Positions 1-64,000 of a stretch of DNA of 64,000 nt are shown here, one piece after another (position 1 is the stretch's first letter; the number at the start of each line of letters is the position of its first letter). Location: positions 156,673 to 220,672 of the forward strand of contig JAPLES010000002.1 in assembly GCA_026391075.1 (NCBI GenBank), in the 5' to 3' direction. The notes under the pieces are model-generated. The model was not told where the DNA came from. It did not search any database and worked only from the letters and a program-made list of their open reading frames with translations. This stretch comes from Bacteroidota bacterium (GTDB lineage: Bacteria; Bacteroidota; Bacteroidia; Chitinophagales; LD1). Both the position numbers and the translations under genes were made by a program.

Positions 1-767
1 TGTTGATGTGCATGAATGAATTTATATTCCACCGGGGCGCTTGCCGGATGAAAAACCTGTGAGTGATTGAACCAAACTTTTTCACCGGTAACAGGATGTG
101 TAATAGTTGCAGCGGTGCGATGTAACAAGCGCAGGTTATCATCCTTCAGCCATTCAAATTCTATTTCCTGTTCGCGACATTGTTTTTCTACTTCGGCTTT
201 ATCGCTGGTATGAAAAATTTCGTTCCACTTCTTCAACTGAAAAAGATTAAATGGATTGTTTTTTTTTGGGTTTGAATAATTGCGCACAGTGATAATTCCT
301 TTAGTGTCGAACGCCTCACGAATTTCCGGATTCAATTCTGCGTACACTTTTCTGAAATTGCACAATGGTGATTCGCCACCGTAAGAAGGTTCCACGTGGC
401 AATAAAAAAAGATGCTGATGGGCGGGTGTTTCACATAAGTCATTTCACAGTGCTGCGGAATAGGATAATAACCCGGCAGCTCACTCGCGGTGTAAACGAA
501 AGTGGTGTCCTTCACAATGTTTCGTGGAGAAGTACCGTAGTAATCATTTTTCAAACGATTGTCCACTTGAAGCGCAACATCTTCAAAAGCTTTTGGTGTA
601 TCAATTTCGAAACCACGTAACAGAATGGCACCATGCTTAAAAAACCTTTTCTCTAAATCTTCTTTGTTCGCGCGCATCCATTGCAATAATTCCTGTTTGG
701 ATTTTCCGTTTCCGTTGGGCTCTATGATGAGCGGCAACTGCTGCGCGTTGAGGAAGGATTGTTTCAT
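1..767 (-). CDS. TauD/TfdA-family Fe(II)/2-oxoglutarate dioxygenase (partial, 3' end outside window)
   Basis: Minus-strand frame is open to the window edge with ATG at 765-767. My own translation reads MKQSFLNAQQLPLIIEPNG..HGAILLRGF..PGYYPIPQHCEMTY..FFYCHVEP..GGESPLCN, which resembles SyrP/TauD-like oxygenases. It is missing from the ORF track because it is truncated. Confidence 0.65.
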   Translation of the reverse strand, partial: MKQSFLNAQQLPLIIEPNGNGKSKQELLQWMRANKEDLEKRFFKHGAILLRGFEIDTPKAFEDVALQVDNRLKNDYYGTSPRNIVKDTTFVYTASELPGYYPIPQHCEMTYVKHPPISIFFYCHVEPSYGGESPLCNFRKVYAELNPEIREAFDTKGIITVRNYSNPKKNNPFNLFQLKKWNEIFHTSDKAEVEKQCREQEIEFEWLKDDNLRLLHRTAATITHPVTGEKVWFNHSQVFHPASAPVEYKFIHAHQ

Positions 768-784
768 TTATTAAAATTACAAAT

Positions 785-1486
785 TCACACACCGAAAAGA
801 AAAATACAATAGCGCTTATTGATATCTAGCTTGTCATTTTTCCATGCCGCAATTTTTTTAGTGCGGATAAACTGAGTGGGCAGCGTAAGGTCGCAGGCTA
901 TGCAAAGGTTGGTATCGGGGTTGCAGGCTCTAAGCACTTCATCAAATAATTTTTGATTGCGGAAAGGAGTCTCCATAAAAATCTGTGCTCCCTTCTGTGC
1001 AGCAGCTTCGAGCTTTTTTAATTTACCGGTGCGCTGCGCGCTGTCTATCGGTAAATAACCATGAAAACAAAATTGCTGTCCGTTGAAACCCGAAGCAATA
1101 AGCGCAAGCAAAATAGAAGAAGGACCAACCAGCGGAACAATTTCAATATCGTAGATGTGTGCATACGCCACCACTTCACTTCCGGGATCTGCTATACAGG
1201 GATTACCGGCTTCAGAAATTATACCTGCGTTTTTTCCCTGCATTACATTTTGCAAAAGCAGTTGGCAGTTCTGTTGCTTCGCGTGTTTATCTAATTCATG
1301 CATCGTAACTTCAGTATCAAAATTCTTTTTGAAACCAATGGCGCGTAAGTATCTACGAGCTGTGCGCGCATCTTCAACAATAAATTCGTTCAAGCCCTGA
1401 ACGCAATTTTTTATTTGGTCAGTGATAATAGAAGGATTGTCTTCGCCAAGAAAAGAAGGAATGAGAAATAATTTTCCGTGAGACAT
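785..1486 (-). CDS. Tetrapyrrole-methylase-fold SAM-dependent methyltransferase (RsmI-like)
   Basis: 233 aa. N-terminus is LFLIPSFLGE..., followed by GIISEAGNPCIADPG and ..GPSSILLALIASG blocks typical of the TP_methylase / RsmI family. Confidence 0.7.
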   Translation of the reverse strand: MSHGKLFLIPSFLGEDNPSIITDQIKNCVQGLNEFIVEDARTARRYLRAIGFKKNFDTEVTMHELDKHAKQQNCQLLLQNVMQGKNAGIISEAGNPCIADPGSEVVAYAHIYDIEIVPLVGPSSILLALIASGFNGQQFCFHGYLPIDSAQRTGKLKKLEAAAQKGAQIFMETPFRNQKLFDEVLRACNPDTNLCIACDLTLPTQFIRTKKIAAWKNDKLDINKRYCIFLFGV

Positions 1487-1495
1487 TTTTTGTGT

Positions 1496-3772
1496 TTATG
1501 GTGAAGATGGTGTTTCTTCTTTCTTGCTGGTGTCTATTGCACTGCAATTAAAATTAAACAGCGCAGAAGAATCGCTCGGTAAAGAAAACTCATCGTGCTT
1601 TAATTGCACAGCGCGGTCGTTAAAACTCTTATGCAAAAATGCGCCAACAATTGGCATGGCTGCTGTAGCACCCGCACCCGAGTGATTAGATGCAAAGTGA
1701 ACACTCGGTTGCTCGAAGCCCACCCAAGCACCAACCACTATATCGGGATTGTAACACATGAACCAGGCATCGGCATTGCTCTGTGTGGTTCCGGTTTTTC
1801 CGGCAAGCGGCATTTGTAAACCATAGTGTGGCCGCAGCGATGCGGCAGTTCCTTTATTGATGACACCCTTCAACATTTCGGTGAGTGTGTAAGCAGTTTT
1901 TTCGGGAATAGCTTCTTTTTGTGTAGTGCCGAATTGCGCCAACACGTTTCCATCTTTATCTTCAATGCGCTTAATAAAATATGGTTTGCTGTATGTACCC
2001 AGGTTAGCGAAGCAGGTGTAAGCACCAACCATTTCGTAAAGAGAAATATCGCAAGTGCCAAGGCAAAGCGAAGGCACTGCATCGAGATTGCTTTCAATTT
2101 GACAGTGGCGCGCAAACTCCACTAATTGATTCGGGTCACCAATATCGCACATGATGCGCGCGGTGATGCGATTGTCAGAAGCAGCAAGCCCATCTTTCAT
2201 AGGAACCATTTCTCCTTCTTTCCATTTGTCGGTACCATCAGGATTCCAATTGGCATCAATGCCCGGGCACTCGGGAGCTAAGTAGGGAATGAGCGAACAC
2301 GGCTCATAATTTCTTTCAAGCGCAAGCGCATACAAAAACGGTTTCATCGTTGAACCCACTTGTCGCTTTGTGCTTTTCTTTACGTGGTCTAATTGAAAGT
2401 AACGAATGTTCGGTCCGCCAATCCACGCTTTTACTTCACCTGTTTTTGCATCTACTGCTAAAAACCCAACCTGAATTATTTGCAGATAATACCGCAGTGA
2501 ATCAAGCGGACTCATCACCGTATCTAAGCTTTGAGATTTATCGCCATGCCAGGAAAAAACTTCCATTTTAATTTTCGTTTCGAAAATCTTTTTGATTTCC
2601 GCATCGCTCTTTCCTTGTGCTTTTAAATCCTTATAGCGGTCACTTTGCTTCATCATCTTATCAAGTAAATCGGGTTTTGCTCTGCTACCAATTTTCCAAG
2701 GGTCGCGACCATGCCATTCTTTAAAATATGCATCCTGCAAATTAGTGAGGTGTTCGGCAACTGCACTCTCCGCATATTTCTGCATGCGCGAATCAATTGT
2801 GGTAAAAACTTTTAAGCCATCTTCGTACACATCCCACTTGCTTCCATCGGGTTTCAAATTTTTATCGCACCAGTTTTTTAATTCCTGACGAATGTATTCG
2901 CGAATGTAAGTGCCTACGCCTTCGCGATAATCGGGATTATGAAAGTTCAATTTGATTTTCAGTTTCGAAAGCGAATCGCATTGGTGTTGTGTAATTGCAT
3001 TGGCTTCTGCCATTCTTCGCAACACTAAATTTCTTCTTTCTGTTGCGCGCTCTTCGTGCATACGCGGATTGAAACGCGCGGGAGCATTCAACATACCAAT
3101 AAGCATGGCTGCTTCTTCGGGCTTTAGCTCTTTTGGTGTTTTATAGAAATAAGTGAATGCTGCGGTTTTAATTCCGTACGAGTTGTAATGAAACCCAATG
3201 GTGTTCAGGTAAAGGTTGATAATTTCTTCCTTAGTAAATGTGCGCTCTATTTTTGCGGCCAGCACCCACTCTTTTAATTTTTGCGAAAGCCGCGTAAACG
3301 CTCCGGCTCTTTCAAAATCTGCATGAAAAAGATTTTTTGCCAATTGCTGAGTAAGTGTTGAACCGCCACCACCATCCTGCCCCGGCACAAAAGCCAAGGT
3401 GATGGCGCGGAATAAACTTTTTAAATCAATACCACTATGCTCGTAGAAGCGTTTGTCCTCCGTTGATACCAATGCATTTACCAAGTAAGGCGAAAGTTCC
3501 GCATAAGAAATTTCAATTCGGTTCTCGTTGTAATAAGAACCGAGCACTTCGTAATCTGCCGAATAAATGCTGGTGCTAACAGCGCTGTTGGGGTTTTGAA
3601 TAGCATCTAGGTCGGGCATTTTTCCAAGCATGCCGAAATTAACTCCAACAAAAAACAAGGCAATCAAAAGAATGAATGCCCAGAGAATAATCTGAACGCG
3701 AAAAAAAACTTCCCAAAAATTATTCGGATTGAATTTGAAGAAACGACTTGTTGCTGATTTCGATTTTGCCAC
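1496..3772 (-). CDS. mrcA: Class A penicillin-binding protein 1A (glycosyltransferase + transpeptidase)
   Basis: 758 aa with an N-terminal TM anchor. GT51 motifs EDKRFYEHSGID and GGSTLTQQLAKN are present. Transpeptidase motifs STMKP (SxxK) and KTGTT are present. Confidence 0.92.
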   Translation of the reverse strand: MAKSKSATSRFFKFNPNNFWEVFFRVQIILWAFILLIALFFVGVNFGMLGKMPDLDAIQNPNSAVSTSIYSADYEVLGSYYNENRIEISYAELSPYLVNALVSTEDKRFYEHSGIDLKSLFRAITLAFVPGQDGGGGSTLTQQLAKNLFHADFERAGAFTRLSQKLKEWVLAAKIERTFTKEEIINLYLNTIGFHYNSYGIKTAAFTYFYKTPKELKPEEAAMLIGMLNAPARFNPRMHEERATERRNLVLRRMAEANAITQHQCDSLSKLKIKLNFHNPDYREGVGTYIREYIRQELKNWCDKNLKPDGSKWDVYEDGLKVFTTIDSRMQKYAESAVAEHLTNLQDAYFKEWHGRDPWKIGSRAKPDLLDKMMKQSDRYKDLKAQGKSDAEIKKIFETKIKMEVFSWHGDKSQSLDTVMSPLDSLRYYLQIIQVGFLAVDAKTGEVKAWIGGPNIRYFQLDHVKKSTKRQVGSTMKPFLYALALERNYEPCSLIPYLAPECPGIDANWNPDGTDKWKEGEMVPMKDGLAASDNRITARIMCDIGDPNQLVEFARHCQIESNLDAVPSLCLGTCDISLYEMVGAYTCFANLGTYSKPYFIKRIEDKDGNVLAQFGTTQKEAIPEKTAYTLTEMLKGVINKGTAASLRPHYGLQMPLAGKTGTTQSNADAWFMCYNPDIVVGAWVGFEQPSVHFASNHSGAGATAAMPIVGAFLHKSFNDRAVQLKHDEFSLPSDSSALFNFNCSAIDTSKKEETPSSP

Positions 3773-3864
3773 AAAACAAATTTATGCGCTTGCCGATTAC
3801 ATAACGCAAACCGCGCAAAATCATTATAACAGGAAAAGATTTTTTTGAATAGAGGAGAGGACAA

Positions 3865-4440
3865 TTATTTTTCCTTGTGCTGCACGGTCAGTTCTAACGC
3901 TTCGTAAAAGTCGGCACCGTATTTTCTAATCAGCGCATCTTTCAAAAATTTGTAAACAGGAACCTTCAATGCTTTGCCGTTTTTGCAAGCAGCTTTACAT
4001 ACGTGCCAGCGTTCGTAGTTCACCGCATCGTAGTGTTTGTATTTAGTAATGCGAATGGGATAGAGATGACAACTAATTGGTTTTTTCCAATCAATAACTT
4101 TGTCGTTGTAGGCTTGTTCAATTCCGCAACCAACCACACCGTGCTTATCGCGCACGAGCCAAGCACAGCCTTCGGTTTTGTTCATGAGTGTGGTGCACCA
4201 TTCTTTATTTTCTTTTACATAAACATACTTACCTTCTTTTTCAATCGTAGCAATTCCCTCCGGGGTTAGGTAGGGTTTTACTTTGTCGTAAATGTCATCC
4301 AATATCTGCAATTCGCTTTTGTCGATTGGTGCTCCAAAATCTCCGGCAGTACAACACGCGCCTTTGCATGCAGTAAGGTCACAAACAAATTGTTCTTCTA
4401 CCACATCATCGCTGATGGTTTTGTCGTCAATTACAATCAC
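3865..4440 (-). CDS. DUF3109 family Cys-rich protein
   Basis: Motifs FVCDLTACKGACC..GAP and KPISCHLYPIRITKY..AVNYERWHVCKAA are characteristic of DUF3109. The family N-terminus aligns to VIVIDDKTI, so the GTG at 4440 is the likely start. The ORF-track version extends to ATG 4548. Confidence 0.7.
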   Translation of the reverse strand: MIVIDDKTISDDVVEEQFVCDLTACKGACCTAGDFGAPIDKSELQILDDIYDKVKPYLTPEGIATIEKEGKYVYVKENKEWCTTLMNKTEGCAWLVRDKHGVVGCGIEQAYNDKVIDWKKPISCHLYPIRITKYKHYDAVNYERWHVCKAACKNGKALKVPVYKFLKDALIRKYGADFYEALELTVQHKEK

Positions 4441-4561
4441 GGGTTTTGCTTTTGTTCGAATTTGTTTACAAAGAAAAATCCCGCTGGAGTTTCGATAGCA
4501 TCTACACTCATGGGCGGGATTTTTTCTTATTTCAATACTTGATACCAACTACTTAATACTT

Positions 4562-5059
4562 TTATTTTCCGAGATAAAACTCTTCGTTTCCTTTTCTAAG
4601 ATTCAAATTGTTTTTTGTCAAATCAAGAATGCGATATATTTCTGTCGCGTTATCAGAATCATCGCGAAGTTGTAAATCTTCTTCGCTATTAATCAAATCC
4701 CATTTGCCAATGCGCATACGAGGCACAATTGTAGTATCCATAAAACGCAAGGTGTCCATCAAGATAGTATAGGTTGAAGTTACGCTATCGTATCCCAAAG
4801 TGTCGGAATAAATGATAGAGTCTGCTGCAAAAAAATAATCTTTCCATGTTTTAGTGTAAACTAAATCTTCGCCAATGGTTAGCTTCCAATCACGTAAAGT
4901 TGTATCGTACATAATGGTTTTGTCTTGACCGCTGAAAAGATATTTGCTCACGCTCCAGGTTCCAACAATTTTTTTCACAAACGATTTTCTATCGCAAGCA
5001 GAGAGCATTACCAAAAAACCAATAGCAACAAGAATTATTGTTTTCGTTTTGTTTGTCAT
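4562..5059 (-). CDS. Hypothetical lipoprotein (lipocalin-like), paralog of the next gene
   Basis: Signal peptide plus lipobox (VMLSAC). GTWSVSKYLFSGQDKT and a C-terminal LDLTKNNLNLR block are shared with the neighbouring ORF. Confidence 0.6.
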   Translation of the reverse strand: MTNKTKTIILVAIGFLVMLSACDRKSFVKKIVGTWSVSKYLFSGQDKTIMYDTTLRDWKLTIGEDLVYTKTWKDYFFAADSIIYSDTLGYDSVTSTYTILMDTLRFMDTTIVPRMRIGKWDLINSEEDLQLRDDSDNATEIYRILDLTKNNLNLRKGNEEFYLGK

Positions 5060-5080
5060 AGCCAGTTATAGTTTGAAATT

Positions 5081-5539
5081 TTAAGGGGTTTTAGGTTTAT
5101 CCATATACAACTGCGAAGTATCATTGCGTAATTGCACATGATCTTTTGTTAGATTGAAAATGGTGTATTTGCGAGTAAGTGTATGTGGAAGTTCCAGCGT
5201 ATCGTAATAAGCTATCATAGCCGTGTCGTAAAGAGTATCAATGTAGTAAGTGTAATATTCGTTTTGCAATACAATTTTTTCATCGTTGTCTTCAAAAGTA
5301 TAGGTGCCGTTAACTATAGTGGTATCTATAAAAGATTGTGTTTCGGTAAATTTTCCATCGCTGGTAAAGGCAATGGTATAGTTTGGATGGGTAGTTTGAA
5401 ACTGTGTAGTTTTATCAGTGTTGTTGAGTATGTATTTGTATACTTCCCAAAGCCCGTTGAGATTGTCTTTATAGATTTTTTCTTTGTTGCAACCAGCTAC
5501 AACCAAAAGAATCAATAGCAATGCGTAAATCTTTTTCAT
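5081..5539 (-). CDS. Hypothetical lipoprotein (lipocalin-like), tandem paralog
   Basis: Internal ATG at 5539 gives MKKIYALLLILLVVAGC (lipobox). GLWEVYKYILNNTDKT and FNLTKDHVQLR parallel the upstream paralog. The longer ORF to 5644 lacks a signal-peptide context. Confidence 0.6.
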   Translation of the reverse strand: MKKIYALLLILLVVAGCNKEKIYKDNLNGLWEVYKYILNNTDKTTQFQTTHPNYTIAFTSDGKFTETQSFIDTTIVNGTYTFEDNDEKIVLQNEYYTYYIDTLYDTAMIAYYDTLELPHTLTRKYTIFNLTKDHVQLRNDTSQLYMDKPKTP

Positions 5540-5730
5540 TACACTTTTGTTTTTCTGAATGCCGAAGATATAAAAGTTTTGAAACGAGCAATATCGTGGA
5601 GCGTGTTTCTGAATCTTATTTTTGGGCGAAGTGGGGTAGCGCAAACATCAGTTAAACTATTTCTAGTTTCTCTATATTCGCAACAACAAAATTCACCCCG
5701 TAGATTTTCTCTGCGGGGCTAACTCTTTTT

Positions 5731-8700
5731 ATGTCAATAGAAGAAATACTTACACGCTACTCCGAAAGTTCTCAGGTAAAACAACTCATCTCGTTATTAA
5801 CCGAAAACTCAATTGCTCCCTTTAAAGCGCTGAGTGTTCAGGGCCTAATAGGCTCGCAGGATGCATTTGTGGCTGCCGCCATTTTTAAGCAGACAGACTT
5901 CAATCATCTGTTTGTAATGAGCGATAAGGAAGAAGCCGCTTATTTTCAGAACAACCTCAAGAACATGCTCGGCACTAAAGATGTTTTTTTCTTCCCCGAT
6001 TCGTTTAAGCGCCCGCAGGATTTTAGCGAGGTAAACAACAACAATATTTTGCTGCGCACCGAAACCGTTAACCGGTTGAGTAATTCGAACAGCAAAGCGG
6101 AGTTGGCGGTTACTTACCCCGAGGCACTGTTCGAAAAAGTGGTTAGGCAGGATGTGCTGAACGAGCAAACGCTGCGCATGCGTGTAAACGAAAAGTTCGA
6201 TGTAGATTTTATGATTGACCTGCTCGTGGAGTTTGAATTTGAGCGCGTTGATTTTGTGTACGAGCCTGGGCAGTTTAGTATTCGTGGAGATATTGTAGAT
6301 GTGTTTTCGTTCGGCAACGAGTTTCCGTACCGCGTGGAATTGTTCGGTGAGGAGATTGAAAGCATCCGCACTTTCGACCCGCTTACGCAATTAAGCCAAA
6401 AGAAAATTGCTAGCGTTACCATAGTGCCGAACATTCAATCGCACTTTACCAACACACAAAAAACATCGGTGCTCGAAGTGTTTCCACCCAACACCATCAT
6501 CTGGTTTAAAGATGTGCAGATGCTGATGGATGTTTTTGGTTCGTCCATTGAGAAGGCGAAAAAAATTCAACCGGATATTAAGAAGCATCGGATAGAGCAT
6601 CCGCACCATCCTTTGCTCGAAGGTGAACCGGAGGAAGTGTTTCTTTCCTCGGCAGATTTTCTGAAAGGCATTTCGCGTTTCAGAGTAGTGGAGTTTGGCC
6701 GCAACAGTTTCTTTCAAGCAGAAGAACGTATTTCTTTTCACGGCAAACCGCAGCCATCGTTCAATAAAAATTTCGATTTGCTTATTCGGAATCTGCATGA
6801 TAACAACGAGCGCAGTTACACCAATTTAATTTTTGCCGAGAACCCGAAACAGATTGAGCGCTTCGATGCAATCTTTCACGATTTAAAACCGAAGTTGGCT
6901 GTTAGTCCCCTTGGGGATGAGGTGATTTTTATTCCTGTTTATATTGGTTTGCATCAGGGCTTTTTAGATGACGATTTAAAACTCTGCTGCTATACTGACC
7001 ATCAGATATTCAACCGGTACCACAAATACAATTTGCGTCAGGGTTTTAGTCGCGACAAAGCGCTGCTTCTGAAAACGCTTCGCGAATTAAAGCCCGGTGA
7101 TTTTGTTACACACATCGACCACGGTGTGGGAGTGTTCAGCGGCCTCGAAAAAATTGAAGTGGGAGGACAGATGCAAGAGTCTGTTCGATTGATTTATTCC
7201 GGAAACGATTTGTTGTATGTGGGTATTCAATCGCTCCACAAAATTTCGAAGTATGTCGGTAAGGATGGCGATGCACCGCGCGTAAACAAACTTGGCACCG
7301 ATACGTGGAGCAATCTGAAAAAGAAAACGAAGAAGCGAATCAAAGAGCTCGCCTTCGATTTAATTCAGTTGTATGCAAAACGAAAAGCATCAAAAGGTTT
7401 TCAATTTTCGCCCGATGGTTATATGCAGAATGAACTCGAAGCTTCATTCATGTATGAAGACACACCCGACCAGGCAAAAGCAACTGAAGATGTAAAAAGC
7501 GATATGGAAGCGGTATCACCAATGGACCGGTTGGTGTGTGGCGATGTGGGTTTTGGTAAAACAGAAATTGCTATACGCGCGGCATTTAAAGCTGCAACCG
7601 ATGGAAAGCAAGTTGCGGTGTTAGTGCCTACTACTATTCTTGCGATGCAGCATCACAAAGTTTTTAAAGAACGCTTAGCTGATTTTCCGGTGGAGATAGA
7701 TTACCTCAATCGTTTTAAAACAGCGAAGGAAAAGAAAGATACGCTTACTAGTTTAGCTGAAGGAAAAACAAATATCATTATCGGTACACACGGCTTGGTA
7801 GGTAAGAGCGTAAAGTTTAAAGACCTTGGCTTGATGATTATAGACGAAGAACAAAAATTCGGAGTGGGCACTAAAGAAACCTTGAAAACATTTAAAGCGA
7901 ATGTAGATACACTTACACTTACCGCTACACCAATTCCACGCACACTTTCTTTCTCGCTAATGGGCGCGCGCGACTTGAGCATCATCAATACAGCGCCACC
8001 TAACCGCCAACCGATAACAACCAGCGTGCATCCGATGGATCCCGATTTAATTAAAGAAGCTATTGAGTACGAAATTTATCGCGGTGGTCAGGTCTTCTTC
8101 GTGCACAATCGAGTGCGCGATATTGGCGAAGTGAAAGAAATGCTGATGAAGATTGTGCCGAACATTGATGTAGGTGTAGCGCACGGACAAATGGAAGGGG
8201 ATGCACTTGAAAATGTTTTATTGAAATTTATCAATCGCGAATACGATGTGCTGCTATGCACCAACATTATTGAAAGCGGAATTGATATTGCGAATGCGAA
8301 TACCATGATTATAAATAATGCGCACCAGTTTGGTTTAAGCGACTTGCATCAACTGCGCGGTCGTGTTGGACGGAGCAACAAACATGCGTTTTGTTATTTG
8401 CTCGCGCCACCCCTAAGCACATTAAGTAGTGAAAGTCGTCAGCGACTAAAAACCATTGAAGAGTTTTCTGATTTAGGAAGTGGCTTCAACATTGCCATGC
8501 GCGATATGGATATACGCGGTGCGGGCAATATGCTTGGCGGAGAGCAAAGCGGTTTTATTGCTGAGATTGGTTTGGAGGTGTATCAAAAAATTTTGGACGA
8601 AGCGGTGCGCGAGTTAAAACAAACCGACTTTAAAGAACTTTACAAAGAGGAGTTTGAGCGCACACATGATTACGTGCGCGACTGCGCTATCGAAACCGAT

Positions 8701-9138
8701 TTAGAAATGTTGATACCTAACGAATTTGTTTCGAACACCACCGAGCGCATGTTGCTCTACCGCGAGTTGAACGATATTAAAGATGAATTGGCTTTAAAGA
8801 AATTTGAAGACCAACTGCACGACCGCTTTGGTCCAGTGCCGGAACCGGTGTATGAATTGTTTGAAGCCATGCGTCTGAAATGGATGGCGACCAAACTCGG
8901 CATGGAGCAAATTATTTTAAAAGGAAGAACCATGCGCTGTTACTTTGTAGCCAATCAGGAATCGAGTTTTTATAAGAGCGCGGTGTTCAGCAAAATAATG
9001 GAATATGTGCAAGAACACCGCACCGGTATTTACCTCCGCGAAACCGAAAAATTTTTAGTGCTTACGTTTGAGAAAGTAAGAACTATGAAAGAAGGAGATG
9101 AAAAGTTGAGTGAGTTGAGCGCTAAAGTGTTCGGATAA
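5731..9138 (+). CDS. mfd: Transcription-repair coupling factor Mfd
   Basis: 1135 aa. Contains a CarD-like region (GDFVTHIDHGVG), helicase motifs GDVGFGKTE, DEEQKFG and TATPIPRT, and a QLRGRVGRS block. Confidence 0.95.
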   Translation: MSIEEILTRYSESSQVKQLISLLTENSIAPFKALSVQGLIGSQDAFVAAAIFKQTDFNHLFVMSDKEEAAYFQNNLKNMLGTKDVFFFPDSFKRPQDFSEVNNNNILLRTETVNRLSNSNSKAELAVTYPEALFEKVVRQDVLNEQTLRMRVNEKFDVDFMIDLLVEFEFERVDFVYEPGQFSIRGDIVDVFSFGNEFPYRVELFGEEIESIRTFDPLTQLSQKKIASVTIVPNIQSHFTNTQKTSVLEVFPPNTIIWFKDVQMLMDVFGSSIEKAKKIQPDIKKHRIEHPHHPLLEGEPEEVFLSSADFLKGISRFRVVEFGRNSFFQAEERISFHGKPQPSFNKNFDLLIRNLHDNNERSYTNLIFAENPKQIERFDAIFHDLKPKLAVSPLGDEVIFIPVYIGLHQGFLDDDLKLCCYTDHQIFNRYHKYNLRQGFSRDKALLLKTLRELKPGDFVTHIDHGVGVFSGLEKIEVGGQMQESVRLIYSGNDLLYVGIQSLHKISKYVGKDGDAPRVNKLGTDTWSNLKKKTKKRIKELAFDLIQLYAKRKASKGFQFSPDGYMQNELEASFMYEDTPDQAKATEDVKSDMEAVSPMDRLVCGDVGFGKTEIAIRAAFKAATDGKQVAVLVPTTILAMQHHKVFKERLADFPVEIDYLNRFKTAKEKKDTLTSLAEGKTNIIIGTHGLVGKSVKFKDLGLMIIDEEQKFGVGTKETLKTFKANVDTLTLTATPIPRTLSFSLMGARDLSIINTAPPNRQPITTSVHPMDPDLIKEAIEYEIYRGGQVFFVHNRVRDIGEVKEMLMKIVPNIDVGVAHGQMEGDALENVLLKFINREYDVLLCTNIIESGIDIANANTMIINNAHQFGLSDLHQLRGRVGRSNKHAFCYLLAPPLSTLSSESRQRLKTIEEFSDLGSGFNIAMRDMDIRGAGNMLGGEQSGFIAEIGLEVYQKILDEAVRELKQTDFKELYKEEFERTHDYVRDCAIETDLEMLIPNEFVSNTTERMLLYRELNDIKDELALKKFEDQLHDRFGPVPEPVYELFEAMRLKWMATKLGMEQIILKGRTMRCYFVANQESSFYKSAVFSKIMEYVQEHRTGIYLRETEKFLVLTFEKVRTMKEGDEKLSELSAKVFG

Positions 9139-9146
9139 GCAACAGA

Positions 9147-9488
9147 TTATTTTTCCGAAATAATCTTCAACAGGTTTTCCTTCAACTTCGGCAGCTCACT
9201 TTTAGCCGTATTGTAAATAGTGAAAGTGGAAACACCGTAATATTCATGAATAAGTTTGTTGCGCATATCGCTCATCAGTCGCCATTCAATTTGTGGATGT
9301 TGCAGTTTGAATTCAACAGAAACATTGGAAGCGGCTGCGCCAATAATTTCAAATCTTCTTATCACAGCATCCTGCACCAATAAGTTTTGGTCGAAATCAA
9401 ACTCGCTTAAGTTGGTGAGATACCTTTCAATTGCATCAATCGATTCAAGAATATCTTTCAGATAAACATGGCTGTCGCGCTCCTTCAT
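9147..9488 (-). CDS. hepT: HepT-like (DUF86/HEPN) RNase toxin
   Basis: 113 aa with the HEPN Rx4-6H motif in MRNKLIHEYYGV. A 4-bp overlap with the upstream nucleotidyltransferase gene gives the classic MNT-HepT arrangement. Confidence 0.85.
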   Translation of the reverse strand: MKERDSHVYLKDILESIDAIERYLTNLSEFDFDQNLLVQDAVIRRFEIIGAAASNVSVEFKLQHPQIEWRLMSDMRNKLIHEYYGVSTFTIYNTAKSELPKLKENLLKIISEK

Positions 9489-9763
9489 ATCAAGGTAATG
9501 GCTTGTTGCAAAACACGCTCGCGGATAGATGGCTTGATAGCCGCAAACTCTACCAAATCAATTTTGCGGTTTAGTTTTTCCTGAAGTGTTTGCTCCATAC
9601 GCAGCATATCGAAAATAGTGAAACCTTTCTTTGGCTCAATAAGAATATCAATATCGCTCGTGTCGGTTTCTTCATTGCGCGCAAAAGAGCCAAACAGCGA
9701 AACGCGCTGTAAAGGAAACTGCTGCAACAGTTGCGTAAGCTGTAATTGAAATTGCTGACTCAT
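9485..9763 (-). CDS. mntA: MNT-type nucleotidyltransferase antitoxin
   Basis: 92 aa with a minimal nucleotidyltransferase motif, LFGSFARNEETDTSDIDILI (GS..DxD). Confidence 0.85.
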   Translation of the reverse strand: MSQQFQLQLTQLLQQFPLQRVSLFGSFARNEETDTSDIDILIEPKKGFTIFDMLRMEQTLQEKLNRKIDLVEFAAIKPSIRERVLQQAITLI

Positions 9764-9870
9764 GGTGCTAAAATAATGAATTAAGTATGTAAGCTAATTC
9801 GGTAATTAAAAATTCTCTACTTGTTTTAGGCTGTCCTGTTTCTCTGCATACATTCGCCCCCGAATTAACC

Positions 9871-10443
9871 ATGCAACTTCAACCCGAACTTACCGACCTT
9901 CTTCAAATGGCTTACTCTGCCGAGAAAGCCGCTGCCTTTGCTTACATAGGCCATGCCGGTTCTTTGAATAACGCAGAAGTAAAACGCGCAGTAAACCAGA
10001 TTGAAACAGACGAATGGAACCACAGGCGCGAAGTACTCGCGATAATGAATGAATACAATGTTCCAATTTCGAAATGGTATGAATTGCGGTTTTACATTAT
10101 TGGCAGAATCATTGGTGCAAGTTGTTATGTCATCGGCTGGTTTATGCCTATTTATTTTGCAGGAAGATTAGAGAGCGGCAACGTGTGCGAATACATCCGC
10201 ATGAAAGATTACTTCAACAAAGCGGGCATTACTAAGCACGATAAAATTCTCTACGAAATGGGAATTAAAGAGCGCGAGCATGAAGATTATTTTCTCTCGC
10301 TCGTGAAGGGCAGCCGACTCATGTTCTTTTTCGAAAAAGTTTTTGGTTGGGGAAGGAGTGAAAGTTTTAATCAGGTAAACGTAACGGATAGAGAAAAAGA
10401 CCTCAATACCATCAACTCTAATTCTACCGGTTGTAAAATGTAA
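9871..10443 (+). CDS. Ferritin-like di-iron-carboxylate fold protein with membrane segment
   Basis: Two ExxH motifs (ETDEWNH, EREHEDY) sit in helical context. A central hydrophobic stretch reads IIGRIIGASCYVIGWFMPIYFAG. Confidence 0.55.
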   Translation: MQLQPELTDLLQMAYSAEKAAAFAYIGHAGSLNNAEVKRAVNQIETDEWNHRREVLAIMNEYNVPISKWYELRFYIIGRIIGASCYVIGWFMPIYFAGRLESGNVCEYIRMKDYFNKAGITKHDKILYEMGIKEREHEDYFLSLVKGSRLMFFFEKVFGWGRSESFNQVNVTDREKDLNTINSNSTGCKM

Positions 10444-10450
10444 ACACCAA

Positions 10451-10481
10451 AAAAGCCGCTCTCTTCACAGCAGCGGCTTTT
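10451..10481. terminator. Bidirectional rho-independent terminator between convergent genes
   Basis: aaaagccgct (10451-10460) pairs perfectly with agcggctttt (10472-10481) across an 11-nt loop. A- and T-runs flank both sides. Confidence 0.6.
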
Positions 10482-10515
10482 CCATTACACCTTCGTGTTC
10501 TTAATGGTTGTAAAA

Positions 10516-12474
10516 CTACTTCGCAATCGTAAACTTCATGCGCTGTGTTTCGCCATTGGTATTTACTTCAAAAATATAAACACCATTGCTCAGCGTGTTT
10601 GTGTTCATGCTTTGTGTATTCAATCCTTCGGCAGCTTCGCCTTCGGTAAACAACACGCGTTGTCCGCTCAAATTATAAACGCTCAGCTTGGCAGCACCGG
10701 CTACAGCACTCAGGTATTCTACATTCAATTTATCACTCGCGGGGTTCGGAAATAATTTCAACACCGGCTCTACTATTGCTTCCGCAGTAATTAAATCGGT
10801 ATTGTCACCTGTTCTGAACGATGTAGAAGAAGTAGAAACTTTAAGTGTGTAACAAGAAGTAGCGCTCGTAGCACCGTTGTAACCGTACACCTTCACATAA
10901 TAAGTTCCTGTAGTAGTAGCATTGTATTTTATGCTCTCGCTTGTAGTTCCACTATTGGCACCGGTAGCTATTTTGGTAGAAGCATTTGATTTGTAAAGCA
11001 CCACATCATAATCAAAAGGCAAATTAGTAAGGTCTACTTTTATTTTAATTCCTCCGGCAGTAGTAGTGGTAAATTTAAACCAATCAACATCGGTGCTTGG
11101 CGTAATAAAGCCCGTGAGGTTAGTATTCAGCGCAGGTATTTTTGCAGTAGAAGAACTATTGTTCGATTCATAAATATCGGTGCAGGTAGAAGGAACCGAA
11201 GTAGTAAATGTTGCTGAAGCACTAAACGCAGCAGAAGCCGAAGCGCAAACTGTTTGCACTTGAAACTCATAGTTGGTTCCCTGTGTTAAACCACTTACTG
11301 CATACGAAACCGAAGTAGTGTTAGCGCTGTTCCACGTGGCAGCACCAACAGCGCGGTATTGCACATTATAACTTGCCGCACCCGCTACAGCCGACCAGTT
11401 AAGTATAGCCGTAGTAGTAGTAACAGAAGTCCCGCTCAATCCTGCCGCCACACTACAAGCTCCTGCCACAGGCGCCTGGCAACCCAGCGAAGTCAGCAAA
11501 CCAACTCGTGAACCACCCGTAGTAAATAAAGCGTTCATACGAGTTGATTGCCCAGCGGTAAACATGTTCATACAGCCGTCATCGGTATAGTCCATGTAGT
11601 TCATAAACATTACACCTGGTGAAGAAGCAGAGCAACCATCGGTTGTTGGAAAGGCGGGGCAACCATAATTCTCTCCTGCTTGGTTTGGTGTATCACCCAC
11701 GTTATCGGTGCCGGTGCACGCAGTGCCGTCATCGCCCCAAATGTGATATAGATTTAACCAGTGCCCCACTTCGTGTGTTGCTGTTCTTCCAAAATTATAA
11801 GGAGCTGCAGCGCCCGGTGTTGTCATACTTCCTACCGAAGAATATAAAACCACTACACCATCTGTCGTTGCACTTCCACCCGGAAACTGTGCGTAGCCAA
11901 GCAAGCCTCCACCCAAATTACAAACCCAAAGATTTAAATATTTAGTGGCATCCCATGCAGCATCACCACCGGTGGCATTTTTCTTTACGGCATCGTTGGT
12001 TGTAAAAGAAGTAACTGTTGTTGACTTGCGAACAATGCCTGTAGAAGCATTACCACTCGGGTCGCGCTGCGCCAAACAAAACTGAACGTTTGTATTAGCT
12101 GCCACCGCTGCAAATGCCGAAGGTACACTCGAAGCATCGCTGTTTAATTTTGCGTAGTCCAAATTCAATTGATTAATCTGAGCAAGAATTAATGCATCAG
12201 AAATGTTTTGTGACGCAGTATTATAAACCACATGCACCACCACTGGTATAGTCACCACAGCGCGCGAGTCACCCGTGCCGCCTTCCCGAATAAATGTTTC
12301 CGTTTGTCTTTCTATATCTTGCATTCTGTCAGCAAGACTTGGGTCAGCAATTAACTGCTCCTGCAAATGTTCAGCAGTAGAACAGCGATGATAGTTTTGT
12401 TGAGCAGTAAGTGTGGTGGCTGTAAAAAGCACACACAGTAGCAGAGCAGAAGAGAAAACTTTTTTCATGGTCAA
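10516..12474 (-). CDS. Secreted M43-family zinc metalloprotease with FN3 and pre-peptidase domains and a T9SS type A C-terminal sorting domain
   Basis: Signal peptide is present. The zinc motif HEVGHWLNLYHIWGDD is followed by a FN3-like segment (AILNWSAV..YNVQYR..YEFQVQTV). The C-terminus LKLFPNPASDKLNVEY..GVYIFEVNTNGETQRMKFTIAK is a Por_Secre_tail. Confidence 0.85.
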   Translation of the reverse strand: MTMKKVFSSALLLCVLFTATTLTAQQNYHRCSTAEHLQEQLIADPSLADRMQDIERQTETFIREGGTGDSRAVVTIPVVVHVVYNTASQNISDALILAQINQLNLDYAKLNSDASSVPSAFAAVAANTNVQFCLAQRDPSGNASTGIVRKSTTVTSFTTNDAVKKNATGGDAAWDATKYLNLWVCNLGGGLLGYAQFPGGSATTDGVVVLYSSVGSMTTPGAAAPYNFGRTATHEVGHWLNLYHIWGDDGTACTGTDNVGDTPNQAGENYGCPAFPTTDGCSASSPGVMFMNYMDYTDDGCMNMFTAGQSTRMNALFTTGGSRVGLLTSLGCQAPVAGACSVAAGLSGTSVTTTTAILNWSAVAGAASYNVQYRAVGAATWNSANTTSVSYAVSGLTQGTNYEFQVQTVCASASAAFSASATFTTSVPSTCTDIYESNNSSSTAKIPALNTNLTGFITPSTDVDWFKFTTTTAGGIKIKVDLTNLPFDYDVVLYKSNASTKIATGANSGTTSESIKYNATTTGTYYVKVYGYNGATSATSCYTLKVSTSSTSFRTGDNTDLITAEAIVEPVLKLFPNPASDKLNVEYLSAVAGAAKLSVYNLSGQRVLFTEGEAAEGLNTQSMNTNTLSNGVYIFEVNTNGETQRMKFTIAK

Positions 12475-12605
12475 GGATTTAGTTTCGTAAAAAATAGCAT
12501 AACGAAGCTAAGAACCGAAATTGAAAACAACACGTTTTAAAACTCCCTTACAAAGCAAGAAATCAGAAGACGAAATATTTTCTCAAATTTGCCGCACGTT
12601 ATTTT

Positions 12606-13196
12606 TTGTATTCTGTATTTACCATTTACTATTCACTACTAACTATTCACTTCTTCTTGCCCATCACCTTCCACACAGCCGACATTAAATTCTCTCTGCG
12701 CAATCGAACTGCGCTACGCGCATTTATTGAAAAACAAATCACGGTTGCGCTTCACTCTGCCCCTTCGTCCCCTCGTCCCCTCGTCACCCTCTCTTTCATC
12801 TTCTGCTCCGATGAATATCTCTTAGCCATCAACAAACAATTCCTCAACCACGACTACTATACCGACATTCTTACCTTTCCCCTTGTTCAAACCAAAGAAG
12901 AACTCGAAGCAGAGATTTATATAAGTGTTGACAGGGTGAAGGAGAACAGTTTAAAGTTCAAAGTTCAAAGTTCAAAGACTAAAGGTGAGCCCATCCCCTC
13001 GCCACCCGTCACCCGCCCCTTCGAACTTGAGCTAAGAAGAGTTATCTTCCACGGAGTGTTGCATCTATTGGGTTATAAAGACAAAACAAAGGCTAATAAA
13101 TTGATAATGAGGAAAATGGAAGACAAATGGATAAATCAGTTTTCGACCTATAGTCTTAAACATATTGCGGTAAAAGAGAAAAAGCAAAGGAAGTAA
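12606..13196 (+). CDS. ybeY: rRNA maturation RNase YbeY (carries in-frame repeat insertions)
   Basis: Contains the catalytic HGVLHLLGYKD motif, IFCSDEYLLAINKQFLNHDYYTDILTF and an EIYISVDRV block. The family N-terminus aligns near PITFHTADIKF, so the TTG at 12657 is an alternative start. Confidence 0.8.
   Translation: MYSVFTIYYSLLTIHFFLPITFHTADIKFSLRNRTALRAFIEKQITVALHSAPSSPRPLVTLSFIFCSDEYLLAINKQFLNHDYYTDILTFPLVQTKEELEAEIYISVDRVKENSLKFKVQSSKTKGEPIPSPPVTRPFELELRRVIFHGVLHLLGYKDKTKANKLIMRKMEDKWINQFSTYSLKHIAVKEKKQRK
12616..12650. repeat. Degenerate heptamer tandem array (TATTCAC type, 5 units)
   Basis: tatttac catttac tattcac tactaac tattcac. Confidence 0.75.
12762..12793. repeat. Octamer tandem array (CCCTCGTC type, 4 units) inside ybeY
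   Basis: ccttcgtc ccctcgtc ccctcgtc accctctc. Confidence 0.8.
12949..12983. repeat. Heptamer tandem array (GTTCAAA type, 5 units) inside ybeY
   Basis: gtttaaa gttcaaa gttcaaa gttcaaa gactaaa. Confidence 0.85.
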
Positions 13197-13274
13197 AGGG
13201 CGCATTTGTCCTCCGCAGGCAGAGGTGTCTCGCGGCTTTGTGCGAGACGGAGGTGGATGAATTTAAACTCTTTT

Positions 13275-13362
13275 CGTTCCACATGGCACAATATCAAAAG
13301 CGTGTTCAACTTTAAACTCGAAACTTTGAACTTTAAACCATTCCCGTTCCACGTGGCACAAT
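13275..13362. repeat. Pair of 18-bp direct repeats flanking the inverted heptamer array
   Basis: cgttccacatggcacaat (13275-13292) and cgttccacgtggcacaat (13345-13362) are identical at 17 of 18 positions. Confidence 0.8.
13304..13338. repeat. Inverted copy of the GTTYAAA heptamer array (5 units)
   Basis: gttcaac tttaaac tcgaaac tttgaac tttaaac. The reverse complement of its 3' 17 nt (13322-13338) is identical to 12949-12965. Confidence 0.85.
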
Positions 13363-13399
13363 GTATTTTATAATCCGCAATCCGCATTAAATTCGCGCC

Positions 13400-15298
13400 A
13401 TGTTCAAAGAGTATGATGTTATAGTAGTTGGTGCCGGTCATGCAGGCTGCGAAGCCGCAGCCGCAGCCGCCAATATGGGCAGCAGCGTATTACTCGTTAC
13501 TATGAACATGCAAACTATTGCACAAATGAGCTGCAATCCCGCCATGGGCGGAATAGCCAAGGGGCAAATAGTTCGTGAAATTGATGCCCTCGGTGGCTAC
13601 TCCGGTATTGTAAGCGATAAGAGTATGGTGCAGTTTCGTATGCTTAATAGAAGCAAAGGTCCGGCTATGTGGAGTCCCCGCACTCAGAACGACAGAATGG
13701 TGTTCGCAACTGTGTGGAGAACCATGCTAGAAGAGACTAAAAATGTGGACTTCTGGCAGGATATGGTTGGCGGGCTGTTGATAAGGGATGGAAAGATGTG
13801 CGGAATTCGAACTTCAATGGGGATAGAGATTCCGTCCAAATCGGTGGTTTTAACCAACGGCACCTTCCTTAATGGCTTAATTCATATCGGTGAAAAGAAC
13901 TTCGGTGGTGGCAGAGCAGGAGAAAAAGCGGCTCATGGTATTACCGAGCAACTAGTAGAGTTGGGCTTCGAAGCAGGCAGAATGAAAACAGGTACTCCCC
14001 CGCGTTTAGATGGAAGAAGCCTCGACTATTCCAAAATGGAGGAGCAATTTGGAGATGAAGAAGTAACGGGCTTCTCCTTCAAAAAAGGGGTGAATCCGTT
14101 TGAAGGTCAGAAGATGGGAGACGGAAGGCCGAAGCTAAAACAATTGAGCTGCCATATTACTTATACCAATCAGAAAGTCCACGACATCCTGCGCACGGGC
14201 TTTGATAAAAGCCCTATGTTTAGCGGAAGAATAAAGGGGCTTGGTCCGCGCTATTGCCCTTCAGTAGAAGATAAGATTGACCGCTTTGCCGATAAAGAAA
14301 GACATCAGTTATTTGTAGAGCCAGAAGGTTGGAACACTGTGGAGATTTACCTAAACGGGTTTTCTACCTCACTTCCCGAGGATGTTCAATATAAAGCATT
14401 GCAACAGGTTCCCGGCTTAGAAAACGTAAAAATGTTTCGCCCCGGTTATGCTATAGAGTATGATTATTTTCCGCCAACGCAATTGCGTCACTCTCTCGAA
14501 ACAAAGTTGATTAAGGGATTGTTCTTTGCCGGTCAAATCAACGGCACTACAGGTTATGAAGAAGCCGCTTGTCAAGGTTTAATGGCAGGGATCAACGCAT
14601 ATCGTTCGGCTAAGGAAGAAGAGCCAGTTGTTTTAAAGCGTTCTGATGCTTATATCGGTGTGCTGATTGATGACCTCATCAACAAGGGAACAGAAGAGCC
14701 TTACCGTATGTTTACGAGCCGCGCAGAGTATCGTATTTTGTTGCGCCAGGACAATGCCGACCTACGTCTCACCGAACTCGGTTACAGCATCGGATTGGCA
14801 GATAATGACCGATACGAGCGGGTGAAGCAGAAGAAAGAAGCGCTGAAAAAAATACGCGAATTCTTTACGCAATACGGAGTAGAGCCAACTGAAATAAACG
14901 CCACCCTCACTGATGCAGGAACAGTAGAGTTAAACCAAAAGGTGAAACTCGACAAGGTATTAATGCGTCCTCAGGTGAACATGGAGATTCTTCGCAAAGG
15001 AGTAAAGGCGCTAGATGAATTCCTTTCGAAATACGATAAAGACTTTATCGAGTCGGCTGAAATAGTAATGAAATACGATGCTTATATTGAAAAGGAAATG
15101 GAACTGGTGCAGAAGATGGGTAAGCTGGAAGATATTAAACTGCAGGCAGACTACGATTATAGCAAACTGAAATCATTGAGCATTGAAGCGCGACAAAAAT
15201 TAGCCAAAATAAAACCCACTTCCTTGGGGCAGGCAAGCCGAATCAGCGGAGTTTCTCCCGCAGATGTTTCGGTATTGCTGGTACACATGGGACGTTAA
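13400..15298 (+). CDS. mnmG: tRNA uridine 5-carboxymethylaminomethyl modification enzyme MnmG (GidA)
   Basis: 632 aa. FAD-binding motif YDVIVVGAGHAGCEAA, plus SCNPAMGG, GPRYCPSVEDK and FFAGQINGTTGYEEAA. Confidence 0.95.
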   Translation: MFKEYDVIVVGAGHAGCEAAAAAANMGSSVLLVTMNMQTIAQMSCNPAMGGIAKGQIVREIDALGGYSGIVSDKSMVQFRMLNRSKGPAMWSPRTQNDRMVFATVWRTMLEETKNVDFWQDMVGGLLIRDGKMCGIRTSMGIEIPSKSVVLTNGTFLNGLIHIGEKNFGGGRAGEKAAHGITEQLVELGFEAGRMKTGTPPRLDGRSLDYSKMEEQFGDEEVTGFSFKKGVNPFEGQKMGDGRPKLKQLSCHITYTNQKVHDILRTGFDKSPMFSGRIKGLGPRYCPSVEDKIDRFADKERHQLFVEPEGWNTVEIYLNGFSTSLPEDVQYKALQQVPGLENVKMFRPGYAIEYDYFPPTQLRHSLETKLIKGLFFAGQINGTTGYEEAACQGLMAGINAYRSAKEEEPVVLKRSDAYIGVLIDDLINKGTEEPYRMFTSRAEYRILLRQDNADLRLTELGYSIGLADNDRYERVKQKKEALKKIREFFTQYGVEPTEINATLTDAGTVELNQKVKLDKVLMRPQVNMEILRKGVKALDEFLSKYDKDFIESAEIVMKYDAYIEKEMELVQKMGKLEDIKLQADYDYSKLKSLSIEARQKLAKIKPTSLGQASRISGVSPADVSVLLVHMGR

Positions 15299-15300
15299 AG

Positions 15301-16974
15301 ATGAATTACCAATTCAACCTTCAAACAATCTTTCCGAGTGCGATAATTATTTTAATTGCACTCATACAATTTGGCTGCGCCAACGAAAGTGTTCCCACCG
15401 GAGGAAAGAAAGACGAAAAACCACCCGAAGCAAAGAAGATTTCACCGACCAATAAATCACTGCACTTCAACAGCACGCAAATAAAAATAACCTTCAACGA
15501 GTTTTTAAAAGAAACAGGATTCACACAAACACTTATCTCTCCTCCGCAGGATAAGAGACCCGAGTTTCATGTTGAGGGCAGAACGCTTACCATAAAATTA
15601 AAGAGTCCGCTGCGCGACAGCACCACATATACCATCAACTTTGCCGATGATGTAAAAGATTTAAACGAAGGAAACACTACAAGTAACTTCAGCTATGTGT
15701 TTTCTACAGGAGACTTTATAGATTCTCAAAAAATTTCGGGTTCTGTGATGCTGGCAAAGGACAATACAAACCAGGAAGGCATTGTAGTGTCGCTTTATCC
15801 GAAGGATTCCGGAGATGGAATTCTGAAATCAAAACCATTTTACTTTGCAAAGACGGATAAGGCAGGGCAATTCAAAATTGAGAACATCAAGGCGGGCAAA
15901 TATTTGGCCTATGCGCTCAAGGACCAGAACTATAATTATATCTACGACCAGCCAAACGAGCTAATCGCCTTTTCAGATTCAATTCTTGACCTTACCGATT
16001 CGGTTAAAGCTGAAGTCAGGCTATTTCTGTTTGATGAAAACAAAAAGAAGGCGCAATTAGATATGGTGAAGGCGTTAAGTCCGGGACAACTACAAATTAG
16101 TTATAACAGACCTATATCAAACTTTAAATTAGACTGGAGGGGACTTTCAAAAGAAGACTTCGCCTATATTTACCCTACGAATGATACTATAATATACTGG
16201 TATTCAAAATATTACATTCAAAAAGATAGCTTCTATCTCAGCGCAAATGATACCATTCTTGATACCGCGAGGTTGGAATTGAAATTTGTGAAGCAAGATT
16301 CTCTCTTCACGGGGAACAATATTTTGTCAGCGGGTGTAAATCAATCAAATAGAAGCAAAGAAGACACTGCTAAGCGCGTGGATTTTACTTTTCAGGAGTT
16401 TAATAAAGCGGTTAAAATAAATCTTACCCGACCTTGCATCAATATAAACGAAACAAAACGCCTTCATTTATTCGAAGATTCAAGCGCAAATTATTCTGAA
16501 TTGAAATTTACGGTAGATGAAAAAACAAAACAGAGTATCACTGCCGATTTTCAGAAAAAGGAAAATGCAAAATACAGTATAGAAATTCCTGATTCAACAG
16601 TGCAGGATATTTTTGGTAAGTGGAATAGAAAACTCGTTTACAAATTTATTACGAATGCAAAAAACAGCTACGGCAATTTGCACATCACACTCAAGACACA
16701 ACACCCCGAAAATTATTACGTGATAAAATTGCTGGATGCAAGTAACACTACAGTGGAGGAATTTTTCTTTACCGGTAATGGTGAAAGAAAAGTTAGTGCA
16801 GAAAATATTTTAGCAGGCAGCTATAAATTTGTAGTGATTGAAGACACCAACAAAAACGGAGTGTGGGATACTGGAATCTTTAAAGACAAAAAACAACCCG
16901 AAAAAATATTCACTTACAAAGAAAGCTACCAACTCAAAGGCGGTTGGGATTTAGATGCTGAAGTGAAATTTTAA
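15301..16974 (+). CDS. Ig-like domain-containing lipoprotein (hypothetical)
   Basis: Lipobox LIQFGC followed by DEKPPEA and a beta-rich sequence, as in SbsA-Ig-like lipoproteins of Bacteroidota. Function is unknown. Confidence 0.55.
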   Translation: MNYQFNLQTIFPSAIIILIALIQFGCANESVPTGGKKDEKPPEAKKISPTNKSLHFNSTQIKITFNEFLKETGFTQTLISPPQDKRPEFHVEGRTLTIKLKSPLRDSTTYTINFADDVKDLNEGNTTSNFSYVFSTGDFIDSQKISGSVMLAKDNTNQEGIVVSLYPKDSGDGILKSKPFYFAKTDKAGQFKIENIKAGKYLAYALKDQNYNYIYDQPNELIAFSDSILDLTDSVKAEVRLFLFDENKKKAQLDMVKALSPGQLQISYNRPISNFKLDWRGLSKEDFAYIYPTNDTIIYWYSKYYIQKDSFYLSANDTILDTARLELKFVKQDSLFTGNNILSAGVNQSNRSKEDTAKRVDFTFQEFNKAVKINLTRPCININETKRLHLFEDSSANYSELKFTVDEKTKQSITADFQKKENAKYSIEIPDSTVQDIFGKWNRKLVYKFITNAKNSYGNLHITLKTQHPENYYVIKLLDASNTTVEEFFFTGNGERKVSAENILAGSYKFVVIEDTNKNGVWDTGIFKDKKQPEKIFTYKESYQLKGGWDLDAEVKF

Positions 16975-18278
16975 TTCACTCCATACTTCTTCGAAAACTT
17001 TGCGTTCAGTTCTTTCTGCTTGTTATTTAAATCAATCTGCCGCCCGCTGATGAAAGAGTATTCGATGTTCGATGTTTTCATATCGAGCACGTCACCGGCA
17101 GAAACAATCAGCGATGCCTCTTTGCCCTTTTCAAGCGAACCAATTTTGTTTTCTACTCCTAAAATTTTTGCGGTGCTGAAAGTAATGGCTGTCAATGCGT
17201 CTTCTTTACTTAAACCATAAGTCGCTGCACTACCAGCATTGAAAGCCAGATTTCTTTCCTGCCAAAAACCACCAGGAATACTTAAACAAAAAAGCACACC
17301 AGCCTTTTTCAACAGTGATGGGGTTTTAAATTGTTGGTCAATATCTGCATCATCGCTAGCTGGTAGTTCGTGTGTTTTGCCGAGAATAACAGCGATATTT
17401 TTTTTCGCGAGTTCATCAGCAATCTGCCAGCTTTCATCGCCACCGCTAATCACCAAATGCAAATTAAATTCTTCAGCAAAAGCAATAGCGTGTTGCATTT
17501 CTTTTACGCGGTCAACATTTACATAAAGTGTTTTAGCTTTTGAAAATAAATCGCGCATGGCTTCGAAACGAAGATTTGTTTTGTCGTGCGCACCGGCTTC
17601 GGCATAGCTTTTTGCATCGCGAAAATAATCGCGCAGAGCGTTCACTTGCTTGTCGTAATCTTTATTAACTTTTGGTGCAGAGATTTCATAGTCCCAACCG
17701 CGCATATTAGGCCAGTTGAGCCACACGCCATCTTCTTTTACTAATGCATCTTCCCAATTCCACGCATCTAATTGCACCACAGCAGACGTTCCGGAAATAG
17801 TTCCATACAGCGGAGTGCTTTGCGCAAACAAAACTCCGTTGCTGCGAACAGTTGGCGTAACCCGTGAGTCAGTATTGTATGCAATGATGGCACGTGCATC
17901 AGGATTGTAATTGCCCACCTCGGCATAATCGTTTGTAGCTCGCACAGCTTCAATTTCATCGAGACCTACTTTTGTGTTAGCTGCAATAATACCCGGGTAA
18001 ATTTGTTTACCGGTACAGTCAATCACCTTACCCATGGGTTCATCTGTTTTGAAAACAGGATTTTCTTCGAGGAAAATAATTTTACCATTCTCGAAACCGA
18101 TGGTAGCGTTTTGCAAAACTTTTCCATTGCCGATATGAATAGTGGCATGAGTCAGGTAAACACTTTGCGATTGCTTAGGTGCGGGTGCGGGCACATCGGA
18201 TTGTGCAAAAAGTGGTGAGTAGTTGGTAGTGAGTATTGAGATAGTTAATACGAGCACTTTAAAATTTACTGGCTTCAT
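16971..18278 (-). CDS. Amidohydrolase family protein (small partner of a pair)
   Basis: Start at ATG 18278 gives the signal peptide MKPVNFKVLVLTISILT. The body has IYPGIIAANTKVGL, a metal-dependent hydrolase fold and a C-terminal GSLEKGKEASLIV. The longer ORF would overlap the upstream gene. Confidence 0.78.
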   Translation of the reverse strand: MKPVNFKVLVLTISILTTNYSPLFAQSDVPAPAPKQSQSVYLTHATIHIGNGKVLQNATIGFENGKIIFLEENPVFKTDEPMGKVIDCTGKQIYPGIIAANTKVGLDEIEAVRATNDYAEVGNYNPDARAIIAYNTDSRVTPTVRSNGVLFAQSTPLYGTISGTSAVVQLDAWNWEDALVKEDGVWLNWPNMRGWDYEISAPKVNKDYDKQVNALRDYFRDAKSYAEAGAHDKTNLRFEAMRDLFSKAKTLYVNVDRVKEMQHAIAFAEEFNLHLVISGGDESWQIADELAKKNIAVILGKTHELPASDDADIDQQFKTPSLLKKAGVLFCLSIPGGFWQERNLAFNAGSAATYGLSKEDALTAITFSTAKILGVENKIGSLEKGKEASLIVSAGDVLDMKTSNIEYSFISGRQIDLNNKQKELNAKFSKKYGVN

Positions 18279-18303
18279 TTTTTCTTTTTTTGAAATGAGA
18301 AAT

Positions 18304-21300
18304 TTATTTGTCGTTATCTCCACATGAATATTCCTTCCTTCCTTTCGCACTTGGCTCTTGTGTAGCACCTCCACCCTTTTTGTCGTCAAGCATTTTCTGA
18401 ATTAAACGGGCGCGTTCTTTCTTAATTTCTTCGCGTTTCTGCAAATCTTTTTCTATGTCGAAGAATAAAATTCCATCTACAAAAGTTTTTTCTGCTTTGG
18501 CATAAATAGAAAGTGGATTCGCGCTCCACACAACGACATCTGCATCTTTTCCAACTTTAATTGAACCGGTTTGCTTATCGAGGTGTAACATTTTTGCAGG
18601 GTTAAGGGTACAAAGCTTCCACGCTTGCTCTTCGGTGAGCCCACCATACTTCATTGATTTGGCAGCCTCCTGATTTAATCTACGCGCCATTTCTGCATCA
18701 TCAGAATTCACGGCAGTGTTGATTCCAACTTTTGTAAGAATTGCCGCGTTGTAAGGAATGGCATCTATCACTTCATACTTGTATGCCCACCAGTCTGCAA
18801 ACGTAGAAGCATTTGCTCCATGCGCTTTCATTTTATCGGCAACTTTATAACCTTCGAGAATATGAGTGAACGTATTCACCTTAAAGTTGAATGAATCTGC
18901 CACGTGCATCAGCATATTTATTTCGCTCTGCACATAACTGTGGCAAGTGATAAATCTTTTGTGGTTCAAAATTTCGCGCAGCGCTTCTAACTCTAAATCA
19001 CACCTCTCCCCCCGCCCCTCTCCGAAAGAGAGGGGAGTAACAGCCGCCTTTCCTTTTGATTGTTTGGTTTTTAAGCCCTCTCCTTCGGAGAGGGTTTGGG
19101 AGAGGTGGCCGTTGTATTCCCTCGCCTTCGTAAAATAATTATAGTAAGTCTGTTCAACACCCATACGCGTTTGCGGATAGCGCACGCGGTTGTGGTCGCC
19201 CCAGTTTGATTGCTTTACATTTTCTCCGAGAGCAAACTTGATGAAGCCATCGGCTCCTTCAATTTTCATTTTTTCCGGTGTATATCCCCAACGAAATTTC
19301 ACGAGCGCACTTTGTCCGCCAATAGGATTTGCCGAACCGTGCAACAGTTGCGCGCCAATAACCCCACCGGCAAGCTGACGATAAATATTAATGTCATCGC
19401 AGCTTACCACATCGCCAATACGAACTTCCGCGCTACTGGCTTTTGTTCCTTCGTTAACGCCTTCCTGAATAGCAATGTGATTGTGCTCATCAATAATTCC
19501 GGCAGTAACAAATTTGTTAGTGGCATCAATTGTTTTGCAATCGGCACAGGCTAAGTTTTTTCCGAAAGAAGAAATTTTTCCTGTGCGAATAATTACATCG
19601 GTGTTTTGTAAAATGCCCTCTGCTTCGTTTGTCCAAACAGTTCCGTTTTTAATCAGGAAATTTTCTTGCGTAGGAATTTGTTCGTTGCCATAACCGAGAA
19701 ATGGAAAAATTACTTTGCCCAAATTCTTGGTTATATCAATCGTGTCTTTCTTTGGTTTCGTTGTGTCGGCATCCGGTCCTTTTATTTGTGCAGCACTCCA
19801 GGTTATCCAATCGCCATTCGGCATTTGGCCATTTCCGCTCCATGATTTTGTATTGTAGTCAATCGTTCCGGTCAAACGAATTTTACTTTGCTCAACTTTT
19901 TTATCGATTGAAAAAGAAAGAGAAATGTCGTTGTCTTTGTAAGAAAGTTTTACATCCAATTTATTTGTATCGCTCAAAATTAGTTGCGCTTTAGGTGAAG
20001 AAGCATCGCCACTTAATCTGAGTTTGTATTTATTACTACTTACTGCCAGAGCGTATTCTCCGCGAATATCTTTTGCATCAAACGCTTTTATTTCGTAGCG
20101 TTTTCCTTGAATCCAGTTTTCGTTTATCTCACATTGTGCATCGAACAAAGGTTTTGATGTAATGAAGAAGTTCGCCAACTTTCCAGCATCAAGTGAGCCA
20201 ACTTTATCATATACGTTTACAAACATTGCTGGGTTATAAGTGAGCGACTTCAACGCAAGTGTAGAATCCAAACCATACTTCACGGCCTTTCGAAGATTGC
20301 TGAGAAAATCATCTTTCTTTTCTACATCAGAAGCAGTGAGCGAAAAATCAATTCCTGCTTTTGCAAGAGCCGCACAATTGGTTGGAGCGAGTTCCCAATT
20401 TTTCATTTCTTCCAATGAAACCCAGTTTGCTTTGTACGGGTCTTCTACATCAAACGCCTTCGGAAAATTTAATGAGGTAATGATTTTTGCATTGCTCTTT
20501 TTAATTTCATCAATGCGTTTGTATTCATCGCCTTTTGTTTTGATGATGTATTGCACATTGAATTCATCGCCTAATTTATCAGCCCGTAAGACTTTTTGCC
20601 AATCGCCACCGGCATCAAAAATTTGTGGAATAGTTTGTTCCAAATTCCACTCTTGCAAATTGATGTTGAACTCTTTTTTATCAATAGAAGTCTTATACCA
20701 CTGTGCATCGTAATACGTTTGACGAATGAGCGCGATACTTCCCATCAACGAACTTGGATAGTCTTGTGTTGAACTTCCTTTGTTGAAAGAATAATTTGCG
20801 GTGGCATCTGCCTTCACTAAAACAAAATTTTCTTTGTCGTTGTTGAGTGTAACCACCGCACCGGTGCCGCGCGCAATACCATCTTTCTTATTTGTAAGCA
20901 CTGCACCAAAACCAATTTTACGCAAATCATCTGCCTTGCCTTCGTTCACCGTAAAGTTTCTATCCGCATGAAAATCGGTGTGAATAGCTTGGTTCCAACC
21001 ATACGCGCCTTTAATGTTTGATTCCATTTGCGGGTCTTCACTTCCTTTGGGTTTTGCTACATCGGGCATTCCGTAATCAGAAAAAACATCAATGAAAGAA
21101 GGGTAGATAAATTTTCCTTTGAGGTCGTGAATAATAAAACCCACCTCTCCTAAATCCTCTCCGAAGGAGAGGACTTTAAATACACGTCCATTTTTAATGA
21201 GCAGCGTTGCTGAATCAATTTTCTTGTTGTAAGAAATAAAAATGGTGGCGTTGGTGAAGGCATGCTTGCCTTCGCGGTAATCATCGGGCCCATTGGTTTT

Positions 21301-21372
21301 GAAGGTGGTTTCTTGTGCGAACAGATAGAAGACAATAGACAATAGACAATAAACAAGTGCAAGTTTACGCAT
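18304..21372 (-). CDS. Large amidohydrolase family protein (carries three in-frame palindromic repeat units)
   Basis: Start at ATG 21372 gives the signal peptide MRKLALVYCLLSIVFYLFAQ. Contains IYPSFID, GIIDEHNHIA (HxH metal site), RFITCHSYVQSEINM and GSIKVGKDADVVVW. Confidence 0.8.
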   Translation of the reverse strand: MRKLALVYCLLSIVFYLFAQETTFKTNGPDDYREGKHAFTNATIFISYNKKIDSATLLIKNGRVFKVLSFGEDLGEVGFIIHDLKGKFIYPSFIDVFSDYGMPDVAKPKGSEDPQMESNIKGAYGWNQAIHTDFHADRNFTVNEGKADDLRKIGFGAVLTNKKDGIARGTGAVVTLNNDKENFVLVKADATANYSFNKGSSTQDYPSSLMGSIALIRQTYYDAQWYKTSIDKKEFNINLQEWNLEQTIPQIFDAGGDWQKVLRADKLGDEFNVQYIIKTKGDEYKRIDEIKKSNAKIITSLNFPKAFDVEDPYKANWVSLEEMKNWELAPTNCAALAKAGIDFSLTASDVEKKDDFLSNLRKAVKYGLDSTLALKSLTYNPAMFVNVYDKVGSLDAGKLANFFITSKPLFDAQCEINENWIQGKRYEIKAFDAKDIRGEYALAVSSNKYKLRLSGDASSPKAQLILSDTNKLDVKLSYKDNDISLSFSIDKKVEQSKIRLTGTIDYNTKSWSGNGQMPNGDWITWSAAQIKGPDADTTKPKKDTIDITKNLGKVIFPFLGYGNEQIPTQENFLIKNGTVWTNEAEGILQNTDVIIRTGKISSFGKNLACADCKTIDATNKFVTAGIIDEHNHIAIQEGVNEGTKASSAEVRIGDVVSCDDINIYRQLAGGVIGAQLLHGSANPIGGQSALVKFRWGYTPEKMKIEGADGFIKFALGENVKQSNWGDHNRVRYPQTRMGVEQTYYNYFTKAREYNGHLSQTLSEGEGLKTKQSKGKAAVTPLSFGEGRGERCDLELEALREILNHKRFITCHSYVQSEINMLMHVADSFNFKVNTFTHILEGYKVADKMKAHGANASTFADWWAYKYEVIDAIPYNAAILTKVGINTAVNSDDAEMARRLNQEAAKSMKYGGLTEEQAWKLCTLNPAKMLHLDKQTGSIKVGKDADVVVWSANPLSIYAKAEKTFVDGILFFDIEKDLQKREEIKKERARLIQKMLDDKKGGGATQEPSAKGRKEYSCGDNDK
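19000..19108. repeat. Composite palindromic element: two inverted ~37-bp hairpin units, in-frame inside the amidohydrolase CDS
   Basis: The left unit is cacctctccc-cccg-cccctctc cgaaa gagagggg. The right unit is ccctctcc ttcg ggagaggg-tttg-ggagaggtgg. The outer ends (19001-19010 and 19098-19108) are reverse complements. Confidence 0.85.
21140..21180. repeat. Single copy of the ~37-bp hairpin unit, in-frame in the same CDS
   Basis: cccacctctcc-taaat-cctctcc gaa ggagagg-actttaaa. Confidence 0.8.
21324..21358. repeat. Heptamer tandem array (GACAATA type, 3 perfect + 2 degenerate units)
   Basis: gatagaa gacaata gacaata gacaata aacaagt. The reverse strand encodes LVYCLLSIV of a signal peptide. 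Confidence 0.85.
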
Positions 21373-21460
21373 AGGGAAATTTTTTTGAGCGAGTGAAAAT
21401 AGAATTTTACTTTTCACTCACCGATGAAGAAAGTTGCTTCATCGTCAAACAACAAAGCCC

Positions 21461-23320
21461 ATGAAAAAAATTGAAAGAGCAGCACCTGTAAATTGGTATG
21501 ACCCCACACAATTGGCCGACACCGCATTGCGCTCCACGCTCTCCGAAATTTTTGCCACCTACTCTGATAAAAGAGAAACCTATTCGCACACCGCAATACC
21601 GGAACCTACATTGGTGGGCGAAGGCAAAGAAGAAGTGTGGGTTGATTACGCAGCCGATACCGGAGATGGATTTGATGCCACTTATTCAGTGGCATATTGT
21701 TTAGCGAATCCCGAAATAATTTCGGCAGCACATAAAGATTGGAAAGTTGCCGATGCATTAATTTTGGGTGGAGACCAGGTATATCCCACTCCCGGTGTAG
21801 ATGAATATGAGCGCAGATTTAAAAATGTTTTTGAAGCAGCATTTCCAAGAAATAGTTTAGTAGATGCACCAAGGTTATTTGCCATACCGGGTAATCACGA
21901 TTGGTATGATGGACTAAATAAATTTTTGAAAATATTTTGTCAACGAAGAAAAATAGGTGGCTGGCAAACGGCACAGGAGCGAAGTTATTTTGCTGTGACA
22001 CTGCCACACAACGTTTGGGTATTTGGAATTGATATTCAGTTAGAGGGAGCTATTGACGATTTGCAATTGCAGTACTTTGAAGGGGTAATGAAAAAAATAG
22101 CAAACGATGCAAAAATTATTTTGTGCACTGCAGAGCCAAATTGGTATCAGTGTACCGAGGATGTGAAGTCTACACAGTTTCGCACGCTCGATTATTTTAT
22201 AAGAAGAATAATTTATCAGGAAGGAGTTACGAATGAGCAAGAACAGAAAAACGCAAAGTTGATTTTAGTGCTTACGGGCGACAGCCATCATTATGCCGCC
22301 TATAAAGCCGAAGTGGATTACACCACAAATATTGATAAGCCTGAAACGCAGAAAAAATGGGAAACGCTTTTTATAACTGCAGGTGGTGGAGGAGCCTTCT
22401 TGCATCCCACACATAATTTGCACGATAAAAATGAGGCAGGTGAAAATGAATTGCGATATGAGTTTCCGGAAAAGACAAAAGATGAAGGAAGAAGTTTTAA
22501 GAGTAAAATTAATTGGAACTTTACTTATAAAGAATGCTATCCCGCAAAAGCAGATTCAAAAAAAATGACTTGGGGAAATTTGAAATTTGGTTTTCAGTCG
22601 TTGTTGCTTTCTGCTTTGTTTGGTTTTTTATATGCGGCTGTTTTTTTGAGTGTAGAAAACTATAGTATAGTCAATGATGCGGCCTACAATCCCATTGTTT
22701 CGTTTTCATCGCACCTGGCAAAACAACCATTGGCAAACGTAACTTGGGAAGTGACAAAAGAAGTTTTGGCAAATCCGGTGGCCTTGGTTTTCTCTTTGTT
22801 TTTTGTAACCATATTTTTTGTGGTGGCCACGCTTTATAAACGGAAACCGAATTTGATGATTGGTTTAGGCATAACTCATTTGCTTGTTCAATTTATTCTT
22901 ATGTGCACTTTTATTGGGTTATCTATCCACTGTATTTCACATTGTTTTTTTTCTGATGACACAAACAAAATGCTCAGTCCGGGTTTTCGAGTTTGTGCAT
23001 TCGCAATAATTTTTGGCATCGGTTTTTTGGTGAGCGGTTTTGTAATGGGTATTTATTTCATCATTGCCAATCTTGGTTTTAAAGTTCATGATAACGAAGC
23101 CTTCAGTTCGCTGAGTGTGCAGGATTACAAAAATTTTCTGCGCTTAAAAATCACAAAAGAGGAACTCACCGTTTATGTTGTGCGCATAAAAAAAGTAGCG
23201 AAAGACTGGCGCGAAAAAACAAGTGCCGATAAAACGGTTTCGGATTTGGTACCAAAAAAATCTCCGCTGCAATTTGAAGAAGTTACATCGCACATTTTTA
23301 AAAACAATAACTGGTCTTAA
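21461..23320 (+). CDS. Membrane-anchored calcineurin-like metallophosphoesterase
   Basis: MPE signature blocks appear in order: DYAADTGDG, LILGGDQVYP, IPGNHDWYDG and VLTGDSHHY. About 5-6 predicted TM helices follow (LLLSALFGFLYAAVFL ... FAIIFGIGFLVSGFVMGIYFII), then a soluble tail. ATG 21461 is preferred over the TTG at 21434. Confidence 0.75.
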   Translation: MKKIERAAPVNWYDPTQLADTALRSTLSEIFATYSDKRETYSHTAIPEPTLVGEGKEEVWVDYAADTGDGFDATYSVAYCLANPEIISAAHKDWKVADALILGGDQVYPTPGVDEYERRFKNVFEAAFPRNSLVDAPRLFAIPGNHDWYDGLNKFLKIFCQRRKIGGWQTAQERSYFAVTLPHNVWVFGIDIQLEGAIDDLQLQYFEGVMKKIANDAKIILCTAEPNWYQCTEDVKSTQFRTLDYFIRRIIYQEGVTNEQEQKNAKLILVLTGDSHHYAAYKAEVDYTTNIDKPETQKKWETLFITAGGGGAFLHPTHNLHDKNEAGENELRYEFPEKTKDEGRSFKSKINWNFTYKECYPAKADSKKMTWGNLKFGFQSLLLSALFGFLYAAVFLSVENYSIVNDAAYNPIVSFSSHLAKQPLANVTWEVTKEVLANPVALVFSLFFVTIFFVVATLYKRKPNLMIGLGITHLLVQFILMCTFIGLSIHCISHCFFSDDTNKMLSPGFRVCAFAIIFGIGFLVSGFVMGIYFIIANLGFKVHDNEAFSSLSVQDYKNFLRLKITKEELTVYVVRIKKVAKDWREKTSADKTVSDLVPKKSPLQFEEVTSHIFKNNNWS

Positions 23321-23343
23321 TATTTTTTACAAAAACTTAAATC

Positions 23344-25311
23344 ATGAATCTACCTTTCTTAAAAACATTGCGCGAAATGTGGACGGTCGTACAATCTATT
23401 CGTGTAGCACTGCTTATTGTTTTTTGTGGTTGGCTTTCGTTTTTACTGCCCGATCAATCGCAAGATTTTTATGTAAGTTTTAAGGGCGATAGTTTTAATC
23501 AAAATGCAGCCATGTATTTTGTTTTCCTTTTGCTTTGGAGTTTATTGTTGTGGCAAACCACTACACTGGTTTTAATTTTTTCGGAAATAGGAGGCTGCAA
23601 CAAAGACAATGTGCGTAAGCATTTAGTTTTACTTCCTGTGGGCCTTTCTTCGCTATCCATTTTACTTTTTGGTTTCAATCACTGGTATGTTTATCACCTG
23701 TGTAAATTTCCAAACGCTACAGTTGTGCTCATTAGATATTTTGTTCTTGCACTTGGTGTTGGATTTGCGCTAGCTTTTTATCAGTACAAAAAAATTCAGC
23801 GACTCGAAAAAAAGCAAGAAGGTTTGTTTGATGTGTCTGCTGTAGAAATGAGTACGTATTTTTCATTTGATAAATGGTTGCGCGTTGAATTGATTGTTAT
23901 TCTACTCGCGTTTTTAGTTGGTGTTATGCTATCGATATTTTCTCCAATAGCGCTTATAAATATTTCTGTAGCATTTGGCCCAGCTGCGGTTATTCTTTGC
24001 TCGTTGTTCTTCCTCACATTTTGGGGAATGGCCATCAATCTTGCAAGCAACAAAGTCGGCTTTCCGGTTTTGCCATTGATACTTCTAGTGCCCGTTATTT
24101 TTTCTTTCACTAACAACAATCACGAATTGCGGGCAGTAGAAAATCTAAAACGCATTTCTTCTACACAAAATAATGATGCTGTTTGTTTTGGAAACTGGTT
24201 AGAAAATTTGAAGCCAACTACACCAAAAGATTCAAGTCAAAAAGCGGAACCCATCAAAATAATTTTAGTAGCAGCCGAAGGGGGTGGCAGCAGAGCCGCT
24301 TATTGGGCAGCCGCGGTTTTGTGTACGTACTACGAAAAAAATCCCGGCAGCTTTCAGCACACGTTTGCCTTAAGCGGTGCATCGGGTGGTGCGGTGGGCA
24401 TTATGTTTTTTAATGCGCTGGCCTATCATGCGCTCGAACAAAAAAACGGGAAGACATTGGGTGCCGAAGATTTCAAAAAAATGAAAATACAATTGGATAC
24501 TATTTGCGGAGGCGATTTTCTATCGCCACTTACCACGGGCATGGTGCTGCCCGATGCCTTGCAAAAATTTCTGCCTTGTGCTATTGGAAAGTTTGACCGC
24601 GGCAGATATTTAGAAGATGCGTTTGCAAAAAGTTTTGAAGAGGTAACACAAAGTTGTTTGCTGAACGAAGGCGTGGATAGTTTGTATAGCACACCAAATA
24701 AAATTCCATCGCTGTTTTTTAATTGCACACATGTAGAAACGGGGCGCAAGTCTGTCATCAGCAATTTACAATTGAGTCCAAAATATTTTAAAGATGTGCT
24801 TGATGTAGAAACCAAAATTCAAAAATCAATTTTGTTGAAGACGGCCGTTTCATGTGCTTCGCGTTTCCCAATGGTTACACCGCCAGCGTTAATGATAGAT
24901 ACCAACGGAAAACCTTTCGGGCATTTAGTAGATGGCGGTTATTTTGATAACACCGGAATAGAAACTTGTTTGCAGTTATCGCAAATGATGCTGAACACAG
25001 CGCACAACAAAGGCATTCCTGTTCACATAAAAATTATGGGCATAATCAATTGCGCAAAACCCGACACGGCACCCGCGCTTGGTTTTAATTACGAAGCTGC
25101 TCCTGTTTTTGGCTTTTATAATTCGTGGTTGCGCAGAGCTATCTCCAATGAAAACATGGCCACGCGCATAGGAGAAATAGCCGGTGAAATAAGTTACGAG
25201 CGTGTGGAATTGAATGTAGGAGAAAACAAAATTTTTCCGTTGGGTTGGTATTTATCAAACAATGCGAGGCAACAAATGATGCTGCAGGCAGATGCGCTTT
25301 CGTTTAAATAA
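23344..25311 (+). CDS. Membrane-anchored patatin-like phospholipase
   Basis: About 270 aa of N-terminal polytopic membrane region, then the patatin triad context. This comprises an oxyanion GGGSRAAYW, a nucleophile elbow LSGASGG (GxSxG) and a catalytic Asp in HLVDGGYFDNTG. The gene lies 23 bp downstream of the MPE gene. Confidence 0.8.
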   Translation: MNLPFLKTLREMWTVVQSIRVALLIVFCGWLSFLLPDQSQDFYVSFKGDSFNQNAAMYFVFLLLWSLLLWQTTTLVLIFSEIGGCNKDNVRKHLVLLPVGLSSLSILLFGFNHWYVYHLCKFPNATVVLIRYFVLALGVGFALAFYQYKKIQRLEKKQEGLFDVSAVEMSTYFSFDKWLRVELIVILLAFLVGVMLSIFSPIALINISVAFGPAAVILCSLFFLTFWGMAINLASNKVGFPVLPLILLVPVIFSFTNNNHELRAVENLKRISSTQNNDAVCFGNWLENLKPTTPKDSSQKAEPIKIILVAAEGGGSRAAYWAAAVLCTYYEKNPGSFQHTFALSGASGGAVGIMFFNALAYHALEQKNGKTLGAEDFKKMKIQLDTICGGDFLSPLTTGMVLPDALQKFLPCAIGKFDRGRYLEDAFAKSFEEVTQSCLLNEGVDSLYSTPNKIPSLFFNCTHVETGRKSVISNLQLSPKYFKDVLDVETKIQKSILLKTAVSCASRFPMVTPPALMIDTNGKPFGHLVDGGYFDNTGIETCLQLSQMMLNTAHNKGIPVHIKIMGIINCAKPDTAPALGFNYEAAPVFGFYNSWLRRAISNENMATRIGEIAGEISYERVELNVGENKIFPLGWYLSNNARQQMMLQADALSFK

Positions 25312-25412
25312 AACCAAAAATTTTTTGAGCCGATACAACGAAAGGAGGAGCCGCAGCGTTTTATAAAAGGAAATCAATTTAAAATTATCTTCGTCCTCCG
25401 TTTCGCTTTGCT

Positions 25413-28400
25413 ATGAAAAAAATAATTTTCTCAACGCTTTTTCTCATCTGTGTTTTTGTTGCAACAGCTACGCATATAGTTGGAGGATTTGTTTCATACA
25501 CTTATGTGGCGGGTTCTACTTCTACCTACAATATTCAACTCAAAATTTATCGCGACTGTAATTCTCAAACACCATTTGACGGACTCCCCGATATCAATGG
25601 AACCGTAAGAACTGGACATATTTTTGTTTATGACAATTCCAGTAACCTAATTGCAACTATTGATTTGGACGCACCTATAGTTACCACCATCGACCCGCCT
25701 ATTGATAACCCGTGCTTAACTAACACGAGCGGTGTTTGTGTAGAAGAAGGAGTTTATACTACTACCTATACTTTGCCAAGCGATGCACAAGGATACACGT
25801 TGGCTTATGTGCGTTGTTGCCGCAATGGTTCCATTGATAATATTTTATCGCCAGGTTCGCAAGGCGGAACCTACTCGGCATACATTCCACCAACCAATGC
25901 ATTTCACAATAGCAGTCCGAACTTTAATCAGTTTCCCCCAACGTTTATTTGTTTGAATGCGCCATTAAGATTTGACCATTCGGCTACTGATATTGATGGC
26001 GATGTGTTAGTGTATTCATTGTGTCCGCCAAAATTAGGTGGCGACACCGTTGACCCCTCACCGTTAAATCCTCCAGGTCCTCCGTTTAGTGACGTGTATT
26101 GGGCAAGCGGATTTAGCTCATCAAATCCACTTGGAAACAATTCTTTACAAATTGATCCTAACACAGGTTTTCTAACAGGCACACCAAACATGCAAGGACA
26201 ATTTGTTGTGGGCATTTGTGTGAGTGAATACCGCGGAGGGGTTTTGATTTCAACTTACCTGCGCGATTTTCAATTCAACGTAACACCCTGCAATATTCCG
26301 GTGGCCGATATTCCGAGCATAGATATTAATCCGGGCACAGGAGTAGGAACCTACATTATCAACTGTAGCAATCTGCACGTGGTGTTTCAAAACACTTCTT
26401 ACAATCCACCACCGGTAGGTGTGCCCATTACATACAATTGGGATTTTGGTGTGCCCGGAATTACAACCGATGTTTCTAACCAGCCCGTTCCGTTTTATGA
26501 TTACCCCGATACAGGAACTTATTATGTAACACTCATTGCAACTAAGGGCACCGGATTGCAAGCGTGCATTGATACCACTTACGCGTTCGTTTACATTTAT
26601 CCAACACATCATTCAGATTTTACAACCGCAAATGTTTGCGAAGGAACGCTTGCAAATTTTACCGACCAAAGTATTTCTACCGTAGGAAATGTGAATCAAT
26701 GGAATTGGAATTTTGGCGATGGAAACACCTCTGCCATCAGCAATCCTACACACTTATATGCGTCAGCAGGAACGTATAATATAACGCTCGTTGGCGGAAA
26801 TGATTTGGGTTGCAGAGACACCATTGTAAAACCAATTACAATTTATTCAACGCCAGTTGCCGGTTTTTCTTTCGGGCAAACTTGTGTGAATTCACCGGTA
26901 AATTTTACCGATAACAGTGCGGGAACAATTACTTCTTACGCATGGCAATTTGGAAACGGAACAAGCGATACACAGGCAAATCCAACTACTACTTATAACA
27001 CGGTAGGAAATTTCAATGTTGATTTAATTGTTGCTTCAGCAGGTTGCAGCGATACAATTACAAAATCAATTACAGTAAATCCTGTTCCACTAGTGGCGAA
27101 TAATGATACGGCTATTTGTCCCGGGCAATCGGTGCAGTTGCATGCAAGTGGTGGTTCTGTTTACACCTGGAGCCCTGCGCTTTATTTGAATGATTCAACA
27201 TTAGCAAATCCTGTTTCTACACCCGTTGCACCGAGTTCAATTACGTATAGCGTAACCGCAGTAAATGCATTTCAATGTAGCGCAAGCGATGCAATCACTA
27301 TTTCATTTTTACCACCACCAACTATTTTTGCGGGGCTTGATACTTCGGTTTGTTTAAGTGGTGCAAATTTTAAAGACAGTGTGCAGTTGAATGCGAGTGG
27401 TGCGTTTAGTTATAAATGGATGCCTGCGTTCTCGCTTAATTATAGTTTCATTCAAAACCCTGTTGCGCGACCTTTGTCTAACACAACGTATTTGGTAATG
27501 GGAACAGATGCGAATGGTTGTGTGGCATTTGATTCGGTAACGGTGTATGTACTTGACCCAAACATAAATGTGATTGTTGACGCCACAAAAAATGTTTGCA
27601 TTGGCGATACAGTTTACGCTAACGTTACCAGCCAAGGCGCATCGAATTATGTATGGACACCGAATCAGTTTTTGGTGAATCCGAATTCTTACAGCCCGGG
27701 ATTTTATCCTGCAATAAACACAACTTACACACTCACCGTTTCTAATTACTGTTACATTAAGAGCGATGATATTTTAATTGTGGTTCTTCCATTGCCAACC
27801 TTATTGTTTGCTCAAAAAGATTCTGTTTGTATTGGCGATTCGTTACAAATTTTTGTAAGCGGTGCGCAAAATTATCAATGGAATTTTGATAACACATTGA
27901 GCGCGCTCAACATTTCAAATCCTTTTGCACAGCCCGATACTTCGCAATTTTATTATGTAAGCGGAACCGATGTTAACGGTTGCACCAATTACGATTCTAC
28001 TTTTATCAATGTGGTTCAGCTACCAATTGTAAATGCAGGAAACGATACTTTGATTTGGAAAGACACAAAAGCATTTCTTGATGGTTCAACCGATGCTTCG
28101 AAATATTTTTGGTCGCCAAAAACTTTTCTGCATAGCTATCAATCACTACAAACTTCTGCCGACATTACAAAAACACAGGCCTATGTTTTGTACGTAGAAA
28201 ACAATTTTGGTTGTGTGAATAGCGATTCAATAATCATTACCGTTGAAACCAACAATCTGCTTTTAGTGCCTACAGCATTCTCACCAAATGGCGATGGCGT
28301 GAATGATGTTTTCAGAATTCTGCGTTACCTTAACATTGGGAAACTGAAAGAGTTTTCGGTGTGGAATCGTTGGGGCGAAAAAGTTTTTTCTACTAGCGAT

Positions 28401-28532
28401 ATTGAAGAGGGCTGGAACGGAAAATTCAGAAACATAGAACAGGAAATGGGTGTTTATGTTTGGCAAATTATTGCCGAAACAAAAGACCCCGAAGAAATTA
28501 CGCGCACCGGAAACGTAACGTTGGTGCGTTGA
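25413..28532 (+). CDS. Large PKD-repeat surface protein with T9SS type B (gliding-motility CHU_C) sorting domain
   Basis: Signal peptide is present. Repeated PKD-like blocks occur (FTDQS..WNWNFGDGNTS, FTDNS..YAWQFGNGTS). The C-terminus LLVPTAFSPNGDGVNDVFRI..WNRWGEKVF..GWNGKF is typical of the type B sorting domain. Confidence 0.85.
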   Translation: MKKIIFSTLFLICVFVATATHIVGGFVSYTYVAGSTSTYNIQLKIYRDCNSQTPFDGLPDINGTVRTGHIFVYDNSSNLIATIDLDAPIVTTIDPPIDNPCLTNTSGVCVEEGVYTTTYTLPSDAQGYTLAYVRCCRNGSIDNILSPGSQGGTYSAYIPPTNAFHNSSPNFNQFPPTFICLNAPLRFDHSATDIDGDVLVYSLCPPKLGGDTVDPSPLNPPGPPFSDVYWASGFSSSNPLGNNSLQIDPNTGFLTGTPNMQGQFVVGICVSEYRGGVLISTYLRDFQFNVTPCNIPVADIPSIDINPGTGVGTYIINCSNLHVVFQNTSYNPPPVGVPITYNWDFGVPGITTDVSNQPVPFYDYPDTGTYYVTLIATKGTGLQACIDTTYAFVYIYPTHHSDFTTANVCEGTLANFTDQSISTVGNVNQWNWNFGDGNTSAISNPTHLYASAGTYNITLVGGNDLGCRDTIVKPITIYSTPVAGFSFGQTCVNSPVNFTDNSAGTITSYAWQFGNGTSDTQANPTTTYNTVGNFNVDLIVASAGCSDTITKSITVNPVPLVANNDTAICPGQSVQLHASGGSVYTWSPALYLNDSTLANPVSTPVAPSSITYSVTAVNAFQCSASDAITISFLPPPTIFAGLDTSVCLSGANFKDSVQLNASGAFSYKWMPAFSLNYSFIQNPVARPLSNTTYLVMGTDANGCVAFDSVTVYVLDPNINVIVDATKNVCIGDTVYANVTSQGASNYVWTPNQFLVNPNSYSPGFYPAINTTYTLTVSNYCYIKSDDILIVVLPLPTLLFAQKDSVCIGDSLQIFVSGAQNYQWNFDNTLSALNISNPFAQPDTSQFYYVSGTDVNGCTNYDSTFINVVQLPIVNAGNDTLIWKDTKAFLDGSTDASKYFWSPKTFLHSYQSLQTSADITKTQAYVLYVENNFGCVNSDSIIITVETNNLLLVPTAFSPNGDGVNDVFRILRYLNIGKLKEFSVWNRWGEKVFSTSDIEEGWNGKFRNIEQEMGVYVWQIIAETKDPEEITRTGNVTLVR

Positions 28533-28548
28533 TGTGTTGTCGGTTTTT

Positions 28549-28726
28549 GTATTTCACCCGCCTTTGGCGGATCGACTGTTTGTAGAAATAAAAAACCAAA
28601 ACTATTATAGCGCACCGTAGGTGCCGCCTATTAGTGATGAAGAAAAATATAATGGGCGGCACCTATGGTGCGCTGTTGTTCAGATGTGAAACTTCTACAA
28701 ACAGACTGCCCCGAAGGGGCGAATAC
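28549..28726. repeat. ~178-bp nested imperfect palindrome (MITE-like or structured RNA)
   Basis: Outer arms are 28549-28587 and 28693-26 (ending ...ctgtttgtagaa / ttctacaaacag...). Inner arms are agcgcaccgtaggtgccgcctatt (28609-28632) and aatgggcggcacctatggtgcgct (28651-28674). Each outer arm also has its own small GC hairpin. Confidence 0.8.
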
Positions 28727-28823
28727 AAAAAATATTTTCTTACGCGACATTTATACATCAACAAAGCACACTCAAATTGTTTTAATTCAATCAGCTTTTT
28801 AGCTTTACAAAAAATATTTACAC

Positions 28824-29141
28824 ATGAAGAAAATTATGTTCGCCTTTGTTGTTATTGTAATTTCAATTGCATCGTGCTCTAAAAAATCTGCTCCTACTGC
28901 TGCTAAAGAAACAGCCATGGATGGTGCAGCAATATTCGCTAACAACTGTAAAGGTTGCCACGGTGCCGATGGAATTAAAGATAGCCGCACGCCTAACCTT
29001 CATACCATAGCTTTAGATAAAGCGGGATTAGTAAACAGCATCACACACGGCAAAGGTCACATGCCTGCCTTTGAAGACAAATTGAGCACCGCAGAAATTT
29101 CTGCTGTAGCTGATATGATTGTAGGCTGGCACAACAAATAA
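28824..29141 (+). CDS. Class I c-type cytochrome lipoprotein
   Basis: 105 aa with lipobox SIASC, haem motif CKGCH and a distal Met in GKGHMPAF. Confidence 0.8.
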   Translation: MKKIMFAFVVIVISIASCSKKSAPTAAKETAMDGAAIFANNCKGCHGADGIKDSRTPNLHTIALDKAGLVNSITHGKGHMPAFEDKLSTAEISAVADMIVGWHNK

Positions 29142-29143
29142 TC

Positions 29144-30235
29144 ATGAATCATTATCGCGCAATTGGATTGATGTCGGGAAGTTCTCTTGACGGGCTTGAT
29201 ATTGCCTATTGTGAATTTACCTATGAAAACGAAACGTGGAATTTTAAAATTCTGCAAACCGATGTAGTGGAGTTTTCTGCCGAAGGCATTCTGAGAATAA
29301 AATCATTGCCAACTTCCACGTCAAAAGAAATTGCACAAGCGCATACTTCGCTCGGAAAATATTTTGGCAAATGCGTGCATGAATTCATTCAGAAAAATTC
29401 GTTGCAAAATAAAGTTGACTTCATTGCTTCACACGGGCACACCATTTTTCATTTTCCAGAAAAAGGATTTACCACGCAAATAGGAAGTGGTGCGGCTATT
29501 GCCGCACAAACAAATCTTCCGGTAGTTTGTGATTTTCGTTCGGCTGATATAGCGAATGGCGGACAAGGAACTCCCATCGTTCCTATTGGCGACAAACTTC
29601 TTTTTGCGGACTATAAATTTTGCTTGAACATAGGCGGCATAGCTAATATCAGTTGTAAATCCGAAACAGAAATTGTTGCTTTTGATATTTGCGCAGCAAA
29701 TCAGGTGTTGAATTTTCTTGCCAACACATTCGATAAAGAATACGATGCTGCAGGAGAAATTGCGGCAAGCGGAGAATTGAATGCGGAATTGTTAGAAAGG
29801 CTGAACGCAGTAAAATTTTGTTCGTTGCCGTTTCCAAAATCTTTAGACAATAGTTTTTCGCGCGAAACAATTCTGCCGCTGCTAGAGGATTTTGAAATTT
29901 CGTTAGAAGAAAAAATGCGAACTTATGTGGAACACATAGCCGTTCAAATTGCAAATCATATTCAGCGCATTGTCAAAAAAGAAAAAATCAATTTGATATC
30001 CGAAGACAAAATATTGGTAACGGGTGGTGGAGCGTTCAATACTTTTTTAATTGAAAGAATAAAAGCACAAACGAAACTTAGCATTGAAATTCCCAATGAA
30101 GAATTAGTGAAGTTTAAGGAAGCTCTTGTAATTGCATTTATGGGAGTGTTGCGAAAACGCAATGAAGTAAATGTGTTGAAGAGTGTAACAGGCGCAAGAA
30201 AAGATACTTGTGGCGGGGCGGTGTATTTGGGGTAG
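29144..30235 (+). CDS. anmK: Anhydro-N-acetylmuramic acid kinase
   Basis: 363 aa. AIGLMSGSSLDGLD is at the N-terminus, with GHTIFH, NIGGIANI and a VTGGGAFN block. Confidence 0.85.
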   Translation: MNHYRAIGLMSGSSLDGLDIAYCEFTYENETWNFKILQTDVVEFSAEGILRIKSLPTSTSKEIAQAHTSLGKYFGKCVHEFIQKNSLQNKVDFIASHGHTIFHFPEKGFTTQIGSGAAIAAQTNLPVVCDFRSADIANGGQGTPIVPIGDKLLFADYKFCLNIGGIANISCKSETEIVAFDICAANQVLNFLANTFDKEYDAAGEIAASGELNAELLERLNAVKFCSLPFPKSLDNSFSRETILPLLEDFEISLEEKMRTYVEHIAVQIANHIQRIVKKEKINLISEDKILVTGGGAFNTFLIERIKAQTKLSIEIPNEELVKFKEALVIAFMGVLRKRNEVNVLKSVTGARKDTCGGAVYLG

Positions 30236-30311
30236 AGCAGAAAAAATCATTTATTAATGATTGGACACATCGTCAACTTGGAGCCGACAGAGAACAAATA
30301 AACAACAAGAG

Positions 30312-32279
30312 ATGACAAGAAGTTATTACTCCAACACCTTAACCGGTTTCTTGCAAGACGATGAGACGAAAATTCTTGGGCAGCTAAGTTTGAAACATAG
30401 CCACTCACTTGAGGACTTACAGAAAAACGCATGGATTAAGCAAATCAAAATTCTCAAAGATTCCCTCAAACAATTTGACAAAGGACAAATCTATTTTGAG
30501 TTCTCCATTCCGAGAATGGGGAAACGGGTTGACAATATTTTAATCATCAACGACCTGATTTTTGTTTTGGAATTTAAAGTTGGCGATTCAGAATATCAGA
30601 AGCATTCCATTGAGCAAGTAGTGGACTACTGTTTGGATTTGCAAAATTTTCACGAAGGAAGCCATCACGAAAAACTGATTCCACTTTTAGTTTCTACAAA
30701 AGCAGAAGCGATAGAAAATGTTTTTGAAGTCAACGACAATTTGTTTGAACCCATAAAAGCGAATCAACAAAACCTTAGTGAGGTAATTTCTCTTTCACTT
30801 ACTCAAAGCAACGGCACACAAATCAATTCTAAGGAGTGGGAAAATTCCATTTACAAACTTACTCCGACAATTATTGAAGCGTCACAGGCACTTTACAAAG
30901 GACACAATGTGAAAGAAATTTCACGACACGATGCTGGAGCTATCAATCTCACAAAGACAACCGACTGCATCAACAAAGTAATTGAGAAATCAAAAGCTGA
31001 AAACAAAAAATCAATATGCTTTTTAACTGGAGTTCCCGGTGCAGGAAAAACACTTGCCGGTTTGAACATTGCAAATCAAAGGAAGAAGATTGATGAAGAT
31101 GAACACGCAGTTTTTCTTTCTGGAAATGGTCCCTTAGTTTACGTTTTAAGAGAAGCATTGGCACGTGATGCTGTTGCAACTTCTAAGGAAAATAGAAAAT
31201 CATTGACAAAAAAGGAAGCAGAAAGAAATGCACATTCATTCATTCAAAATATTCATCACTTCCGAGATGAGTATTTAGGTCCAGAAAGGGCACCAGTAGA
31301 AAAAGTAGTTGTGTTTGACGAAGCACAAAGAGCATGGGCAAAAGAGCAAGTGGGTTCTTTCATGAAACGCAAAAAAGGCGTTGACGATTTTGATATGTCA
31401 GAACCAGAATTTCTAATCAGTGTCATGGACAGACACGAAGATTGGTGTACAATCATTTGTTTAATCGGAGGCGGACAAGAAATAAATACAGGCGAAGCCG
31501 GAGTTTCAGAATGGATTTCTTCTTTGAAGAATCACTTTCCAAATTGGGGCATTCATTTTTCAAATCTCATTTCCACCGACAACAATTATTTATCTGACAT
31601 TCCATTGAGAGATTGGTTACAAGAAAACGCAACCGAAGAACATGAATTACATCTTTCCGTTTCTGTTCGTTCTTTTCGTTCCGAAAAGATTTCGGAATTG
31701 ATGCATGAAATTTTGGAAGCCAAAATTTCCAACGCAAAGAAACTTGTTTTAGAAGTCAAAAATGATTTTCCGATTTTCCTGACAAGAGATATAACCACAG
31801 CAAAGAATTGGCTAAGAGAAAAAGCAAAAGGAAGTGAGAGAATTGGAATAGTTGCAAGTTCTGGCGGAAGAAGATTGCGACCGTTAGGGCTTGATGTAAA
31901 AAATGAAATCTCTGCACCGAATTGGTTTCTTAATAGCTCTGACGATGTTCGTTCATCAAACTATTTGGAAGAAGTCGCAACAGAGTTTGACATTCAGGGT
32001 TTAGAGATTGACTATGTTTGTTTGGCTTGGGACATCAATTATTATTTCAAAAATGGACAATGGAATTATCAAAGTTTTGAAGGCACTACTTGGCGACAAA
32101 TGCACAACGCAAATGACAGAACCTATTTGCAAAACGCTTACAGAGTTTTGCTAACAAGAGCACGACAAGGACTTATAATTTTGGTTCCCAATGGTGACGA
32201 CCTTGACCACACAAGACCGAAAGAACTTTATGACGAAACTTATAGGTACCTTCTATCATGCGGAATCTCAGAAGTCTAG
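30312..32279 (+). CDS. DUF2075-type protein: N-terminal PD-(D/E)xK-like nuclease fold fused to a P-loop SF1-like ATPase
   Basis: The N-terminal region RVDNILIINDLIFVLEFK has a D..ExK pattern. Walker A is LTGVPGAGKT, Walker B is VVVFDEAQRAW, and the C-terminus YRVLLTRARQGLIILV is a UvrD_C-like block. ATG 30312 is preferred. Confidence 0.72.
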   Translation: MTRSYYSNTLTGFLQDDETKILGQLSLKHSHSLEDLQKNAWIKQIKILKDSLKQFDKGQIYFEFSIPRMGKRVDNILIINDLIFVLEFKVGDSEYQKHSIEQVVDYCLDLQNFHEGSHHEKLIPLLVSTKAEAIENVFEVNDNLFEPIKANQQNLSEVISLSLTQSNGTQINSKEWENSIYKLTPTIIEASQALYKGHNVKEISRHDAGAINLTKTTDCINKVIEKSKAENKKSICFLTGVPGAGKTLAGLNIANQRKKIDEDEHAVFLSGNGPLVYVLREALARDAVATSKENRKSLTKKEAERNAHSFIQNIHHFRDEYLGPERAPVEKVVVFDEAQRAWAKEQVGSFMKRKKGVDDFDMSEPEFLISVMDRHEDWCTIICLIGGGQEINTGEAGVSEWISSLKNHFPNWGIHFSNLISTDNNYLSDIPLRDWLQENATEEHELHLSVSVRSFRSEKISELMHEILEAKISNAKKLVLEVKNDFPIFLTRDITTAKNWLREKAKGSERIGIVASSGGRRLRPLGLDVKNEISAPNWFLNSSDDVRSSNYLEEVATEFDIQGLEIDYVCLAWDINYYFKNGQWNYQSFEGTTWRQMHNANDRTYLQNAYRVLLTRARQGLIILVPNGDDLDHTRPKELYDETYRYLLSCGISEV

Positions 32280-32327
32280 CTGACATCTATGGTTTAACCA
32301 GGCAATACTATAAAGCCTGTCTGTAAA

Positions 32328-33551
32328 TCACTTAAAACTCATTTCACTTTCGCTCGCCCTCTTCGCAGGAAAATAAGCCGCCAGCAAACTCACCGAAACT
32401 ATAATGAGCATAGTTACCACAGGGTCGAGCCATTTTAATTTTACGGGATAGTAATTGATTACGAAACTCGAATCGGCACCGCCTAATTTCAGAAAATGAA
32501 ATTTCATTTGAAGCAACACTACAACGTAACCAAGCGCTAAACCTGTTAACGCACCAATGAGTGAAGACAACATGCCGTTGAGCAGATAAATCTTTTTTAC
32601 CTGTTGCGCATTGCTACCCATTGCTTTTAAAATGGAAATGTCTTTTGATTTTTCGAGCACAAGCATAGAGAGCGAACCAATAATATTGAACGAAATAATC
32701 AGAATGATAAAGCCGAGAATAGCGGTAGTGACCCATCGTTCAATCAGCATTACCTGATAGGTTTCTGCTTTTTGCTCATAGCGTGTGCGCACTGCAAAAT
32801 CTTTTCCGGCTAATTGCGCTAGTCGTTTTTTCGTGGCTTCAATATCGGCATCGGGTTTCAGTTTTATTTCATAAGCCGAAACGCGATTCTCTTCGCCAAG
32901 TAACTCGCGTGCAAAATTCAGATTCACAAAAACATATTTGGAATCAAACTCCTGCTGAATAGAAAAAACTCCCGCAGGAATCACCGACATAGTATTGAAA
33001 GCATCTTCAGGCGCGAAGGCATTTTTCACTCCTTTGCGCGGCACAGTAATGCGCAGCGGCTCGGCTCCGCGCTTTACATCTATGTTCATTGGGTAGCTGA
33101 TGTTAGCGCCTATCACCGCATAATTCATCGAAGTATCGCGCAGTAAAAATTTTCCATCGCGCACATAATTTTTTACGGTAGTAACCGAGTTGTAATTTTC
33201 ATCTACACCTTTTATAGTGGCGAGCTGCGCTTCTTCTCCGTATTCGAGATAGGCGTTTTCTTCGAGTGTTTGCGACAGCGATGCAATGCCGTTGAGCTGT
33301 AAAATTTTAGAACGAAAGAGCGAATCATCTTCAAATGTTTTTCCCTGCACCGCGCGAATTTCCAAATCGGGATAGAAAGAATTGTAGAGCGAAAGCACCA
33401 ATCCTTCAAAGCCGTTGAACACCGAGAGCACCACAATCAATGCGAACGCACCCACGCCCATGCCCAACATGCTCACGCGCGAAATCACATTGATGGCGTT
33501 GGTAGATTTTTTCGAGAAGATGTAGCGTAATGCAATTCTGAATGCAAGCAT
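32328..33551 (-). CDS. FtsX-like ABC transporter permease (LolC/E family)
   Basis: 407 aa with the 4-TM MacB/FtsX layout. The N-terminus is IALRYIFSKKSTNAINVISRVS and the C-terminal FtsX block is LKAMGS..I..IYL. Confidence 0.8.
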   Translation of the reverse strand: MLAFRIALRYIFSKKSTNAINVISRVSMLGMGVGAFALIVVLSVFNGFEGLVLSLYNSFYPDLEIRAVQGKTFEDDSLFRSKILQLNGIASLSQTLEENAYLEYGEEAQLATIKGVDENYNSVTTVKNYVRDGKFLLRDTSMNYAVIGANISYPMNIDVKRGAEPLRITVPRKGVKNAFAPEDAFNTMSVIPAGVFSIQQEFDSKYVFVNLNFARELLGEENRVSAYEIKLKPDADIEATKKRLAQLAGKDFAVRTRYEQKAETYQVMLIERWVTTAILGFIILIISFNIIGSLSMLVLEKSKDISILKAMGSNAQQVKKIYLLNGMLSSLIGALTGLALGYVVVLLQMKFHFLKLGGADSSFVINYYPVKLKWLDPVVTMLIIVSVSLLAAYFPAKRASESEMSFK

Positions 33552-33568
33552 GTGCGTTTTACAATTGG

Positions 33569-34024
33569 TTACTTCTTTGCACGCTTAACCGGTGCTTTAG
33601 CTTTTGTGGCAACCTTTTTTGTCTTTGGTTTTATTTCAGTCTTCGGACTACTCGCTTCCAACTTTATTCGTTCATCGTCTTCGTGTACTTTCTTAAAAAC
33701 TTCATCCATATGGAAAGCATAGTCGAGAGTTTCATCTCTAAAAAATTCTATTTCAGGTGTAACGCGCAATTGATGGCGAAGTTTTTCAACCAGTTTTCTC
33801 TTGAGTTCAAACTTGCGCTCGTTGAATTTTTCAACCACTTCATCGGGGTTTTCGGTATTAAAAACGCTGAGGTAAAAACGCGCTAAACCCAAATCGGAAG
33901 TTACTCGCACTTTGGTCAGTGTAACAAAAGCCTTACCGTAAATAGCTTTGCCATCACGGGTCAGTATTTCAGAAAAAGCTTTTTGAATTTCTGAACCTAC
34001 TTTCAATTGTCTGCGCGAATCCAT
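33569..34024 (-). CDS. rbfA: Ribosome-binding factor A with Lys-rich C-terminal tail
   Basis: Contains RRQLKVGSEIQKAFSEIL, VTLTKVRVTSDLGLARFY and LRVTPEIEFFRDETLD. The tail reads KPKTKKVATKAKAPVKRAKK. Confidence 0.85.
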   Translation of the reverse strand: MDSRRQLKVGSEIQKAFSEILTRDGKAIYGKAFVTLTKVRVTSDLGLARFYLSVFNTENPDEVVEKFNERKFELKRKLVEKLRHQLRVTPEIEFFRDETLDYAFHMDEVFKKVHEDDERIKLEASSPKTEIKPKTKKVATKAKAPVKRAKK

Positions 34025-34148
34025 GTTTTTCTAAATTTCCTCAAAGGTAAAAAACGCGGTTAGAAAAATTTGTTTAAACAAAAGAGTAGTTGCTATTACG
34101 CACGAAGGCTCCCGAAAATCGAGAGCCTTCGTTGGCGGTGTTCTCTGT

Positions 34149-35918
34149 TTAGTAATCTTCCTTCGACTTGTCCTTATCGTTTAAGTGTTTTTCAATTTTA
34201 ATGATTTTCTTTTCTGTTTTCTTCAATTTATCATCGGCATCCTTTTGCATTTTATCGTCATCTTTTTCTAACTGCTTCGAGTCTTTTTCAATTTCCTCTG
34301 TAACTGTTTCTTCCTCATTTGCATTGAAATGATTTTCTCCTTTCAGGCATTTTATTTTTCCGCCTTCGTTAATCCAGGTAGTGTTTGCAAAATAAGTATC
34401 ATCAAAATTGTTGTCTCCTTTTACTGTTGCCGCCCAGTGGTCAATGTTATCCGCAAAACTTATTTGCTTGCCTTCGGGAATTGAAATTCTTACCCGCACC
34501 TCTTGCGCGCGATACTTGCCGTTTTTTTGAAGCAGTGTTGTTGCAGGTAAATTCAGTACCGTATCTTTTTGACTAAAATTATAAATTACGTAATCGGCAT
34601 TTTTAACCGCATCGTTTTTCGATTTTCCTTTCGAGGAAATAATTTTTTCTACATAAAACGAATCGTTGGGAGAAGGTAGCAATTGCAAATTCGGTTTGCC
34701 GATATGAATACTTGAAGCATCTCTTAAATCTTCTCCGTCAATGGAAACACCTCCAAAGCCCACGTGAAAATCTTCGTTGTCATCAGCATCTTCTTTCGAA
34801 AATTTATTTCCTGCAGAATCGGTCAACTGAACAACAATGTTTCCGTTAGGTGGTTGCATTAAGGCTACTTGCTCATGTTTTGTTCCAGATGAATTAAAGT
34901 TGCCAATGTTTTCAATTACAGCATATCCAATTAAGAAAACGCCAATCCACCAAGCGGTAAGCAAAGTCCATTTCAACCAGGGCGCTCGTTTCTGCGTTCC
35001 AAGAATAGCGCGAAGTGCTGCATAAATAATTCCAATAACCGGAGCTGCTACAAAAAGCACCACGCCAATATTAAAGAGCGTAATGGTAAATGGATTGTCA
35101 ACTAAAAGACGGGGAGCCTCAGTAAACAACGCGTTGCCTGCAATAGTAACGCCCAGCATACCGGCAATGAGCGCAAACAAAACTACCAGCCCAATAAAGA
35201 TGATAAAGCCCGCAACTAATTTAGCGAAGAAGGTGAAAATGGTAACGATGATGTGACCGATTTTAGAAAGTATGCCATCGTCATTTCTCAAATTGTTCAA
35301 AGATTCACCAGTACGGTGTGCAGCATCTTTTATTTCTTTTTCAATGGTCGAAATGTTTACCGGCTCACCTTTCATCTGTAATTTTTCAGCCGATGTCAAT
35401 GCTTTAGGAATTACAATCAAGAGCAGAAAATAAATCAGAATCATTGTTCCGAAACTTACGAAGCAAAGAATTACTACAGCTAACCGAACCCAAACCGGGT
35501 CGTTAATACCAAAGTAGTGACATAATCCCGAAATAACCCCACCCACCTTTGCATCATCCGGGTCGCGGAATAATCTTTTCTTAATAGGAACTCCGTTGTT
35601 TGTATTTGCATTCGGCTGTTGACTGTCACTGTCCACTGCCGTTTCGTGCTGCTCTTCACCTGCAATATCTTCGGGCTTACCCATAATGCCGGTTACATAT
35701 TGCACATCATCTATGCTCACCACTTCTTTGCGGTCGCCTAATTTCTGATTTAGCATTTCAGCTATACGCGCTTCAATATCATGTATGATTTCAACACGTT
35801 CTGCTTCGTTTTTAAATTTTGCTTTTAGTGTTTCTAAATAAGTATGAAGTAATTCAAAAGCATTTTCATCAATAATAAAGGCAACGCCTCCTAAGTTTAT
35901 GTTTAATGTTTTTCTCAT
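34149..35918 (-). CDS. PspC domain-containing membrane protein
   Basis: The PspC motif RDPDDAKVGGVISGLCHYFGINDPVWVRLAVVIL is followed by multiple TM helices, a beta-rich domain and an acidic/Lys-rich tail. The gene is adjacent to a PadR gene. Confidence 0.8.
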   Translation of the reverse strand: MRKTLNINLGGVAFIIDENAFELLHTYLETLKAKFKNEAERVEIIHDIEARIAEMLNQKLGDRKEVVSIDDVQYVTGIMGKPEDIAGEEQHETAVDSDSQQPNANTNNGVPIKKRLFRDPDDAKVGGVISGLCHYFGINDPVWVRLAVVILCFVSFGTMILIYFLLLIVIPKALTSAEKLQMKGEPVNISTIEKEIKDAAHRTGESLNNLRNDDGILSKIGHIIVTIFTFFAKLVAGFIIFIGLVVLFALIAGMLGVTIAGNALFTEAPRLLVDNPFTITLFNIGVVLFVAAPVIGIIYAALRAILGTQKRAPWLKWTLLTAWWIGVFLIGYAVIENIGNFNSSGTKHEQVALMQPPNGNIVVQLTDSAGNKFSKEDADDNEDFHVGFGGVSIDGEDLRDASSIHIGKPNLQLLPSPNDSFYVEKIISSKGKSKNDAVKNADYVIYNFSQKDTVLNLPATTLLQKNGKYRAQEVRVRISIPEGKQISFADNIDHWAATVKGDNNFDDTYFANTTWINEGGKIKCLKGENHFNANEEETVTEEIEKDSKQLEKDDDKMQKDADDKLKKTEKKIIKIEKHLNDKDKSKEDY

Positions 35919-35921
35919 GGC

Positions 35922-36263
35922 CTATAAATTTTTGTTGGTTTGTTTAATAATGTCGTTTACCGATGTGGTGAGTTCCGTCCAGGTTTCTATCAGTTCTTTC
36001 AAAAACTTTTTTCCGTCTTTAGTTAACGTAAAATATTTTCTTGGTGGTCCCGAAGTAGATTCTTCCCAACGGTAAGAAAGCAATCCATCATTTTTTAAAC
36101 GGGTGAGAAGGGGGTACAACGTTCCTTCTACTACCAACAGTTCGGCTTTCTTCATGCGCTCAATCAACTCTGTAGGATAATGTTCTCCATCCGACATAAT
36201 TGAAAGAATGCAAAACTCGAGCACTCCTTTACGCATTTGCGCTTTTGTGTTTTCTATGTTCAT
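35922..36263 (-). CDS. PadR family transcriptional regulator
   Basis: 113 aa winged-helix protein with LEFCILSIMSDGEHYPTELIERM..VVEGTLYPLLTRLKNDGLL. Confidence 0.85.
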   Translation of the reverse strand: MNIENTKAQMRKGVLEFCILSIMSDGEHYPTELIERMKKAELLVVEGTLYPLLTRLKNDGLLSYRWEESTSGPPRKYFTLTKDGKKFLKELIETWTELTTSVNDIIKQTNKNL

Positions 36264-36287
36264 ACTATTTTGGTTTTAATTTTTTTG

Positions 36288-36325
36288 TTTTAAAAAATTG
36301 CGGAACCGGTTCATGCCGGCTCCGC
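36288..36325 (-). terminator. Rho-independent terminator/attenuator between the 117-aa gene and padR
   Basis: gcggaaccgg (36300-36309) pairs with ccggctccgc (36316-36325) with 1 mismatch. On the minus strand it is followed by aatttttt. Confidence 0.55.
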
Positions 36326-36336
36326 GTGCTTTTGAT

Positions 36337-36690
36337 TTATGCCACACGAAACTTCACCACGAGTACAAATTTTTCTGTAGGCACTTCTGTTTTCAAATTC
36401 ATTTGTTTAAGCGTTTGCTCTATATAGTTTTTCAATTGCGGGTTAGCCGAATTGATTTCATATAAGCTCACTTTTCCCTTTTCATCAACCGATACTACAG
36501 CCTTTACATCATTGGCTTCTGTGTTTTCGGTTACATATTCGGGACAAGTGATGTTGCGCATAATTTCTCTACGCATATTTTCTTTGGCTGCTTTTTCTAC
36601 ACCGCCAGGAACCGCAGCAATTATTCCGAATGTGCTCATCAGCAAAAAGTAAGTGGTGATGAATAGTGTTGTTGTCATTGTCTTTTTCAT
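36337..36690 (-). CDS. Hypothetical membrane-anchored/secreted small protein
   Basis: 117 aa with an N-terminal hydrophobic anchor and no recognisable catalytic motif. A hairpin separates it from padR. Confidence 0.45.
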   Translation of the reverse strand: MKKTMTTTLFITTYFLLMSTFGIIAAVPGGVEKAAKENMRREIMRNITCPEYVTENTEANDVKAVVSVDEKGKVSLYEINSANPQLKNYIEQTLKQMNLKTEVPTEKFVLVVKFRVA

Positions 36691-36929
36691 GATTGTTGTT
36701 GTTTGGTTTGTTTAATCAACTACTTGACGATGCAATGATACGTTTATTAAATGGTATTATGTAACACATACTACCATGTTTGTGCTAGAACCGTGTCTAA
36801 CCCTTTGGTTTTTAGGGAGAAAAAATTTTGTAGCGTCTTATAAAAAAGATAGAAAGCAAGGTGTTATGTTTAAAACATGGCACGATATTTTGAATAAGCG
36901 GAACATTTTTGAAACCAAAATCAATATTT

Positions 36930-38120
36930 ATGAAAAAGGCTTTTTTACTCTCTCTCTTATCTCTTACAGTGTTTGTAATTTATGCACAGGAAGCTACCGC
37001 TCCAATAAAGAAAAAACCAAAACTGGTACTAGGAGGAGATGGTGTTTATCTGCGCGATTCTACTTGGAAGATTGGCGGATATATTGGCTTCACTGTGAGC
37101 CAAACCGCCCTCTATCAATGGGCACCTGGAGGTAATAATAACTTCGCTTTCTTGTTGGGTGCTAACCTTTATGCAAACTATAAAAACAAGAAGGGAAACA
37201 TAATTTGGGATAATAGTTTAGATGCTAAATGGGGAATGGTAGCTAATGGTTTAATACGCAACAAAACGTTGGCACAAAAAAATCTGCAAAAAAATGTGGA
37301 TGTGCTGGCGATAAAAACAGCGGTGGGTTATAAAGTTAGCAACGCATTGTTTGTTGCTGCCAAACTCGGCTTTGAAAGTCAATTTACGCCAAGCTACGAC
37401 TACTCACTTACCGATAATCAAAGCGGAAGATTCCGCAGATACACTGTTTCGAAATTTGCAGCGCCTGCCGTACTTACAATTGGTCCGGGTTTAACCTGGA
37501 AACCTAAAGACTATTTTACTTTGTTTTTCTCACCGGTAGAAGGCAAAATGACTTTTGTTACAAAGGATAGTCCCGGCAGAGACACGACTACAATAATACA
37601 ATCGCCCGATACTTTTTATTCGTATACAAATGCGTATTACAGCAACGTAGATGAAACACGTTTTGGTTTAAAGCGCGGTTCAAGTTTTATGGGTGAATTA
37701 GGTTGGGAGCTAGATTTGCTTTTTCAAAAAGACATTGTAAAGAATGTAAATTGGAAAAGCCATTTGAATGTGTTTGGTGCCTACATGAACAAAAGCTATA
37801 ACACCGAAATGCCTAAATATTATGCCGATGCTGATTCAGTGGGAACCGTTTCTATTTCAGAAACCACGCGACATATTCCGGTCATAAAATGGGATAATGA
37901 TTTAGTGTTTAAGGTAAACAGTTGGTTGAGTGCAACGCTCTCGGTAAAATTAGTTTATCAATACAACGCGCTTACTCCAGTTGATAATTACCATAACGAT
38001 ACATTGAAAAAAGGACCAGATGGAATTACAGATAAGGACAAGGCTGGAAATACGATAACAGCATTCAATAGGCTTCAAATTTTTGAACAGTTTGGTATTG
38101 GCTTGTCGGCTAAATTTTAA
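36930..38120 (+). CDS. Outer-membrane beta-barrel protein (DUF3078-like)
   Basis: ATG 36930 gives the signal peptide MKKAFLLSLLSLTVFVIYAQ. The body has an alternating amphipathic beta pattern and ends in an aromatic residue (GIGLSAKF), typical of OM barrels. Confidence 0.55.
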   Translation: MKKAFLLSLLSLTVFVIYAQEATAPIKKKPKLVLGGDGVYLRDSTWKIGGYIGFTVSQTALYQWAPGGNNNFAFLLGANLYANYKNKKGNIIWDNSLDAKWGMVANGLIRNKTLAQKNLQKNVDVLAIKTAVGYKVSNALFVAAKLGFESQFTPSYDYSLTDNQSGRFRRYTVSKFAAPAVLTIGPGLTWKPKDYFTLFFSPVEGKMTFVTKDSPGRDTTTIIQSPDTFYSYTNAYYSNVDETRFGLKRGSSFMGELGWELDLLFQKDIVKNVNWKSHLNVFGAYMNKSYNTEMPKYYADADSVGTVSISETTRHIPVIKWDNDLVFKVNSWLSATLSVKLVYQYNALTPVDNYHNDTLKKGPDGITDKDKAGNTITAFNRLQIFEQFGIGLSAKF

Positions 38121-38141
38121 TTCGTTTTCAATTTCATTTAA

Positions 38142-38178
38142 ACGTCTCGCACTAAACAGTGCGGGACGTTTTCTATTT
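38142..38178 (+). terminator. Rho-independent terminator after the OM barrel gene
   Basis: acgtctcgca pairs with tgcgggacgt (one G-U pair) across a 7-nt loop, followed by ttttctatttt. Confidence 0.65.
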
Positions 38179-38198
38179 TGCAGACCTTACAAAACAAT

Positions 38199-39464
38199 AT
38201 GAGCGATAAACCGAAATTTAAAGTTGACAATACAACTGTGCATGTGGAGACCGCTGTGCTGGTTGCTTTAGTTTCGCAAAACCAAAGCGAAGAGCAGACG
38301 AAAGAATATTTAGATGAGCTCGAATTTCTTGCTGAAACCGATGGTGTAAAAACCATGAAGCGTTTCACACAAAAATTGCCGCATCCCGATAACAAGACCT
38401 ATGTAGGTAAAGGAAAGCTCGAAGAAATAAGGGCGTATGTAGAGGATAAGGGCATTGATTTAATTTTAATTGACGATGAAATTTCTCCCTCGCAACAGCG
38501 CAACATTGAAGAAGTGGTAAAGAAAAGAGTGCTTGACCGTAGCATGTTAATCCTCGATATTTTTGCGCAACGCGCAAGAACCGTTCAAGCAAAAACACAA
38601 GTTGATTTAGCGCAATTGCAATACATGCTTCCGCGATTGAAAGGTATGTGGACACACTTGGAACGTCAGCGTGGAGGCACAGGAACGCGCGGTGGTGCGG
38701 GTGAAAAGGAAATTGAAACCGACAGACGAATGGCGGAGAAAAAAATCTCTTTGCTCAAGGACAAATTGAAGGAAATTGACAAACAAAATATGGTGCGCAG
38801 AAAACACCGTAGCGAAATGATTCGAGTTGCGTTGGTTGGTTATACCAACGTGGGCAAATCCACTTTGATGAATTTATTGGCGAAGGAAACGGTGTTCGCA
38901 GAAAACAAATTATTCGCCACAGTAGATACTACAGTTCGGAAAGTCACTTTCAATAATGTTCCGTTTTTGCTGAGCGATACCGTTGGGTTCATTCGCAAAC
39001 TTCCGCATCATTTAGTAGAGAGTTTTAAATCAACTTTAGACGAAGCCATTGAAGCTGATATTCTTTTGCATGTAGTCGACATTTCTCACACAGCTTTCGA
39101 AGACCAGATGAATGTGGTGAATGAAATTTTGAAAGACTTAAACTGCGAAGACAAACCCGTGGTCGTCATTTTCAACAAAATGGATTTGTACGAGCAAAAG
39201 AAATTTGATGAGTTTTTGCCCGATGAAATCAGAAATGGATTGCTAACCGAGTTAAAAGAAAGTTGGATGGCAAAAACGCACGACAACTGCATTTTTGTTT
39301 CCGCCATTCAAAACCGCAACACAGCCGACCTGCGCGAATTGCTGTTTCAGAAGGTGAAGAAACTTTACCTAGAGCGCTATCCATACAAAGCTGGCTACCT
39401 CACTGCCGCACAAGCAGGTTGGCAAGACTACCTTACACAACAAGATACAACCTTAGAATCCTAA
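38199..39464 (+). CDS. hflX: GTPase HflX
   Basis: The N-terminal HflX domain has GKGKLEEI, SPSQQRNIE and LILDIFAQRA. G motifs are GYTNVGKST, DTVGF and NKMD. ATG 38199 is preferred over TTG 38178. Confidence 0.9.
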   Translation: MSDKPKFKVDNTTVHVETAVLVALVSQNQSEEQTKEYLDELEFLAETDGVKTMKRFTQKLPHPDNKTYVGKGKLEEIRAYVEDKGIDLILIDDEISPSQQRNIEEVVKKRVLDRSMLILDIFAQRARTVQAKTQVDLAQLQYMLPRLKGMWTHLERQRGGTGTRGGAGEKEIETDRRMAEKKISLLKDKLKEIDKQNMVRRKHRSEMIRVALVGYTNVGKSTLMNLLAKETVFAENKLFATVDTTVRKVTFNNVPFLLSDTVGFIRKLPHHLVESFKSTLDEAIEADILLHVVDISHTAFEDQMNVVNEILKDLNCEDKPVVVIFNKMDLYEQKKFDEFLPDEIRNGLLTELKESWMAKTHDNCIFVSAIQNRNTADLRELLFQKVKKLYLERYPYKAGYLTAAQAGWQDYLTQQDTTLES

Positions 39465-39474
39465 CACTTGTTAG
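39461..39474. promoter_or_regulatory. Candidate TetR operator, palindrome CTAAC-N4-GTTAG (copy 1)
   Basis: ctaacacttgttag. It overlaps the hflX stop codon. Confidence 0.4.
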
Positions 39475-39498
39475 TCTCAAAAGAATTTCTTTCTTTTG

Positions 39499-39512
39499 CT
39501 AACAAACGTTAG
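39499..39512. promoter_or_regulatory. Candidate TetR operator, palindrome CTAAC-N4-GTTAG (copy 2)
   Basis: ctaacaaacgttag. It ends 3 nt before the TetR ATG. Confidence 0.4.
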
Positions 39513-39515
39513 TTT

Positions 39516-40091
39516 ATGGCTGCAACACAAACCACAAAGGAAAAGGTAAAACAAACCGCCCAAAAACTTTTCCGCGAGCGCGGTTATGCAGCTGTAGGTA
39601 TGCGCGAGCTAGCGAAAGAAGTGGGGATACAGGCCCCGAGTCTCTACAATCATTACAAAAGCAAAGACGATTTGCTTCGCGAAATTTGCTTTGATATGGC
39701 CAAGCAATTTTTTGCAGCGTTTGACAAAGCGGTAACTACGGAGGAGAAATCACAACGAAAATTGAAAGCTGTTATCAAGGCGCACATCAACGTAATTGCC
39801 ACTAATCTGGAAGCTTCGGAAGTTTTTTTTAATGAGTGGATGTTTTTAGAACAACCACATTTAGGCCTATTCAAAAAGCAACGTTTCGAATACGAAATGA
39901 AGTTTCGAGAAATTATTGATAAAGGAATTAAGAAAGGCGATTTCAAAAAGATGAATTCGAAGTTGATTGCCTTCGCCATTTTTTCTGCCTTGAATGCTAC
40001 TTACGAATTGTATCGCTCGAACGAAAAATTATCGCAGGAAGAAATTGCAGAAGATATCTCTGATTTATTATTGAAAGGTCTAAAATCATAA
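39516..40091 (+). CDS. TetR/AcrR family transcriptional regulator
   Basis: The HTH region reads AQKLFRERGYAAVGMRELAKEVGIQAPSLYNHYKSKDDLL. The gene lies immediately upstream of paaA. Confidence 0.85.
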   Translation: MAATQTTKEKVKQTAQKLFRERGYAAVGMRELAKEVGIQAPSLYNHYKSKDDLLREICFDMAKQFFAAFDKAVTTEEKSQRKLKAVIKAHINVIATNLEASEVFFNEWMFLEQPHLGLFKKQRFEYEMKFREIIDKGIKKGDFKKMNSKLIAFAIFSALNATYELYRSNEKLSQEEIAEDISDLLLKGLKS

Positions 40092-40094
40092 CCC

Positions 40095-41081
40095 ATGTAC
40101 GGAAGCACAAATTTATCGGAAGAAGATGCAAAACGCATGAACTCTACGGTGGAAGACCCAGAGAAATTGGAAGCGTTTGAATCGCGTATTGCACGAGGCG
40201 AAAAAATTGAACCACAGGATTGGATGCCGGTTGAGTATCGCAAGCAGCTCATTCGCATGATTGAGCAACACGCGCATTCAGAAATTGTGGGTGCGTTGCC
40301 CGAAGGAACATGGATTACCCGCGCTCCAAATTTCAGACGCAAACTTGCGCTCATTGCAAAAGTGCAGGATGAAATCGGTCACGGTCAGTTACTTTATTCT
40401 GCAGCAGAAACGCTTGGTAAAACGCGGGAAGAAATGCTGAACGATTTGTTGAATGGCAAATCGAAATATTCAAACGTGTTTAATTACCCTGCTAAAACCT
40501 GGGCAGATATTGCTGTGATTGGTTTCTTAGTGGATGGTGCCGCAATCGTAAATCAAGTCATTAATAGCAAAGGAAGTTACGGACCATATTGCCGTGCGCT
40601 CGAAAGAATTTGTTACGAGGAAAGTTTTCACTTAAAGCAAGGTCACGATAATGTGGTTTACCTGGCTACTGGAACAAAACATCAGCGCGCTATTTTGCAG
40701 GACGCCATCAACCGGTGGTATGTTCCCTTGCTGCATTTTTTCGGTCCGCCAGATAAAATGAGTGCGCACAGCGAAAAGTTGATGAAGTGGAAAGTGAAAT
40801 TGGCGAGTAATGATGATATGCGTAATCAGTTCCTCGATCAATACGTTCCGAAAATTTGGGAGCTCGACATTACTTTCCCTGACCCAAATTTGAAAAAGAA
40901 CAACGATGGTATTTGGGAATTTAGCGACCCTGATTGGAATGAATTTAAACGAGTAATTAACGGTGGCGGACCTTGCAATGCTGAACGCATTGCCGTAAGA
41001 AAATTTGCAGAAGAAGCTGGAAGATGGGTGCGTCAGGCATTAATGAACCCGACAGAAAAGTATGTAGTGCCTTTGGCATAA
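40095..41081 (+). CDS. paaA: 1,2-phenylacetyl-CoA epoxidase subunit A
   Basis: Contains the di-iron ligand blocks [11 protein letters not shown] and [11 protein letters not shown], plus [12 protein letters not shown]. Confidence 0.9.
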
Positions 41082-41098
41082 TTTGAAAACAGAATACA

Positions 41099-41461
41099 AT
41101 GGAAACACTTGACCCTAGAATAAAACGCTTGTCCTTAAAACCTTCGACCGAAGTTGAAAAGACAAACTCACATTTAATTACCTACGAAGTTTTTCATCAG
41201 GAGAAAAGAGGAAAACACGTAACGCATGTAGGAGTCGTTCACGCATCAAATCCCGAAATGGCGTTGTTGATGGCGAAAGAGGTTTTTGGCAGAAGAGGAA
41301 AGACAACCAACCTTTGGGTGGTGAAGACAAGCGATGTTTACACCTTCAGTTCTGAAGATGAAGACATGTTTGAAACCACTCCCGAAAAAACTTTCCGCGA
41401 CCCCGCATATTATAAAGTGAGAGATAGAATTGAAAAGTTTCAGAACAAGAGTAAAGTTTAA
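41099..41461 (+). CDS. paaB: 1,2-phenylacetyl-CoA epoxidase subunit B
   Basis: 120 aa with a YEVFHQEKRGKHVTHVGVVHASNPEMALLMAKEVFGRR pattern and conserved operon position. Confidence 0.85.
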   Translation: METLDPRIKRLSLKPSTEVEKTNSHLITYEVFHQEKRGKHVTHVGVVHASNPEMALLMAKEVFGRRGKTTNLWVVKTSDVYTFSSEDEDMFETTPEKTFRDPAYYKVRDRIEKFQNKSKV

Positions 41462-41464
41462 AAC

Positions 41465-42220
41465 ATGAGCAACGCACTAAAGGATTTACTTTTCAAAATG
41501 GCAGATGATGCGCTTATCATCGGTCACCGCAATTCTGAATGGACAGGCATCGGTCCAATGCTGGAAGAAGACCTCGCGTTTTCTTCTATGGCGCAGGATA
41601 AAATCGGTCACGCGCAAGCACTCTATAAAATTCTGAACGAAGTTTTAGGAGAAGCAGATGCTGATACACTTGCGTTTAAGCGAGAAGAAAAACAATTCAA
41701 ATGCTGTCAGCTTGTTGAGCAACCGATTGGGGAATATGATTTCAGTATTGTTCGTCAATTTCTTTTTGACCACGCTGAATTGATTCGCTATGATATGCTG
41801 ACACAATCTTCTTTTCAGCCGTTAGCTCAGTTGGCGAAGAAGGTGAAAGGAGAAATAAAATATCACGTAATGCATGCCGATACTTTTGTAAAACAACTCG
41901 GCAAGGGAACAGAAGAAAGCAAAGCGCGTATGCAATCTTCATTGAATTATGCATGGCATTTTGCACTCGGCATTTTTGAAAAAAGTGAATTTGAAAACGA
42001 ATTAATTTCAGAAAATATTTTTGCTGGTGAAGAAGAATTAAAAAAACGCTGGCTTGAAAAAATTACTCCAATTATTGAAGCAGCAACTTTGAAAGTTCCT
42101 GTAACCGATGAAAGCAAAATAATTTACGGAGGAAGAAAAGGATTTCATTCAGAATATCTGAAACCACTATTAGATGAAATGTGTGAAGTGGTGAGAACGG
42201 ATATTGATGCGGAATGGTAG
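41465..42220 (+). CDS. paaC: 1,2-phenylacetyl-CoA epoxidase subunit C
   Basis: Contains MADDALIIGHRNSEWTGIGPMLEEDLAFSSMAQDKIGHA and has the conserved operon position. Confidence 0.85.
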   Translation: MSNALKDLLFKMADDALIIGHRNSEWTGIGPMLEEDLAFSSMAQDKIGHAQALYKILNEVLGEADADTLAFKREEKQFKCCQLVEQPIGEYDFSIVRQFLFDHAELIRYDMLTQSSFQPLAQLAKKVKGEIKYHVMHADTFVKQLGKGTEESKARMQSSLNYAWHFALGIFEKSEFENELISENIFAGEEELKKRWLEKITPIIEAATLKVPVTDESKIIYGGRKGFHSEYLKPLLDEMCEVVRTDIDAEW

Positions 42221-42741
42221 AACAGACAATAGACCATAGACAACAGACCATAGAAAATACAGTATGGGAGATTCTTGAAAATGTAAAGGATCCTGAAATT
42301 CCTGTGATTTCTGTAGTTGATATGGGAATGATTACGGCTGTTCAACTTCAGACTTCAGACTTCAGACTTCGGACTTGTTCCATTACAATGACACCCACCT
42401 TCGTTGGCTGCCCTGCAATTGATGTGATCAAAAAAAATATTCACGAAGAAGTAATGAAGCTCGGATTTGATGAAGTAGAGGTAAAAGTTGACTTTGAAAC
42501 TAAGTGGACGAGTGACCGAATGAAAGATTCTGCGAAAATGAAATTGGAGAAATTTGGTTTAGCTCCACCGGTTATGCTGAATGATGATGAACTCACCGAA
42601 GCACAACTCAACAATGTTCGTTGTCCGCATTGTCATAGCACCGATACTACTTTGCGTTCTGCATTTGGCTCAACACTTTGTCGTGCTATTCGTTTTTGCT
42701 TTTCGTGCAAGCAAGGGTTTGAGCAATTCAAACCTATTTGA
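42214..42741 (+). CDS. paaD: Phenylacetate-CoA oxygenase subunit PaaD (DUF59 + C-terminal zinc ribbon)
   Basis: Contains VKDPEIPVISVVDMGMI, TPTFVGCPA and CPHCHS...CFSCKQGFEQFK. The ATG overlaps the paaC stop (ATGGTAG). Confidence 0.85.
   Translation: MVEQTIDHRQQTIENTVWEILENVKDPEIPVISVVDMGMITAVQLQTSDFRLRTCSITMTPTFVGCPAIDVIKKNIHEEVMKLGFDEVEVKVDFETKWTSDRMKDSAKMKLEKFGLAPPVMLNDDELTEAQLNNVRCPHCHSTDTTLRSAFGSTLCRAIRFCFSCKQGFEQFKPI
42218..42259. repeat. Heptamer tandem array (GACNATA type, about 6 units) at the paaC/paaD junction
   Basis: tagaaca gacaata gaccata gacaaca gaccata gaaaata. Confidence 0.85.
42341..42375. repeat. Heptamer tandem array (TCAGACT type, 5 units) inside paaD
   Basis: ttcaact tcagact tcagact tcagact tcggact. 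Confidence 0.85.
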
Positions 42742-42793
42742 GGCAGTTGTATTTTCTGCAGATAAAATCTATTTTCAAAAAAAGTTTGTGTCG

Positions 42794-44695
42794 ATGAGGA
42801 AATTTTCCGCCAGCATTATTTTTCAATTCCTTTTTGTTTCGGCATTGTTTTGCCAAACAAATACCGAAGCAACCTCGCTTAACCAGCAAGCGGAGCGGCA
42901 GTTAAATCAAAATCCTGTAGAAGCCATTCGATTAGCCGAAGAGGCAAAAGCAAAAGCCGAACAGAAAAAAGATAAGCACAATATTGCGCTTGCCACCACT
43001 ATCATAGGTATTGCTAACTACAAACACGACTATTATGACAAGGCAAAAATTTTTCTCACCGAAGCTATATCCTTAAGTCAAAACGCAAACGATTCATCCA
43101 CTCTTGCCTACGCCTACTATTGGACCGGAAACCTAGAAGTAAATAAAGGGGACTTTGCAAAAGCTCTGGACCATTACCAAACTGCCGGAGCAATCTCTGT
43201 AGCTACAAAAGACAAAAAAAATCTTGCGCGTAGTTTAGATGGGCTTGGAGGAATTTACCAATCGCTGAACGAGGATAGCAAAGCAGATAGTTTATATCGT
43301 GAATCATTAAAAACAGCAACGCAAATAAATTTTACCGAGTGGATTCCTTCGGTTCTTTCTTCGCTCGGAAACCTAGAGTACAAACACAAAAATATTGATA
43401 AGGCTATTTCGTATTTTACAGAGAGCGCAGCAACGTCTGACGCGGCAGGAAACACCAACAACAAAGCAGGATGTTATCATCAGCTAGCACTTATTTACTA
43501 TGACAAAAATGATTCGAAGGAGGCTATGAAATTTGTGCAACAGGCTATGGATTTGTATCAACAAACAGGAGCAATTGCAGCGTTCAGCCGAAGTCGATTG
43601 TTGCTGAGTTTAATTTTGCTTAGCGATAAGGATTATGATCTTTCGATTGATTTAGCAAAATCAAGTTTTGAAGACGGCAAACAAAAAAACGATTTGGCAT
43701 TACAAAAGGACGCTACAGAAGTTTTGTATTACTGCTATTTCTATAAAGGGGATAAAAGCAAAGCACTTGACTACCATATCCAGTTTTATGAATTAACCCA
43801 AAAGAATCAAAATGAAGAGTTGGCAAAAAAGCTAACGCAAATGGAATTGCGCGATAAGTTTGAAAAGGAAAAAGAAATAACACGAGCCATTCAGGCAAAA
43901 GAACGAGCGGAAATGAATGCCCAACTAGAAAAACAAAAATTGATAAAGAAGGCGTCATTCATTGGAATTGGACTGTTGGGAATAATTGCCGCCCTCTCAA
44001 TTTTCGCTTTTGTTCAAAAGCGAAGCGATAACAGGCTGATAGCTGCGGAGAAGAAAAAATCGGACGATTTATTATTGAATATTTTACCTGAAGAGGTAGC
44101 TAACGAATTGAAGGCTACCGGGCATTCAAAGTCTAAAAACTATGACCGAGCAACCGTGTTGTTTGCCGACATTAAAAACTTTACAGGAGCAGCCGAAAAA
44201 ATGTCGCACGAAAAATTAATAACAGAGCTCGATTTCTATTTCAAAAACTTTGACGAAATAATTTCCAAGTATAAAATCGAAAAAATTAAAACAATAGGCG
44301 ATGCGTACCTTTGTGTTGGGGGATTGCCAATTGCCGATAAAGACAACGCAAACTATGTTGTTTCGGCCGGCTTAGAAATGCAGGAATTTGTGGTGCGAGT
44401 TAAGGAGGAGCGCATAAAAAAGAACGAAACCTATTTCGAAATACGAGTAGGAATTCATAGTGGTCCACTAGTGGCTGGTATAGTTGGTCTCCGTAAATTT
44501 GCTTATGATATTTGGGGCGATACAGTAAACGTAGCAGCCCGAATGGAACAGCACGGAGAAGAAGGGAAAATAAATATTTCGGGAGCCACTTTTGAACTTG
44601 TTCAAGATAAATTTATTTGCACGCACCGAGGCAAAATTGAGGCTAAGAATAAAGGTCAAATTGATATGTATTTTGTAGAAGGAGCTTTGTCTTAA
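42794..44695 (+). CDS. TPR-repeat, single-TM class III adenylate/guanylate cyclase
   Basis: ATG 42794 gives a signal peptide (MRKFSASIIFQFLFVSALFCQ). TPR repeats follow, then a TM helix (FIGIGLLGIIAALSIFAF). The cyclase blocks are ATVLFADIKNFT, IKTIGDAYLCVGG, RVGIHSGPLVAGIVG and YDIWGDTVNVAARME. Confidence 0.85.
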   Translation: MRKFSASIIFQFLFVSALFCQTNTEATSLNQQAERQLNQNPVEAIRLAEEAKAKAEQKKDKHNIALATTIIGIANYKHDYYDKAKIFLTEAISLSQNANDSSTLAYAYYWTGNLEVNKGDFAKALDHYQTAGAISVATKDKKNLARSLDGLGGIYQSLNEDSKADSLYRESLKTATQINFTEWIPSVLSSLGNLEYKHKNIDKAISYFTESAATSDAAGNTNNKAGCYHQLALIYYDKNDSKEAMKFVQQAMDLYQQTGAIAAFSRSRLLLSLILLSDKDYDLSIDLAKSSFEDGKQKNDLALQKDATEVLYYCYFYKGDKSKALDYHIQFYELTQKNQNEELAKKLTQMELRDKFEKEKEITRAIQAKERAEMNAQLEKQKLIKKASFIGIGLLGIIAALSIFAFVQKRSDNRLIAAEKKKSDDLLLNILPEEVANELKATGHSKSKNYDRATVLFADIKNFTGAAEKMSHEKLITELDFYFKNFDEIISKYKIEKIKTIGDAYLCVGGLPIADKDNANYVVSAGLEMQEFVVRVKEERIKKNETYFEIRVGIHSGPLVAGIVGLRKFAYDIWGDTVNVAARMEQHGEEGKINISGATFELVQDKFICTHRGKIEAKNKGQIDMYFVEGALS

Positions 44696-44740
44696 GGCCA
44701 TTCCTTTTGAGCATTTAATTCTTTTTTTACTTTCATTGCC

Positions 44741-46024
44741 ATGAACAAAAAATTGTTGTCGGTTTTCATTATTCAGTTTTCGTTTTTTGTCTTGTTCGCC
44801 CAAACCACTTCTGAGGCAAAGGCAAAACAATTGGAGCAGCTTCGATTGTTGAAACAGCAACAGATGGAAGAACAAAAAATGCAGAACGAATGGCACAATC
44901 AGGATGCCCAGCAAGAAATCAAAAAACAAAGCCAGGAGCTACAACAAAAAAACTTTGAAATAGTAGCAAGTAAACAGGAAACACAAAAAGCACAGCAAGA
45001 TGTTTTAAGAGCAAAGCAAGCACTCGAAGCAAAAATGCGTGAACTTGAATACACGCAGGTGCTCATAGATTCTGCAAAGGCACAACTGGCTTCAACCCGA
45101 AGCCAACTAACCGAAACAGAATTAGTAAACAAACGAATCAAAGAAGAATTGCAGCATCAAGAAGATAGTGTTACGATGTTGAAACAAGAACAAGAATTTC
45201 AAGACTTAAAACTCAAGAGCCAACAAACAGAGTTGGATGGGCAAAAACAAAAAAACCAACTTTACATCATTGCAGCAGCCCTTGCGCTTTCTCTATTGGT
45301 GGTGCTTTTTGCTCTCTTGTTTACCAGACAAAAGGCATTAAAGGAGCTGGCCGAAAAAAACAAAGTTATTCAGGAAGAAAAGAAAAGAAGTGATGATTTG
45401 CTTTTGAATATTTTACCTGAGGAAATAATGCATGAGTTAAAGGCGCACGGTAAAACAACAGCAAGAAATTATTCTAAGGCTACCGTGTTATTTGCCGATA
45501 TAAAAGACTTCACTACCATTAGCGAGCAACTATCGCCCGATGATTTGATTGAGGGGTTAGATGCTTATTTCGAACGCTTTGATATAGTCATAGAAAAATA
45601 TGACATTGAAAAAATAAAAACGATTGGCGATGCCTATGTATGTGCCGGTGGAGTTCCTACCAAGAGCGAAGGCAATCCACATATAGTTGTACAGGCCGCC
45701 ATAGAGTTCATTTACGAAATAGATAAACTACGCAGAGAGCGCACAGCTGTAGGCAAAATTCCATTTGAATTTAGAATTGGAATTCATACCGGGCAATTAG
45801 TGGCGGGTGTAATAGGGATAAGAAAATTTGCTTACGATATTTGGGGCGACACGGTGAACATGGCGGCACGAATGCAACAAGCCAGCGAAGCAGGTAAAAT
45901 CAATGTGTCGGGAGCCACGTATGAACTGGTAAAAGATAAATTTGTATGTATTTATCGCGGCAAAATTGAAGCAAAGAATAAAGGAGAAATAGACATGTAT
46001 TTTGTTACAAAGGCAATCGCATAA
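44741..46024 (+). CDS. Coiled-coil, single-TM class III adenylate/guanylate cyclase (paralog)
   Basis: A signal peptide and a Q/E-rich coiled coil are followed by a TM helix. The catalytic domain is near-identical in motif content to the upstream gene (ATVLFADIKDFT, IKTIGDAYVCAGG, YDIWGDTVNMAARMQ). Confidence 0.85.
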   Translation: MNKKLLSVFIIQFSFFVLFAQTTSEAKAKQLEQLRLLKQQQMEEQKMQNEWHNQDAQQEIKKQSQELQQKNFEIVASKQETQKAQQDVLRAKQALEAKMRELEYTQVLIDSAKAQLASTRSQLTETELVNKRIKEELQHQEDSVTMLKQEQEFQDLKLKSQQTELDGQKQKNQLYIIAAALALSLLVVLFALLFTRQKALKELAEKNKVIQEEKKRSDDLLLNILPEEIMHELKAHGKTTARNYSKATVLFADIKDFTTISEQLSPDDLIEGLDAYFERFDIVIEKYDIEKIKTIGDAYVCAGGVPTKSEGNPHIVVQAAIEFIYEIDKLRRERTAVGKIPFEFRIGIHTGQLVAGVIGIRKFAYDIWGDTVNMAARMQQASEAGKINVSGATYELVKDKFVCIYRGKIEAKNKGEIDMYFVTKAIA

Positions 46025-46054
46025 AGTTTAGGAACAGATAATTTTGAAGCAGCG

Positions 46055-46645
46055 ATGAAAATTTTTAAAGAGGTAGAACAACATATTATCGGCATTCTTA
46101 AACGAGATTTGCCTAACAACCTTTTTTACCACGGTCTTCACCACACCATGGATGTACTTCGTTCTGCTGAGCTCATTGGCAAAGACGAAAAAATTACCGA
46201 CCACGAAATGTTGTTGCTTAAAATTTCGGTCCTTTACCACGATGCAGGATTTATTAAAGTTTATAGAAATCATGAAGAAGTGGGTTGCGAAATGGCAAAG
46301 GAAGACCTTCCTAAATTTGGTTTCAGCCTAAAAGAAATTGAATCTATTTGCGGAATGATAATGGCGACTAAAATTCCACAAAACCCGCAAAGCAAACTAG
46401 AATATATTATTGCCGATGCCGACCTTGAATATTTGGGCACTGACGATTTTGAAAGAATAGGAAGAACCCTTTTCGAAGAAATAAAAATTTACCTGGGCGT
46501 AGAAGGTGAGCGCCAATGGAACATTATTCAACTAAATTTTTTAAAGAAGCACCACTATTATACTTCGTTCTGCAAGCGCCATCGCGAAAACAAGAAGCAA
46601 AAGCACGTTCAGGCCATTGAAAAAATTGTAGCCACTTACGAATAG
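46055..46645 (+). CDS. HD-domain metal-dependent phosphohydrolase
   Basis: 196 aa with YHGLHHTMDV and LLKISVLYHDAGF (H..HD..D pattern). Confidence 0.72.
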   Translation: MKIFKEVEQHIIGILKRDLPNNLFYHGLHHTMDVLRSAELIGKDEKITDHEMLLLKISVLYHDAGFIKVYRNHEEVGCEMAKEDLPKFGFSLKEIESICGMIMATKIPQNPQSKLEYIIADADLEYLGTDDFERIGRTLFEEIKIYLGVEGERQWNIIQLNFLKKHHYYTSFCKRHRENKKQKHVQAIEKIVATYE

Positions 46646-46688
46646 AAAGTAGGCGCACCATTTCTGTTCAAGAGTATCACTAACTAGT

Positions 46689-47372
46689 ATGGGTAAGGAA
46701 AAAATGTTTAAGGTGAATGCTATTGGCTCCTTTGTCAATGTTTTTCAAAATCCTCATTTCACTAATCCGAAATTGGTTAACCATTTACAGCAAGAACTGG
46801 AAATGAAAGGAAAGTGGAAGAACACAGTTTTCAAAAATGAAAACCCACTTAACCTAGAACTCGCCTGCGGAAAAGGCGATTACACGTTGGCGCTAGCACA
46901 AAAATATCCTAACCGTAATTATATTGGCGTTGATGCAAAGGGAGCTCGCATTTTTACTGGAGCCAAAAATGCACTTGAAAAAAACCTTTCCAATATTGCT
47001 TTTGCTCGCATGCGCATCGAAAACATTCTCAATTTTTTTGAACCTGGCGAAGTGGATGAAATCTGGATTACTTTCCCCGATCCTTTTCCAAAGAAAGGAG
47101 ATGCAAAAAGAAGATTAAGCGCAAATGGGTTTTTAGACATGTATCAAAAAATTTGCAAGGCAGGTGCTGTTGTTCACTTTAAAACCGATGATTTGCCCTT
47201 GTTTCATTCAGCCAAAGAAAGTATTGATGATTTTGGGTTGAAGACACTTTATTACAAGGAAGACATTTATGCATGTCCCTTAGAATTTGAAGAGCTAAGT
47301 ATTCAAACCTACTACGAAAAATCGCATTTAGCGAACGGCAGAACGATTAACTATCTCAAATTTCAATTATGA
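46689..47372 (+). CDS. trmB: tRNA (guanine46-N7)-methyltransferase
   Basis: Contains LELACGKGDYTLALAQKYPNRNYIGVD, ITFPDPFPKK and FKTDD. Confidence 0.9.
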   Translation: MGKEKMFKVNAIGSFVNVFQNPHFTNPKLVNHLQQELEMKGKWKNTVFKNENPLNLELACGKGDYTLALAQKYPNRNYIGVDAKGARIFTGAKNALEKNLSNIAFARMRIENILNFFEPGEVDEIWITFPDPFPKKGDAKRRLSANGFLDMYQKICKAGAVVHFKTDDLPLFHSAKESIDDFGLKTLYYKEDIYACPLEFEELSIQTYYEKSHLANGRTINYLKFQL

Positions 47373-47764
47373 GCAAAAAAAAATTTGTTCAAAATAAAAA
47401 GGTCAATTCAAAACAAATTGAAAAAAGAAAAGACAGCTATTCTTTTTTCGAAAACGTTTATGAAGTAACAAGGCTTATTCCTAGAGGTAGGGTGACAAGC
47501 TATGGGGCTATTGCAAAGTATTTGGGTTCGGGTCAATCTGCCCGAATGGTTGGCTATGCCATGAATGCGGCACATATACAGATACCACCAGTTCCGGCTC
47601 ATAGAGTGCTTAACCGAAACGGAATGCTTACTGGCAAGCATCACTTTGGCTCACCCGATTTAATGCAAAAGATGTTAGAGAAAGAAGGCGTAAAGGTTAG
47701 TAAAGATACGGTTGAAAAATTTGATAAAATTTTTTGGAATCCCGCAATAGAACTATCTATCTGA
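47369..47764 (+). CDS. MGMT-family alkyltransferase-like (ATL) protein, active-site Cys replaced by Ala
   Basis: The DNA-binding domain reads IPRGRVTSYGAIAKYLG. The canonical PCHRV motif reads PAHRV (Ala codon GCT at 47597-47599). A 4-bp ATGA overlap links it to trmB. Confidence 0.78.
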   Translation: MSKKKFVQNKKVNSKQIEKRKDSYSFFENVYEVTRLIPRGRVTSYGAIAKYLGSGQSARMVGYAMNAAHIQIPPVPAHRVLNRNGMLTGKHHFGSPDLMQKMLEKEGVKVSKDTVEKFDKIFWNPAIELSI

Positions 47765-47806
47765 TTGATTAACTAATTTTCATACCAAAATATGTAAGGC
47801 AACCAC

Positions 47807-47836
47807 TTGCATTTTTAGAAAGGAGGTTTATATTTG
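47807..47836 (+). promoter_or_regulatory. Bacteroidetes-type promoter (-33 TTG, 19-nt spacer, -7 TATATTTG)
   Basis: TTG at 47807-47809 and TATATTTG at 47829-47836 match the TAnnTTTG consensus. The site is 27 nt upstream of the ATG at 47863. Confidence 0.45.
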
Positions 47837-47862
47837 TAGTCACATTAGGTTTAAAATCAAAT

Positions 47863-48069
47863 TTGCATATGAAGAATAGATTTTTAAATATCACATTATC
47901 GGTAGCACTTCTTGGAATTGCTTTTGCCGCTTTCTCTCAAGGAGGTCCACCACCACCACCACCGCCACCACCGCCACCGGGCTCTGGTGTTCCAATTGAT
48001 GGTGGTATTTTTATGCTTTTAGCAGCTGGGTTAGTTTACGGTGCTAAGAAGTTATACCGAAGCGAATAA
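47863..48069 (+). CDS. Mini-protein: signal peptide, 11-Pro run, VPIDGG, TM helix, basic tail
   Basis: 68 aa: MHMKNRFLNITLSVALLGIAFAAFSQ / GGPPPPPPPPPPPGSG / VPIDGG / IFMLLAAGLVYGA / KKLYRSE. It is flanked by a consensus Bacteroidetes promoter and a strong terminator. Confidence 0.55.
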   Translation: MHMKNRFLNITLSVALLGIAFAAFSQGGPPPPPPPPPPPGSGVPIDGGIFMLLAAGLVYGAKKLYRSE

Positions 48070-48090
48070 TATTCTCCTCAATATTTTTGA

Positions 48091-48126
48091 TTGCCGCTCA
48101 ATTTAAATTGAGCGGCAATTTTATTT
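48091..48126. terminator. Bidirectional rho-independent terminator
   Basis: A perfect 28-bp palindrome, ttgccgctcaattt/aaattgagcggcaa (48091-48118), is followed by ttttattt. It lies between convergent genes. Confidence 0.75.
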
Positions 48127-48137
48127 AGAAAACATTT

Positions 48138-49208
48138 CTACTGAACCAAATTAATCTTCATGGTTACTGGCTGGTGATCGCTGAAATCGAAACCTAAATC
48201 AAATCCTTTGGCTTCTTCCACCATAATGTTGGGTGAAGTGAAGTAGTAATCAATGACAGTGGTGAAGGTTTTTTTGCTATCAAAAATAAATTTGTTTTTT
48301 CGATTGGTGGCAACAGTCGAATCGTAATTGTAGTTCCAGCTAGTAACATAATTAGGGTCATTATTTTTTAGATATAGCTGGTCATCTTCCGGTTCTTTCT
48401 CCCAAGTATGAACGTTGAACGAAGGCGGAGCGATGTTCCAATCACCACCAAGAACCACATAGTTTCCTTTTGCATATTCTTCTTCAAGAATTTTCTTGGT
48501 TAACGCCATTTGCTCTTTCTTCACGCTTCCATCATCATAGGCCTCAAAGTGTGTATTGATAACAATCAAATCTTTATTGTTCGCGAGCTTATAACGCTGC
48601 ATGAGCAGGCAACGTTCTAGATAAAAAAGGTTGCGAGGGAAATCAGTAATGCCCGGCAATGCAATTCTTTTTGATTCAACAGGAGTATATTTTGAAAGTG
48701 TTTGCAAACCGCCATAAACTTTTCCTATAGGATTTGTGAAAGGGAAAGGCAAATACTTTACATCATAATTTGCAGTGAAAGCAGAATTGTGGTCAGGCAA
48801 TACTTTTTCAAATTGTTCCGCCTGGTCAATCTTCCAACTGCGCTTACTTTTTCTATCCACTTCCTGTAACATGATAAAATCAATATCCTTATGTGCTGCA
48901 AGAAAATTTTTCATCCCTTCATTATTTTTAAGCACGTGCTCCTTAGGAGATGTAACCATCTTTCCCCCATCATAAAAAAAATCTACTTCTTTACCTAAGC
49001 CGCCATAACCTAAATTCCAAATCAAAAAAGTAAAAGACGAATCGGTTAATTGTTTCGGATTTTCAACTAATGATTTTGGTTGGTGTGTACCGACTAATTC
49101 AATTGGCAGTGGTTTGAATTTGGTGATTATGCCAAGCAGAATCATTCCGCCCACATAAAGAATTGTACTGATTAAAAGAATGCCAACGAATAATAGAGCC
49201 TGCTTCAT
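48138..49208 (-). CDS. Endonuclease/exonuclease/phosphatase (EEP) family protein with N-terminal TM anchor
   Basis: Contains the EEP blocks MLQEVD, INTHFEAYD, LGGDWN and FSDHQPV. Confidence 0.75.
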   Translation of the reverse strand: MKQALLFVGILLISTILYVGGMILLGIITKFKPLPIELVGTHQPKSLVENPKQLTDSSFTFLIWNLGYGGLGKEVDFFYDGGKMVTSPKEHVLKNNEGMKNFLAAHKDIDFIMLQEVDRKSKRSWKIDQAEQFEKVLPDHNSAFTANYDVKYLPFPFTNPIGKVYGGLQTLSKYTPVESKRIALPGITDFPRNLFYLERCLLMQRYKLANNKDLIVINTHFEAYDDGSVKKEQMALTKKILEEEYAKGNYVVLGGDWNIAPPSFNVHTWEKEPEDDQLYLKNNDPNYVTSWNYNYDSTVATNRKNKFIFDSKKTFTTVIDYYFTSPNIMVEEAKGFDLGFDFSDHQPVTMKINLVQ

Positions 49209-49293
49209 TTTTTAAATTTCAGCGCAAGATAATTTCTACATTTGAATTGGTTATAACAAATGAGCAGTTCTTATTCACTATAAAAAACAAAAG

Positions 49294-50124
49294 ATGAATC
49301 ACTTCGAATGGACATGGGAGCAAGAAGGAGAAACAATTTCGGCACAAGGGTGGAGCCCACCACAAACAAAAGGAGTTGTTTGTATTGTGCATGGATTTAA
49401 CGAACACGGCACTCGTTATGCCGAAGCAGCAGACCGTTTATGCAACGCTGGCTATGCGGTGCTTACATACGATGCCTTTGGCCACGGAAAAACAACAGGC
49501 AAGCGCGGACACGCACCTACCTACGATGCGTTTCTTGATTCAGTAAAAATAATTTTAGACGAAGCGGAAACACGTTTTCCGGGAGTGAAGAAATTTTTGT
49601 GGGGACATAGCATGGGTGGTGGAATTGTGTTGAATTATTTATTGAAGCGTCAACCGAATATTGCTGGAGCTATTGCCACTGGTCCGCTGCTGAAACTTGG
49701 ATTTGAGCCGCCTGCTTTCAAAGTTTTTTTGGCGAAGATGATGGTGAATATTTATCCTGCCTTTACCGAAAAGGCGGAATTAAATTCAGAAGCTATTTCG
49801 CGCGATAGAAATGAAGTGCGCAAATACAATGAAGACCCACACAATCATGGAAAAATTACTGCCGGAACTTTTCTCGGAATGTTTCAGGCGGGGAAATGGA
49901 ATATTGAACACGCAAAAGAATTGAAAACTCCTTTGCTGCTTATGCATGGAACTGCAGATCAACTTACTTCATCTGAAGGAACAAAAGAATTTGCCGCAAA
50001 CGCGCCTAAGAATTTGGTGACACTAAAATTGTGGGAAGGTTTTTACCACGAATTGCACAATGAACCTGAGCCGGATAGAAGCGAGGTGATGGCGTATATT
50101 ACAAGTTGGCTGAATGCAAGGTAA
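49294..50124 (+). CDS. Alpha/beta hydrolase (lysophospholipase / monoacylglycerol lipase-like)
   Basis: Contains the nucleophile elbow GHSMGG, HGFNEHGTRY, and the late blocks MHGTADQL and FYHELHNE. Confidence 0.8.
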   Translation: MNHFEWTWEQEGETISAQGWSPPQTKGVVCIVHGFNEHGTRYAEAADRLCNAGYAVLTYDAFGHGKTTGKRGHAPTYDAFLDSVKIILDEAETRFPGVKKFLWGHSMGGGIVLNYLLKRQPNIAGAIATGPLLKLGFEPPAFKVFLAKMMVNIYPAFTEKAELNSEAISRDRNEVRKYNEDPHNHGKITAGTFLGMFQAGKWNIEHAKELKTPLLLMHGTADQLTSSEGTKEFAANAPKNLVTLKLWEGFYHELHNEPEPDRSEVMAYITSWLNAR

Positions 50125-50138
50125 AAGGCATAAAGATT

Positions 50139-50750
50139 ATGCGTAAACTTTTCATTCTACTTATTTTACTGTTTTTTCTTGCAACACTCCTATATCTTTT
50201 TCGCGCGCGCGCTCTGCGTTCATGCGCTCAGTTTTTGATTGAAGAAAACACCTTGACGAAAGTAGACGCAATGTTTGTTTTGTCTGGCGGTGGTTATGAC
50301 CGCGGCAATGAAGCAGTGAAAATTTTCAATGCTAGCTTTACGAATAAAATTATTTGCACGGGAGGTAATGCCGTTACTGAATTATGTGTGATGGATATTG
50401 ACACACTGGAAAGCGATATGACAGCTGCTAATCTACGGCAACATTCAATTCCTGATTCGTGTATTGTTTTGATAAGAAACGGAACCAGTACCAAAGAAGA
50501 AGCACAAATTATTTTGGACTACTGTTTCAAAAATAATTTGAAGAAAATAATTGTGCTTTCTTCTAAACTTCACACCCATAGAGTAAACAGTTTTTTTCGC
50601 TCAAAATTCTTAAGTGCGGGTATTGAACCGATAGTGTGCGGAGCACCGAGTTCGAGGTTTAATGAAATGGAATGGTGGAGGGAAGAAGAAGGCTTGATTG
50701 CTGTGAACAACGAATGGATAAAGACGGTTTACTACTGGTGCAAATATTGA
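50139..50750 (+). CDS. YdcF/DUF218 family protein
   Basis: ATG 50139 gives a TM anchor (MRKLFILLILLFFLATLLYLF). DUF218 blocks are FVLSGGGYDRGNEA, ICTGG and VLSSKLHTHR. Confidence 0.75.
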   Translation: MRKLFILLILLFFLATLLYLFRARALRSCAQFLIEENTLTKVDAMFVLSGGGYDRGNEAVKIFNASFTNKIICTGGNAVTELCVMDIDTLESDMTAANLRQHSIPDSCIVLIRNGTSTKEEAQIILDYCFKNNLKKIIVLSSKLHTHRVNSFFRSKFLSAGIEPIVCGAPSSRFNEMEWWREEEGLIAVNNEWIKTVYYWCKY

Positions 50751-50760
50751 GTGAAGTTGT

Positions 50761-51507
50761 TTACCAATCCTTCTCGATTTTTACGTTAACCACTTTCATT
50801 TGCTTTTGATGCATTTTCTGATTGGTCTTTTGTTCTTCGCCTTGTAGTGCCTGCAACATTTTTTCAGCTTCTTCTTTTGAAAGTTTCGGCTGCTGTCCTT
50901 TTTGCTGGTGGTCTTTCTTATCCTGATTCTTCGACTGCTGATCCTTGTTTTGATCTTTATTTTTATCGTCTTTGTTCTTATCCTGCTTGTCGTCTTTCTT
51001 ATCTTTTTTATCGTCCTTTTTATCCTTGTTGTCTTTGTTCTGTTTATCCTGATTTTTTTGTTGAATCAACATAGCATTTGCATAAGCTAGATTATATTTC
51101 GTATCGGCATCTTTCGAATTATTCTTCAAGGCATCTTTATATGCCTTTGCTGCATCTTCCCATTTCTGTTGTTCTAAAAAAGTATTTCCTAGGTTGTGAT
51201 AGGCTTTTGCTTTGATAGTTTTATCGGTATTGGTTTGTGCCGAAAGTTGAAATTGTTTTGCTGCTTCATCGTAACGCTTTTGTTCATACACCGCATCACC
51301 CAAATTAAAAGTGGCTTCGGGCATGTTGTTTTTTTTGTCGAGGGCTTTTTTGTAGCTAGCTTCGGCATCAGTGTAAATCCCTTTGTCGAATTGGTTGTTA
51401 CCGTTGCGCGTTTCTTTTTTTTCTGCAGCAGTAGAAAGTTGATTTAGCTGTGCAACTGATGATAGACCATGCACAACAGATAATAGAAAAACAAAGGCTT
51501 TCTTCAT
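50761..51507 (-). CDS. TPR-repeat protein with K/D/Q-rich low-complexity tail (BatC-like)
   Basis: A signal peptide and about three TPR units (AEASYKKALD.., AAKQFQLSAQ.., AAKAYKDALK..) are followed by NKDNKDKKDDKKDKKDDKQDKNKDDKNKDQNKDQQ. Confidence 0.7.
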   Translation of the reverse strand: MKKAFVFLLSVVHGLSSVAQLNQLSTAAEKKETRNGNNQFDKGIYTDAEASYKKALDKKNNMPEATFNLGDAVYEQKRYDEAAKQFQLSAQTNTDKTIKAKAYHNLGNTFLEQQKWEDAAKAYKDALKNNSKDADTKYNLAYANAMLIQQKNQDKQNKDNKDKKDDKKDKKDDKQDKNKDDKNKDQNKDQQSKNQDKKDHQQKGQQPKLSKEEAEKMLQALQGEEQKTNQKMHQKQMKVVNVKIEKDW

Positions 51508-51672
51508 AGCGAGGCGAATATATTATTAGAAGTGCCGATGAACAATTCGGTTAAAACTTTTTAGCAAAGCTAACGTGAGTTATTGCAACCCTTCTGTTTG
51601 CATAATTGTAGAAATACCACCAACAATATCGTAGCTAATTGATTTTACACTGCCACCTAACTGCGGTACAAA

Positions 51673-52614
51673 CTAGGTGGTGCTTGGCATAACCACATAA
51701 CCGTGACGATTAGTAAACCCTTTGCGAATCATAAATTTTTGATTTTTCGCTTCAAGTTTTTCAGCAAATTCCTGTTGCTGTTTATTCACTTCCTCATTGG
51801 CTGACTCGTACGAAACTTCCATTTTTGATTTAGTCCACGATTCGCCTTCAATAATAAACGCCTTATATTTTACACCGTTAACAGTCACCTCTTCTTCGCC
51901 TGTTACTTTCGAAAAGTGTACGGTGTGTGACGAGTGCGAAAGTTTTTGACGAACCTTTACGTCAATAGTTTTATAAATGGCTATCGTGCTGGTTTTAGTG
52001 TAGGGTCCCAAAAATGATTCGCCCGTTCGCGAATCGGTAGCAAAACCAAAGCCGTCAGTAGAGCTTGTTTCGTTATGAGAAAACACGCGTTGCTTCACTT
52101 TTAAATCGGTATTCTTCGGAAATGTAATTCCGATGTCGTCATAAATCGGTAACACATCGCCTACTTTCAAATTCATAGGAACTATCTGAACACCTTGTAT
52201 AGTATAACCAAGCGGACTGGCTTCGTAACCCACCATAACAGGTCCTCGATTGCGCGCAATGTAAAGAGTGTCGTTACTGCAAACCACATAACCCGAATAA
52301 TCGTTGCCTGCAATATTGGTAGTGAAAGTGTATTCATCACCGTCTTTGCCCGAAACCTTTTTGATTTTAAAAACCATAGCAGATTTGCTCGCAGGCAATT
52401 TTGTTCCTGCGGGTATTCGCGCGTTGAACTCAGCTACTTCTGCATCTTTCTCTGCATCGGTCAACCTCATAAACTTCGGGTCGCCAATTAGCAAATTGGT
52501 AAACACAGAAACGTTGAGCGTTGATTTGTCTCCGTCTTTTATTGCGAGGTTGCAGTTTTGAGAAAAAGTGTTGGTGCTGATGAATAGACCAACAGCAAAA
52601 AGTATTTTTTTCAT
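51673..52614 (-). CDS. Hypothetical secreted protein
   Basis: ATG 52614 gives the signal peptide MKKILFAVGLFISTNTFSQ. No recognisable motifs. Confidence 0.5.
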   Translation of the reverse strand: MKKILFAVGLFISTNTFSQNCNLAIKDGDKSTLNVSVFTNLLIGDPKFMRLTDAEKDAEVAEFNARIPAGTKLPASKSAMVFKIKKVSGKDGDEYTFTTNIAGNDYSGYVVCSNDTLYIARNRGPVMVGYEASPLGYTIQGVQIVPMNLKVGDVLPIYDDIGITFPKNTDLKVKQRVFSHNETSSTDGFGFATDSRTGESFLGPYTKTSTIAIYKTIDVKVRQKLSHSSHTVHFSKVTGEEEVTVNGVKYKAFIIEGESWTKSKMEVSYESANEEVNKQQQEFAEKLEAKNQKFMIRKGFTNRHGYVVMPSTT

Positions 52615-52685
52615 GACAAAAATTTTGGTGAAACAATGTGTGGTAAATGTAAGATTCATTTCTCTTTGGAAGAAAAGACCAAAGC

Positions 52686-53321
52686 CTACTGCTTCACTAC
52701 AATATTCAATCCATCGCGTAACGGAAGAATGAAATTTTTTACGCGCGCATCAGCAACTATTTTTTCGTTGTATTGATGAATGGCAAGCGTGTCTTTATCT
52801 TTTTTTTCTTCCACTACTTTTCCGCTCCATAGCACGTTATCGGCAATGATGTAGCCGTCAACACGCACTTTATCAAAAACCAAATCGTAGTAATTGGAGT
52901 AGTTGATTTTATCGGCATCAATAAAAACTAAATCAAAAGTTTCGTCCAGCGAAGGAATTATTTTTCGGGCATCGCCAATCAGGTGTTTGATTTTGGAAGA
53001 TAGATTTGCCTTCTCAAAATATCGTGCGCACATCGGTTGCAGTTCTTCGTTTACATCAATGGTGTAAAGCAATCCGCCATCGGTCAATCCTTTGGCTAAA
53101 CAAATAGCAGAATAGCCCGTGAAAGTTCCTACCTCTAAAATTCTTTTCGGTTGAAGCATGCGCGAAATCATTTCCAGAAACTGTCCTTGCAAGTTTCCCG
53201 AAACCATTTGCGGCATCTGAATTTTCAAATACGTTTCGCGCGAAAGCTCACGCAACACTGCATCTTCTGCCGAAGAGAATTGTGCTATATAATTTTCTAT
53301 TTCGTTAGAGACTAAATGCAT
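52686..53321 (-). CDS. Class I SAM-dependent O-methyltransferase (family 3, caffeoyl-CoA OMT-like)
   Basis: Contains ILEVGTFTGYSAICLA (motif I), FIDADKINY and IIADNVLWSGKV. Confidence 0.85.
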   Translation of the reverse strand: MHLVSNEIENYIAQFSSAEDAVLRELSRETYLKIQMPQMVSGNLQGQFLEMISRMLQPKRILEVGTFTGYSAICLAKGLTDGGLLYTIDVNEELQPMCARYFEKANLSSKIKHLIGDARKIIPSLDETFDLVFIDADKINYSNYYDLVFDKVRVDGYIIADNVLWSGKVVEEKKDKDTLAIHQYNEKIVADARVKNFILPLRDGLNIVVKQ

Positions 53322-53323
53322 GC

Positions 53324-53857
53324 TTATAGGAGTTCTCTCTTTTTCAATTCTTTCAAAATAATTCTAAACCAAAATGAATACTGTTCTGCATTTTTCTCAA
53401 TGTCTTTTTCCAGCTCTTCAGTTTTCACCCAGCGCACCGCAGCCACCTCATCTTTGTTGAATTCAAATGCATCATCAAACACCCCGGTGAAAACAGTATC
53501 GTATTCCCATTCGGTCAATCCGCTTTTTTCATCATGCGCTTTGTAGATGAAATGGAACTCTTCTTTCAACGGAATTTTAATTCCGATTTCTTCAAACAAT
53601 CTTCGCTCTGCTGCCTGCTGAAAACTTTCATCCCTGCGCGGATGGCTGCAACAGGTATTGCTCCAAATGCCTGCAAAATGATATTTGCTCAATGCGCGTT
53701 GCTGCACCAATTGTTCACCCTTGCTATTGAAAATAATTACGCTGATAGCGCGATGAAGCAATGCTTTGGTATGTGCCTCTAACTTGCCTACATAACCGAG
53801 AACATTATTCTCTTCATCAACCAAAACAACCTGTTCTTCCTGAATGAAATTTTCCAT
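53324..53857 (-). CDS. idi: Isopentenyl-diphosphate delta-isomerase, type 1 (Nudix fold)
   Basis: Contains LHRAISVIIFN, WSNTCCSHP (catalytic Cys), AAERRLFEEIGI and EWEYD. Confidence 0.85.
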   Translation of the reverse strand: MENFIQEEQVVLVDEENNVLGYVGKLEAHTKALLHRAISVIIFNSKGEQLVQQRALSKYHFAGIWSNTCCSHPRRDESFQQAAERRLFEEIGIKIPLKEEFHFIYKAHDEKSGLTEWEYDTVFTGVFDDAFEFNKDEVAAVRWVKTEELEKDIEKNAEQYSFWFRIILKELKKRELL

Positions 53858-53869
53858 TGCATTTTGTAT

Positions 53870-53906
53870 TTAAGTCCTCTCCTTCGAGGAGGATTTAGGT
53901 GGGGCT
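53870..53906. repeat. Degenerate inverted copy of the ~37-bp hairpin unit, overlapping a stop codon
   Basis: The reverse complement, ccccacct-aaatcctcctcgaaggagaggacttaaa, aligns to 21140-21180 with a few mismatches and a 4-nt gap. Confidence 0.7.
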
Positions 53907-54416
53907 TTTAAACCAAGATGAATACATCACATAATTATTGCTGATGCGCTCAATTAAATCTTTGAATTTTTCTTTGTTCACATCCTTCACTTTTTTTGCG
54001 GGAACTCCTGCGTAAATACTTCCGGGCTCCACAATTGTGTTTTCTAAAACTATAGCCCCCGCAGCTATAATGCTGTTTTCGCCAATCACCGCGTGGTCCA
54101 TTACAATGGCTCCCATGCCAATGAGCACATTGTCGTGCACGGTGCATCCATGCACAATAGCGCGGTGACCAATGCTAACATTGTTGCCGATATTGAGCGG
54201 AGCTTTTTGATATGTGCAATGAAGAATAGCTCCGTCCTGCACATTCACTTTGTTGCCCATGCGTATGTAATGCACATCACCACGCACCACCGCCTGAAAC
54301 CAAATGCTGCAATCGTCTCCTGTTATTACATCGCCAACAACCGTGGCGTTTTCGGCAATAAAATTATTGCTGCCGAATTTTGGGTGAATATCATTTACAG
54401 GAAGAATGAGTGCCAT
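53895..54416 (-). CDS. Gamma-carbonic-anhydrase-like hexapeptide-repeat protein
   Basis: Left-handed beta-helix repeats with VRGDV..IRMGNKVNVQDGAILH..IGHRAIVHGC. The stop codon lies inside a repeat unit. ATG 54416 is preferred. Confidence 0.85.
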   Translation of the reverse strand: MALILPVNDIHPKFGSNNFIAENATVVGDVITGDDCSIWFQAVVRGDVHYIRMGNKVNVQDGAILHCTYQKAPLNIGNNVSIGHRAIVHGCTVHDNVLIGMGAIVMDHAVIGENSIIAAGAIVLENTIVEPGSIYAGVPAKKVKDVNKEKFKDLIERISNNYVMYSSWFKSPT

Positions 54417-54455
54417 ACTTAAAATCAAACATAAGAATTATGCGAAAAAGGCAGG

Positions 54456-55061
54456 CTACCTAAACAATTGCATCTGCATTTCTTTCAGCACAAAACTTTT
54501 TCGGTGAAGTGGTGTGTGACCCAATTCAATAATTGCCTTGCGGTGTTTTTCAACACCGTAACCTTTATTGTGGAGCCAATCGTATTGCGGATATTTTTCG
54601 TGTGCGCGCTCCATCCATTCATCGCGGTAAGTTTTTGCCAGCACCGAAGCCGCAGCAATGCTCAAATATTTTCCATCGCCTTTTACAATGGTTTGATGCG
54701 GAATTTTTTTGTAAGGTTTGAATTTGTTTCCATCTATAATGATAAATTGAAATGGCTTGCGCTGTTTGTTTAGCGCTTCGTGCATAGCAAGAATAGACGC
54801 GTTGAGAATATTGATTTCGTCAATCTTTATATTGTCAATACTTGCTACCGCAAAATCAACAGCTTCTTTTTCAATAATGATTCGAAGCGCTTCGCGCTGT
54901 TTGCGCGAAAGTTTTTTTGAATCATTCAACTCTTCGTTCTTAAAATTCTTGGGAAGAATAACAGCAGCTGCAAACACGGGACCCGCCAAACAACCTCTGC
55001 CGGCTTCATCGCAACCGGCTTCAATAAGTTTTTTTTGGTAAAAAGGCAACAGCATCACCAC
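54456..55061 (-). CDS. rnhB: Ribonuclease HII
   Basis: Contains AGCDEAGRGCLAGPV, DSKKL, ASILAK and GYG..H. Confidence 0.9.
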   Translation of the reverse strand: MVMLLPFYQKKLIEAGCDEAGRGCLAGPVFAAAVILPKNFKNEELNDSKKLSRKQREALRIIIEKEAVDFAVASIDNIKIDEINILNASILAMHEALNKQRKPFQFIIIDGNKFKPYKKIPHQTIVKGDGKYLSIAAASVLAKTYRDEWMERAHEKYPQYDWLHNKGYGVEKHRKAIIELGHTPLHRKSFVLKEMQMQLFR

Positions 55062-55063
55062 AA

Positions 55064-55098
55064 AATAAAAAATCTGCCTTTTACAAAGCAGATTTTAC
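55064..55098 (-). terminator. Rho-independent terminator after the MORN-repeat gene
   Basis: aaaatctgc (55071-55079) pairs with gcagatttt (55090-55098). The minus-strand transcript then continues into a T-run (ttttttatttt). Confidence 0.6.
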
Positions 55099-55123
55099 TC
55101 TCCGATAAATAAACAACAAGCCT

Positions 55124-55945
55124 TTATTCAGATTTTTTTTGTCCGTTCGCAAAGACCAACATTTTTTCTTCTCCGCTTTTGCTCACAAAAGTTCCTTGTC
55201 CATCGCGGTTATTATTTGTCCAGGTCCCGGTATATTTTTCACCATCGCTCCAGGTAAAACTTCCGAAGCCGTTTAAGTTTCCGTTGGCGAAATCACCTTC
55301 ATAACGATCGCCATTTGCCCAGGTAAAAATTCCTTTGCCTGTTCGGTTGTTGTCTTTAAACTCGCCCATGTATTCATCGCCATTTGCAAAAACCATTTTG
55401 CCGAATCCTTCTTTTTTGTCAGCCATATAATAGCCGTCATACAAATTGCCGCTCTTATAATAATATTTTCCTTTGCCCGCTTTTTGTCCATCTATAAAAG
55501 AACCTTCGTAGCGTTCGCCACTTGCATAATATAACACACCCTTTCCGTTTATTACTCCATTCACCATGTCACCTGTGTACTTGTTTCCATTGGCATACAT
55601 ATAAGTTCCATAGCCACTCATTTCATCATTAGCAAACTGACCAATAAATTTATCGCCATTCGGAAATTCGTAGTTGCCGCGACCCTGACGTTTGTCGTCT
55701 TTCCAATCGCCATAGTAAGAAGAACCATCTTTGAAAATAGCACGACCAACACCGTTGCGCATATCGTTTGCCCAAGTGCCATCATATAATGAGCCATCGA
55801 AATAAACAGCACGACCGTGACCTTGGCGTTTGCCCTCCCTAAGCTCACCTTCATATTTGCCGTTTACAAATGTTACAGTTTCCTGAGCACTTGCAAAGCT
55901 AGAGGTGATAGAGAAAAAAATAAAAATGTAGAAAGCCGTTTTCAT
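55124..55945 (-). CDS. MORN-repeat secreted protein
   Basis: ATG 55945 gives a signal peptide. More than 10 tandem MORN units of the form YxGxxxxGxxxGxG occur (e.g. YEGELREGKRQGHG, YYGDWKDDKRQGRG). Confidence 0.8.
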   Translation of the reverse strand: MKTAFYIFIFFSITSSFASAQETVTFVNGKYEGELREGKRQGHGRAVYFDGSLYDGTWANDMRNGVGRAIFKDGSSYYGDWKDDKRQGRGNYEFPNGDKFIGQFANDEMSGYGTYMYANGNKYTGDMVNGVINGKGVLYYASGERYEGSFIDGQKAGKGKYYYKSGNLYDGYYMADKKEGFGKMVFANGDEYMGEFKDNNRTGKGIFTWANGDRYEGDFANGNLNGFGSFTWSDGEKYTGTWTNNNRDGQGTFVSKSGEEKMLVFANGQKKSE

Positions 55946-56064
55946 AATCCAACACGTTTGTAAAAAACATATACGCATGCGTATGCTAAAAGTTACAACT
56001 TGTATGGTGGTATTGAAAACCAAGTTCCATCTTGTATGAATAAAGAGGAACTTAGCCAAGTCAA

Positions 56065-57564
56065 ATGAACCCGCTCAAAAAACTCGCATCACAAACAGCC
56101 ATCTATGGACTTAGCAGCATAGTAGGCCGGTTTCTTAATTACTTGATGGTGCCGCTTTATACCTATTCGTTTTCAAAAGCGGAATTTGGGGTGGTAAGTG
56201 AGTTCTATGCGTATACGGGATTCCTGGGTACTTTGTTAGTGTTTGGTTTCGAAACCGGATTTTTTCGATTTACGCAAGATGCAGAAAACAAAGCGAAGGT
56301 TTATTCTACCGCACTCAACTTTGTTTTAATAGCAAATCTTCTTTTCATTTTATTGATTGCTGTTTTTGTTTCTCCTGTTTCAGAGGCACTTCGTTATCCA
56401 ACCCACCACGAATATTTTTATTGGTTCGCGCTGATTCTTGTTTTCGATTCTGTAGCTACTATTCCATTTGCTCGCTTACGCTCCGAAAACAAAGCATGGC
56501 ATTTTGCAGGCATTAAATTTTTAGAAATCGGAATCACCATTTTGCTCAACCTGTTTTTTATTGTGGTTTGCAAACGCGCATTTGAAACAGATGTCAATTC
56601 ATTCTTCGGCAAAATGTATAATCCGGAAATTGGCGTTGGTTATATTTTCATAGCGAATTTGATAGCGAGTTCATGCAAGTTGTTTTTGCTTTCGCCATTA
56701 CTGCGCGGAATTTTTGGAGGAATAGATGCAGTGCTTTTAAAGAAGATGATTCGTTACTCACTGCCTATGGTCATTATTGGTTTTGCAGGAATCATCAACG
56801 AAATGCTCGACCGCGCTATCCTGAAATTTCTTTTGCCCTTTGATGAAAAGACGAATATGGAGCAGCTCGGCATTTATGGTGCTTGCTACAAACTCTCCAT
56901 TTTAATGACGCTATTCATTCAGGCATTTCGCTACGCAGCAGAGCCGTTTTTCTTTTCACACGCCAAAGAAAAAAATTCGACTAAAGTGTATGCCGATGTA
57001 ATGAAGTATTTCGTGATTGTTTGTGTCACCATCTTTTTACTTGTTACACTTTACATGGATTTGTTCAAATATTTTATCGGCAAAGATTTTCGCGAAGGAC
57101 TTTCGATTGTCCCCGTTTTGCTATTGGCAAATTTGTTTTTGGGCGTGTATGTCAACCTTTCCATTTGGTATAAGCTCACCGATAAAACTTTGCTCGGCTC
57201 GTTTGTTTCATTAGGCGGTGCGCTACTTACCGTTGTATTGAACATTGCTTTTATTCCTGCATATGGATATGTGGCGAGTGCATGGGCAACGTTGGCCTGT
57301 TACGCGAGCATGGCAATAGTTTCTTATTTGCTTGGGCAAAAATTTTATCCGGTAGAATACGATGTGAAAAGTTTCATTAAATATTTTTTCCTCGCGCTGC
57401 TTTTCTATTTCTCTTTTACTATGGCGAGTGCACATTTGCCTTTCGCAAAACAACTTCCGCCATTTGTTTTAAGCACGGTTTACATGCTTGCATTTTTAAT
57501 CTTGGTTTGGTTTGAAGATGGTCGCAAACTCTTCAAAGGCTCTTCCTCAACCCCCACCTTATAA
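56065..57564 (+). CDS. MOP-superfamily polysaccharide/oligosaccharide flippase (Wzx-like)
   Basis: 499 aa with about 12-14 TM helices. The N-terminus KKLASQTAIYGLSSIVGRFLNYLMVPLYT is typical of the family. Confidence 0.8.
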   Translation: MNPLKKLASQTAIYGLSSIVGRFLNYLMVPLYTYSFSKAEFGVVSEFYAYTGFLGTLLVFGFETGFFRFTQDAENKAKVYSTALNFVLIANLLFILLIAVFVSPVSEALRYPTHHEYFYWFALILVFDSVATIPFARLRSENKAWHFAGIKFLEIGITILLNLFFIVVCKRAFETDVNSFFGKMYNPEIGVGYIFIANLIASSCKLFLLSPLLRGIFGGIDAVLLKKMIRYSLPMVIIGFAGIINEMLDRAILKFLLPFDEKTNMEQLGIYGACYKLSILMTLFIQAFRYAAEPFFFSHAKEKNSTKVYADVMKYFVIVCVTIFLLVTLYMDLFKYFIGKDFREGLSIVPVLLLANLFLGVYVNLSIWYKLTDKTLLGSFVSLGGALLTVVLNIAFIPAYGYVASAWATLACYASMAIVSYLLGQKFYPVEYDVKSFIKYFFLALLFYFSFTMASAHLPFAKQLPPFVLSTVYMLAFLILVWFEDGRKLFKGSSSTPTL

Positions 57565-57585
57565 ATTTTATTTTTGGCGTCCTTT

Positions 57586-58017
57586 ATGCAAATCAGAATC
57601 ATCAATAAAAGCAACAACCCTTTGCCTGCTTACGAAACAAGCGGTTCAGCAGGTATGGATTTGCGCGCGTTTGTGAGTGAAGAAATTGAGTTGAAGCCTT
57701 TGGAAAGAAAGCTGATTCCAACAGGATTGTTTTTAGAAATTCCCGAAGGATACGAAGCACAGCTTCGTCCGCGAAGCGGTTTGGCATTTAAGCACGGTAT
57801 CAGTTTGCCAAACACACCCGCTACGATTGACAGCGATTATCGCGGAGAAATAAAAATTGCACTCATCAATTTAAGTAATGAAGTTTTTATAGTGAAGAAT
57901 GGTGAACGTATTGCGCAAATGATAATTGCAAAGCATGAGCAAGCGGAATTGATTCAGGTAGAAGAATTAAATGAAACAAAAAGGGGAGAAGGAGGATTTG
58001 GTTCAACAGGAAAATAA
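57586..58017 (+). CDS. dut: dUTP diphosphatase
   Basis: Contains [29 protein letters not shown] and GFGSTG. ATG 57586 is preferred over TTG 57574. Confidence 0.9.
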
Positions 58018-58022
58018 AAGAC

Positions 58023-59030
58023 ATGAGAATAATTATCCCGATGGCTGGATGGGGCAGCCGATTAAGACCGCACACACTTACAGTTCCAAAACCAATGTTG
58101 CCTATTGCAGGCAAGCCGATTGTTGAACGCTTAGTTCATGATTTGATGAAAAGCACGGAACAAAAAGTGGATGATGTTGTGTTTGTAATTCGCCAAGATT
58201 TTGGAAGAGCGATTGAAGAAAAACTTTTGAGCATCGCTAAAGATGCTGGAAGCCGCGGGCATATCCGCTATCAGGCAGAACCACTTGGAACGGCTCATGC
58301 AATTTTGTGTGCGGGAGATTTTTTAGAAGGCAATGTGATTGTTGCTTTTGCCGATACATTGTTTCGTGCCGATTATAAAATTGACACTGCAAAAGACGGC
58401 ATCATTTGGGTGCAGAAAGTTGACGACCCTTCTGCTTTTGGAGTGGTGAAGATGAATGCCGATGGAGTGATTACTGATTTTGTAGAGAAGCCGAAAGATT
58501 TTATTTCAGACCTTGCCATCATTGGCATTTATTATTTCAAAGACGGAAAATATCTGCGCGATGAAATGCAATACTTGCTCGACAACGACATCAAGCAAAA
58601 AGGTGAATACTGGTTGACCGATGCTATGGAGAATATGAAGAAGAAGGGCTCGAAGTTTTACAAAGGCGAAGTGCAGGAATGGCTCGACTGCGGAAATAAA
58701 GATGCTACGGTTTATACTAATTCGCGCGTGTTGGAGTTTATAAAGAATGAAAACTTAGTGAGCGAAAAAGCAGTGATTGAAAATTCTTTAGTGATTGCAC
58801 CTTGTTATATTGAAGAAGGAGTGGTGCTTAAAAATTCGGTGGTTGGTCCACATGTTTCCATTGGTGCGGGAACTATCATTGAAAATTCGGTGGTGAAGAA
58901 CAGTATTGTGCAGAGCAAAACAATTCTGAAAAATAAGTTAATCGCCAATTCAATGATTGGGAATAATGTTAAACTTGAAGGCAGAATGGAAGACTTAAGT
59001 GTAGGTGATTACAATTCAATAAAGGAATAA
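58023..59030 (+). CDS. Sugar-phosphate nucleotidyltransferase with C-terminal hexapeptide-repeat domain
   Basis: The N-terminus IIIPMAGWGSRLRPHTLTVPKPMLPIAGKP is the G-x-G-x-R-L NTP-transferase signature. An LbH-like tail is present. Confidence 0.8.
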   Translation: MRIIIPMAGWGSRLRPHTLTVPKPMLPIAGKPIVERLVHDLMKSTEQKVDDVVFVIRQDFGRAIEEKLLSIAKDAGSRGHIRYQAEPLGTAHAILCAGDFLEGNVIVAFADTLFRADYKIDTAKDGIIWVQKVDDPSAFGVVKMNADGVITDFVEKPKDFISDLAIIGIYYFKDGKYLRDEMQYLLDNDIKQKGEYWLTDAMENMKKKGSKFYKGEVQEWLDCGNKDATVYTNSRVLEFIKNENLVSEKAVIENSLVIAPCYIEEGVVLKNSVVGPHVSIGAGTIIENSVVKNSIVQSKTILKNKLIANSMIGNNVKLEGRMEDLSVGDYNSIKE

Positions 59031-59072
59031 CAACGAAATATTACTCGTGTTGTTCTATTCTCAAATCAGCAA

Positions 59073-60824
59073 ATGAAATTTTTCTCAACCATATTATTGT
59101 TTCTCTCTTTTGTGCTAATTAGCCACGCGGCAGGTTTTGATAAAGAAAAAAAGAAGAAGAAAAAAGGCGATGATAAAACTCAAACTTCATCGCTCGATAA
59201 AAGCACGAAGCAAAAGCTAGAACGGCTTTTACTCGATGCCGAAAAAGCAAAAGTGGTGGAAGACAATGAGGTAGCGATAAAAAATTATCAGGATGTTATA
59301 ACGCTTGACCCAACCAACTCGAACGCACACTTCCAGTTGTCGCAAATTTATTTTACACAAGGTAAATTGAACGAAGCAGAAACAGAAGCTGCTGCGGCTG
59401 TGAAATTAGATGCAGGCAATAAATGGTTTATGGAAATGCTGACCAACGTTTACATGAACGAAGGCAAAACGAAAGATGCGGCAGATGCGTTCAAATCGTT
59501 GATTGAAAAATTTCCAAACAATCCCGACTACTTTCTGAACCTCGGGTTTCTGCAATCAAAAGCTGGTCAATTTGAAAATGCCATAAAGACTTACGACCAA
59601 TACGAAAAGAATTTCGGTATAGATGAAAACGTAGTGATGGAGAAAAAAAATCTTTATCTGCATCTCAACAAATTTAATGATGCTGTAAACGAAGTGCAGA
59701 AACTGATTGATGCAAATCCGGGCGAGATAGATTACTTGCTCATGCTGGCAGATATGTATCGCGCCAATCGCATGAAAGAAAAAGCAATGGAGGTTTACAA
59801 AAAAATTCTTGCCATTGAACCCGATAATGCCAGTGCGCTTTTGGCTGCTGCCGATTTTGGAATGCAAAGCGGAAACGAGCAACAAAGTTTAGAGAGCATC
59901 AAAAAGATTTTTGCCAATCCTAAGGTGGATGTAGATACCAAAATCAAAATCCTTTATCCGTTTTTGCAATACTGGGATTTACAAAAAGACAAACACGGTG
60001 ATGCATTTGAACTGGCAGAAACCTTAACCACTGTTCATCCTGATGATGCAAAAGGATACGCCATTAAAGGAGATTTGTATTATCTCGATAATCAAAACGA
60101 CAAAGCACTCGAAGCATATTTGAAAGCGCTCACCATAAACAAAGATGTTTTTCAGGTTTGGCAGCAGGTGATGGTTCTTTACAATGTAAAACGCGATTGG
60201 GTTAATCTGCAAAAGACGAGCACCGAAGCAATGGAACTTTTTCCTAACCAGGCAATGGTTTATTTGTACAAGGGTACAGCAGAACAGCAGAATAAAGAAT
60301 TAGAAAAAGCTGTGAAGAGTTTTTCGAAGGGAGAAAAAATGAGTGCTGATAATGAAAAATTGCGCGCGCAATTTTTTGCAAACCTTGGCGATGTTTATCA
60401 CAGCATGAACAAATTTGCTGCAAGCGACAGCGCATACGACCGCTCGCTGAAACTCGACCCCGAGAATTCTTACGTGCTGAATAACTATAGTTATTACCTG
60501 AGTTTGCGCAAAACAAATTTGGAAAAAGCAAAGCAGATGAGTGCTTACTCTAACAAATTGGAACCGAACAGCAGTTCGTTTTTAGATACGTATGCGTGGA
60601 TACTTTTTCAGTTGAATGATTTTAGCGGAGCAAAAGAGTGGCAGGAAAAAGCAATGAAAGCAGGTGGCGATAAAAGCGGAACTATCATTGAGCATTACGG
60701 AGATATTCTTTATGAACTCGGCAATAAAGAAGAAGCGGTTAAATACTGGAAACAAGCCAAAGACCTCGGTACCGATTCACCTTCGATAGAAAAGAAAATT
60801 TCGGAAGGGAGGTATATTGAGTGA
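59073..60824 (+). CDS. TPR-repeat protein (secreted)
   Basis: 583 aa with a signal peptide and many TPR units along its length. Confidence 0.72.
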   Translation: MKFFSTILLFLSFVLISHAAGFDKEKKKKKKGDDKTQTSSLDKSTKQKLERLLLDAEKAKVVEDNEVAIKNYQDVITLDPTNSNAHFQLSQIYFTQGKLNEAETEAAAAVKLDAGNKWFMEMLTNVYMNEGKTKDAADAFKSLIEKFPNNPDYFLNLGFLQSKAGQFENAIKTYDQYEKNFGIDENVVMEKKNLYLHLNKFNDAVNEVQKLIDANPGEIDYLLMLADMYRANRMKEKAMEVYKKILAIEPDNASALLAAADFGMQSGNEQQSLESIKKIFANPKVDVDTKIKILYPFLQYWDLQKDKHGDAFELAETLTTVHPDDAKGYAIKGDLYYLDNQNDKALEAYLKALTINKDVFQVWQQVMVLYNVKRDWVNLQKTSTEAMELFPNQAMVYLYKGTAEQQNKELEKAVKSFSKGEKMSADNEKLRAQFFANLGDVYHSMNKFAASDSAYDRSLKLDPENSYVLNNYSYYLSLRKTNLEKAKQMSAYSNKLEPNSSSFLDTYAWILFQLNDFSGAKEWQEKAMKAGGDKSGTIIEHYGDILYELGNKEEAVKYWKQAKDLGTDSPSIEKKISEGRYIE

Positions 60825-60838
60825 TGAAAAACTTAATT

Positions 60839-61102
60839 CTACAAGGACTCTTCTTCCGTTCTTATGTGATTTGCGAAGAATAGAATTTTGTGTTCTAATT
60901 CTTTCTTGCGAATAAGCAGGTAGCCGATATTTTCCAAACGAGAATTCTTTATTTTTTGACGAATTTCCAATAAATCAGTTTCTGATTGGAAAATCAAATT
61001 TTGCAAACCCTTGATTGTTGCTGGCATGTCTTTCATAAAAAAATTTTTAGCGGACAATATATTTTCAGTTTCAAAGGTATAATTTTGAAATATTAGAAGC
61101 AA
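60839..61102 (-). CDS. Hypothetical small protein (weak call)
   Basis: An ORF only. No motifs, AT-rich, and in an otherwise empty 390-bp gap. Confidence 0.25.
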   Translation of the reverse strand: MLLIFQNYTFETENILSAKNFFMKDMPATIKGLQNLIFQSETDLLEIRQKIKNSRLENIGYLLIRKKELEHKILFFANHIRTEEESL

Positions 61103-61211
61103 TGCTTTCTAAAAAAAATAGGCGTTCTGTTTTTCGTTCTTAATAATGGTAGAACTAGCAGTTGGTGGTGAGAGCTAATGATTTTTACTTTTTTCCGAAG
61201 AGATTGCTCCT

Positions 61212-61670
61212 TCAATTTTTGCAACCTTCGTCTTGAGGACCCCAACCAAATAGTTTACACCAGCCCTTGTAACGCCAGCAATAAATAATGTTACCGCTAT
61301 TTACAAACATCATTTTCCTACAATAGTAATTATTTGTGTAATTATTTACGGTTGAACTCCACCTGCTTTCATAAACAAGAATTTCATCCCCATTTGCATC
61401 GGTGCTAACCATATCAGGTATCCCCCACGCTTGAATTAAACTGGCTTTTGTCTGTCCTCTCCATGAATCTAGTATTTCAGATAGTGAAAGTTTTTTCTTT
61501 TTTTTAGGTTTTTCTTTCACTTGGCTTTTCTTATTAAGGTAATCTGCAAGGCCATCGAATGTTCGCAAACCGCTTTGTTCATTTTTATTACCACAACAAT
61601 CCTTACTTGTTTGGGAGAAACAATTTATGAATGAACTTAACGTAAGAGTTAAAAGAAAAACTGTTTTCAT
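61212..61670 (-). CDS. Hypothetical secreted Cys-containing protein
   Basis: ATG 61670 gives the signal peptide MKTVFLLTLTLSSFINCFSQ. No known motif. Confidence 0.5.
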   Translation of the reverse strand: MKTVFLLTLTLSSFINCFSQTSKDCCGNKNEQSGLRTFDGLADYLNKKSQVKEKPKKKKKLSLSEILDSWRGQTKASLIQAWGIPDMVSTDANGDEILVYESRWSSTVNNYTNNYYCRKMMFVNSGNIIYCWRYKGWCKLFGWGPQDEGCKN

Positions 61671-61695
61671 ACTGGATGAGTTTAACAAACAATAT

Positions 61696-62478
61696 TTAAT
61701 ACCTATAAAAATCAATCTTGTCTTTTTTCAAAACTGCTAATCGTTCTTTTTCAAGCACGGCAAGACTTACGTCAGTAGTATCGGGTAGAGCAAGCGATTT
61801 TAAATCGAGCGTAAGCGAGCTGTATGAATTGAGTTGATGGTTGTCGAAATACACAATCTGGTCTTGCAGAATTTGAAATTTCTTTAGCCCTTTCAACGGA
61901 ATTGTCTTCTCATAACTCCCAAAAATATCAAAGACCAAAATACCAATGGCAGTGTCGTTCATATAAACTTTGCTATCGCGTTCCAGCATAAAATTAGGAT
62001 TGGGTGCTTGCTCTAACAATACGTTCAATGGCTGACTTTCCAAAAAAACTTTTCCCGCTTCATCTATCTTCTTCAATTTAAAATCAGTGTTGTCGTAAAA
62101 CCAAATTCGTCCATCGGTAGAAGACGCCACAGCAGAAATGTTTTGATAGCCGAGTTGAAAAAAATTATAAGTAGTTAATGGTGATAGAAATTTGTCGAGC
62201 GTAACCACCGTCATAAAATCAGGATAGAACACCATCATCTTCATTGGGTTGCTAACATCTATCATTCCTATTTTTCCGTAATTGAATTCTTCGTAGCGGT
62301 ATAAAAATTTTCCTTCGTTAGAAAACTTGAGAACAGAATTATTAGAAGCAGAATAGAAACTGCTGAAATTATCTACTGCTAAAAAATTGGCTTTTGTTTC
62401 GTAAGAATTGAGAAGAGAAAATGCAGAGACCATAGACCATAGACCAAAGACGATAGACAAAGCAAATGCAATCTTCAT
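61696..62478 (-). CDS. Hypothetical secreted protein
   Basis: ATG 62478 gives the signal peptide MKIAFALSIVFGLWSMVSAFS, which is encoded by a heptamer array. The body is beta-rich. The longer ORF to 62544 reads through an octamer repeat. Confidence 0.55.
   Translation of the reverse strand: MKIAFALSIVFGLWSMVSAFSLLNSYETKANFLAVDNFSSFYSASNNSVLKFSNEGKFLYRYEEFNYGKIGMIDVSNPMKMMVFYPDFMTVVTLDKFLSPLTTYNFFQLGYQNISAVASSTDGRIWFYDNTDFKLKKIDEAGKVFLESQPLNVLLEQAPNPNFMLERDSKVYMNDTAIGILVFDIFGSYEKTIPLKGLKKFQILQDQIVYFDNHQLNSYSSLTLDLKSLALPDTTDVSLAVLEKERLAVLKKDKIDFYRY
62428..62462. repeat. Heptamer tandem array (GACCATA type, 5 units)
   Basis: gaccata gaccata gaccaaa gacgata gacaaag. The reverse strand encodes LSIVFGLWSMV of a signal peptide. 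Confidence 0.85.
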
Positions 62479-62480
62479 TG

Positions 62481-62520
62481 TATTTACATAAACACGTAAA
62501 CACCTAAACACGTAAACACA
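62481..62520. repeat. Octamer tandem array (TAAACACN type, 4-5 units) in a 5' leader
   Basis: tatttaca taaacacg taaacacc taaacacg taaacaca. Confidence 0.8.
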
Positions 62521-62553
62521 GCGATGGACTAATTTGAAATTCATGTCTAAAGT

Positions 62554-63333
62554 CTATTGTCTAAAATCTTGTGTCTGTTTAAAATATTTCAATTCCAATT
62601 TCTCTCCGTCAAAAACGGCATAGCTGTAATAATCGAGCCAATCTCCGGTATTGATGTAGCGGCTTTTTTCATTCAACTGTACATCGAGCGGCAGGTGGCG
62701 GTGACCAAAAACAAAAAAATCGAAATGCTCTTTTTTCAAAACATCTTTTGAAAATTGAACCAACCATTCTCTTTCTTCGTTTTGAAATTCTTCCGGTGGT
62801 TTTCTTTGTCCCGCATTTCCGAAACGACTTTCATAAGAAAAGTAATTGGCTATACGCGCACCAATGTCAGGATGAAGCCATCGAAACAAAAACTGACAAA
62901 CAGGATTTGAAAAAACTTTCTTAATGAATTTATATCCATGGTCACCAGGTCCTAGACCGTCTCCGTGACCAATGAAAAACTTCTTTCCGTTAAATGTTCT
63001 TTCGATAGGTTGCGTATAAACTTTTGCTCCCAATTCCTTTTCAAAATATCCGAACATCCATAAATCATGGTTGCCCGTAAAAATGTGAACGGGAATACCG
63101 GCATCGCACAGCTCGGCAATTTTTCCCTGCACGCGAACAAAACCTTTCGGCACTACTGTTTTGTATTCGTGCCAGAAATCGAACATGTCGCCAATGATGA
63201 AAATTTCTTTGGCGTCAGTTTTTATTTCATCGAGCCACAGCACAAAAAGTTTTTCGCGCGCATTGCTCGATGCTTCATTGGGCACGCCCAAATGAAGGTC
63301 AGAAGCGAAATAGATTTTTCCCGAAGATGCCAT
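62554..63333 (-). CDS. lpxH: UDP-2,3-diacylglucosamine diphosphatase
   Basis: Metallophosphoesterase blocks IYFASDLHLG, IIGDMFDFW, GNHDLW and GHGD, plus FGHRH. Length and order fit LpxH. Confidence 0.85.
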   Translation of the reverse strand: MASSGKIYFASDLHLGVPNEASSNAREKLFVLWLDEIKTDAKEIFIIGDMFDFWHEYKTVVPKGFVRVQGKIAELCDAGIPVHIFTGNHDLWMFGYFEKELGAKVYTQPIERTFNGKKFFIGHGDGLGPGDHGYKFIKKVFSNPVCQFLFRWLHPDIGARIANYFSYESRFGNAGQRKPPEEFQNEEREWLVQFSKDVLKKEHFDFFVFGHRHLPLDVQLNEKSRYINTGDWLDYYSYAVFDGEKLELKYFKQTQDFRQ

Positions 63334-63363
63334 CGGGCTAAAAATAGAATTATTGACGGAGAG

Positions 63364-64000
63364 TTACGGACGAAGAGACGGTGGAATAATTTCGTCAACC
63401 AGAAAAACGTAAACGTCTTCGGTTCCTTCGCTGTTTAAAATTAAACGTTGCTTATCGTAGAAGTGTCCGTTGTTGCACGAACCCAGTTTTATAATAGAAG
63501 ACAATTCGCCTTTGTTCAGCTTCGCAAATTTTTCCAAACCTTCTGACTCGCTTCCTGCAAGGTGAGCAAGGTCGGTGATGATGATATGCGTTTTAGGAAA
63601 GCAATGCAATCTTCTTCTCGATGCTTGTTTCGGATTAAGAACAATAGTTCCGTCATCGGCAATCAGTGTTTCGCAAAGCGAAATAGCAGCATCAGAATTT
63701 TCAATCGTAAAACCAATTGCACCCTTTTGAAAATTGTTGTCACAGAAAGCATCCTTCACTTCATTTTCCCAGCAAAAAACGTGGCTCCATTTGTTTTCTG
63801 CTTTCAGCATGCGTAAATTTTCTATCGCCTCTTTTATGTTTTCGCAGAAAATAAATTTTCCACCCGCACCAATAAATTTTGTGGCGAAACGAATATCCAG
63901 GTCTTTCTCTTGAGGTAAATTGTAACTAGGCGCAGTAACTTCAACTGTGCGAAGTGGAATTTCTTTTTCGGTTACGCTTTCATCGCTTACGCGGGAGGTG
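63364..64000 (-). CDS. LUD-domain (LutC/YkgG-like) protein, 5' end outside window
   Basis: The frame stays open upstream of the track's ATG at 63810. My translation is ..DLDIRFATKFIGAGGKFIFCENIKEAIENLRMLKAENKW... The C-terminal part has a GTIVL..HIIIT pattern typical of LUD domains. Confidence 0.65.
   Translation of the reverse strand, partial: TSRVSDESVTEKEIPLRTVEVTAPSYNLPQEKDLDIRFATKFIGAGGKFIFCENIKEAIENLRMLKAENKWSHVFCWENEVKDAFCDNNFQKGAIGFTIENSDAAISLCETLIADDGTIVLNPKQASRRRLHCFPKTHIIITDLAHLAGSESEGLEKFAKLNKGELSSIIKLGSCNNGHFYDKQRLILNSEGTEDVYVFLVDEIIPPSLRP

Follow-up and report, generated by a model that had tools for sequence, protein, structure and literature searches.

A palindromic repeat in frame within a Bacteroidota amidohydrolase gene and its possible kinship with DUF559 endonuclease elements

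The window, by which we mean the whole 64-kb stretch of DNA analysed, encodes on its minus strand a conserved amidohydrolase (about 7800 homologues) with a composite palindromic element inside its coding sequence. The gene and the parts of the element are as follows.

18304..21372, minus strand: intact host gene for a 1022-aa amidohydrolase with Amidohydro_1 and Amidohydro_3 domains
19001..19107, minus-strand reading: palindromic composite in which two inverted units, each a foot with a hairpin, flank a 40-nt spacer
19001..19035, plus strand: unit 1, with foot CACCTCTCCC, linker CCCGC and hairpin CCCCTCTC-CGAAA-GAGAGGGG (19015-19035)
19036..19075, minus strand: 40-nt spacer, minus-strand sequence CTTAAAAACCAAACAATCAAAAGGAAAGGCGGCTGTTACT, encoding LKTKQSKGKAAVT
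19076..19107, minus strand: unit 2, with hairpin CCCTCTCC-TTC-GGAGAGGG (19076-19094), linker TTT and foot GGGAGAGGTG (19098-19107)

The composite measures 107 nt from terminal repeat to terminal repeat, and each of its units (~32-35 nt) is made up of a C/T-rich "foot" and an 8-bp GC hairpin. The original prediction had described a ~108-bp element built of ~37-bp units with 4-nt GAAR hairpin loops. These figures are corrected here: both stems are perfect over 8 bp, with a 5-nt loop in unit 1 (CCCCTCTC/GAGAGGGG, 19015-19022 and 19028-19035) and a 3-nt loop in unit 2 (CCCTCTCC/GGAGAGGG, 19076-19083 and 19087-19094). Its further claim that the outermost 10-11 nt are reverse complements held, the terminal inverted repeat being perfect over 10 nt (CACCTCTCCC at 19001-19010, GGGAGAGGTG at 19098-19107). 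The arms at 19006-19034 and 19076-19104, of 29 nt each, are 83% complementary. The hairpin motif CCCTCTC-N3-9-GAGAGGG has 2 matches in the window against 0.00 expected from 100 shuffles, and our covariance model R1 matches unit 1 at 19000-19038(+) (E = 5.6e-9) and unit 2 at 19072-19110(-) (E = 2.3e-8), with scores of 46.4 and 43.8 bits for the two units. The composite region folds into a single long hairpin of -60.4 kcal/mol as RNA (z = -5.1); the DNA fold reaches -28 kcal/mol (z = -4.4). An Rfam scan of 18700-19400 with E-values up to 10 returned no family, only generic miRNA-type hairpins far below thresholds.

The minus-strand ORF (18304..21417) is uninterrupted across the composite, reading ...KAREYNGHLSQTLSEGEGLKTKQSKGKAAVTPLSFGEGRGERCDLELEALREIL..., and its product is the 1022-aa database protein P0001 at 100% identity. 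In translation the composite corresponds to host residues H756-C791, in frame on the minus strand, unit 2 giving HLSQTLSEGEG and unit 1 giving ..PLSFGEGRGER(C). It is located in the most length-variable loop of the amidohydrolase family (about 10 to 38 aa across homologues). The composite peptide is missing from the sister lineage and from all 119 other aligned homologues, which carry unrelated loops of about 10-27 aa at this site, and the DNA of the sister lineage (P0002) has no palindrome there. Rather than being cleanly inserted, the composite has taken the place of most of a 19-aa ancestral loop, and its foot supplies an Arg that aligns to invariant R790. In the AlphaFold2 model of the host protein (mean pLDDT 83.8) the insert is a coil with pLDDT < 50, placed between confident helices 736-765 and 793-802. 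The model and the length variation among homologues predict a permissive, variable surface loop.

Two further units are present in the window, one of them in the same gene.

21141..21172, plus strand: solo unit in the same amidohydrolase gene, with foot CCACCTCTCC, linker TAAAT and hairpin CCTCTCC-GAA-GGAGAGG
53871..53909, minus strand: decayed solo unit at the 3' end of a gene (R1 match of 22.1 bits, E = 0.002)

The first (R1 match at 21139-21177, 37.5 bits, E = 6.5e-7) encodes KVLSFGEDLGEVG on the minus strand, at about residues 66-78, in place of an ancestral KVVDAGKNIS.PKGA turn. Its sequence is very similar to the right end of a full-length element carrying a DUF559 domain in locus L020, inner AAAGT included. 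In the second, the foot encodes the terminal residues KSPT of a hexapeptide-repeat gene (53895..54428, minus strand), the TAAAT linker provides the TAA stop of that gene, and the hairpin sits in the 37-nt gap ahead of the gene at 53324..53857 (minus strand).

The unit belongs to a family that extends far beyond this genome. The exact pattern CCTCTCCC-N2-6-CCCTCTC-N5-GAGAGGG matched at least 120 genome stretches and also 40 IMG/VR stretches. About 75 of 80 record titles examined name Bacteroidota, from many orders and with cultured isolates among them; cultured carriers include Mucilaginibacter, Flavobacterium and Segatella maculosa DSM 19339. Copies are mostly intergenic, 18%-37% being inside ORFs depending on ORF strictness, and a sizeable minority are translated through in frame, in both orientations. 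Genic units fall in the two frames of the window copy in 16 of 24 cases (8 expected), and several full elements share these two frames. The end core of the unit (foot and hairpin arms) is stop-free in every frame, and the ends encode peptides rich in Gly, Ser, Pro and Glu, e.g. LSxxLSxGEG and LSFGEGRGE. The foot reads CCTC(T/A)CCC in 130 exact matches and in a 64-sequence alignment, with no GTAG or CGTC tag.

The anatomy of the window element, its in-frame state and the distribution of the family are thus shown, and the central claim of the original prediction, an inverted repeat element in frame within the 1022-aa amidohydrolase, held on both anatomy and open ORF. Its idea of a peptide insertion held in part: the frame is kept, but most of the ancestral loop is replaced. 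The claim was not refuted by orthologues, given the missing peptide in 119 homologues and the P0002 DNA without a palindrome, or by a lack of copies elsewhere, given the genome and IMG/VR stretches and the two additional window units (21139-21177 and 53871-53909), which had been overlooked. The suggestion of a surface loop met with a modelled coil between helices, and the copies outside the 18%-37% found in ORFs are intergenic. The behaviour likened to that of Rickettsia palindromic elements (RPEs) held as an analogy, in that these are hairpin repeats of which some are read through in both orientations. That such behaviour is not established in Bacteroidota also held, as the full-text literature searched has no such description.

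Some members of the family are much longer. Full-length elements of about 450-600 bp carry a DUF559 domain, and the frame usually continues through both ends. As a reciprocal test, 80 metagenome loci were picked by DUF559 protein similarity alone. With a strict detector, these loci gave 140 units over 482 kb, compared with 6 after shuffling. Forward units were placed within 250 nt upstream of DUF559 (40 units) and reverse units within 250 nt downstream (48 units), the remaining 250-nt bins around the domains holding 0-3 units. At least one flanking unit was found at 53/80 loci and units on both flanks at 22/80. These counts show where units lie around DUF559 domains and which way they point. 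The domain lies inside a long ORF at about 53 of the 80 loci and forms an N-terminal fusion at 7; about 60 of the 80 elements form in-frame fusions with host ORFs, host motifs being readable on either side of in-frame domains and unit-derived junction peptides (LSKGEG.. and ..LSFGEGRGE). The in-frame share may be inflated, the 80 loci being those closest to an in-frame query; in loci selected by units instead, the DUF559 domains are in frame in 5 of 5 cases. Among the hosts are LeuRS (at about 25 loci), MetH, RecG, an IcmF-like mutase and acetyl-CoA synthetase, and further ValRS, MetRS, guanylate kinase and IspF. Directly beside DUF559 domains, tandem multiplication of units is seen in L183 and L191, and also in P0228 and P0234.

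By sequence match, the enzyme domain of these elements is DUF559, of the Vsr-like PD-(D/E)xK endonuclease fold; there are no data on nuclease activity. Inserts match Pfam PF04480 (E = 1e-33 to 1e-35), PDB 3HRL (E = 1.5e-17) and, below the model cut-off, NCBIfam NF007294 (E = 4.6e-22), and a scan of three inserts matched nothing but DUF559 and a related nuclease model. Invasion of genes by Vsr-like homing endonucleases has published precedent (PMC2677866). As a separate observation, no DUF559 ORF occurs within the 64-kb window, to which that search was confined, and a matching autonomous copy for the source organism has not been shown.

Full, empty and solo forms all exist. The spacing from a forward unit to the next reverse unit is bimodal, with one class at 0-150 nt (empties of ~87-167 bp) and another at 350-600 nt (with DUF559). 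A single mutase gene in L020 contains one of each (full element, empty composite, solo unit), and its full and empty forms terminate alike (GCCTCACCC...GGTGAGGC). Empty composites are a common form, and some are multicopy: L106a, L106b and L082 have a near-identical 114-nt composite, spacer included, which indicates that empties can multiply, as shown for that subfamily and not for the one in the window. For the window spacer, no second copy was found in peptide searches. A HMMER scan of 1.84 billion representatives with the 39-aa insert peptide found no other protein with this spacer; it gave 3 matches, of which the two inspected are unrelated tandem-repeat proteins. No direct repeat indicative of a target-site duplication was seen in the flanks of the window copy or of composites L039, L084, L099, L115, L119 and L106, and no clean empty site was found for the elements.

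Part of the window spacer, AAAAGGAAAGGCGG, looks similar by eye to the composite spacer in orthologue L121 and also to the full DUF559 element of L020 at its inner left end; no statistic supports either likeness. We considered that the spacer might be a leftover of the host loop (ancestral AKVKGVSP, window KGKAAVTP). This is judged less likely, though not excluded, because the window and L121 spacers are closer to each other and to the L020 inner left end than to the ancestral DNA, and because relatives without units lie between the window and L121 lineages.

The DUF559 link, invisible to the original prediction, changes the likely mechanism. With moderate confidence we favour the view that a Bacteroidota-wide family of mobile DNA, the full form of which carries DUF559, includes the window element as a non-autonomous, MITE-like member. 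In this view, a copy that lies in frame in a permissive surface loop would keep the host protein continuous, because the end cores lack stops in all frames, and where the element is full-length the host protein would come to include the endonuclease domain. The window copy has only the two ends and the 40-nt spacer; it would have overwritten most of the 19-aa variable loop, and its translation would give a loop of 36 aa that is disordered. Descent of the empty form from the full one is inferred, as structure alone cannot decide the direction. It is likewise inferred that the DUF559 endonuclease drives the spread, no nuclease activity, mobility or translation having been demonstrated, and that spread is by copy-and-replace, with another copy serving as template for the short-patch repair of a break or nick, and not by cut-and-paste.

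The alternative that survives best, and remains possible, is that units and composites have their own, unknown means of spreading and that DUF559 is a secondary homing parasite aimed at the centre of the palindrome. Empty composites such as that in the window would then be unoccupied targets and not deletion derivatives. This alternative predicts the same anatomy, with DUF559 exactly between inverted units, and is compatible with the common ends and inner flanks of empty and full forms. Vsr-like nucleases are known homing enzymes (PMC2677866). Moreover, solo units and empties far outnumber DUF559 copies: unit-selected loci have 143 unpaired units compared with 4 full-length pairs, so something other than DUF559 may move units. 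Against it, the spread of the units is left unexplained, and units have multiplied in tandem right beside DUF559 (the four cases given above). Also, the DUF559 frame usually crosses both units into the host ORF, such that the domain appears to need the units and the host frame for expression.

A second alternative, which we consider unlikely, is that the composite is a REP doublet (REPIN) moved in trans by a RAYT of the IS200/IS605 Y1 HUH family. In its favour, the present units are hairpins of ~35 nt that often form inverted dimers folding into one long hairpin, in-frame intragenic REPs are documented (PMC3733652), and the Bacteroidetes RAYT subclass 2.6 has flanking "atypical secondary structures" with more copies in the genome (PMC6006769). 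However, the GTAG/CGTC tag is absent, CCTC(T/A)CCC taking its place as the 5' foot, and the gene bracketed by units is DUF559. A Y1 motif scan of 1.07 Mb of loci and the window found only two weak Y1-like ORFs, neither flanked by units and one falling below the Pfam cut-off (21.9 against 23 bits).

Very little speaks for a non-mobile feature selected by the host. Such a feature could serve as a flexible linker in the protein, or as a hairpin within the gene, in mRNA or DNA, that controls how the amidohydrolase is translated or transcribed. Both hairpins are perfect, the RNA fold is very stable (-60 kcal/mol) and the foot provides the Arg aligned with R790, but the segment is missing in the sister lineage and the 119 other homologues, the unit recurs throughout a phylum, both between genes and within unrelated ones, no Rfam family matches, and the encoded peptide is modelled as disordered. 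A chance palindrome, conceivable for a C/T-rich motif of low complexity, is all but excluded by the 2 hairpin matches where 0.00 are expected, the fold z-scores (-4.4 and -5.1), the covariance-model E-values (6e-9 and 2e-8) and the hundreds of related copies elsewhere.

Returning to the favoured reading of a MITE-like member of a DUF559 family, such a family would share traits with several known systems. RPEs (RPE-1 to RPE-8) are also ~100-bp palindromic repeats, both intergenic and in frame within functional genes, where they add a peptide at a permissive surface site. They differ in host phylum, the present element being from a Bacteroidota MAG, and to our knowledge no enzyme gene is associated with them, whereas the ends of the present family bracket a DUF559 endonuclease domain. 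Here, in addition, the unit is a foot with a short GC hairpin, and host residues are overwritten rather than only added to. The likeness to RPEs is drawn by analogy, with no sequence comparison behind it, and covers behaviour, not membership. REP/REPIN sequences (PMC3733652; PMC6006769) also have hairpin units of ~35 nt, which frequently stand as inverted doublets and then fold into a long hairpin; they too are mostly intergenic, with some in-frame intragenic copies encoding 20-30 aa. The present family differs in the missing GTAG/CGTC tag, in that no RAYT association was found (1.07 Mb of loci and the window), in a bracketed gene of the PD-(D/E)xK fold in place of HUH Y1, and in the continuous frame between units. 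Bacterial MITEs (Nezha, NEMIS/Correia, RUP) are likewise short and non-coding with terminal inverted repeats, are multicopy (here with near-identical copies in the L106a, L106b and L082 subfamily), and have ends in common with a longer gene-bearing form, seen here in other genomes. Unlike them, the present family has shown no target-site duplication, its longer form is not a DDE-transposase insertion sequence, and in-frame residence is apparently the majority state of that form. Inteins and homing-endonuclease genes (Vsr-like, fractured genes, PMC2677866; I-Bth0305I) are comparable as endonuclease-bearing selfish DNA in housekeeping genes, with conserved hosts such as tRNA synthetases, MetH and RecG and a Vsr-related nuclease fold. 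In contrast, there is no Hint splicing domain (three inserts scanned) or intron here, the host gene is neither split nor spliced, the endonuclease domain would remain within the host protein, and the ends are hairpin inverted repeats found at many different host sites.

One bolder possibility, to which we give clearly less than even credence, is that these elements represent an unrecognised class of mobile DNA: an endonuclease cassette without promoter or start codon, copied through nicks or breaks and flanked by hairpin ends that contain no stops. To be translated, the cassette would need to insert in frame within an expressed host gene, and it would then persist in the mature protein of the host, comparable to an intein that does not splice. 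Copying of short patches, set off by nicks or breaks, would overwrite host codons, and the numerous solo ends and empty composites, including that in the window, would be footprints of the cassette. If so, Bacteroidota proteins would be continually supplied with new loop sequence by these footprints.

The literature found by full-text search covers RPEs, intragenic REPs, RAYTs of Bacteroidetes and homing endonucleases of the Vsr-like kind, and none of it describes the present family. The family would constitute a phylum-wide supply of peptide insertions and replacements in conserved enzymes and extend the RPE phenomenon to Bacteroidota. Tying a hairpin repeat family to the DUF559 endonuclease, of unknown function, suggests a testable role for DUF559 and a parasitic strategy in which in-frame residence takes the place of splicing. 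The family also explains why some DUF559 proteins of 130 aa are annotated as "leucyl-tRNA synthetase" or "RecG", and the origin of common low-complexity peptides of Bacteroidota, e.g. PSPKERG and LSFGEGRGE. The existence of cultured carriers makes it open to experiment.

The variation among units adds a minor observation. Stem covariation is confined to one compensatory pair (U-A to C-G in 9/64 sequences) and carries little weight, as the 64-sequence alignment was chosen for hairpins. Covariation between the foot and the adjacent hairpin arm was not significant in a permutation test, all variants being G/A-rich; nonetheless, each hairpin arm type has its own foot type.

The composite element at window positions 19001–19107 is made of two inverted units, each a C/T-rich foot with a perfect 8-bp GC hairpin, around a spacer. 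Its 29-nt arms are 83% complementary, and the 10 nt at either end match perfectly as reverse complements, in line with the original prediction for the outermost 10–11 nt. The region folds into a single long hairpin (z = -5.1 as RNA, -4.4 as DNA), and an Rfam search with it returned no family match. Four units in the window were recovered by a covariance model trained on members of the family.

Palindromic units in the window, with covariance model scores
19001–19107: composite element, CACCTCTCCC-CCCGC-CCCTCTCCGAAAGAGAGGGG, 40-nt spacer, CCCTCTCCTTCGGAGAGGG-TTT-GGGAGAGGTG; two units as its arms, 46.4 and 43.8 bits
21139–21177: third unit, inside the same amidohydrolase gene; 37.5 bits
53871–53909: fourth unit, decayed; 22.1 bits

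The host gene is a minus-strand ORF (18304..21417) that stays open across the whole composite and encodes an amidohydrolase (PF01979 and PF07969) identical to P0001, a 1022-aa protein from a "Bacteroidetes bacterium" MAG. In an alignment of 120 homologues, the composite is flanked by conserved KAREY and RRDLELDAL blocks. The predictions of an open 1022-aa frame and of a position between family-conserved blocks were both borne out. The site is the sole strongly length-variable loop of the family (~10–38 aa). The segment is absent from P0002, the neighbour of P0001 in a neighbour-joining tree, and from the 119 other aligned homologues, so that the refuting condition of orthologues carrying the same peptide did not arise; P0002 has no palindrome at the site either. 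The widespread ancestral loop, QKQWxxYNxAKVKGVSPRR, has 19 aa, and the host loop is only 19 aa longer despite 36 element-coded residues; host codons were therefore overwritten. The arginine aligned with the invariant R790 comes from the foot of the element. In an AlphaFold2 model (mean pLDDT 83.8), the insert is a coil (residues 767–786, pLDDT <50) between helices 736–765 and 793–802, matching what is expected of a tolerated surface loop. A second amidohydrolase gene (472 aa, 16971–18389, minus strand) lies directly downstream, and the pair is kept in orthologous loci (L122, L124–L127); in L122, a 94-aa PDDEXK_3 (PF13366) ORF separates the two.

The third unit is translated as KVLSFGEDLGEVG and takes the place of a beta-turn of nearly equal length. 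At this site an orthologue, P0003 (L126 10204–10233), carries a variant unit with CCCTCCCC stems, and the sister P0002 carries none. The fourth unit overlaps the 3´ end of a hexapeptide-repeat gene (53895..54428, minus strand): its foot encodes the last four residues, its TAAAT linker provides the TAA stop, and its hairpin falls in the 37-nt gap preceding the next gene.

The original prediction left to be checked whether the unit occurs elsewhere. The exact pattern matched at least 120 stretches of species-representative genomes and 40 stretches in IMG/VR. Bacteroidota are named in ~75 of 80 record titles, including Prevotella, Flavobacterium, Chitinophagaceae, Paludibacter, Mucilaginibacter and Lewinella, some of them cultured isolates. 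A few exact matches lie in records labelled Betaproteobacteria bacterium, Melainabacteria, Nitrotoga, Methanomethylophilaceae archaeon and Dehalococcoidales (L001, L026, L038, L050, L054), and may reflect mis-binned contigs or real transfer. By a strict definition, 24 of 130 exact hits (18%) lie deep within open frames of ≥200 codons, and 16 of these 24 use the two reading frames seen in the window. By a looser one, 37% of units fall in genes and 53% between them, whereas 85% of the DNA is coding; genes are therefore poorer in units than expected, yet many copies are read through.

The repeat family is linked to DUF559, a Vsr-like endonuclease domain. Five DUF559 domains occur in loci selected by the unit, all in frame within large ORFs of housekeeping function (one each in LeuRS, IleRS and an IcmF-like mutase, and two at different sites in MetH), and unit-derived sequence brackets them wherever sequence is visible. 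The inserts match PF04480 (E ~1e-34) and 3HRL, a solved DUF559 protein. In L020, all three forms (full element, empty composite, solo unit) occur within a single gene, whose full and empty forms have common ends, GCCTCACCC...GGTGAGGC.

Reciprocally, we took 80 metagenome loci selected only by DUF559 protein similarity, in which ~53 domains lie inside long ORFs, another 7 form N-terminal fusions and ~18 stand alone. A strict detector found 140 units in these 482 kb versus 6 after shuffling: 40 forward units lie ≤250 nt upstream and 48 reverse units ≤250 nt downstream of the domain, with 0–3 in each remaining 250-nt bin. Because they cluster on both sides, the units are the inverted ends of elements that carry DUF559, a reading that three further findings fit. 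Distances between a forward unit and the reverse unit that follows it are bimodal, at 0–150 nt (empties, including the window copy) and 350–600 nt (full elements); unit peptides are frequent at the start or end of database DUF559 proteins; and empty composites occur in several copies, near-identical over 114 nt, spacer included, in L106 (two copies) and L082.

The flanks of these 114-nt composites (L106 2718–2831 and 4361–4475; L082 3011–3124) are also alike, GCATTTA|ACCTC... and ...GAGGT|CTGCAA; the true ends may lie 2–4 nt outside the foot, or a target preference may exist. Stand-alone DUF559 proteins of 130–144 aa (P0125, P0137, P0190, P0193, P0214) bear names such as methylmalonyl-CoA mutase, leucyl-tRNA synthetase, RecG and guanylate kinase, annotations probably transferred from host proteins with an in-frame DUF559. 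Tandem units beside the domain (L183, L191; P0228, P0234, P0238), e.g. PHPNPLSEGEGLNS three times or KVLSFGEDLGEA repeated, suggest local duplication at element ends.

The anatomy, the repeat family, the unit geometry around DUF559, the in-frame residence and the full, empty and solo forms are direct observations. By inference, the window element would be a non-autonomous relative of DUF559 elements, the direction from full to empty not being established. Stop-free ends encoding flexible peptides may be what permits survival within genes, for which there are no translation data, and spread would be driven by the endonuclease, for which there are no activity or mobility data. In the amidohydrolase family, net gain is far below element length in four of four cases (+19 aa where the element has 36 aa, about +5 where it has 22, +2 where it has about 11, and +6 in the remaining case). 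At the same two host sites, close relatives carry units that differ in stem and foot, and the sister lineage lying between them is unit-free. Both observations hint at copy-and-replace and not at simple insertion; they would be explained equally well if a permissive site had been hit repeatedly and the inserts then trimmed.

The observation underlying the original prediction was real and its interpretation sound: the likeness to Rickettsia palindromic elements held for behaviour but not for family membership, and the same applies to the published intragenic REPs (PMC3733652). Conceptually, the full-length form comes closest to inteins and to those Vsr-like homing endonucleases that fracture genes (PMC2677866); it has no splicing domain, and it leaves the host ORF whole. 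The full-text literature searched contained no description of this repeat family, which is not proof of novelty. The finding leads on to a larger, apparently undescribed pattern.

Structure alone cannot separate the main explanation, a non-autonomous relative of DUF559 elements, from a model in which DUF559 is a secondary invader, a homing gene targeting the palindrome, with empties as unoccupied targets. A REP/REPIN system with a RAYT transposase is less well supported: RAYTs flanked by atypical structures have been published for Bacteroidetes, but the units carry neither a GTAG nor a CGTC tag, and the 1.07 Mb examined contained no Y1 gene with units on its flanks. That neither the sister lineage nor the 119 other aligned homologues have the segment contradicts a linker or regulatory hairpin selected by the host. 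A chance palindrome is all but excluded (hairpin pattern in the window: 2 observed, 0.00 expected from shuffles).

In ~25 of the 80 loci selected by DUF559 similarity, the host gene is LeuRS and the element occupies a single site, flanked by NWIGKSxGA...F and VFTTRPDT (L170, L172, L173, L176, L177, L181, L190, L191, L194, L198, L201, L202, L208–L211, L213, L214, L216, L221, L244, L247, L053). Unit types vary among these loci, which could stem either from repeated homing or from an ancient, vertically inherited element whose ends have turned over. A second LeuRS site, preceding STMPGWAGSSWY, is also in use.

Follow-up and report, generated by a model that had tools for sequence, protein, structure and literature searches.

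A clade-restricted two-gene locus encoding a membrane metallophosphoesterase and a 7-TM patatin that may act on membrane lipids

Two groups of described enzymes are close to the locus analysed here. Purple acid phosphatases are secreted or lumenal and carry the motif set DxG/GDxxY/GNH(D/E)/VxxH/GHxH, and the patatin-fold lipases include plant patatin, the CBASS effectors CapV and CapE, ExoU/VipD, PlpD and cPLA2. A precedent for metallophosphoesterases in lipid metabolism is PlcP, a metallophosphoesterase-fold phospholipase C that takes part in remodelling membrane lipids (PMC9239053, PMC4796936). In a window of 64 kb, which is the whole stretch of DNA that was analysed, two ORFs lie on the + strand at 21461-23320 (gene 1) and 23344-25311 (gene 2), and the two same-strand genes 23 bp apart of the original prediction were confirmed in both coordinates and spacer. 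With about even confidence, we read the locus as a clade-restricted, probably co-transcribed insertion/deletion unit of ~3.9 kb, which encodes two unrelated inner-membrane hydrolases most likely acting on membrane (phospho)lipids and not in defence.

Gene 1 (21461..23320, + strand; ATG at 21461) encodes an integral-membrane, purple-acid-phosphatase-like metallophosphoesterase of 619 aa, and an identical 619-aa record is named 'MAG: metallophosphoesterase [Bacteroidetes bacterium]'. The protein is a member of the calcineurin-like metallophosphoesterase superfamily (PF00149) by profile (24.9 bits over aa 95-276, above the Pfam cut-off of 21.5 bits), by motifs and by fold. When the AF2 model (pLDDT 87.5, pTM 0.90) was searched with Foldseek, the best matches were purple acid phosphatases, GAP50 and PhoD (prob 1.0; E 8e-8 to 2e-5). 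The N-terminal catalytic domain (aa 1-360; 21461..22540, + strand) was delimited by motif conservation in alignments of 24 and 76 sequences and holds the metal-ligand motifs D62-T-G, G-D105-Q-V-Y108, G-N145-H146-D, G-D274-S-H276-H277 and GGGGAFLH315PTH318. In the family alignments, D62, G103-G104-D105, Y108, G144-N145-H146-D147, G273-D274, H276-H277, G308-G311, H315 and H318 are invariant or nearly so; across the 76 sequences, no variation occurs at D62, D105, Y108, N145, H146, H276 and H277, and almost none at H315 and H318. A signal peptide was not found at the N-terminus, and 69 of 120 homologs were assigned 4 TM segments with both termini inside by the positive-inside count. Based on these two features, the catalytic domain is predicted to be cytoplasmic. 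The membrane domain (aa 363-540; 22547..23080, + strand) consists of four strong TM helices according to hydropathy (~380-398, 440-458, 467-492 and 511-529), the AF2 model (helices 381-401, 439-457, 463-496 and 507-540) and conservation. Its Pfam search returned zero matches even at E<=10, and the polar residues H473, H543, E546 and S549 of the membrane region are conserved in the family. A C-terminal beta domain (aa 557-614; 23129..23302, + strand), with AF2 strands throughout this range, opens with the conserved motif K557-N-F-L-R561. The metallophosphoesterase blocks proposed for the N-terminus were thus all recovered, whereas the 5-6 TM helices proposed to follow them were replaced by four strong TM helices and the beta domain.

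Gene 2 (23344..25311, + strand) encodes a protein of 655 aa in which 7 TM segments precede a patatin-like acyl hydrolase domain. It is a patatin-like phospholipase (PF01734) by profile, motifs and fold alike: the Patatin profile scored 29.5 bits over aa 312-541, above the Pfam cut-off of 27.7 bits, and the AF2 model (pLDDT 84.8, pTM 0.88) matched CapE, plant patatin, VipD, cPLA2 and PlpD in Foldseek, all with prob 1.0. The N-terminal membrane domain (aa 1-256; 23344..24123, + strand), defined by hydropathy, conservation and phmmer, has seven hydrophobic segments between aa 18 and 256, in line with the predicted count of about 7 TM, and the family motif N257-x-N259-H260 marks its junction with the patatin domain. 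An exhaustive phmmer search with aa 1-300 yielded 22 representatives of 558-781 aa, in each of which the matched segment lay in the N-terminal half. The patatin domain (aa ~300-655; 24241..25308, + strand), delimited by invariant columns, Pfam and Foldseek, contains the oxyanion hole G313-G-G-S-R317 at 24280-24294, the nucleophile S347 in GASGG at 24382-24384, the catalytic D530 in DGG at 24931-24933 and the C-terminal family motif P632-L-G-W635. G313-G315, S347-G349 and D530-G532 are invariant in the family, and at least 90% of 24 sequences share R317, so that the predicted arrangement of TM segments and intact GGGSR, GASGG and DGG motifs holds. The positive-inside count suggests 7 TM segments with the N-terminus inside and a periplasmic patatin domain, a call that is not robust across the family. 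The original prediction had also raised whether the two membrane domains are homologous to each other or to sensor domains, and neither was the case: hhalign gave no homology between them (prob 0.2%), and no sensor domain was matched by either one (Foldseek of both models; Pfam for gene 1).

The spacer from the gene 1 stop to the gene 2 start (23321..23343, + strand) was read as 23 nt, and no terminator-like site was found in it. Considering the short gap and the lack of a terminator, the two genes are probably one operon. On the left, a divergent intergenic region (21373..21460) separates gene 1 from an amidohydrolase gene on the - strand (likely start 21372), and on the right lies a PKD/CHU_C type IX secretion adhesin; these are the bounds that had been predicted, and the wider surroundings are core housekeeping genes. 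The left region, which is putatively promoter-bearing, holds an A3T7GAGC run at 21377-21390 and an inverted repeat GAGTGAAAA/TTTTCACTC at 21391-21419. A similar A5T6GAGC run (25316..25330) lies directly past the gene 2 stop. On the + strand of the window, TTTTTTGAG occurs only 3 times, of which two occurrences flank the pair and the third is a T7 run within gene 1. In a fully syntenic relative (locus L177), whose flanking amidohydrolase is 83% identical, both genes are absent, although the M43 peptidase, YbeY, GidA, Big_5, two amidohydrolases and the adhesin are all retained. The empty site there is a 156-bp intergenic region corresponding to the left and right intergenic sequences of the window joined together; it has TTTTTTGAG in single copy, and the first 45 bp of the left region are 97% conserved in it. 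Because both genes are missing at such a clean site, the pair was gained or lost as a unit, which agrees with the proposal that it is self-contained. Three further relatives (L174, L175 and L176) likewise lack both genes, and the same slot is occupied by other genes there.

Outside this clade, the two families were found apart. No gene-1-family ORF occurred in 81 other gene-2-family loci, scanned over +/-10 kb where the contig allowed, and no gene-2-family ORF occurred in 80 other gene-1-family loci. The pair is present only in the clade of the window, one narrow group of Chitinophagales-like bacteria. The proposal of a conserved two-gene module therefore failed, the families being found mostly apart, the very outcome that the original prediction had named as speaking against it. 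Since co-occurrence is confined to one narrow clade, the locus is better described as a local lipid-hydrolase pair than as a new widespread system, and since none of 161 other loci has this pairing, the coupling may be incidental. Both families are large, with more than 5,000 database clusters for gene 1 and at least 403 species-representative genomes for gene 2. A characterised member of either family was not found (no NCBIfam match; nothing below E about 0.01 in PDB sequence searches), and our literature search returned nothing relevant on the pair or on the gene 2 architecture. With no PADLOC match above threshold in addition, the pair matches no named system, as had been supposed.

The neighbours of the two families differ. 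The gene-2 family is a solo gene with no recurrent neighbour, as no Pfam family occurred in more than 5 of 139 neighbours. Among 129 immediate neighbours at 79 gene-1-family loci, GMC oxidoreductase was the commonest Pfam family (18) and Patatin the second (6), and a soluble 476-aa patatin adjoins the membrane phosphoesterase at 10 of 80 loci. Counting just the 37 loci that extend at least 1.5 kb to either side, it does so at 8. Cyclobacterium marinum and Spirosoma are among these cases. The arrangement belongs to an unnamed Cytophagales 7-gene cluster (L086, L090, L094, L095, L099, L146, L166 and L167) of alpha/beta hydrolase, ADC-like, DUF1772, 4-TM protein, soluble patatin (~476 aa), membrane phosphoesterase and GMC oxidoreductase, with the patatin upstream and the GMC oxidoreductase downstream of the phosphoesterase. 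The gene-2 family HMM had no match among the gene-1-family loci, the soluble cluster patatins included.

Each of the 7 sister assemblies has an interrupted gene 1, with three different lesions among them, and an intact gene 2. Lineage A has a two-base CAG->TAA change. Within lineage B, in four assemblies whose gene 1 is otherwise 100% identical, T7 became T8 at nt 1180 in three and T8 became T7 at nt 1485 in one. Both genes have been under purifying selection, as judged from dN/dS of 0.04-0.17; for gene 2 in the lineages with a broken gene 1, the value is about 0.10. Because gene 1 is interrupted in every sister assembly, any joint role of the pair is dispensable there, and because each family normally works alone and gene 2 persists alongside a broken gene 1, the two genes are not an obligate two-component machine. 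These features would also fit two independent accessory membrane enzymes of unrelated, uncoupled function that have come to share one variable slot between amidohydrolase and adhesin, as would the solo habit of the gene-2 family, the separation of the families elsewhere and the other genes in the slot of three relatives. However, the 23-nt gap without a terminator and the joint absence of both genes at the clean empty site speak against such an accident, and the independent enrichment of patatin among gene-1-family neighbours makes a patatin beside gene 1 unlikely to be pure chance; we regard coincidental adjacency as somewhat unlikely. The poly-T lesions of lineage B and the 7 homopolymer runs of at least 7 nt in gene 1 could instead suggest a phase-variable gene 1, with slippage in the poly-T tracts turning it on or off and so tuning, together with gene 2, some membrane or lipid phenotype. 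Phase variation is nevertheless very unlikely in our view: the lesion of lineage A is not slippage, classical contingency loci have longer runs than the 7-8 nt seen here, none of the five A7 runs of gene 2 carries an indel in any assembly, and homopolymer sequencing or assembly error might conceivably account for the changes.

A further possibility, and the one that the original prediction had put forward as CBASS-like, is a novel two-gene anti-phage or conflict module in which the patatin would serve as the effector that degrades membranes, with the phosphoesterase in the part of a sensor or regulator (a degrader of a nucleotide signal, for instance). The best Foldseek match of gene 2 is indeed the CBASS effector CapE, but barely ahead of plant patatin (5e-7 vs 8e-6). 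The pair behaves as a mobile indel, a PADLOC candidate (PDC-S41) lies 5 kb downstream, though as a separate insertion, and a few gene-2-family neighbours elsewhere match the PADLOC models mREase IV, BrxH, SduA and mad2. On the other hand, gene 1 matched no PADLOC model, the sole match of gene 2, to ThsA, stayed below threshold (E 0.076) and no stretch of it passed alone, and neither protein belongs to a PADLOC-catalogued defence system. No CD-NTase, SAVED, CARF or other defence partner was found beside the pair, the cluster partners of the gene-1 family matched no defence-system model, and the fold of gene 1 is phosphatase-like (PAP/PhoD) and not Mre11-like. Restriction to one clade, inactivation of gene 1 without loss of gene 2 and the housekeeping context likewise argue against such a module, as does the great rarity of the two families among 2.9 million viral contigs (5 and 1 matches). 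The defence reading thus gained no support and is highly improbable; for defence-system discovery the outcome is negative, as the pair is not a new CBASS-like module.

Lipid remodelling, which had been offered as the mundane alternative, is better supported than defence, and the different, soluble patatin that recurs next to gene-1-family members elsewhere lends it indirect support. In the lipid reading, gene 2 would be an acyl hydrolase of the patatin type (Ser347/Asp530), tethered to the membrane through a dedicated 7-TM domain of its own, that removes acyl chains as a phospholipase A or lysophospholipase. Gene 1 would be a binuclear-metal, purple-acid-phosphatase-like phosphoesterase with its catalytic domain on the cytoplasmic face and a 4-TM anchor, and its target would be a phosphomono- or phosphodiester, either in a lipid head group or in a product already deacylated; together the two enzymes may bring about phospholipid turnover or remodelling. 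Direct substrate hand-over would be argued against, because the patatin domain is predicted to be periplasmic and the phosphoesterase cytoplasmic, by a positive-inside count that is not robust across the family. More speculatively, the membrane-anchored, PAP-like phosphoesterases of the gene-1 family might generally work together with acyl hydrolases of the patatin type, a partnership not described so far. Such a module for the catabolism or remodelling of membrane phospholipids would have arisen on two or more occasions, with patatins that are not orthologous, soluble in the Cytophagales cluster and 7-TM-tethered here, which would make the window pair an independent re-invention of the same two-step chemistry; we consider this generalisation doubtful. 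If the pair does act on membrane lipids, a substrate class would be indicated for two large uncharacterised membrane-enzyme families. The Cytophagales cluster is the more useful lead and would be a better experimental entry than a clade-restricted, apparently decaying pair.

Compared with purple acid phosphatases and PhoD (PDB 5uq6, 1war, 3tgh GAP50 and 2yeq PhoD), gene 1 shares the calcineurin-like fold (TM-score about 0.5 on target) and the DxG, GDxxY (Y108 invariant) and GNHD motifs followed by two downstream His motifs (GDSH276H277 and H315PTH318). The profile match to this group is weak (E 0.013), and the identity is only 11-14%. Within the purple acid phosphatase motif set, GDxxY and GNHD are present, whereas GDSHH and HPTH differ, the last His motif being HxxH and not GHxH, and the catalytic domain of gene 1 is predicted to be cytoplasmic. 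The protein has no signal peptide, and a 4-TM domain and a beta domain at the C-terminus are added to it. We know of no purple acid phosphatase or PhoD with this architecture. PlcP, which acts in phosphate-stress lipid remodelling, may serve as a functional precedent for the proposed role of gene 1, likened by function and not by sequence; the partner of plcP is the glycosyltransferase gene agt and not a patatin, and no glycosyltransferase lies beside gene 1, so that the locus does not qualify as a PlcP-Agt lipid-remodelling module. With the patatin-fold lipases, gene 2 has in common the Ser-Asp dyad, GGGxR, GxSxG, DGG and the patatin fold, while its N-terminal 7-TM domain, NxNH junction motif and C-terminal PLGW are absent from all matched structures. 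Gene 2 also differs in having no cyclic-nucleotide partner gene, secretion signal or autotransporter barrel, and the pair is not CBASS (CapV/CapE), its neighbours being an amidohydrolase and an adhesin with no adjacent CD-NTase. The Cytophagales cluster, itself uncharacterised, differs in that its patatin is soluble and shows no detectable kinship to gene 2 beyond that of patatins in general (blastp E 0.09), and the window lacks the other five cluster genes, with no cluster partner around the pair. What the two arrangements have in common is that, in the cluster, an ortholog-level relative of gene 1 (34-38% identity over the full length) directly adjoins a same-strand patatin, with overlapping stop and start codons.

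The two genes proposed as a module lie on the same strand, gene 1 at 21461-23320 (+) as an ATG-initiated open reading frame (ORF) of 619 aa and gene 2 at 23344-25311 (+) as an ORF of 655 aa, and reading the ORFs bore out the gap of 23 nt between them. A TTG upstream, at 21434, is a possible alternative start of gene 1, and a record with an identical 619-aa protein was present on a 255-kb Bacteroidetes MAG contig. No terminator-like site was found between gene 1 and gene 2, and the two are probably co-transcribed. The catalytic motifs quoted for both genes in the original prediction were all found, and they are invariant or nearly so across the family alignments.

Gene 1 matched Metallophos (PF00149) in Pfam with 24.9 bits (cut-off 21.5), and its residues D62, GGD105, Y108, GNHD144-147, GD274xH276H277, GGGG308-311, H315 and H318 are invariant or near-invariant in the family. 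The AlphaFold2 model was confident (pLDDT 87.5, pTM 0.90) and added a small C-terminal beta domain at aa 557-614. In Foldseek, the nearest folds to the catalytic domain were purple acid phosphatases, Plasmodium GAP50 and PhoD (E 8e-8 to 2e-5), whereas Mre11-type nucleases scored far lower. Purple acid phosphatases were also matched weakly in a profile search of PDB sequences (E 0.013), and the invariant tyrosine of the GDxxY motif (Y108) is consistent with this relationship. Hydropathy gave four strong transmembrane (TM) segments at about aa 380-529, rather than the five to six originally counted. Considering that gene 1 has no signal peptide and that positive-inside counts gave a 4-TM, N-in/C-in topology for 69 of 120 homologs, its catalytic domain is probably cytoplasmic. 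An insertion of about 20-25 residues sets the window gene 1 apart from its homologs at aa ~325-350 (window 22433-22510, the ENELRYEFPEKTKDEGRSFKSKINWNF region), where the confidence of the model drops to pLDDT 66-70.

Gene 2 matched Patatin (PF01734) with 29.5 bits (cut-off 27.7), and GGG313-315, R317, S347GG and D530GG are invariant or near-invariant in the family alignments, which also keep the motifs NxNH (257-260, at the membrane junction) and PLGW (632-635). The expected number of about seven TM segments was confirmed by hydropathy, all within aa 18-256, and the AlphaFold2 model was again confident (pLDDT 84.8, pTM 0.88). The C-terminal domain matched the patatin-fold lipases CapE, plant patatin, VipD, cPLA2 and PlpD about equally in Foldseek. 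By the positive-inside rule, the patatin domain of the window gene 2 would face the periplasm, a prediction that is unstable across the family, where the counts gave no consistent call. An exhaustive phmmer search with aa 1-300 returned 22 representatives of 558-781 aa, lengths like that of gene 2, each matched in its N-terminal half. Since none of these 22 matches suggested a different fusion partner, the TM domain appears to be dedicated to the patatin family.

Homology between the TM domains of gene 1 and gene 2, which the original prediction had put forward as a check, was ruled out by hhalign (probability 0.2%). Neither domain had a Pfam match even at E<=10, and in Foldseek searches of the PDB the only significant matches of either protein fell within its catalytic domain. 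A relationship to known sensor domains, also raised in the original prediction, or to Lipocone-type lipid-head-group domains, a possibility prompted by PMC12419801, was thus unsupported by these searches, which are an exclusion of low sensitivity.

The pair was found only in the clade of the window. Amino-acid identity to the window is 90% for gene 2 and 87% for gene 1 in lineage A (L001-L003), and 89% and 93%, respectively, in lineage B (L178-L182). More distant relatives were reached through homologs of the flanking amidohydrolase. In one of these, L177, whose flanking amidohydrolase is 83% identical, both genes are absent from an otherwise whole gene order of M43 peptidase, YbeY, GidA, Big_5, two amidohydrolases and the PKD/CHU_C adhesin. 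At this empty site, an intergenic region of 156 bp (L177:3320-3475) consists of the left intergenic region of the window (first 45 bp, 97%) joined to the right one (last 49 bp, 94%). Both genes are likewise absent from three further relatives (L174, L175 and L176), in which other genes fill the slot. The clean empty site and these pair-less relatives argue that the two genes were gained or lost jointly, as one block of about 3.9 kb, and the description of the pair as self-contained holds in that a syntenic relative lacks exactly these two genes.

The left end of the unit carries an A3T7GAGC run (window 21377-21390) and the right end an A5T6GAGC run (25316-25330), both read from the sequence, and L177 shows one copy of this motif at its empty site; the 64-kb window has only three occurrences of TTTTTTGAG on its + strand. 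A simple recombinational deletion between these repeats does not account for the L177 site, because the sequence 3' of the left repeat is still present there. GC and GC3 of the pair match those of its flanks, so that recent horizontal transfer is unsupported by composition. Two inverted repeats closely precede gene 1 within the divergent intergenic region: GAGTGAAAA...TTTTCACTC (21391-21419), which is kept at the L177 empty site and in lineage A, and GATGAAG...CTTCATC (21423-21443), which was marked as a terminator-like site of the - strand.

Within the clade, gene 2 is intact in 7/7 sister assemblies, while gene 1 is broken in all seven by three different lesions, so that the window copy is the sole intact gene 1 seen. 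In the three lineage A assemblies, codon 193 is changed from CAG to TAA (L001-L003:6119-7978). In lineage B, three copies have gained one T at nt 1180 (T7 to T8; L179, L180 and L182:1118-2978) and a fourth has lost one T at nt 1485 (T8 to T7; L181:1022-2880). These lesions could reflect pseudogenisation, phase variation or homopolymer error, of which the latter two are applicable only to the poly-T changes; the TAA change can be neither. Low dN/dS (gene 2, about 0.10; gene 1 segments, 0.04-0.17) shows that purifying selection acted on both genes for most of the time since they diverged. These values reveal no relaxation of selection on the interrupted copies of gene 1, so either the lesions are recent or older divergence dominates the comparisons. 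Between the window and lineage A (L003), dS of gene 1 was 0.97, about double the 0.49 of gene 2 and the 0.59 of the adhesin, and between the window and lineage B the values were similar (0.49 for gene 1 and 0.52 for gene 2). The excess against lineage A is a hint that gene 1 may have undergone internal recombination or allelic replacement.

Both families extend well beyond this clade. A search with gene 1 at E<=1e-3 returned over 5,230 database clusters, with full-length relatives of 34-39% identity mainly in Cytophagales and in soil or marine metagenomes, and gene 2 has relatives in at least 403 species-representative genomes of Bacteroidota, Pseudomonadota, Verrucomicrobiota, Acidobacteriota and others. 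No gene 1 relative was detected by a gene 1-family profile HMM or by tblastn with gene 1 in 81 gene 2-family loci sampled with up to 10 kb on either side. Similarly, the gene 2-family HMM found no gene 2 relative in 80 gene 1-family loci from metagenomes, of which 44 had at least 2.5 kb downstream of the gene and 39 at least 2.5 kb upstream. The families are therefore found mostly apart, which is the outcome that the original prediction had named as evidence against a co-conserved pair. Gene 2-family genes had no recurrent neighbour, with no neighbour cluster in more than 10 loci and no Pfam family above 5/139 among immediate neighbours. The coupling is thus optional rather than obligate: each family normally works on its own, and gene 2 stays even where gene 1 has lost its function.

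An initial clustering had placed a patatin in 28 of the 80 gene 1-family loci, often three per locus. This count was rejected, as Pfam showed a single-linkage artefact in which true patatin, alpha/beta hydrolase and GMC oxidoreductase were merged through fusion proteins. When neighbours in the 80 loci were recounted by blastp to exemplars, a GMC oxidoreductase stood beside the gene 1 family in 24 loci (14 of the 37 with at least 1.5 kb on both flanks) and a soluble patatin of ~476 aa in 10 (8 of 37). In agreement with this recount, an independent Pfam scan counted 18 GMC oxidoreductases and 6 patatins among 129 immediate neighbours, with all others at three or fewer. The soluble patatin was always inside a 7-gene cluster together with an alpha/beta hydrolase (~337 aa), an ADC-like protein (PF06314, ~296 aa), a DUF1772/Anthrone_oxy protein (PF08592, ~160 aa), a 4-TM protein (~150 aa), the membrane phosphoesterase and the GMC oxidoreductase (~778 aa). 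The cluster is present in Cyclobacterium marinum CP002955 (L167:3668-12060), at L090:5089-14160 and in L086, L094, L095, L099 and L146, and in rearranged form in L098, L131, L139 and L166 (Spirosoma sp. KCTC 42546); the patatin stop overlaps the phosphoesterase start in L086, L094 and L095. None of its members matched a PADLOC defence system, and the cluster is apparently undescribed. Its patatin is soluble, in contrast with the membrane-tethered gene 2, to which it has no specific relationship (blastp E 0.09; no match by the gene 2-family HMM). The tie between the gene 1 family and patatin-type lipases is thus real and recurrent, albeit with a different patatin from that of the window.

These results bear on how the window pair is to be read. 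That two genes lie side by side by coincidence is a possible but not a favoured explanation, consistent with the lack of partners in the 81 and 80 sampled loci, and the recurrent patatin association of the gene 1 family makes pure chance less likely. A general partnership of this phosphoesterase family with patatins, assembled independently here with a membrane-tethered patatin, is a tentative and rather doubtful extension of the same observation. A phase-variable locus would explain why the four lineage B copies of gene 1 are 100% identical apart from their poly-T runs, but not the CAG to TAA lesion of lineage A, and we consider it improbable.

A CBASS-type or other defence module, as the original prediction suggested, gained no support and is about as improbable or slightly more so. 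PADLOC matched gene 2 only below threshold (ThsA, E 0.076) and gene 1 not at all, the surroundings are housekeeping genes (PBP1, Mfd, MnmG, amidohydrolases, type IX secretion adhesins and AnmK), the likeness of gene 2 to CapE is generic patatin-fold similarity, and viral contigs hold almost no members of either family (5 and 1 matches), which also leaves a phage origin unsupported. PADLOC did assign a candidate defence gene, PDC-S41, at window 30261-32279 (+; 672 aa, full-length match, E 1e-291), between AnmK and an FtsX/MacB-like permease 5 kb downstream of the pair. In lineage A this gene is absent and AnmK is directly followed by the permease, so it is a separate, strain-specific insertion. 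As for the proposed enrichment near defence genes, a handful of gene 2-family neighbours do match PADLOC, a signal too weak to build on and compatible with an accessory gene in variable regions.

Taken together, the window pair is real, narrowly distributed and partly decaying, and is most simply explained as lipid hydrolases. The lipid-remodelling role, offered originally as the mundane alternative, becomes the preferred reading, since the patatin association of the gene 1 family points to lipid chemistry; we hold with evenly balanced confidence that the two genes encode membrane lipid hydrolases peculiar to this clade and are probably co-transcribed. In such a pair, the gene 2 patatin, through its S347/D530 dyad, would deacylate a membrane glycerolipid, and the purple acid phosphatase-like phosphoesterase of gene 1 would cleave the phosphoester of the head group or of the lyso-product at the cytoplasmic face. 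The predicted sides differ, periplasmic for the patatin and cytoplasmic for the phosphoesterase, by a positive-inside prediction that is unstable across the family. As originally supposed, the pair is not a named system: there is no NCBIfam model for gene 1 or gene 2 and no above-threshold PADLOC match, and literature searches turned up no account of a patatin/metallophosphoesterase pairing, a membrane-tethered bacterial patatin or the Cytophagales 7-gene cluster. Both proteins clearly belong to known superfamilies, the metallophosphoesterases and the patatins, in uncharacterised polytopic-membrane architectures, and PlcP provides a metallophosphoesterase-fold precedent for action on membrane phospholipids (PMC9239053, PMC4796936).
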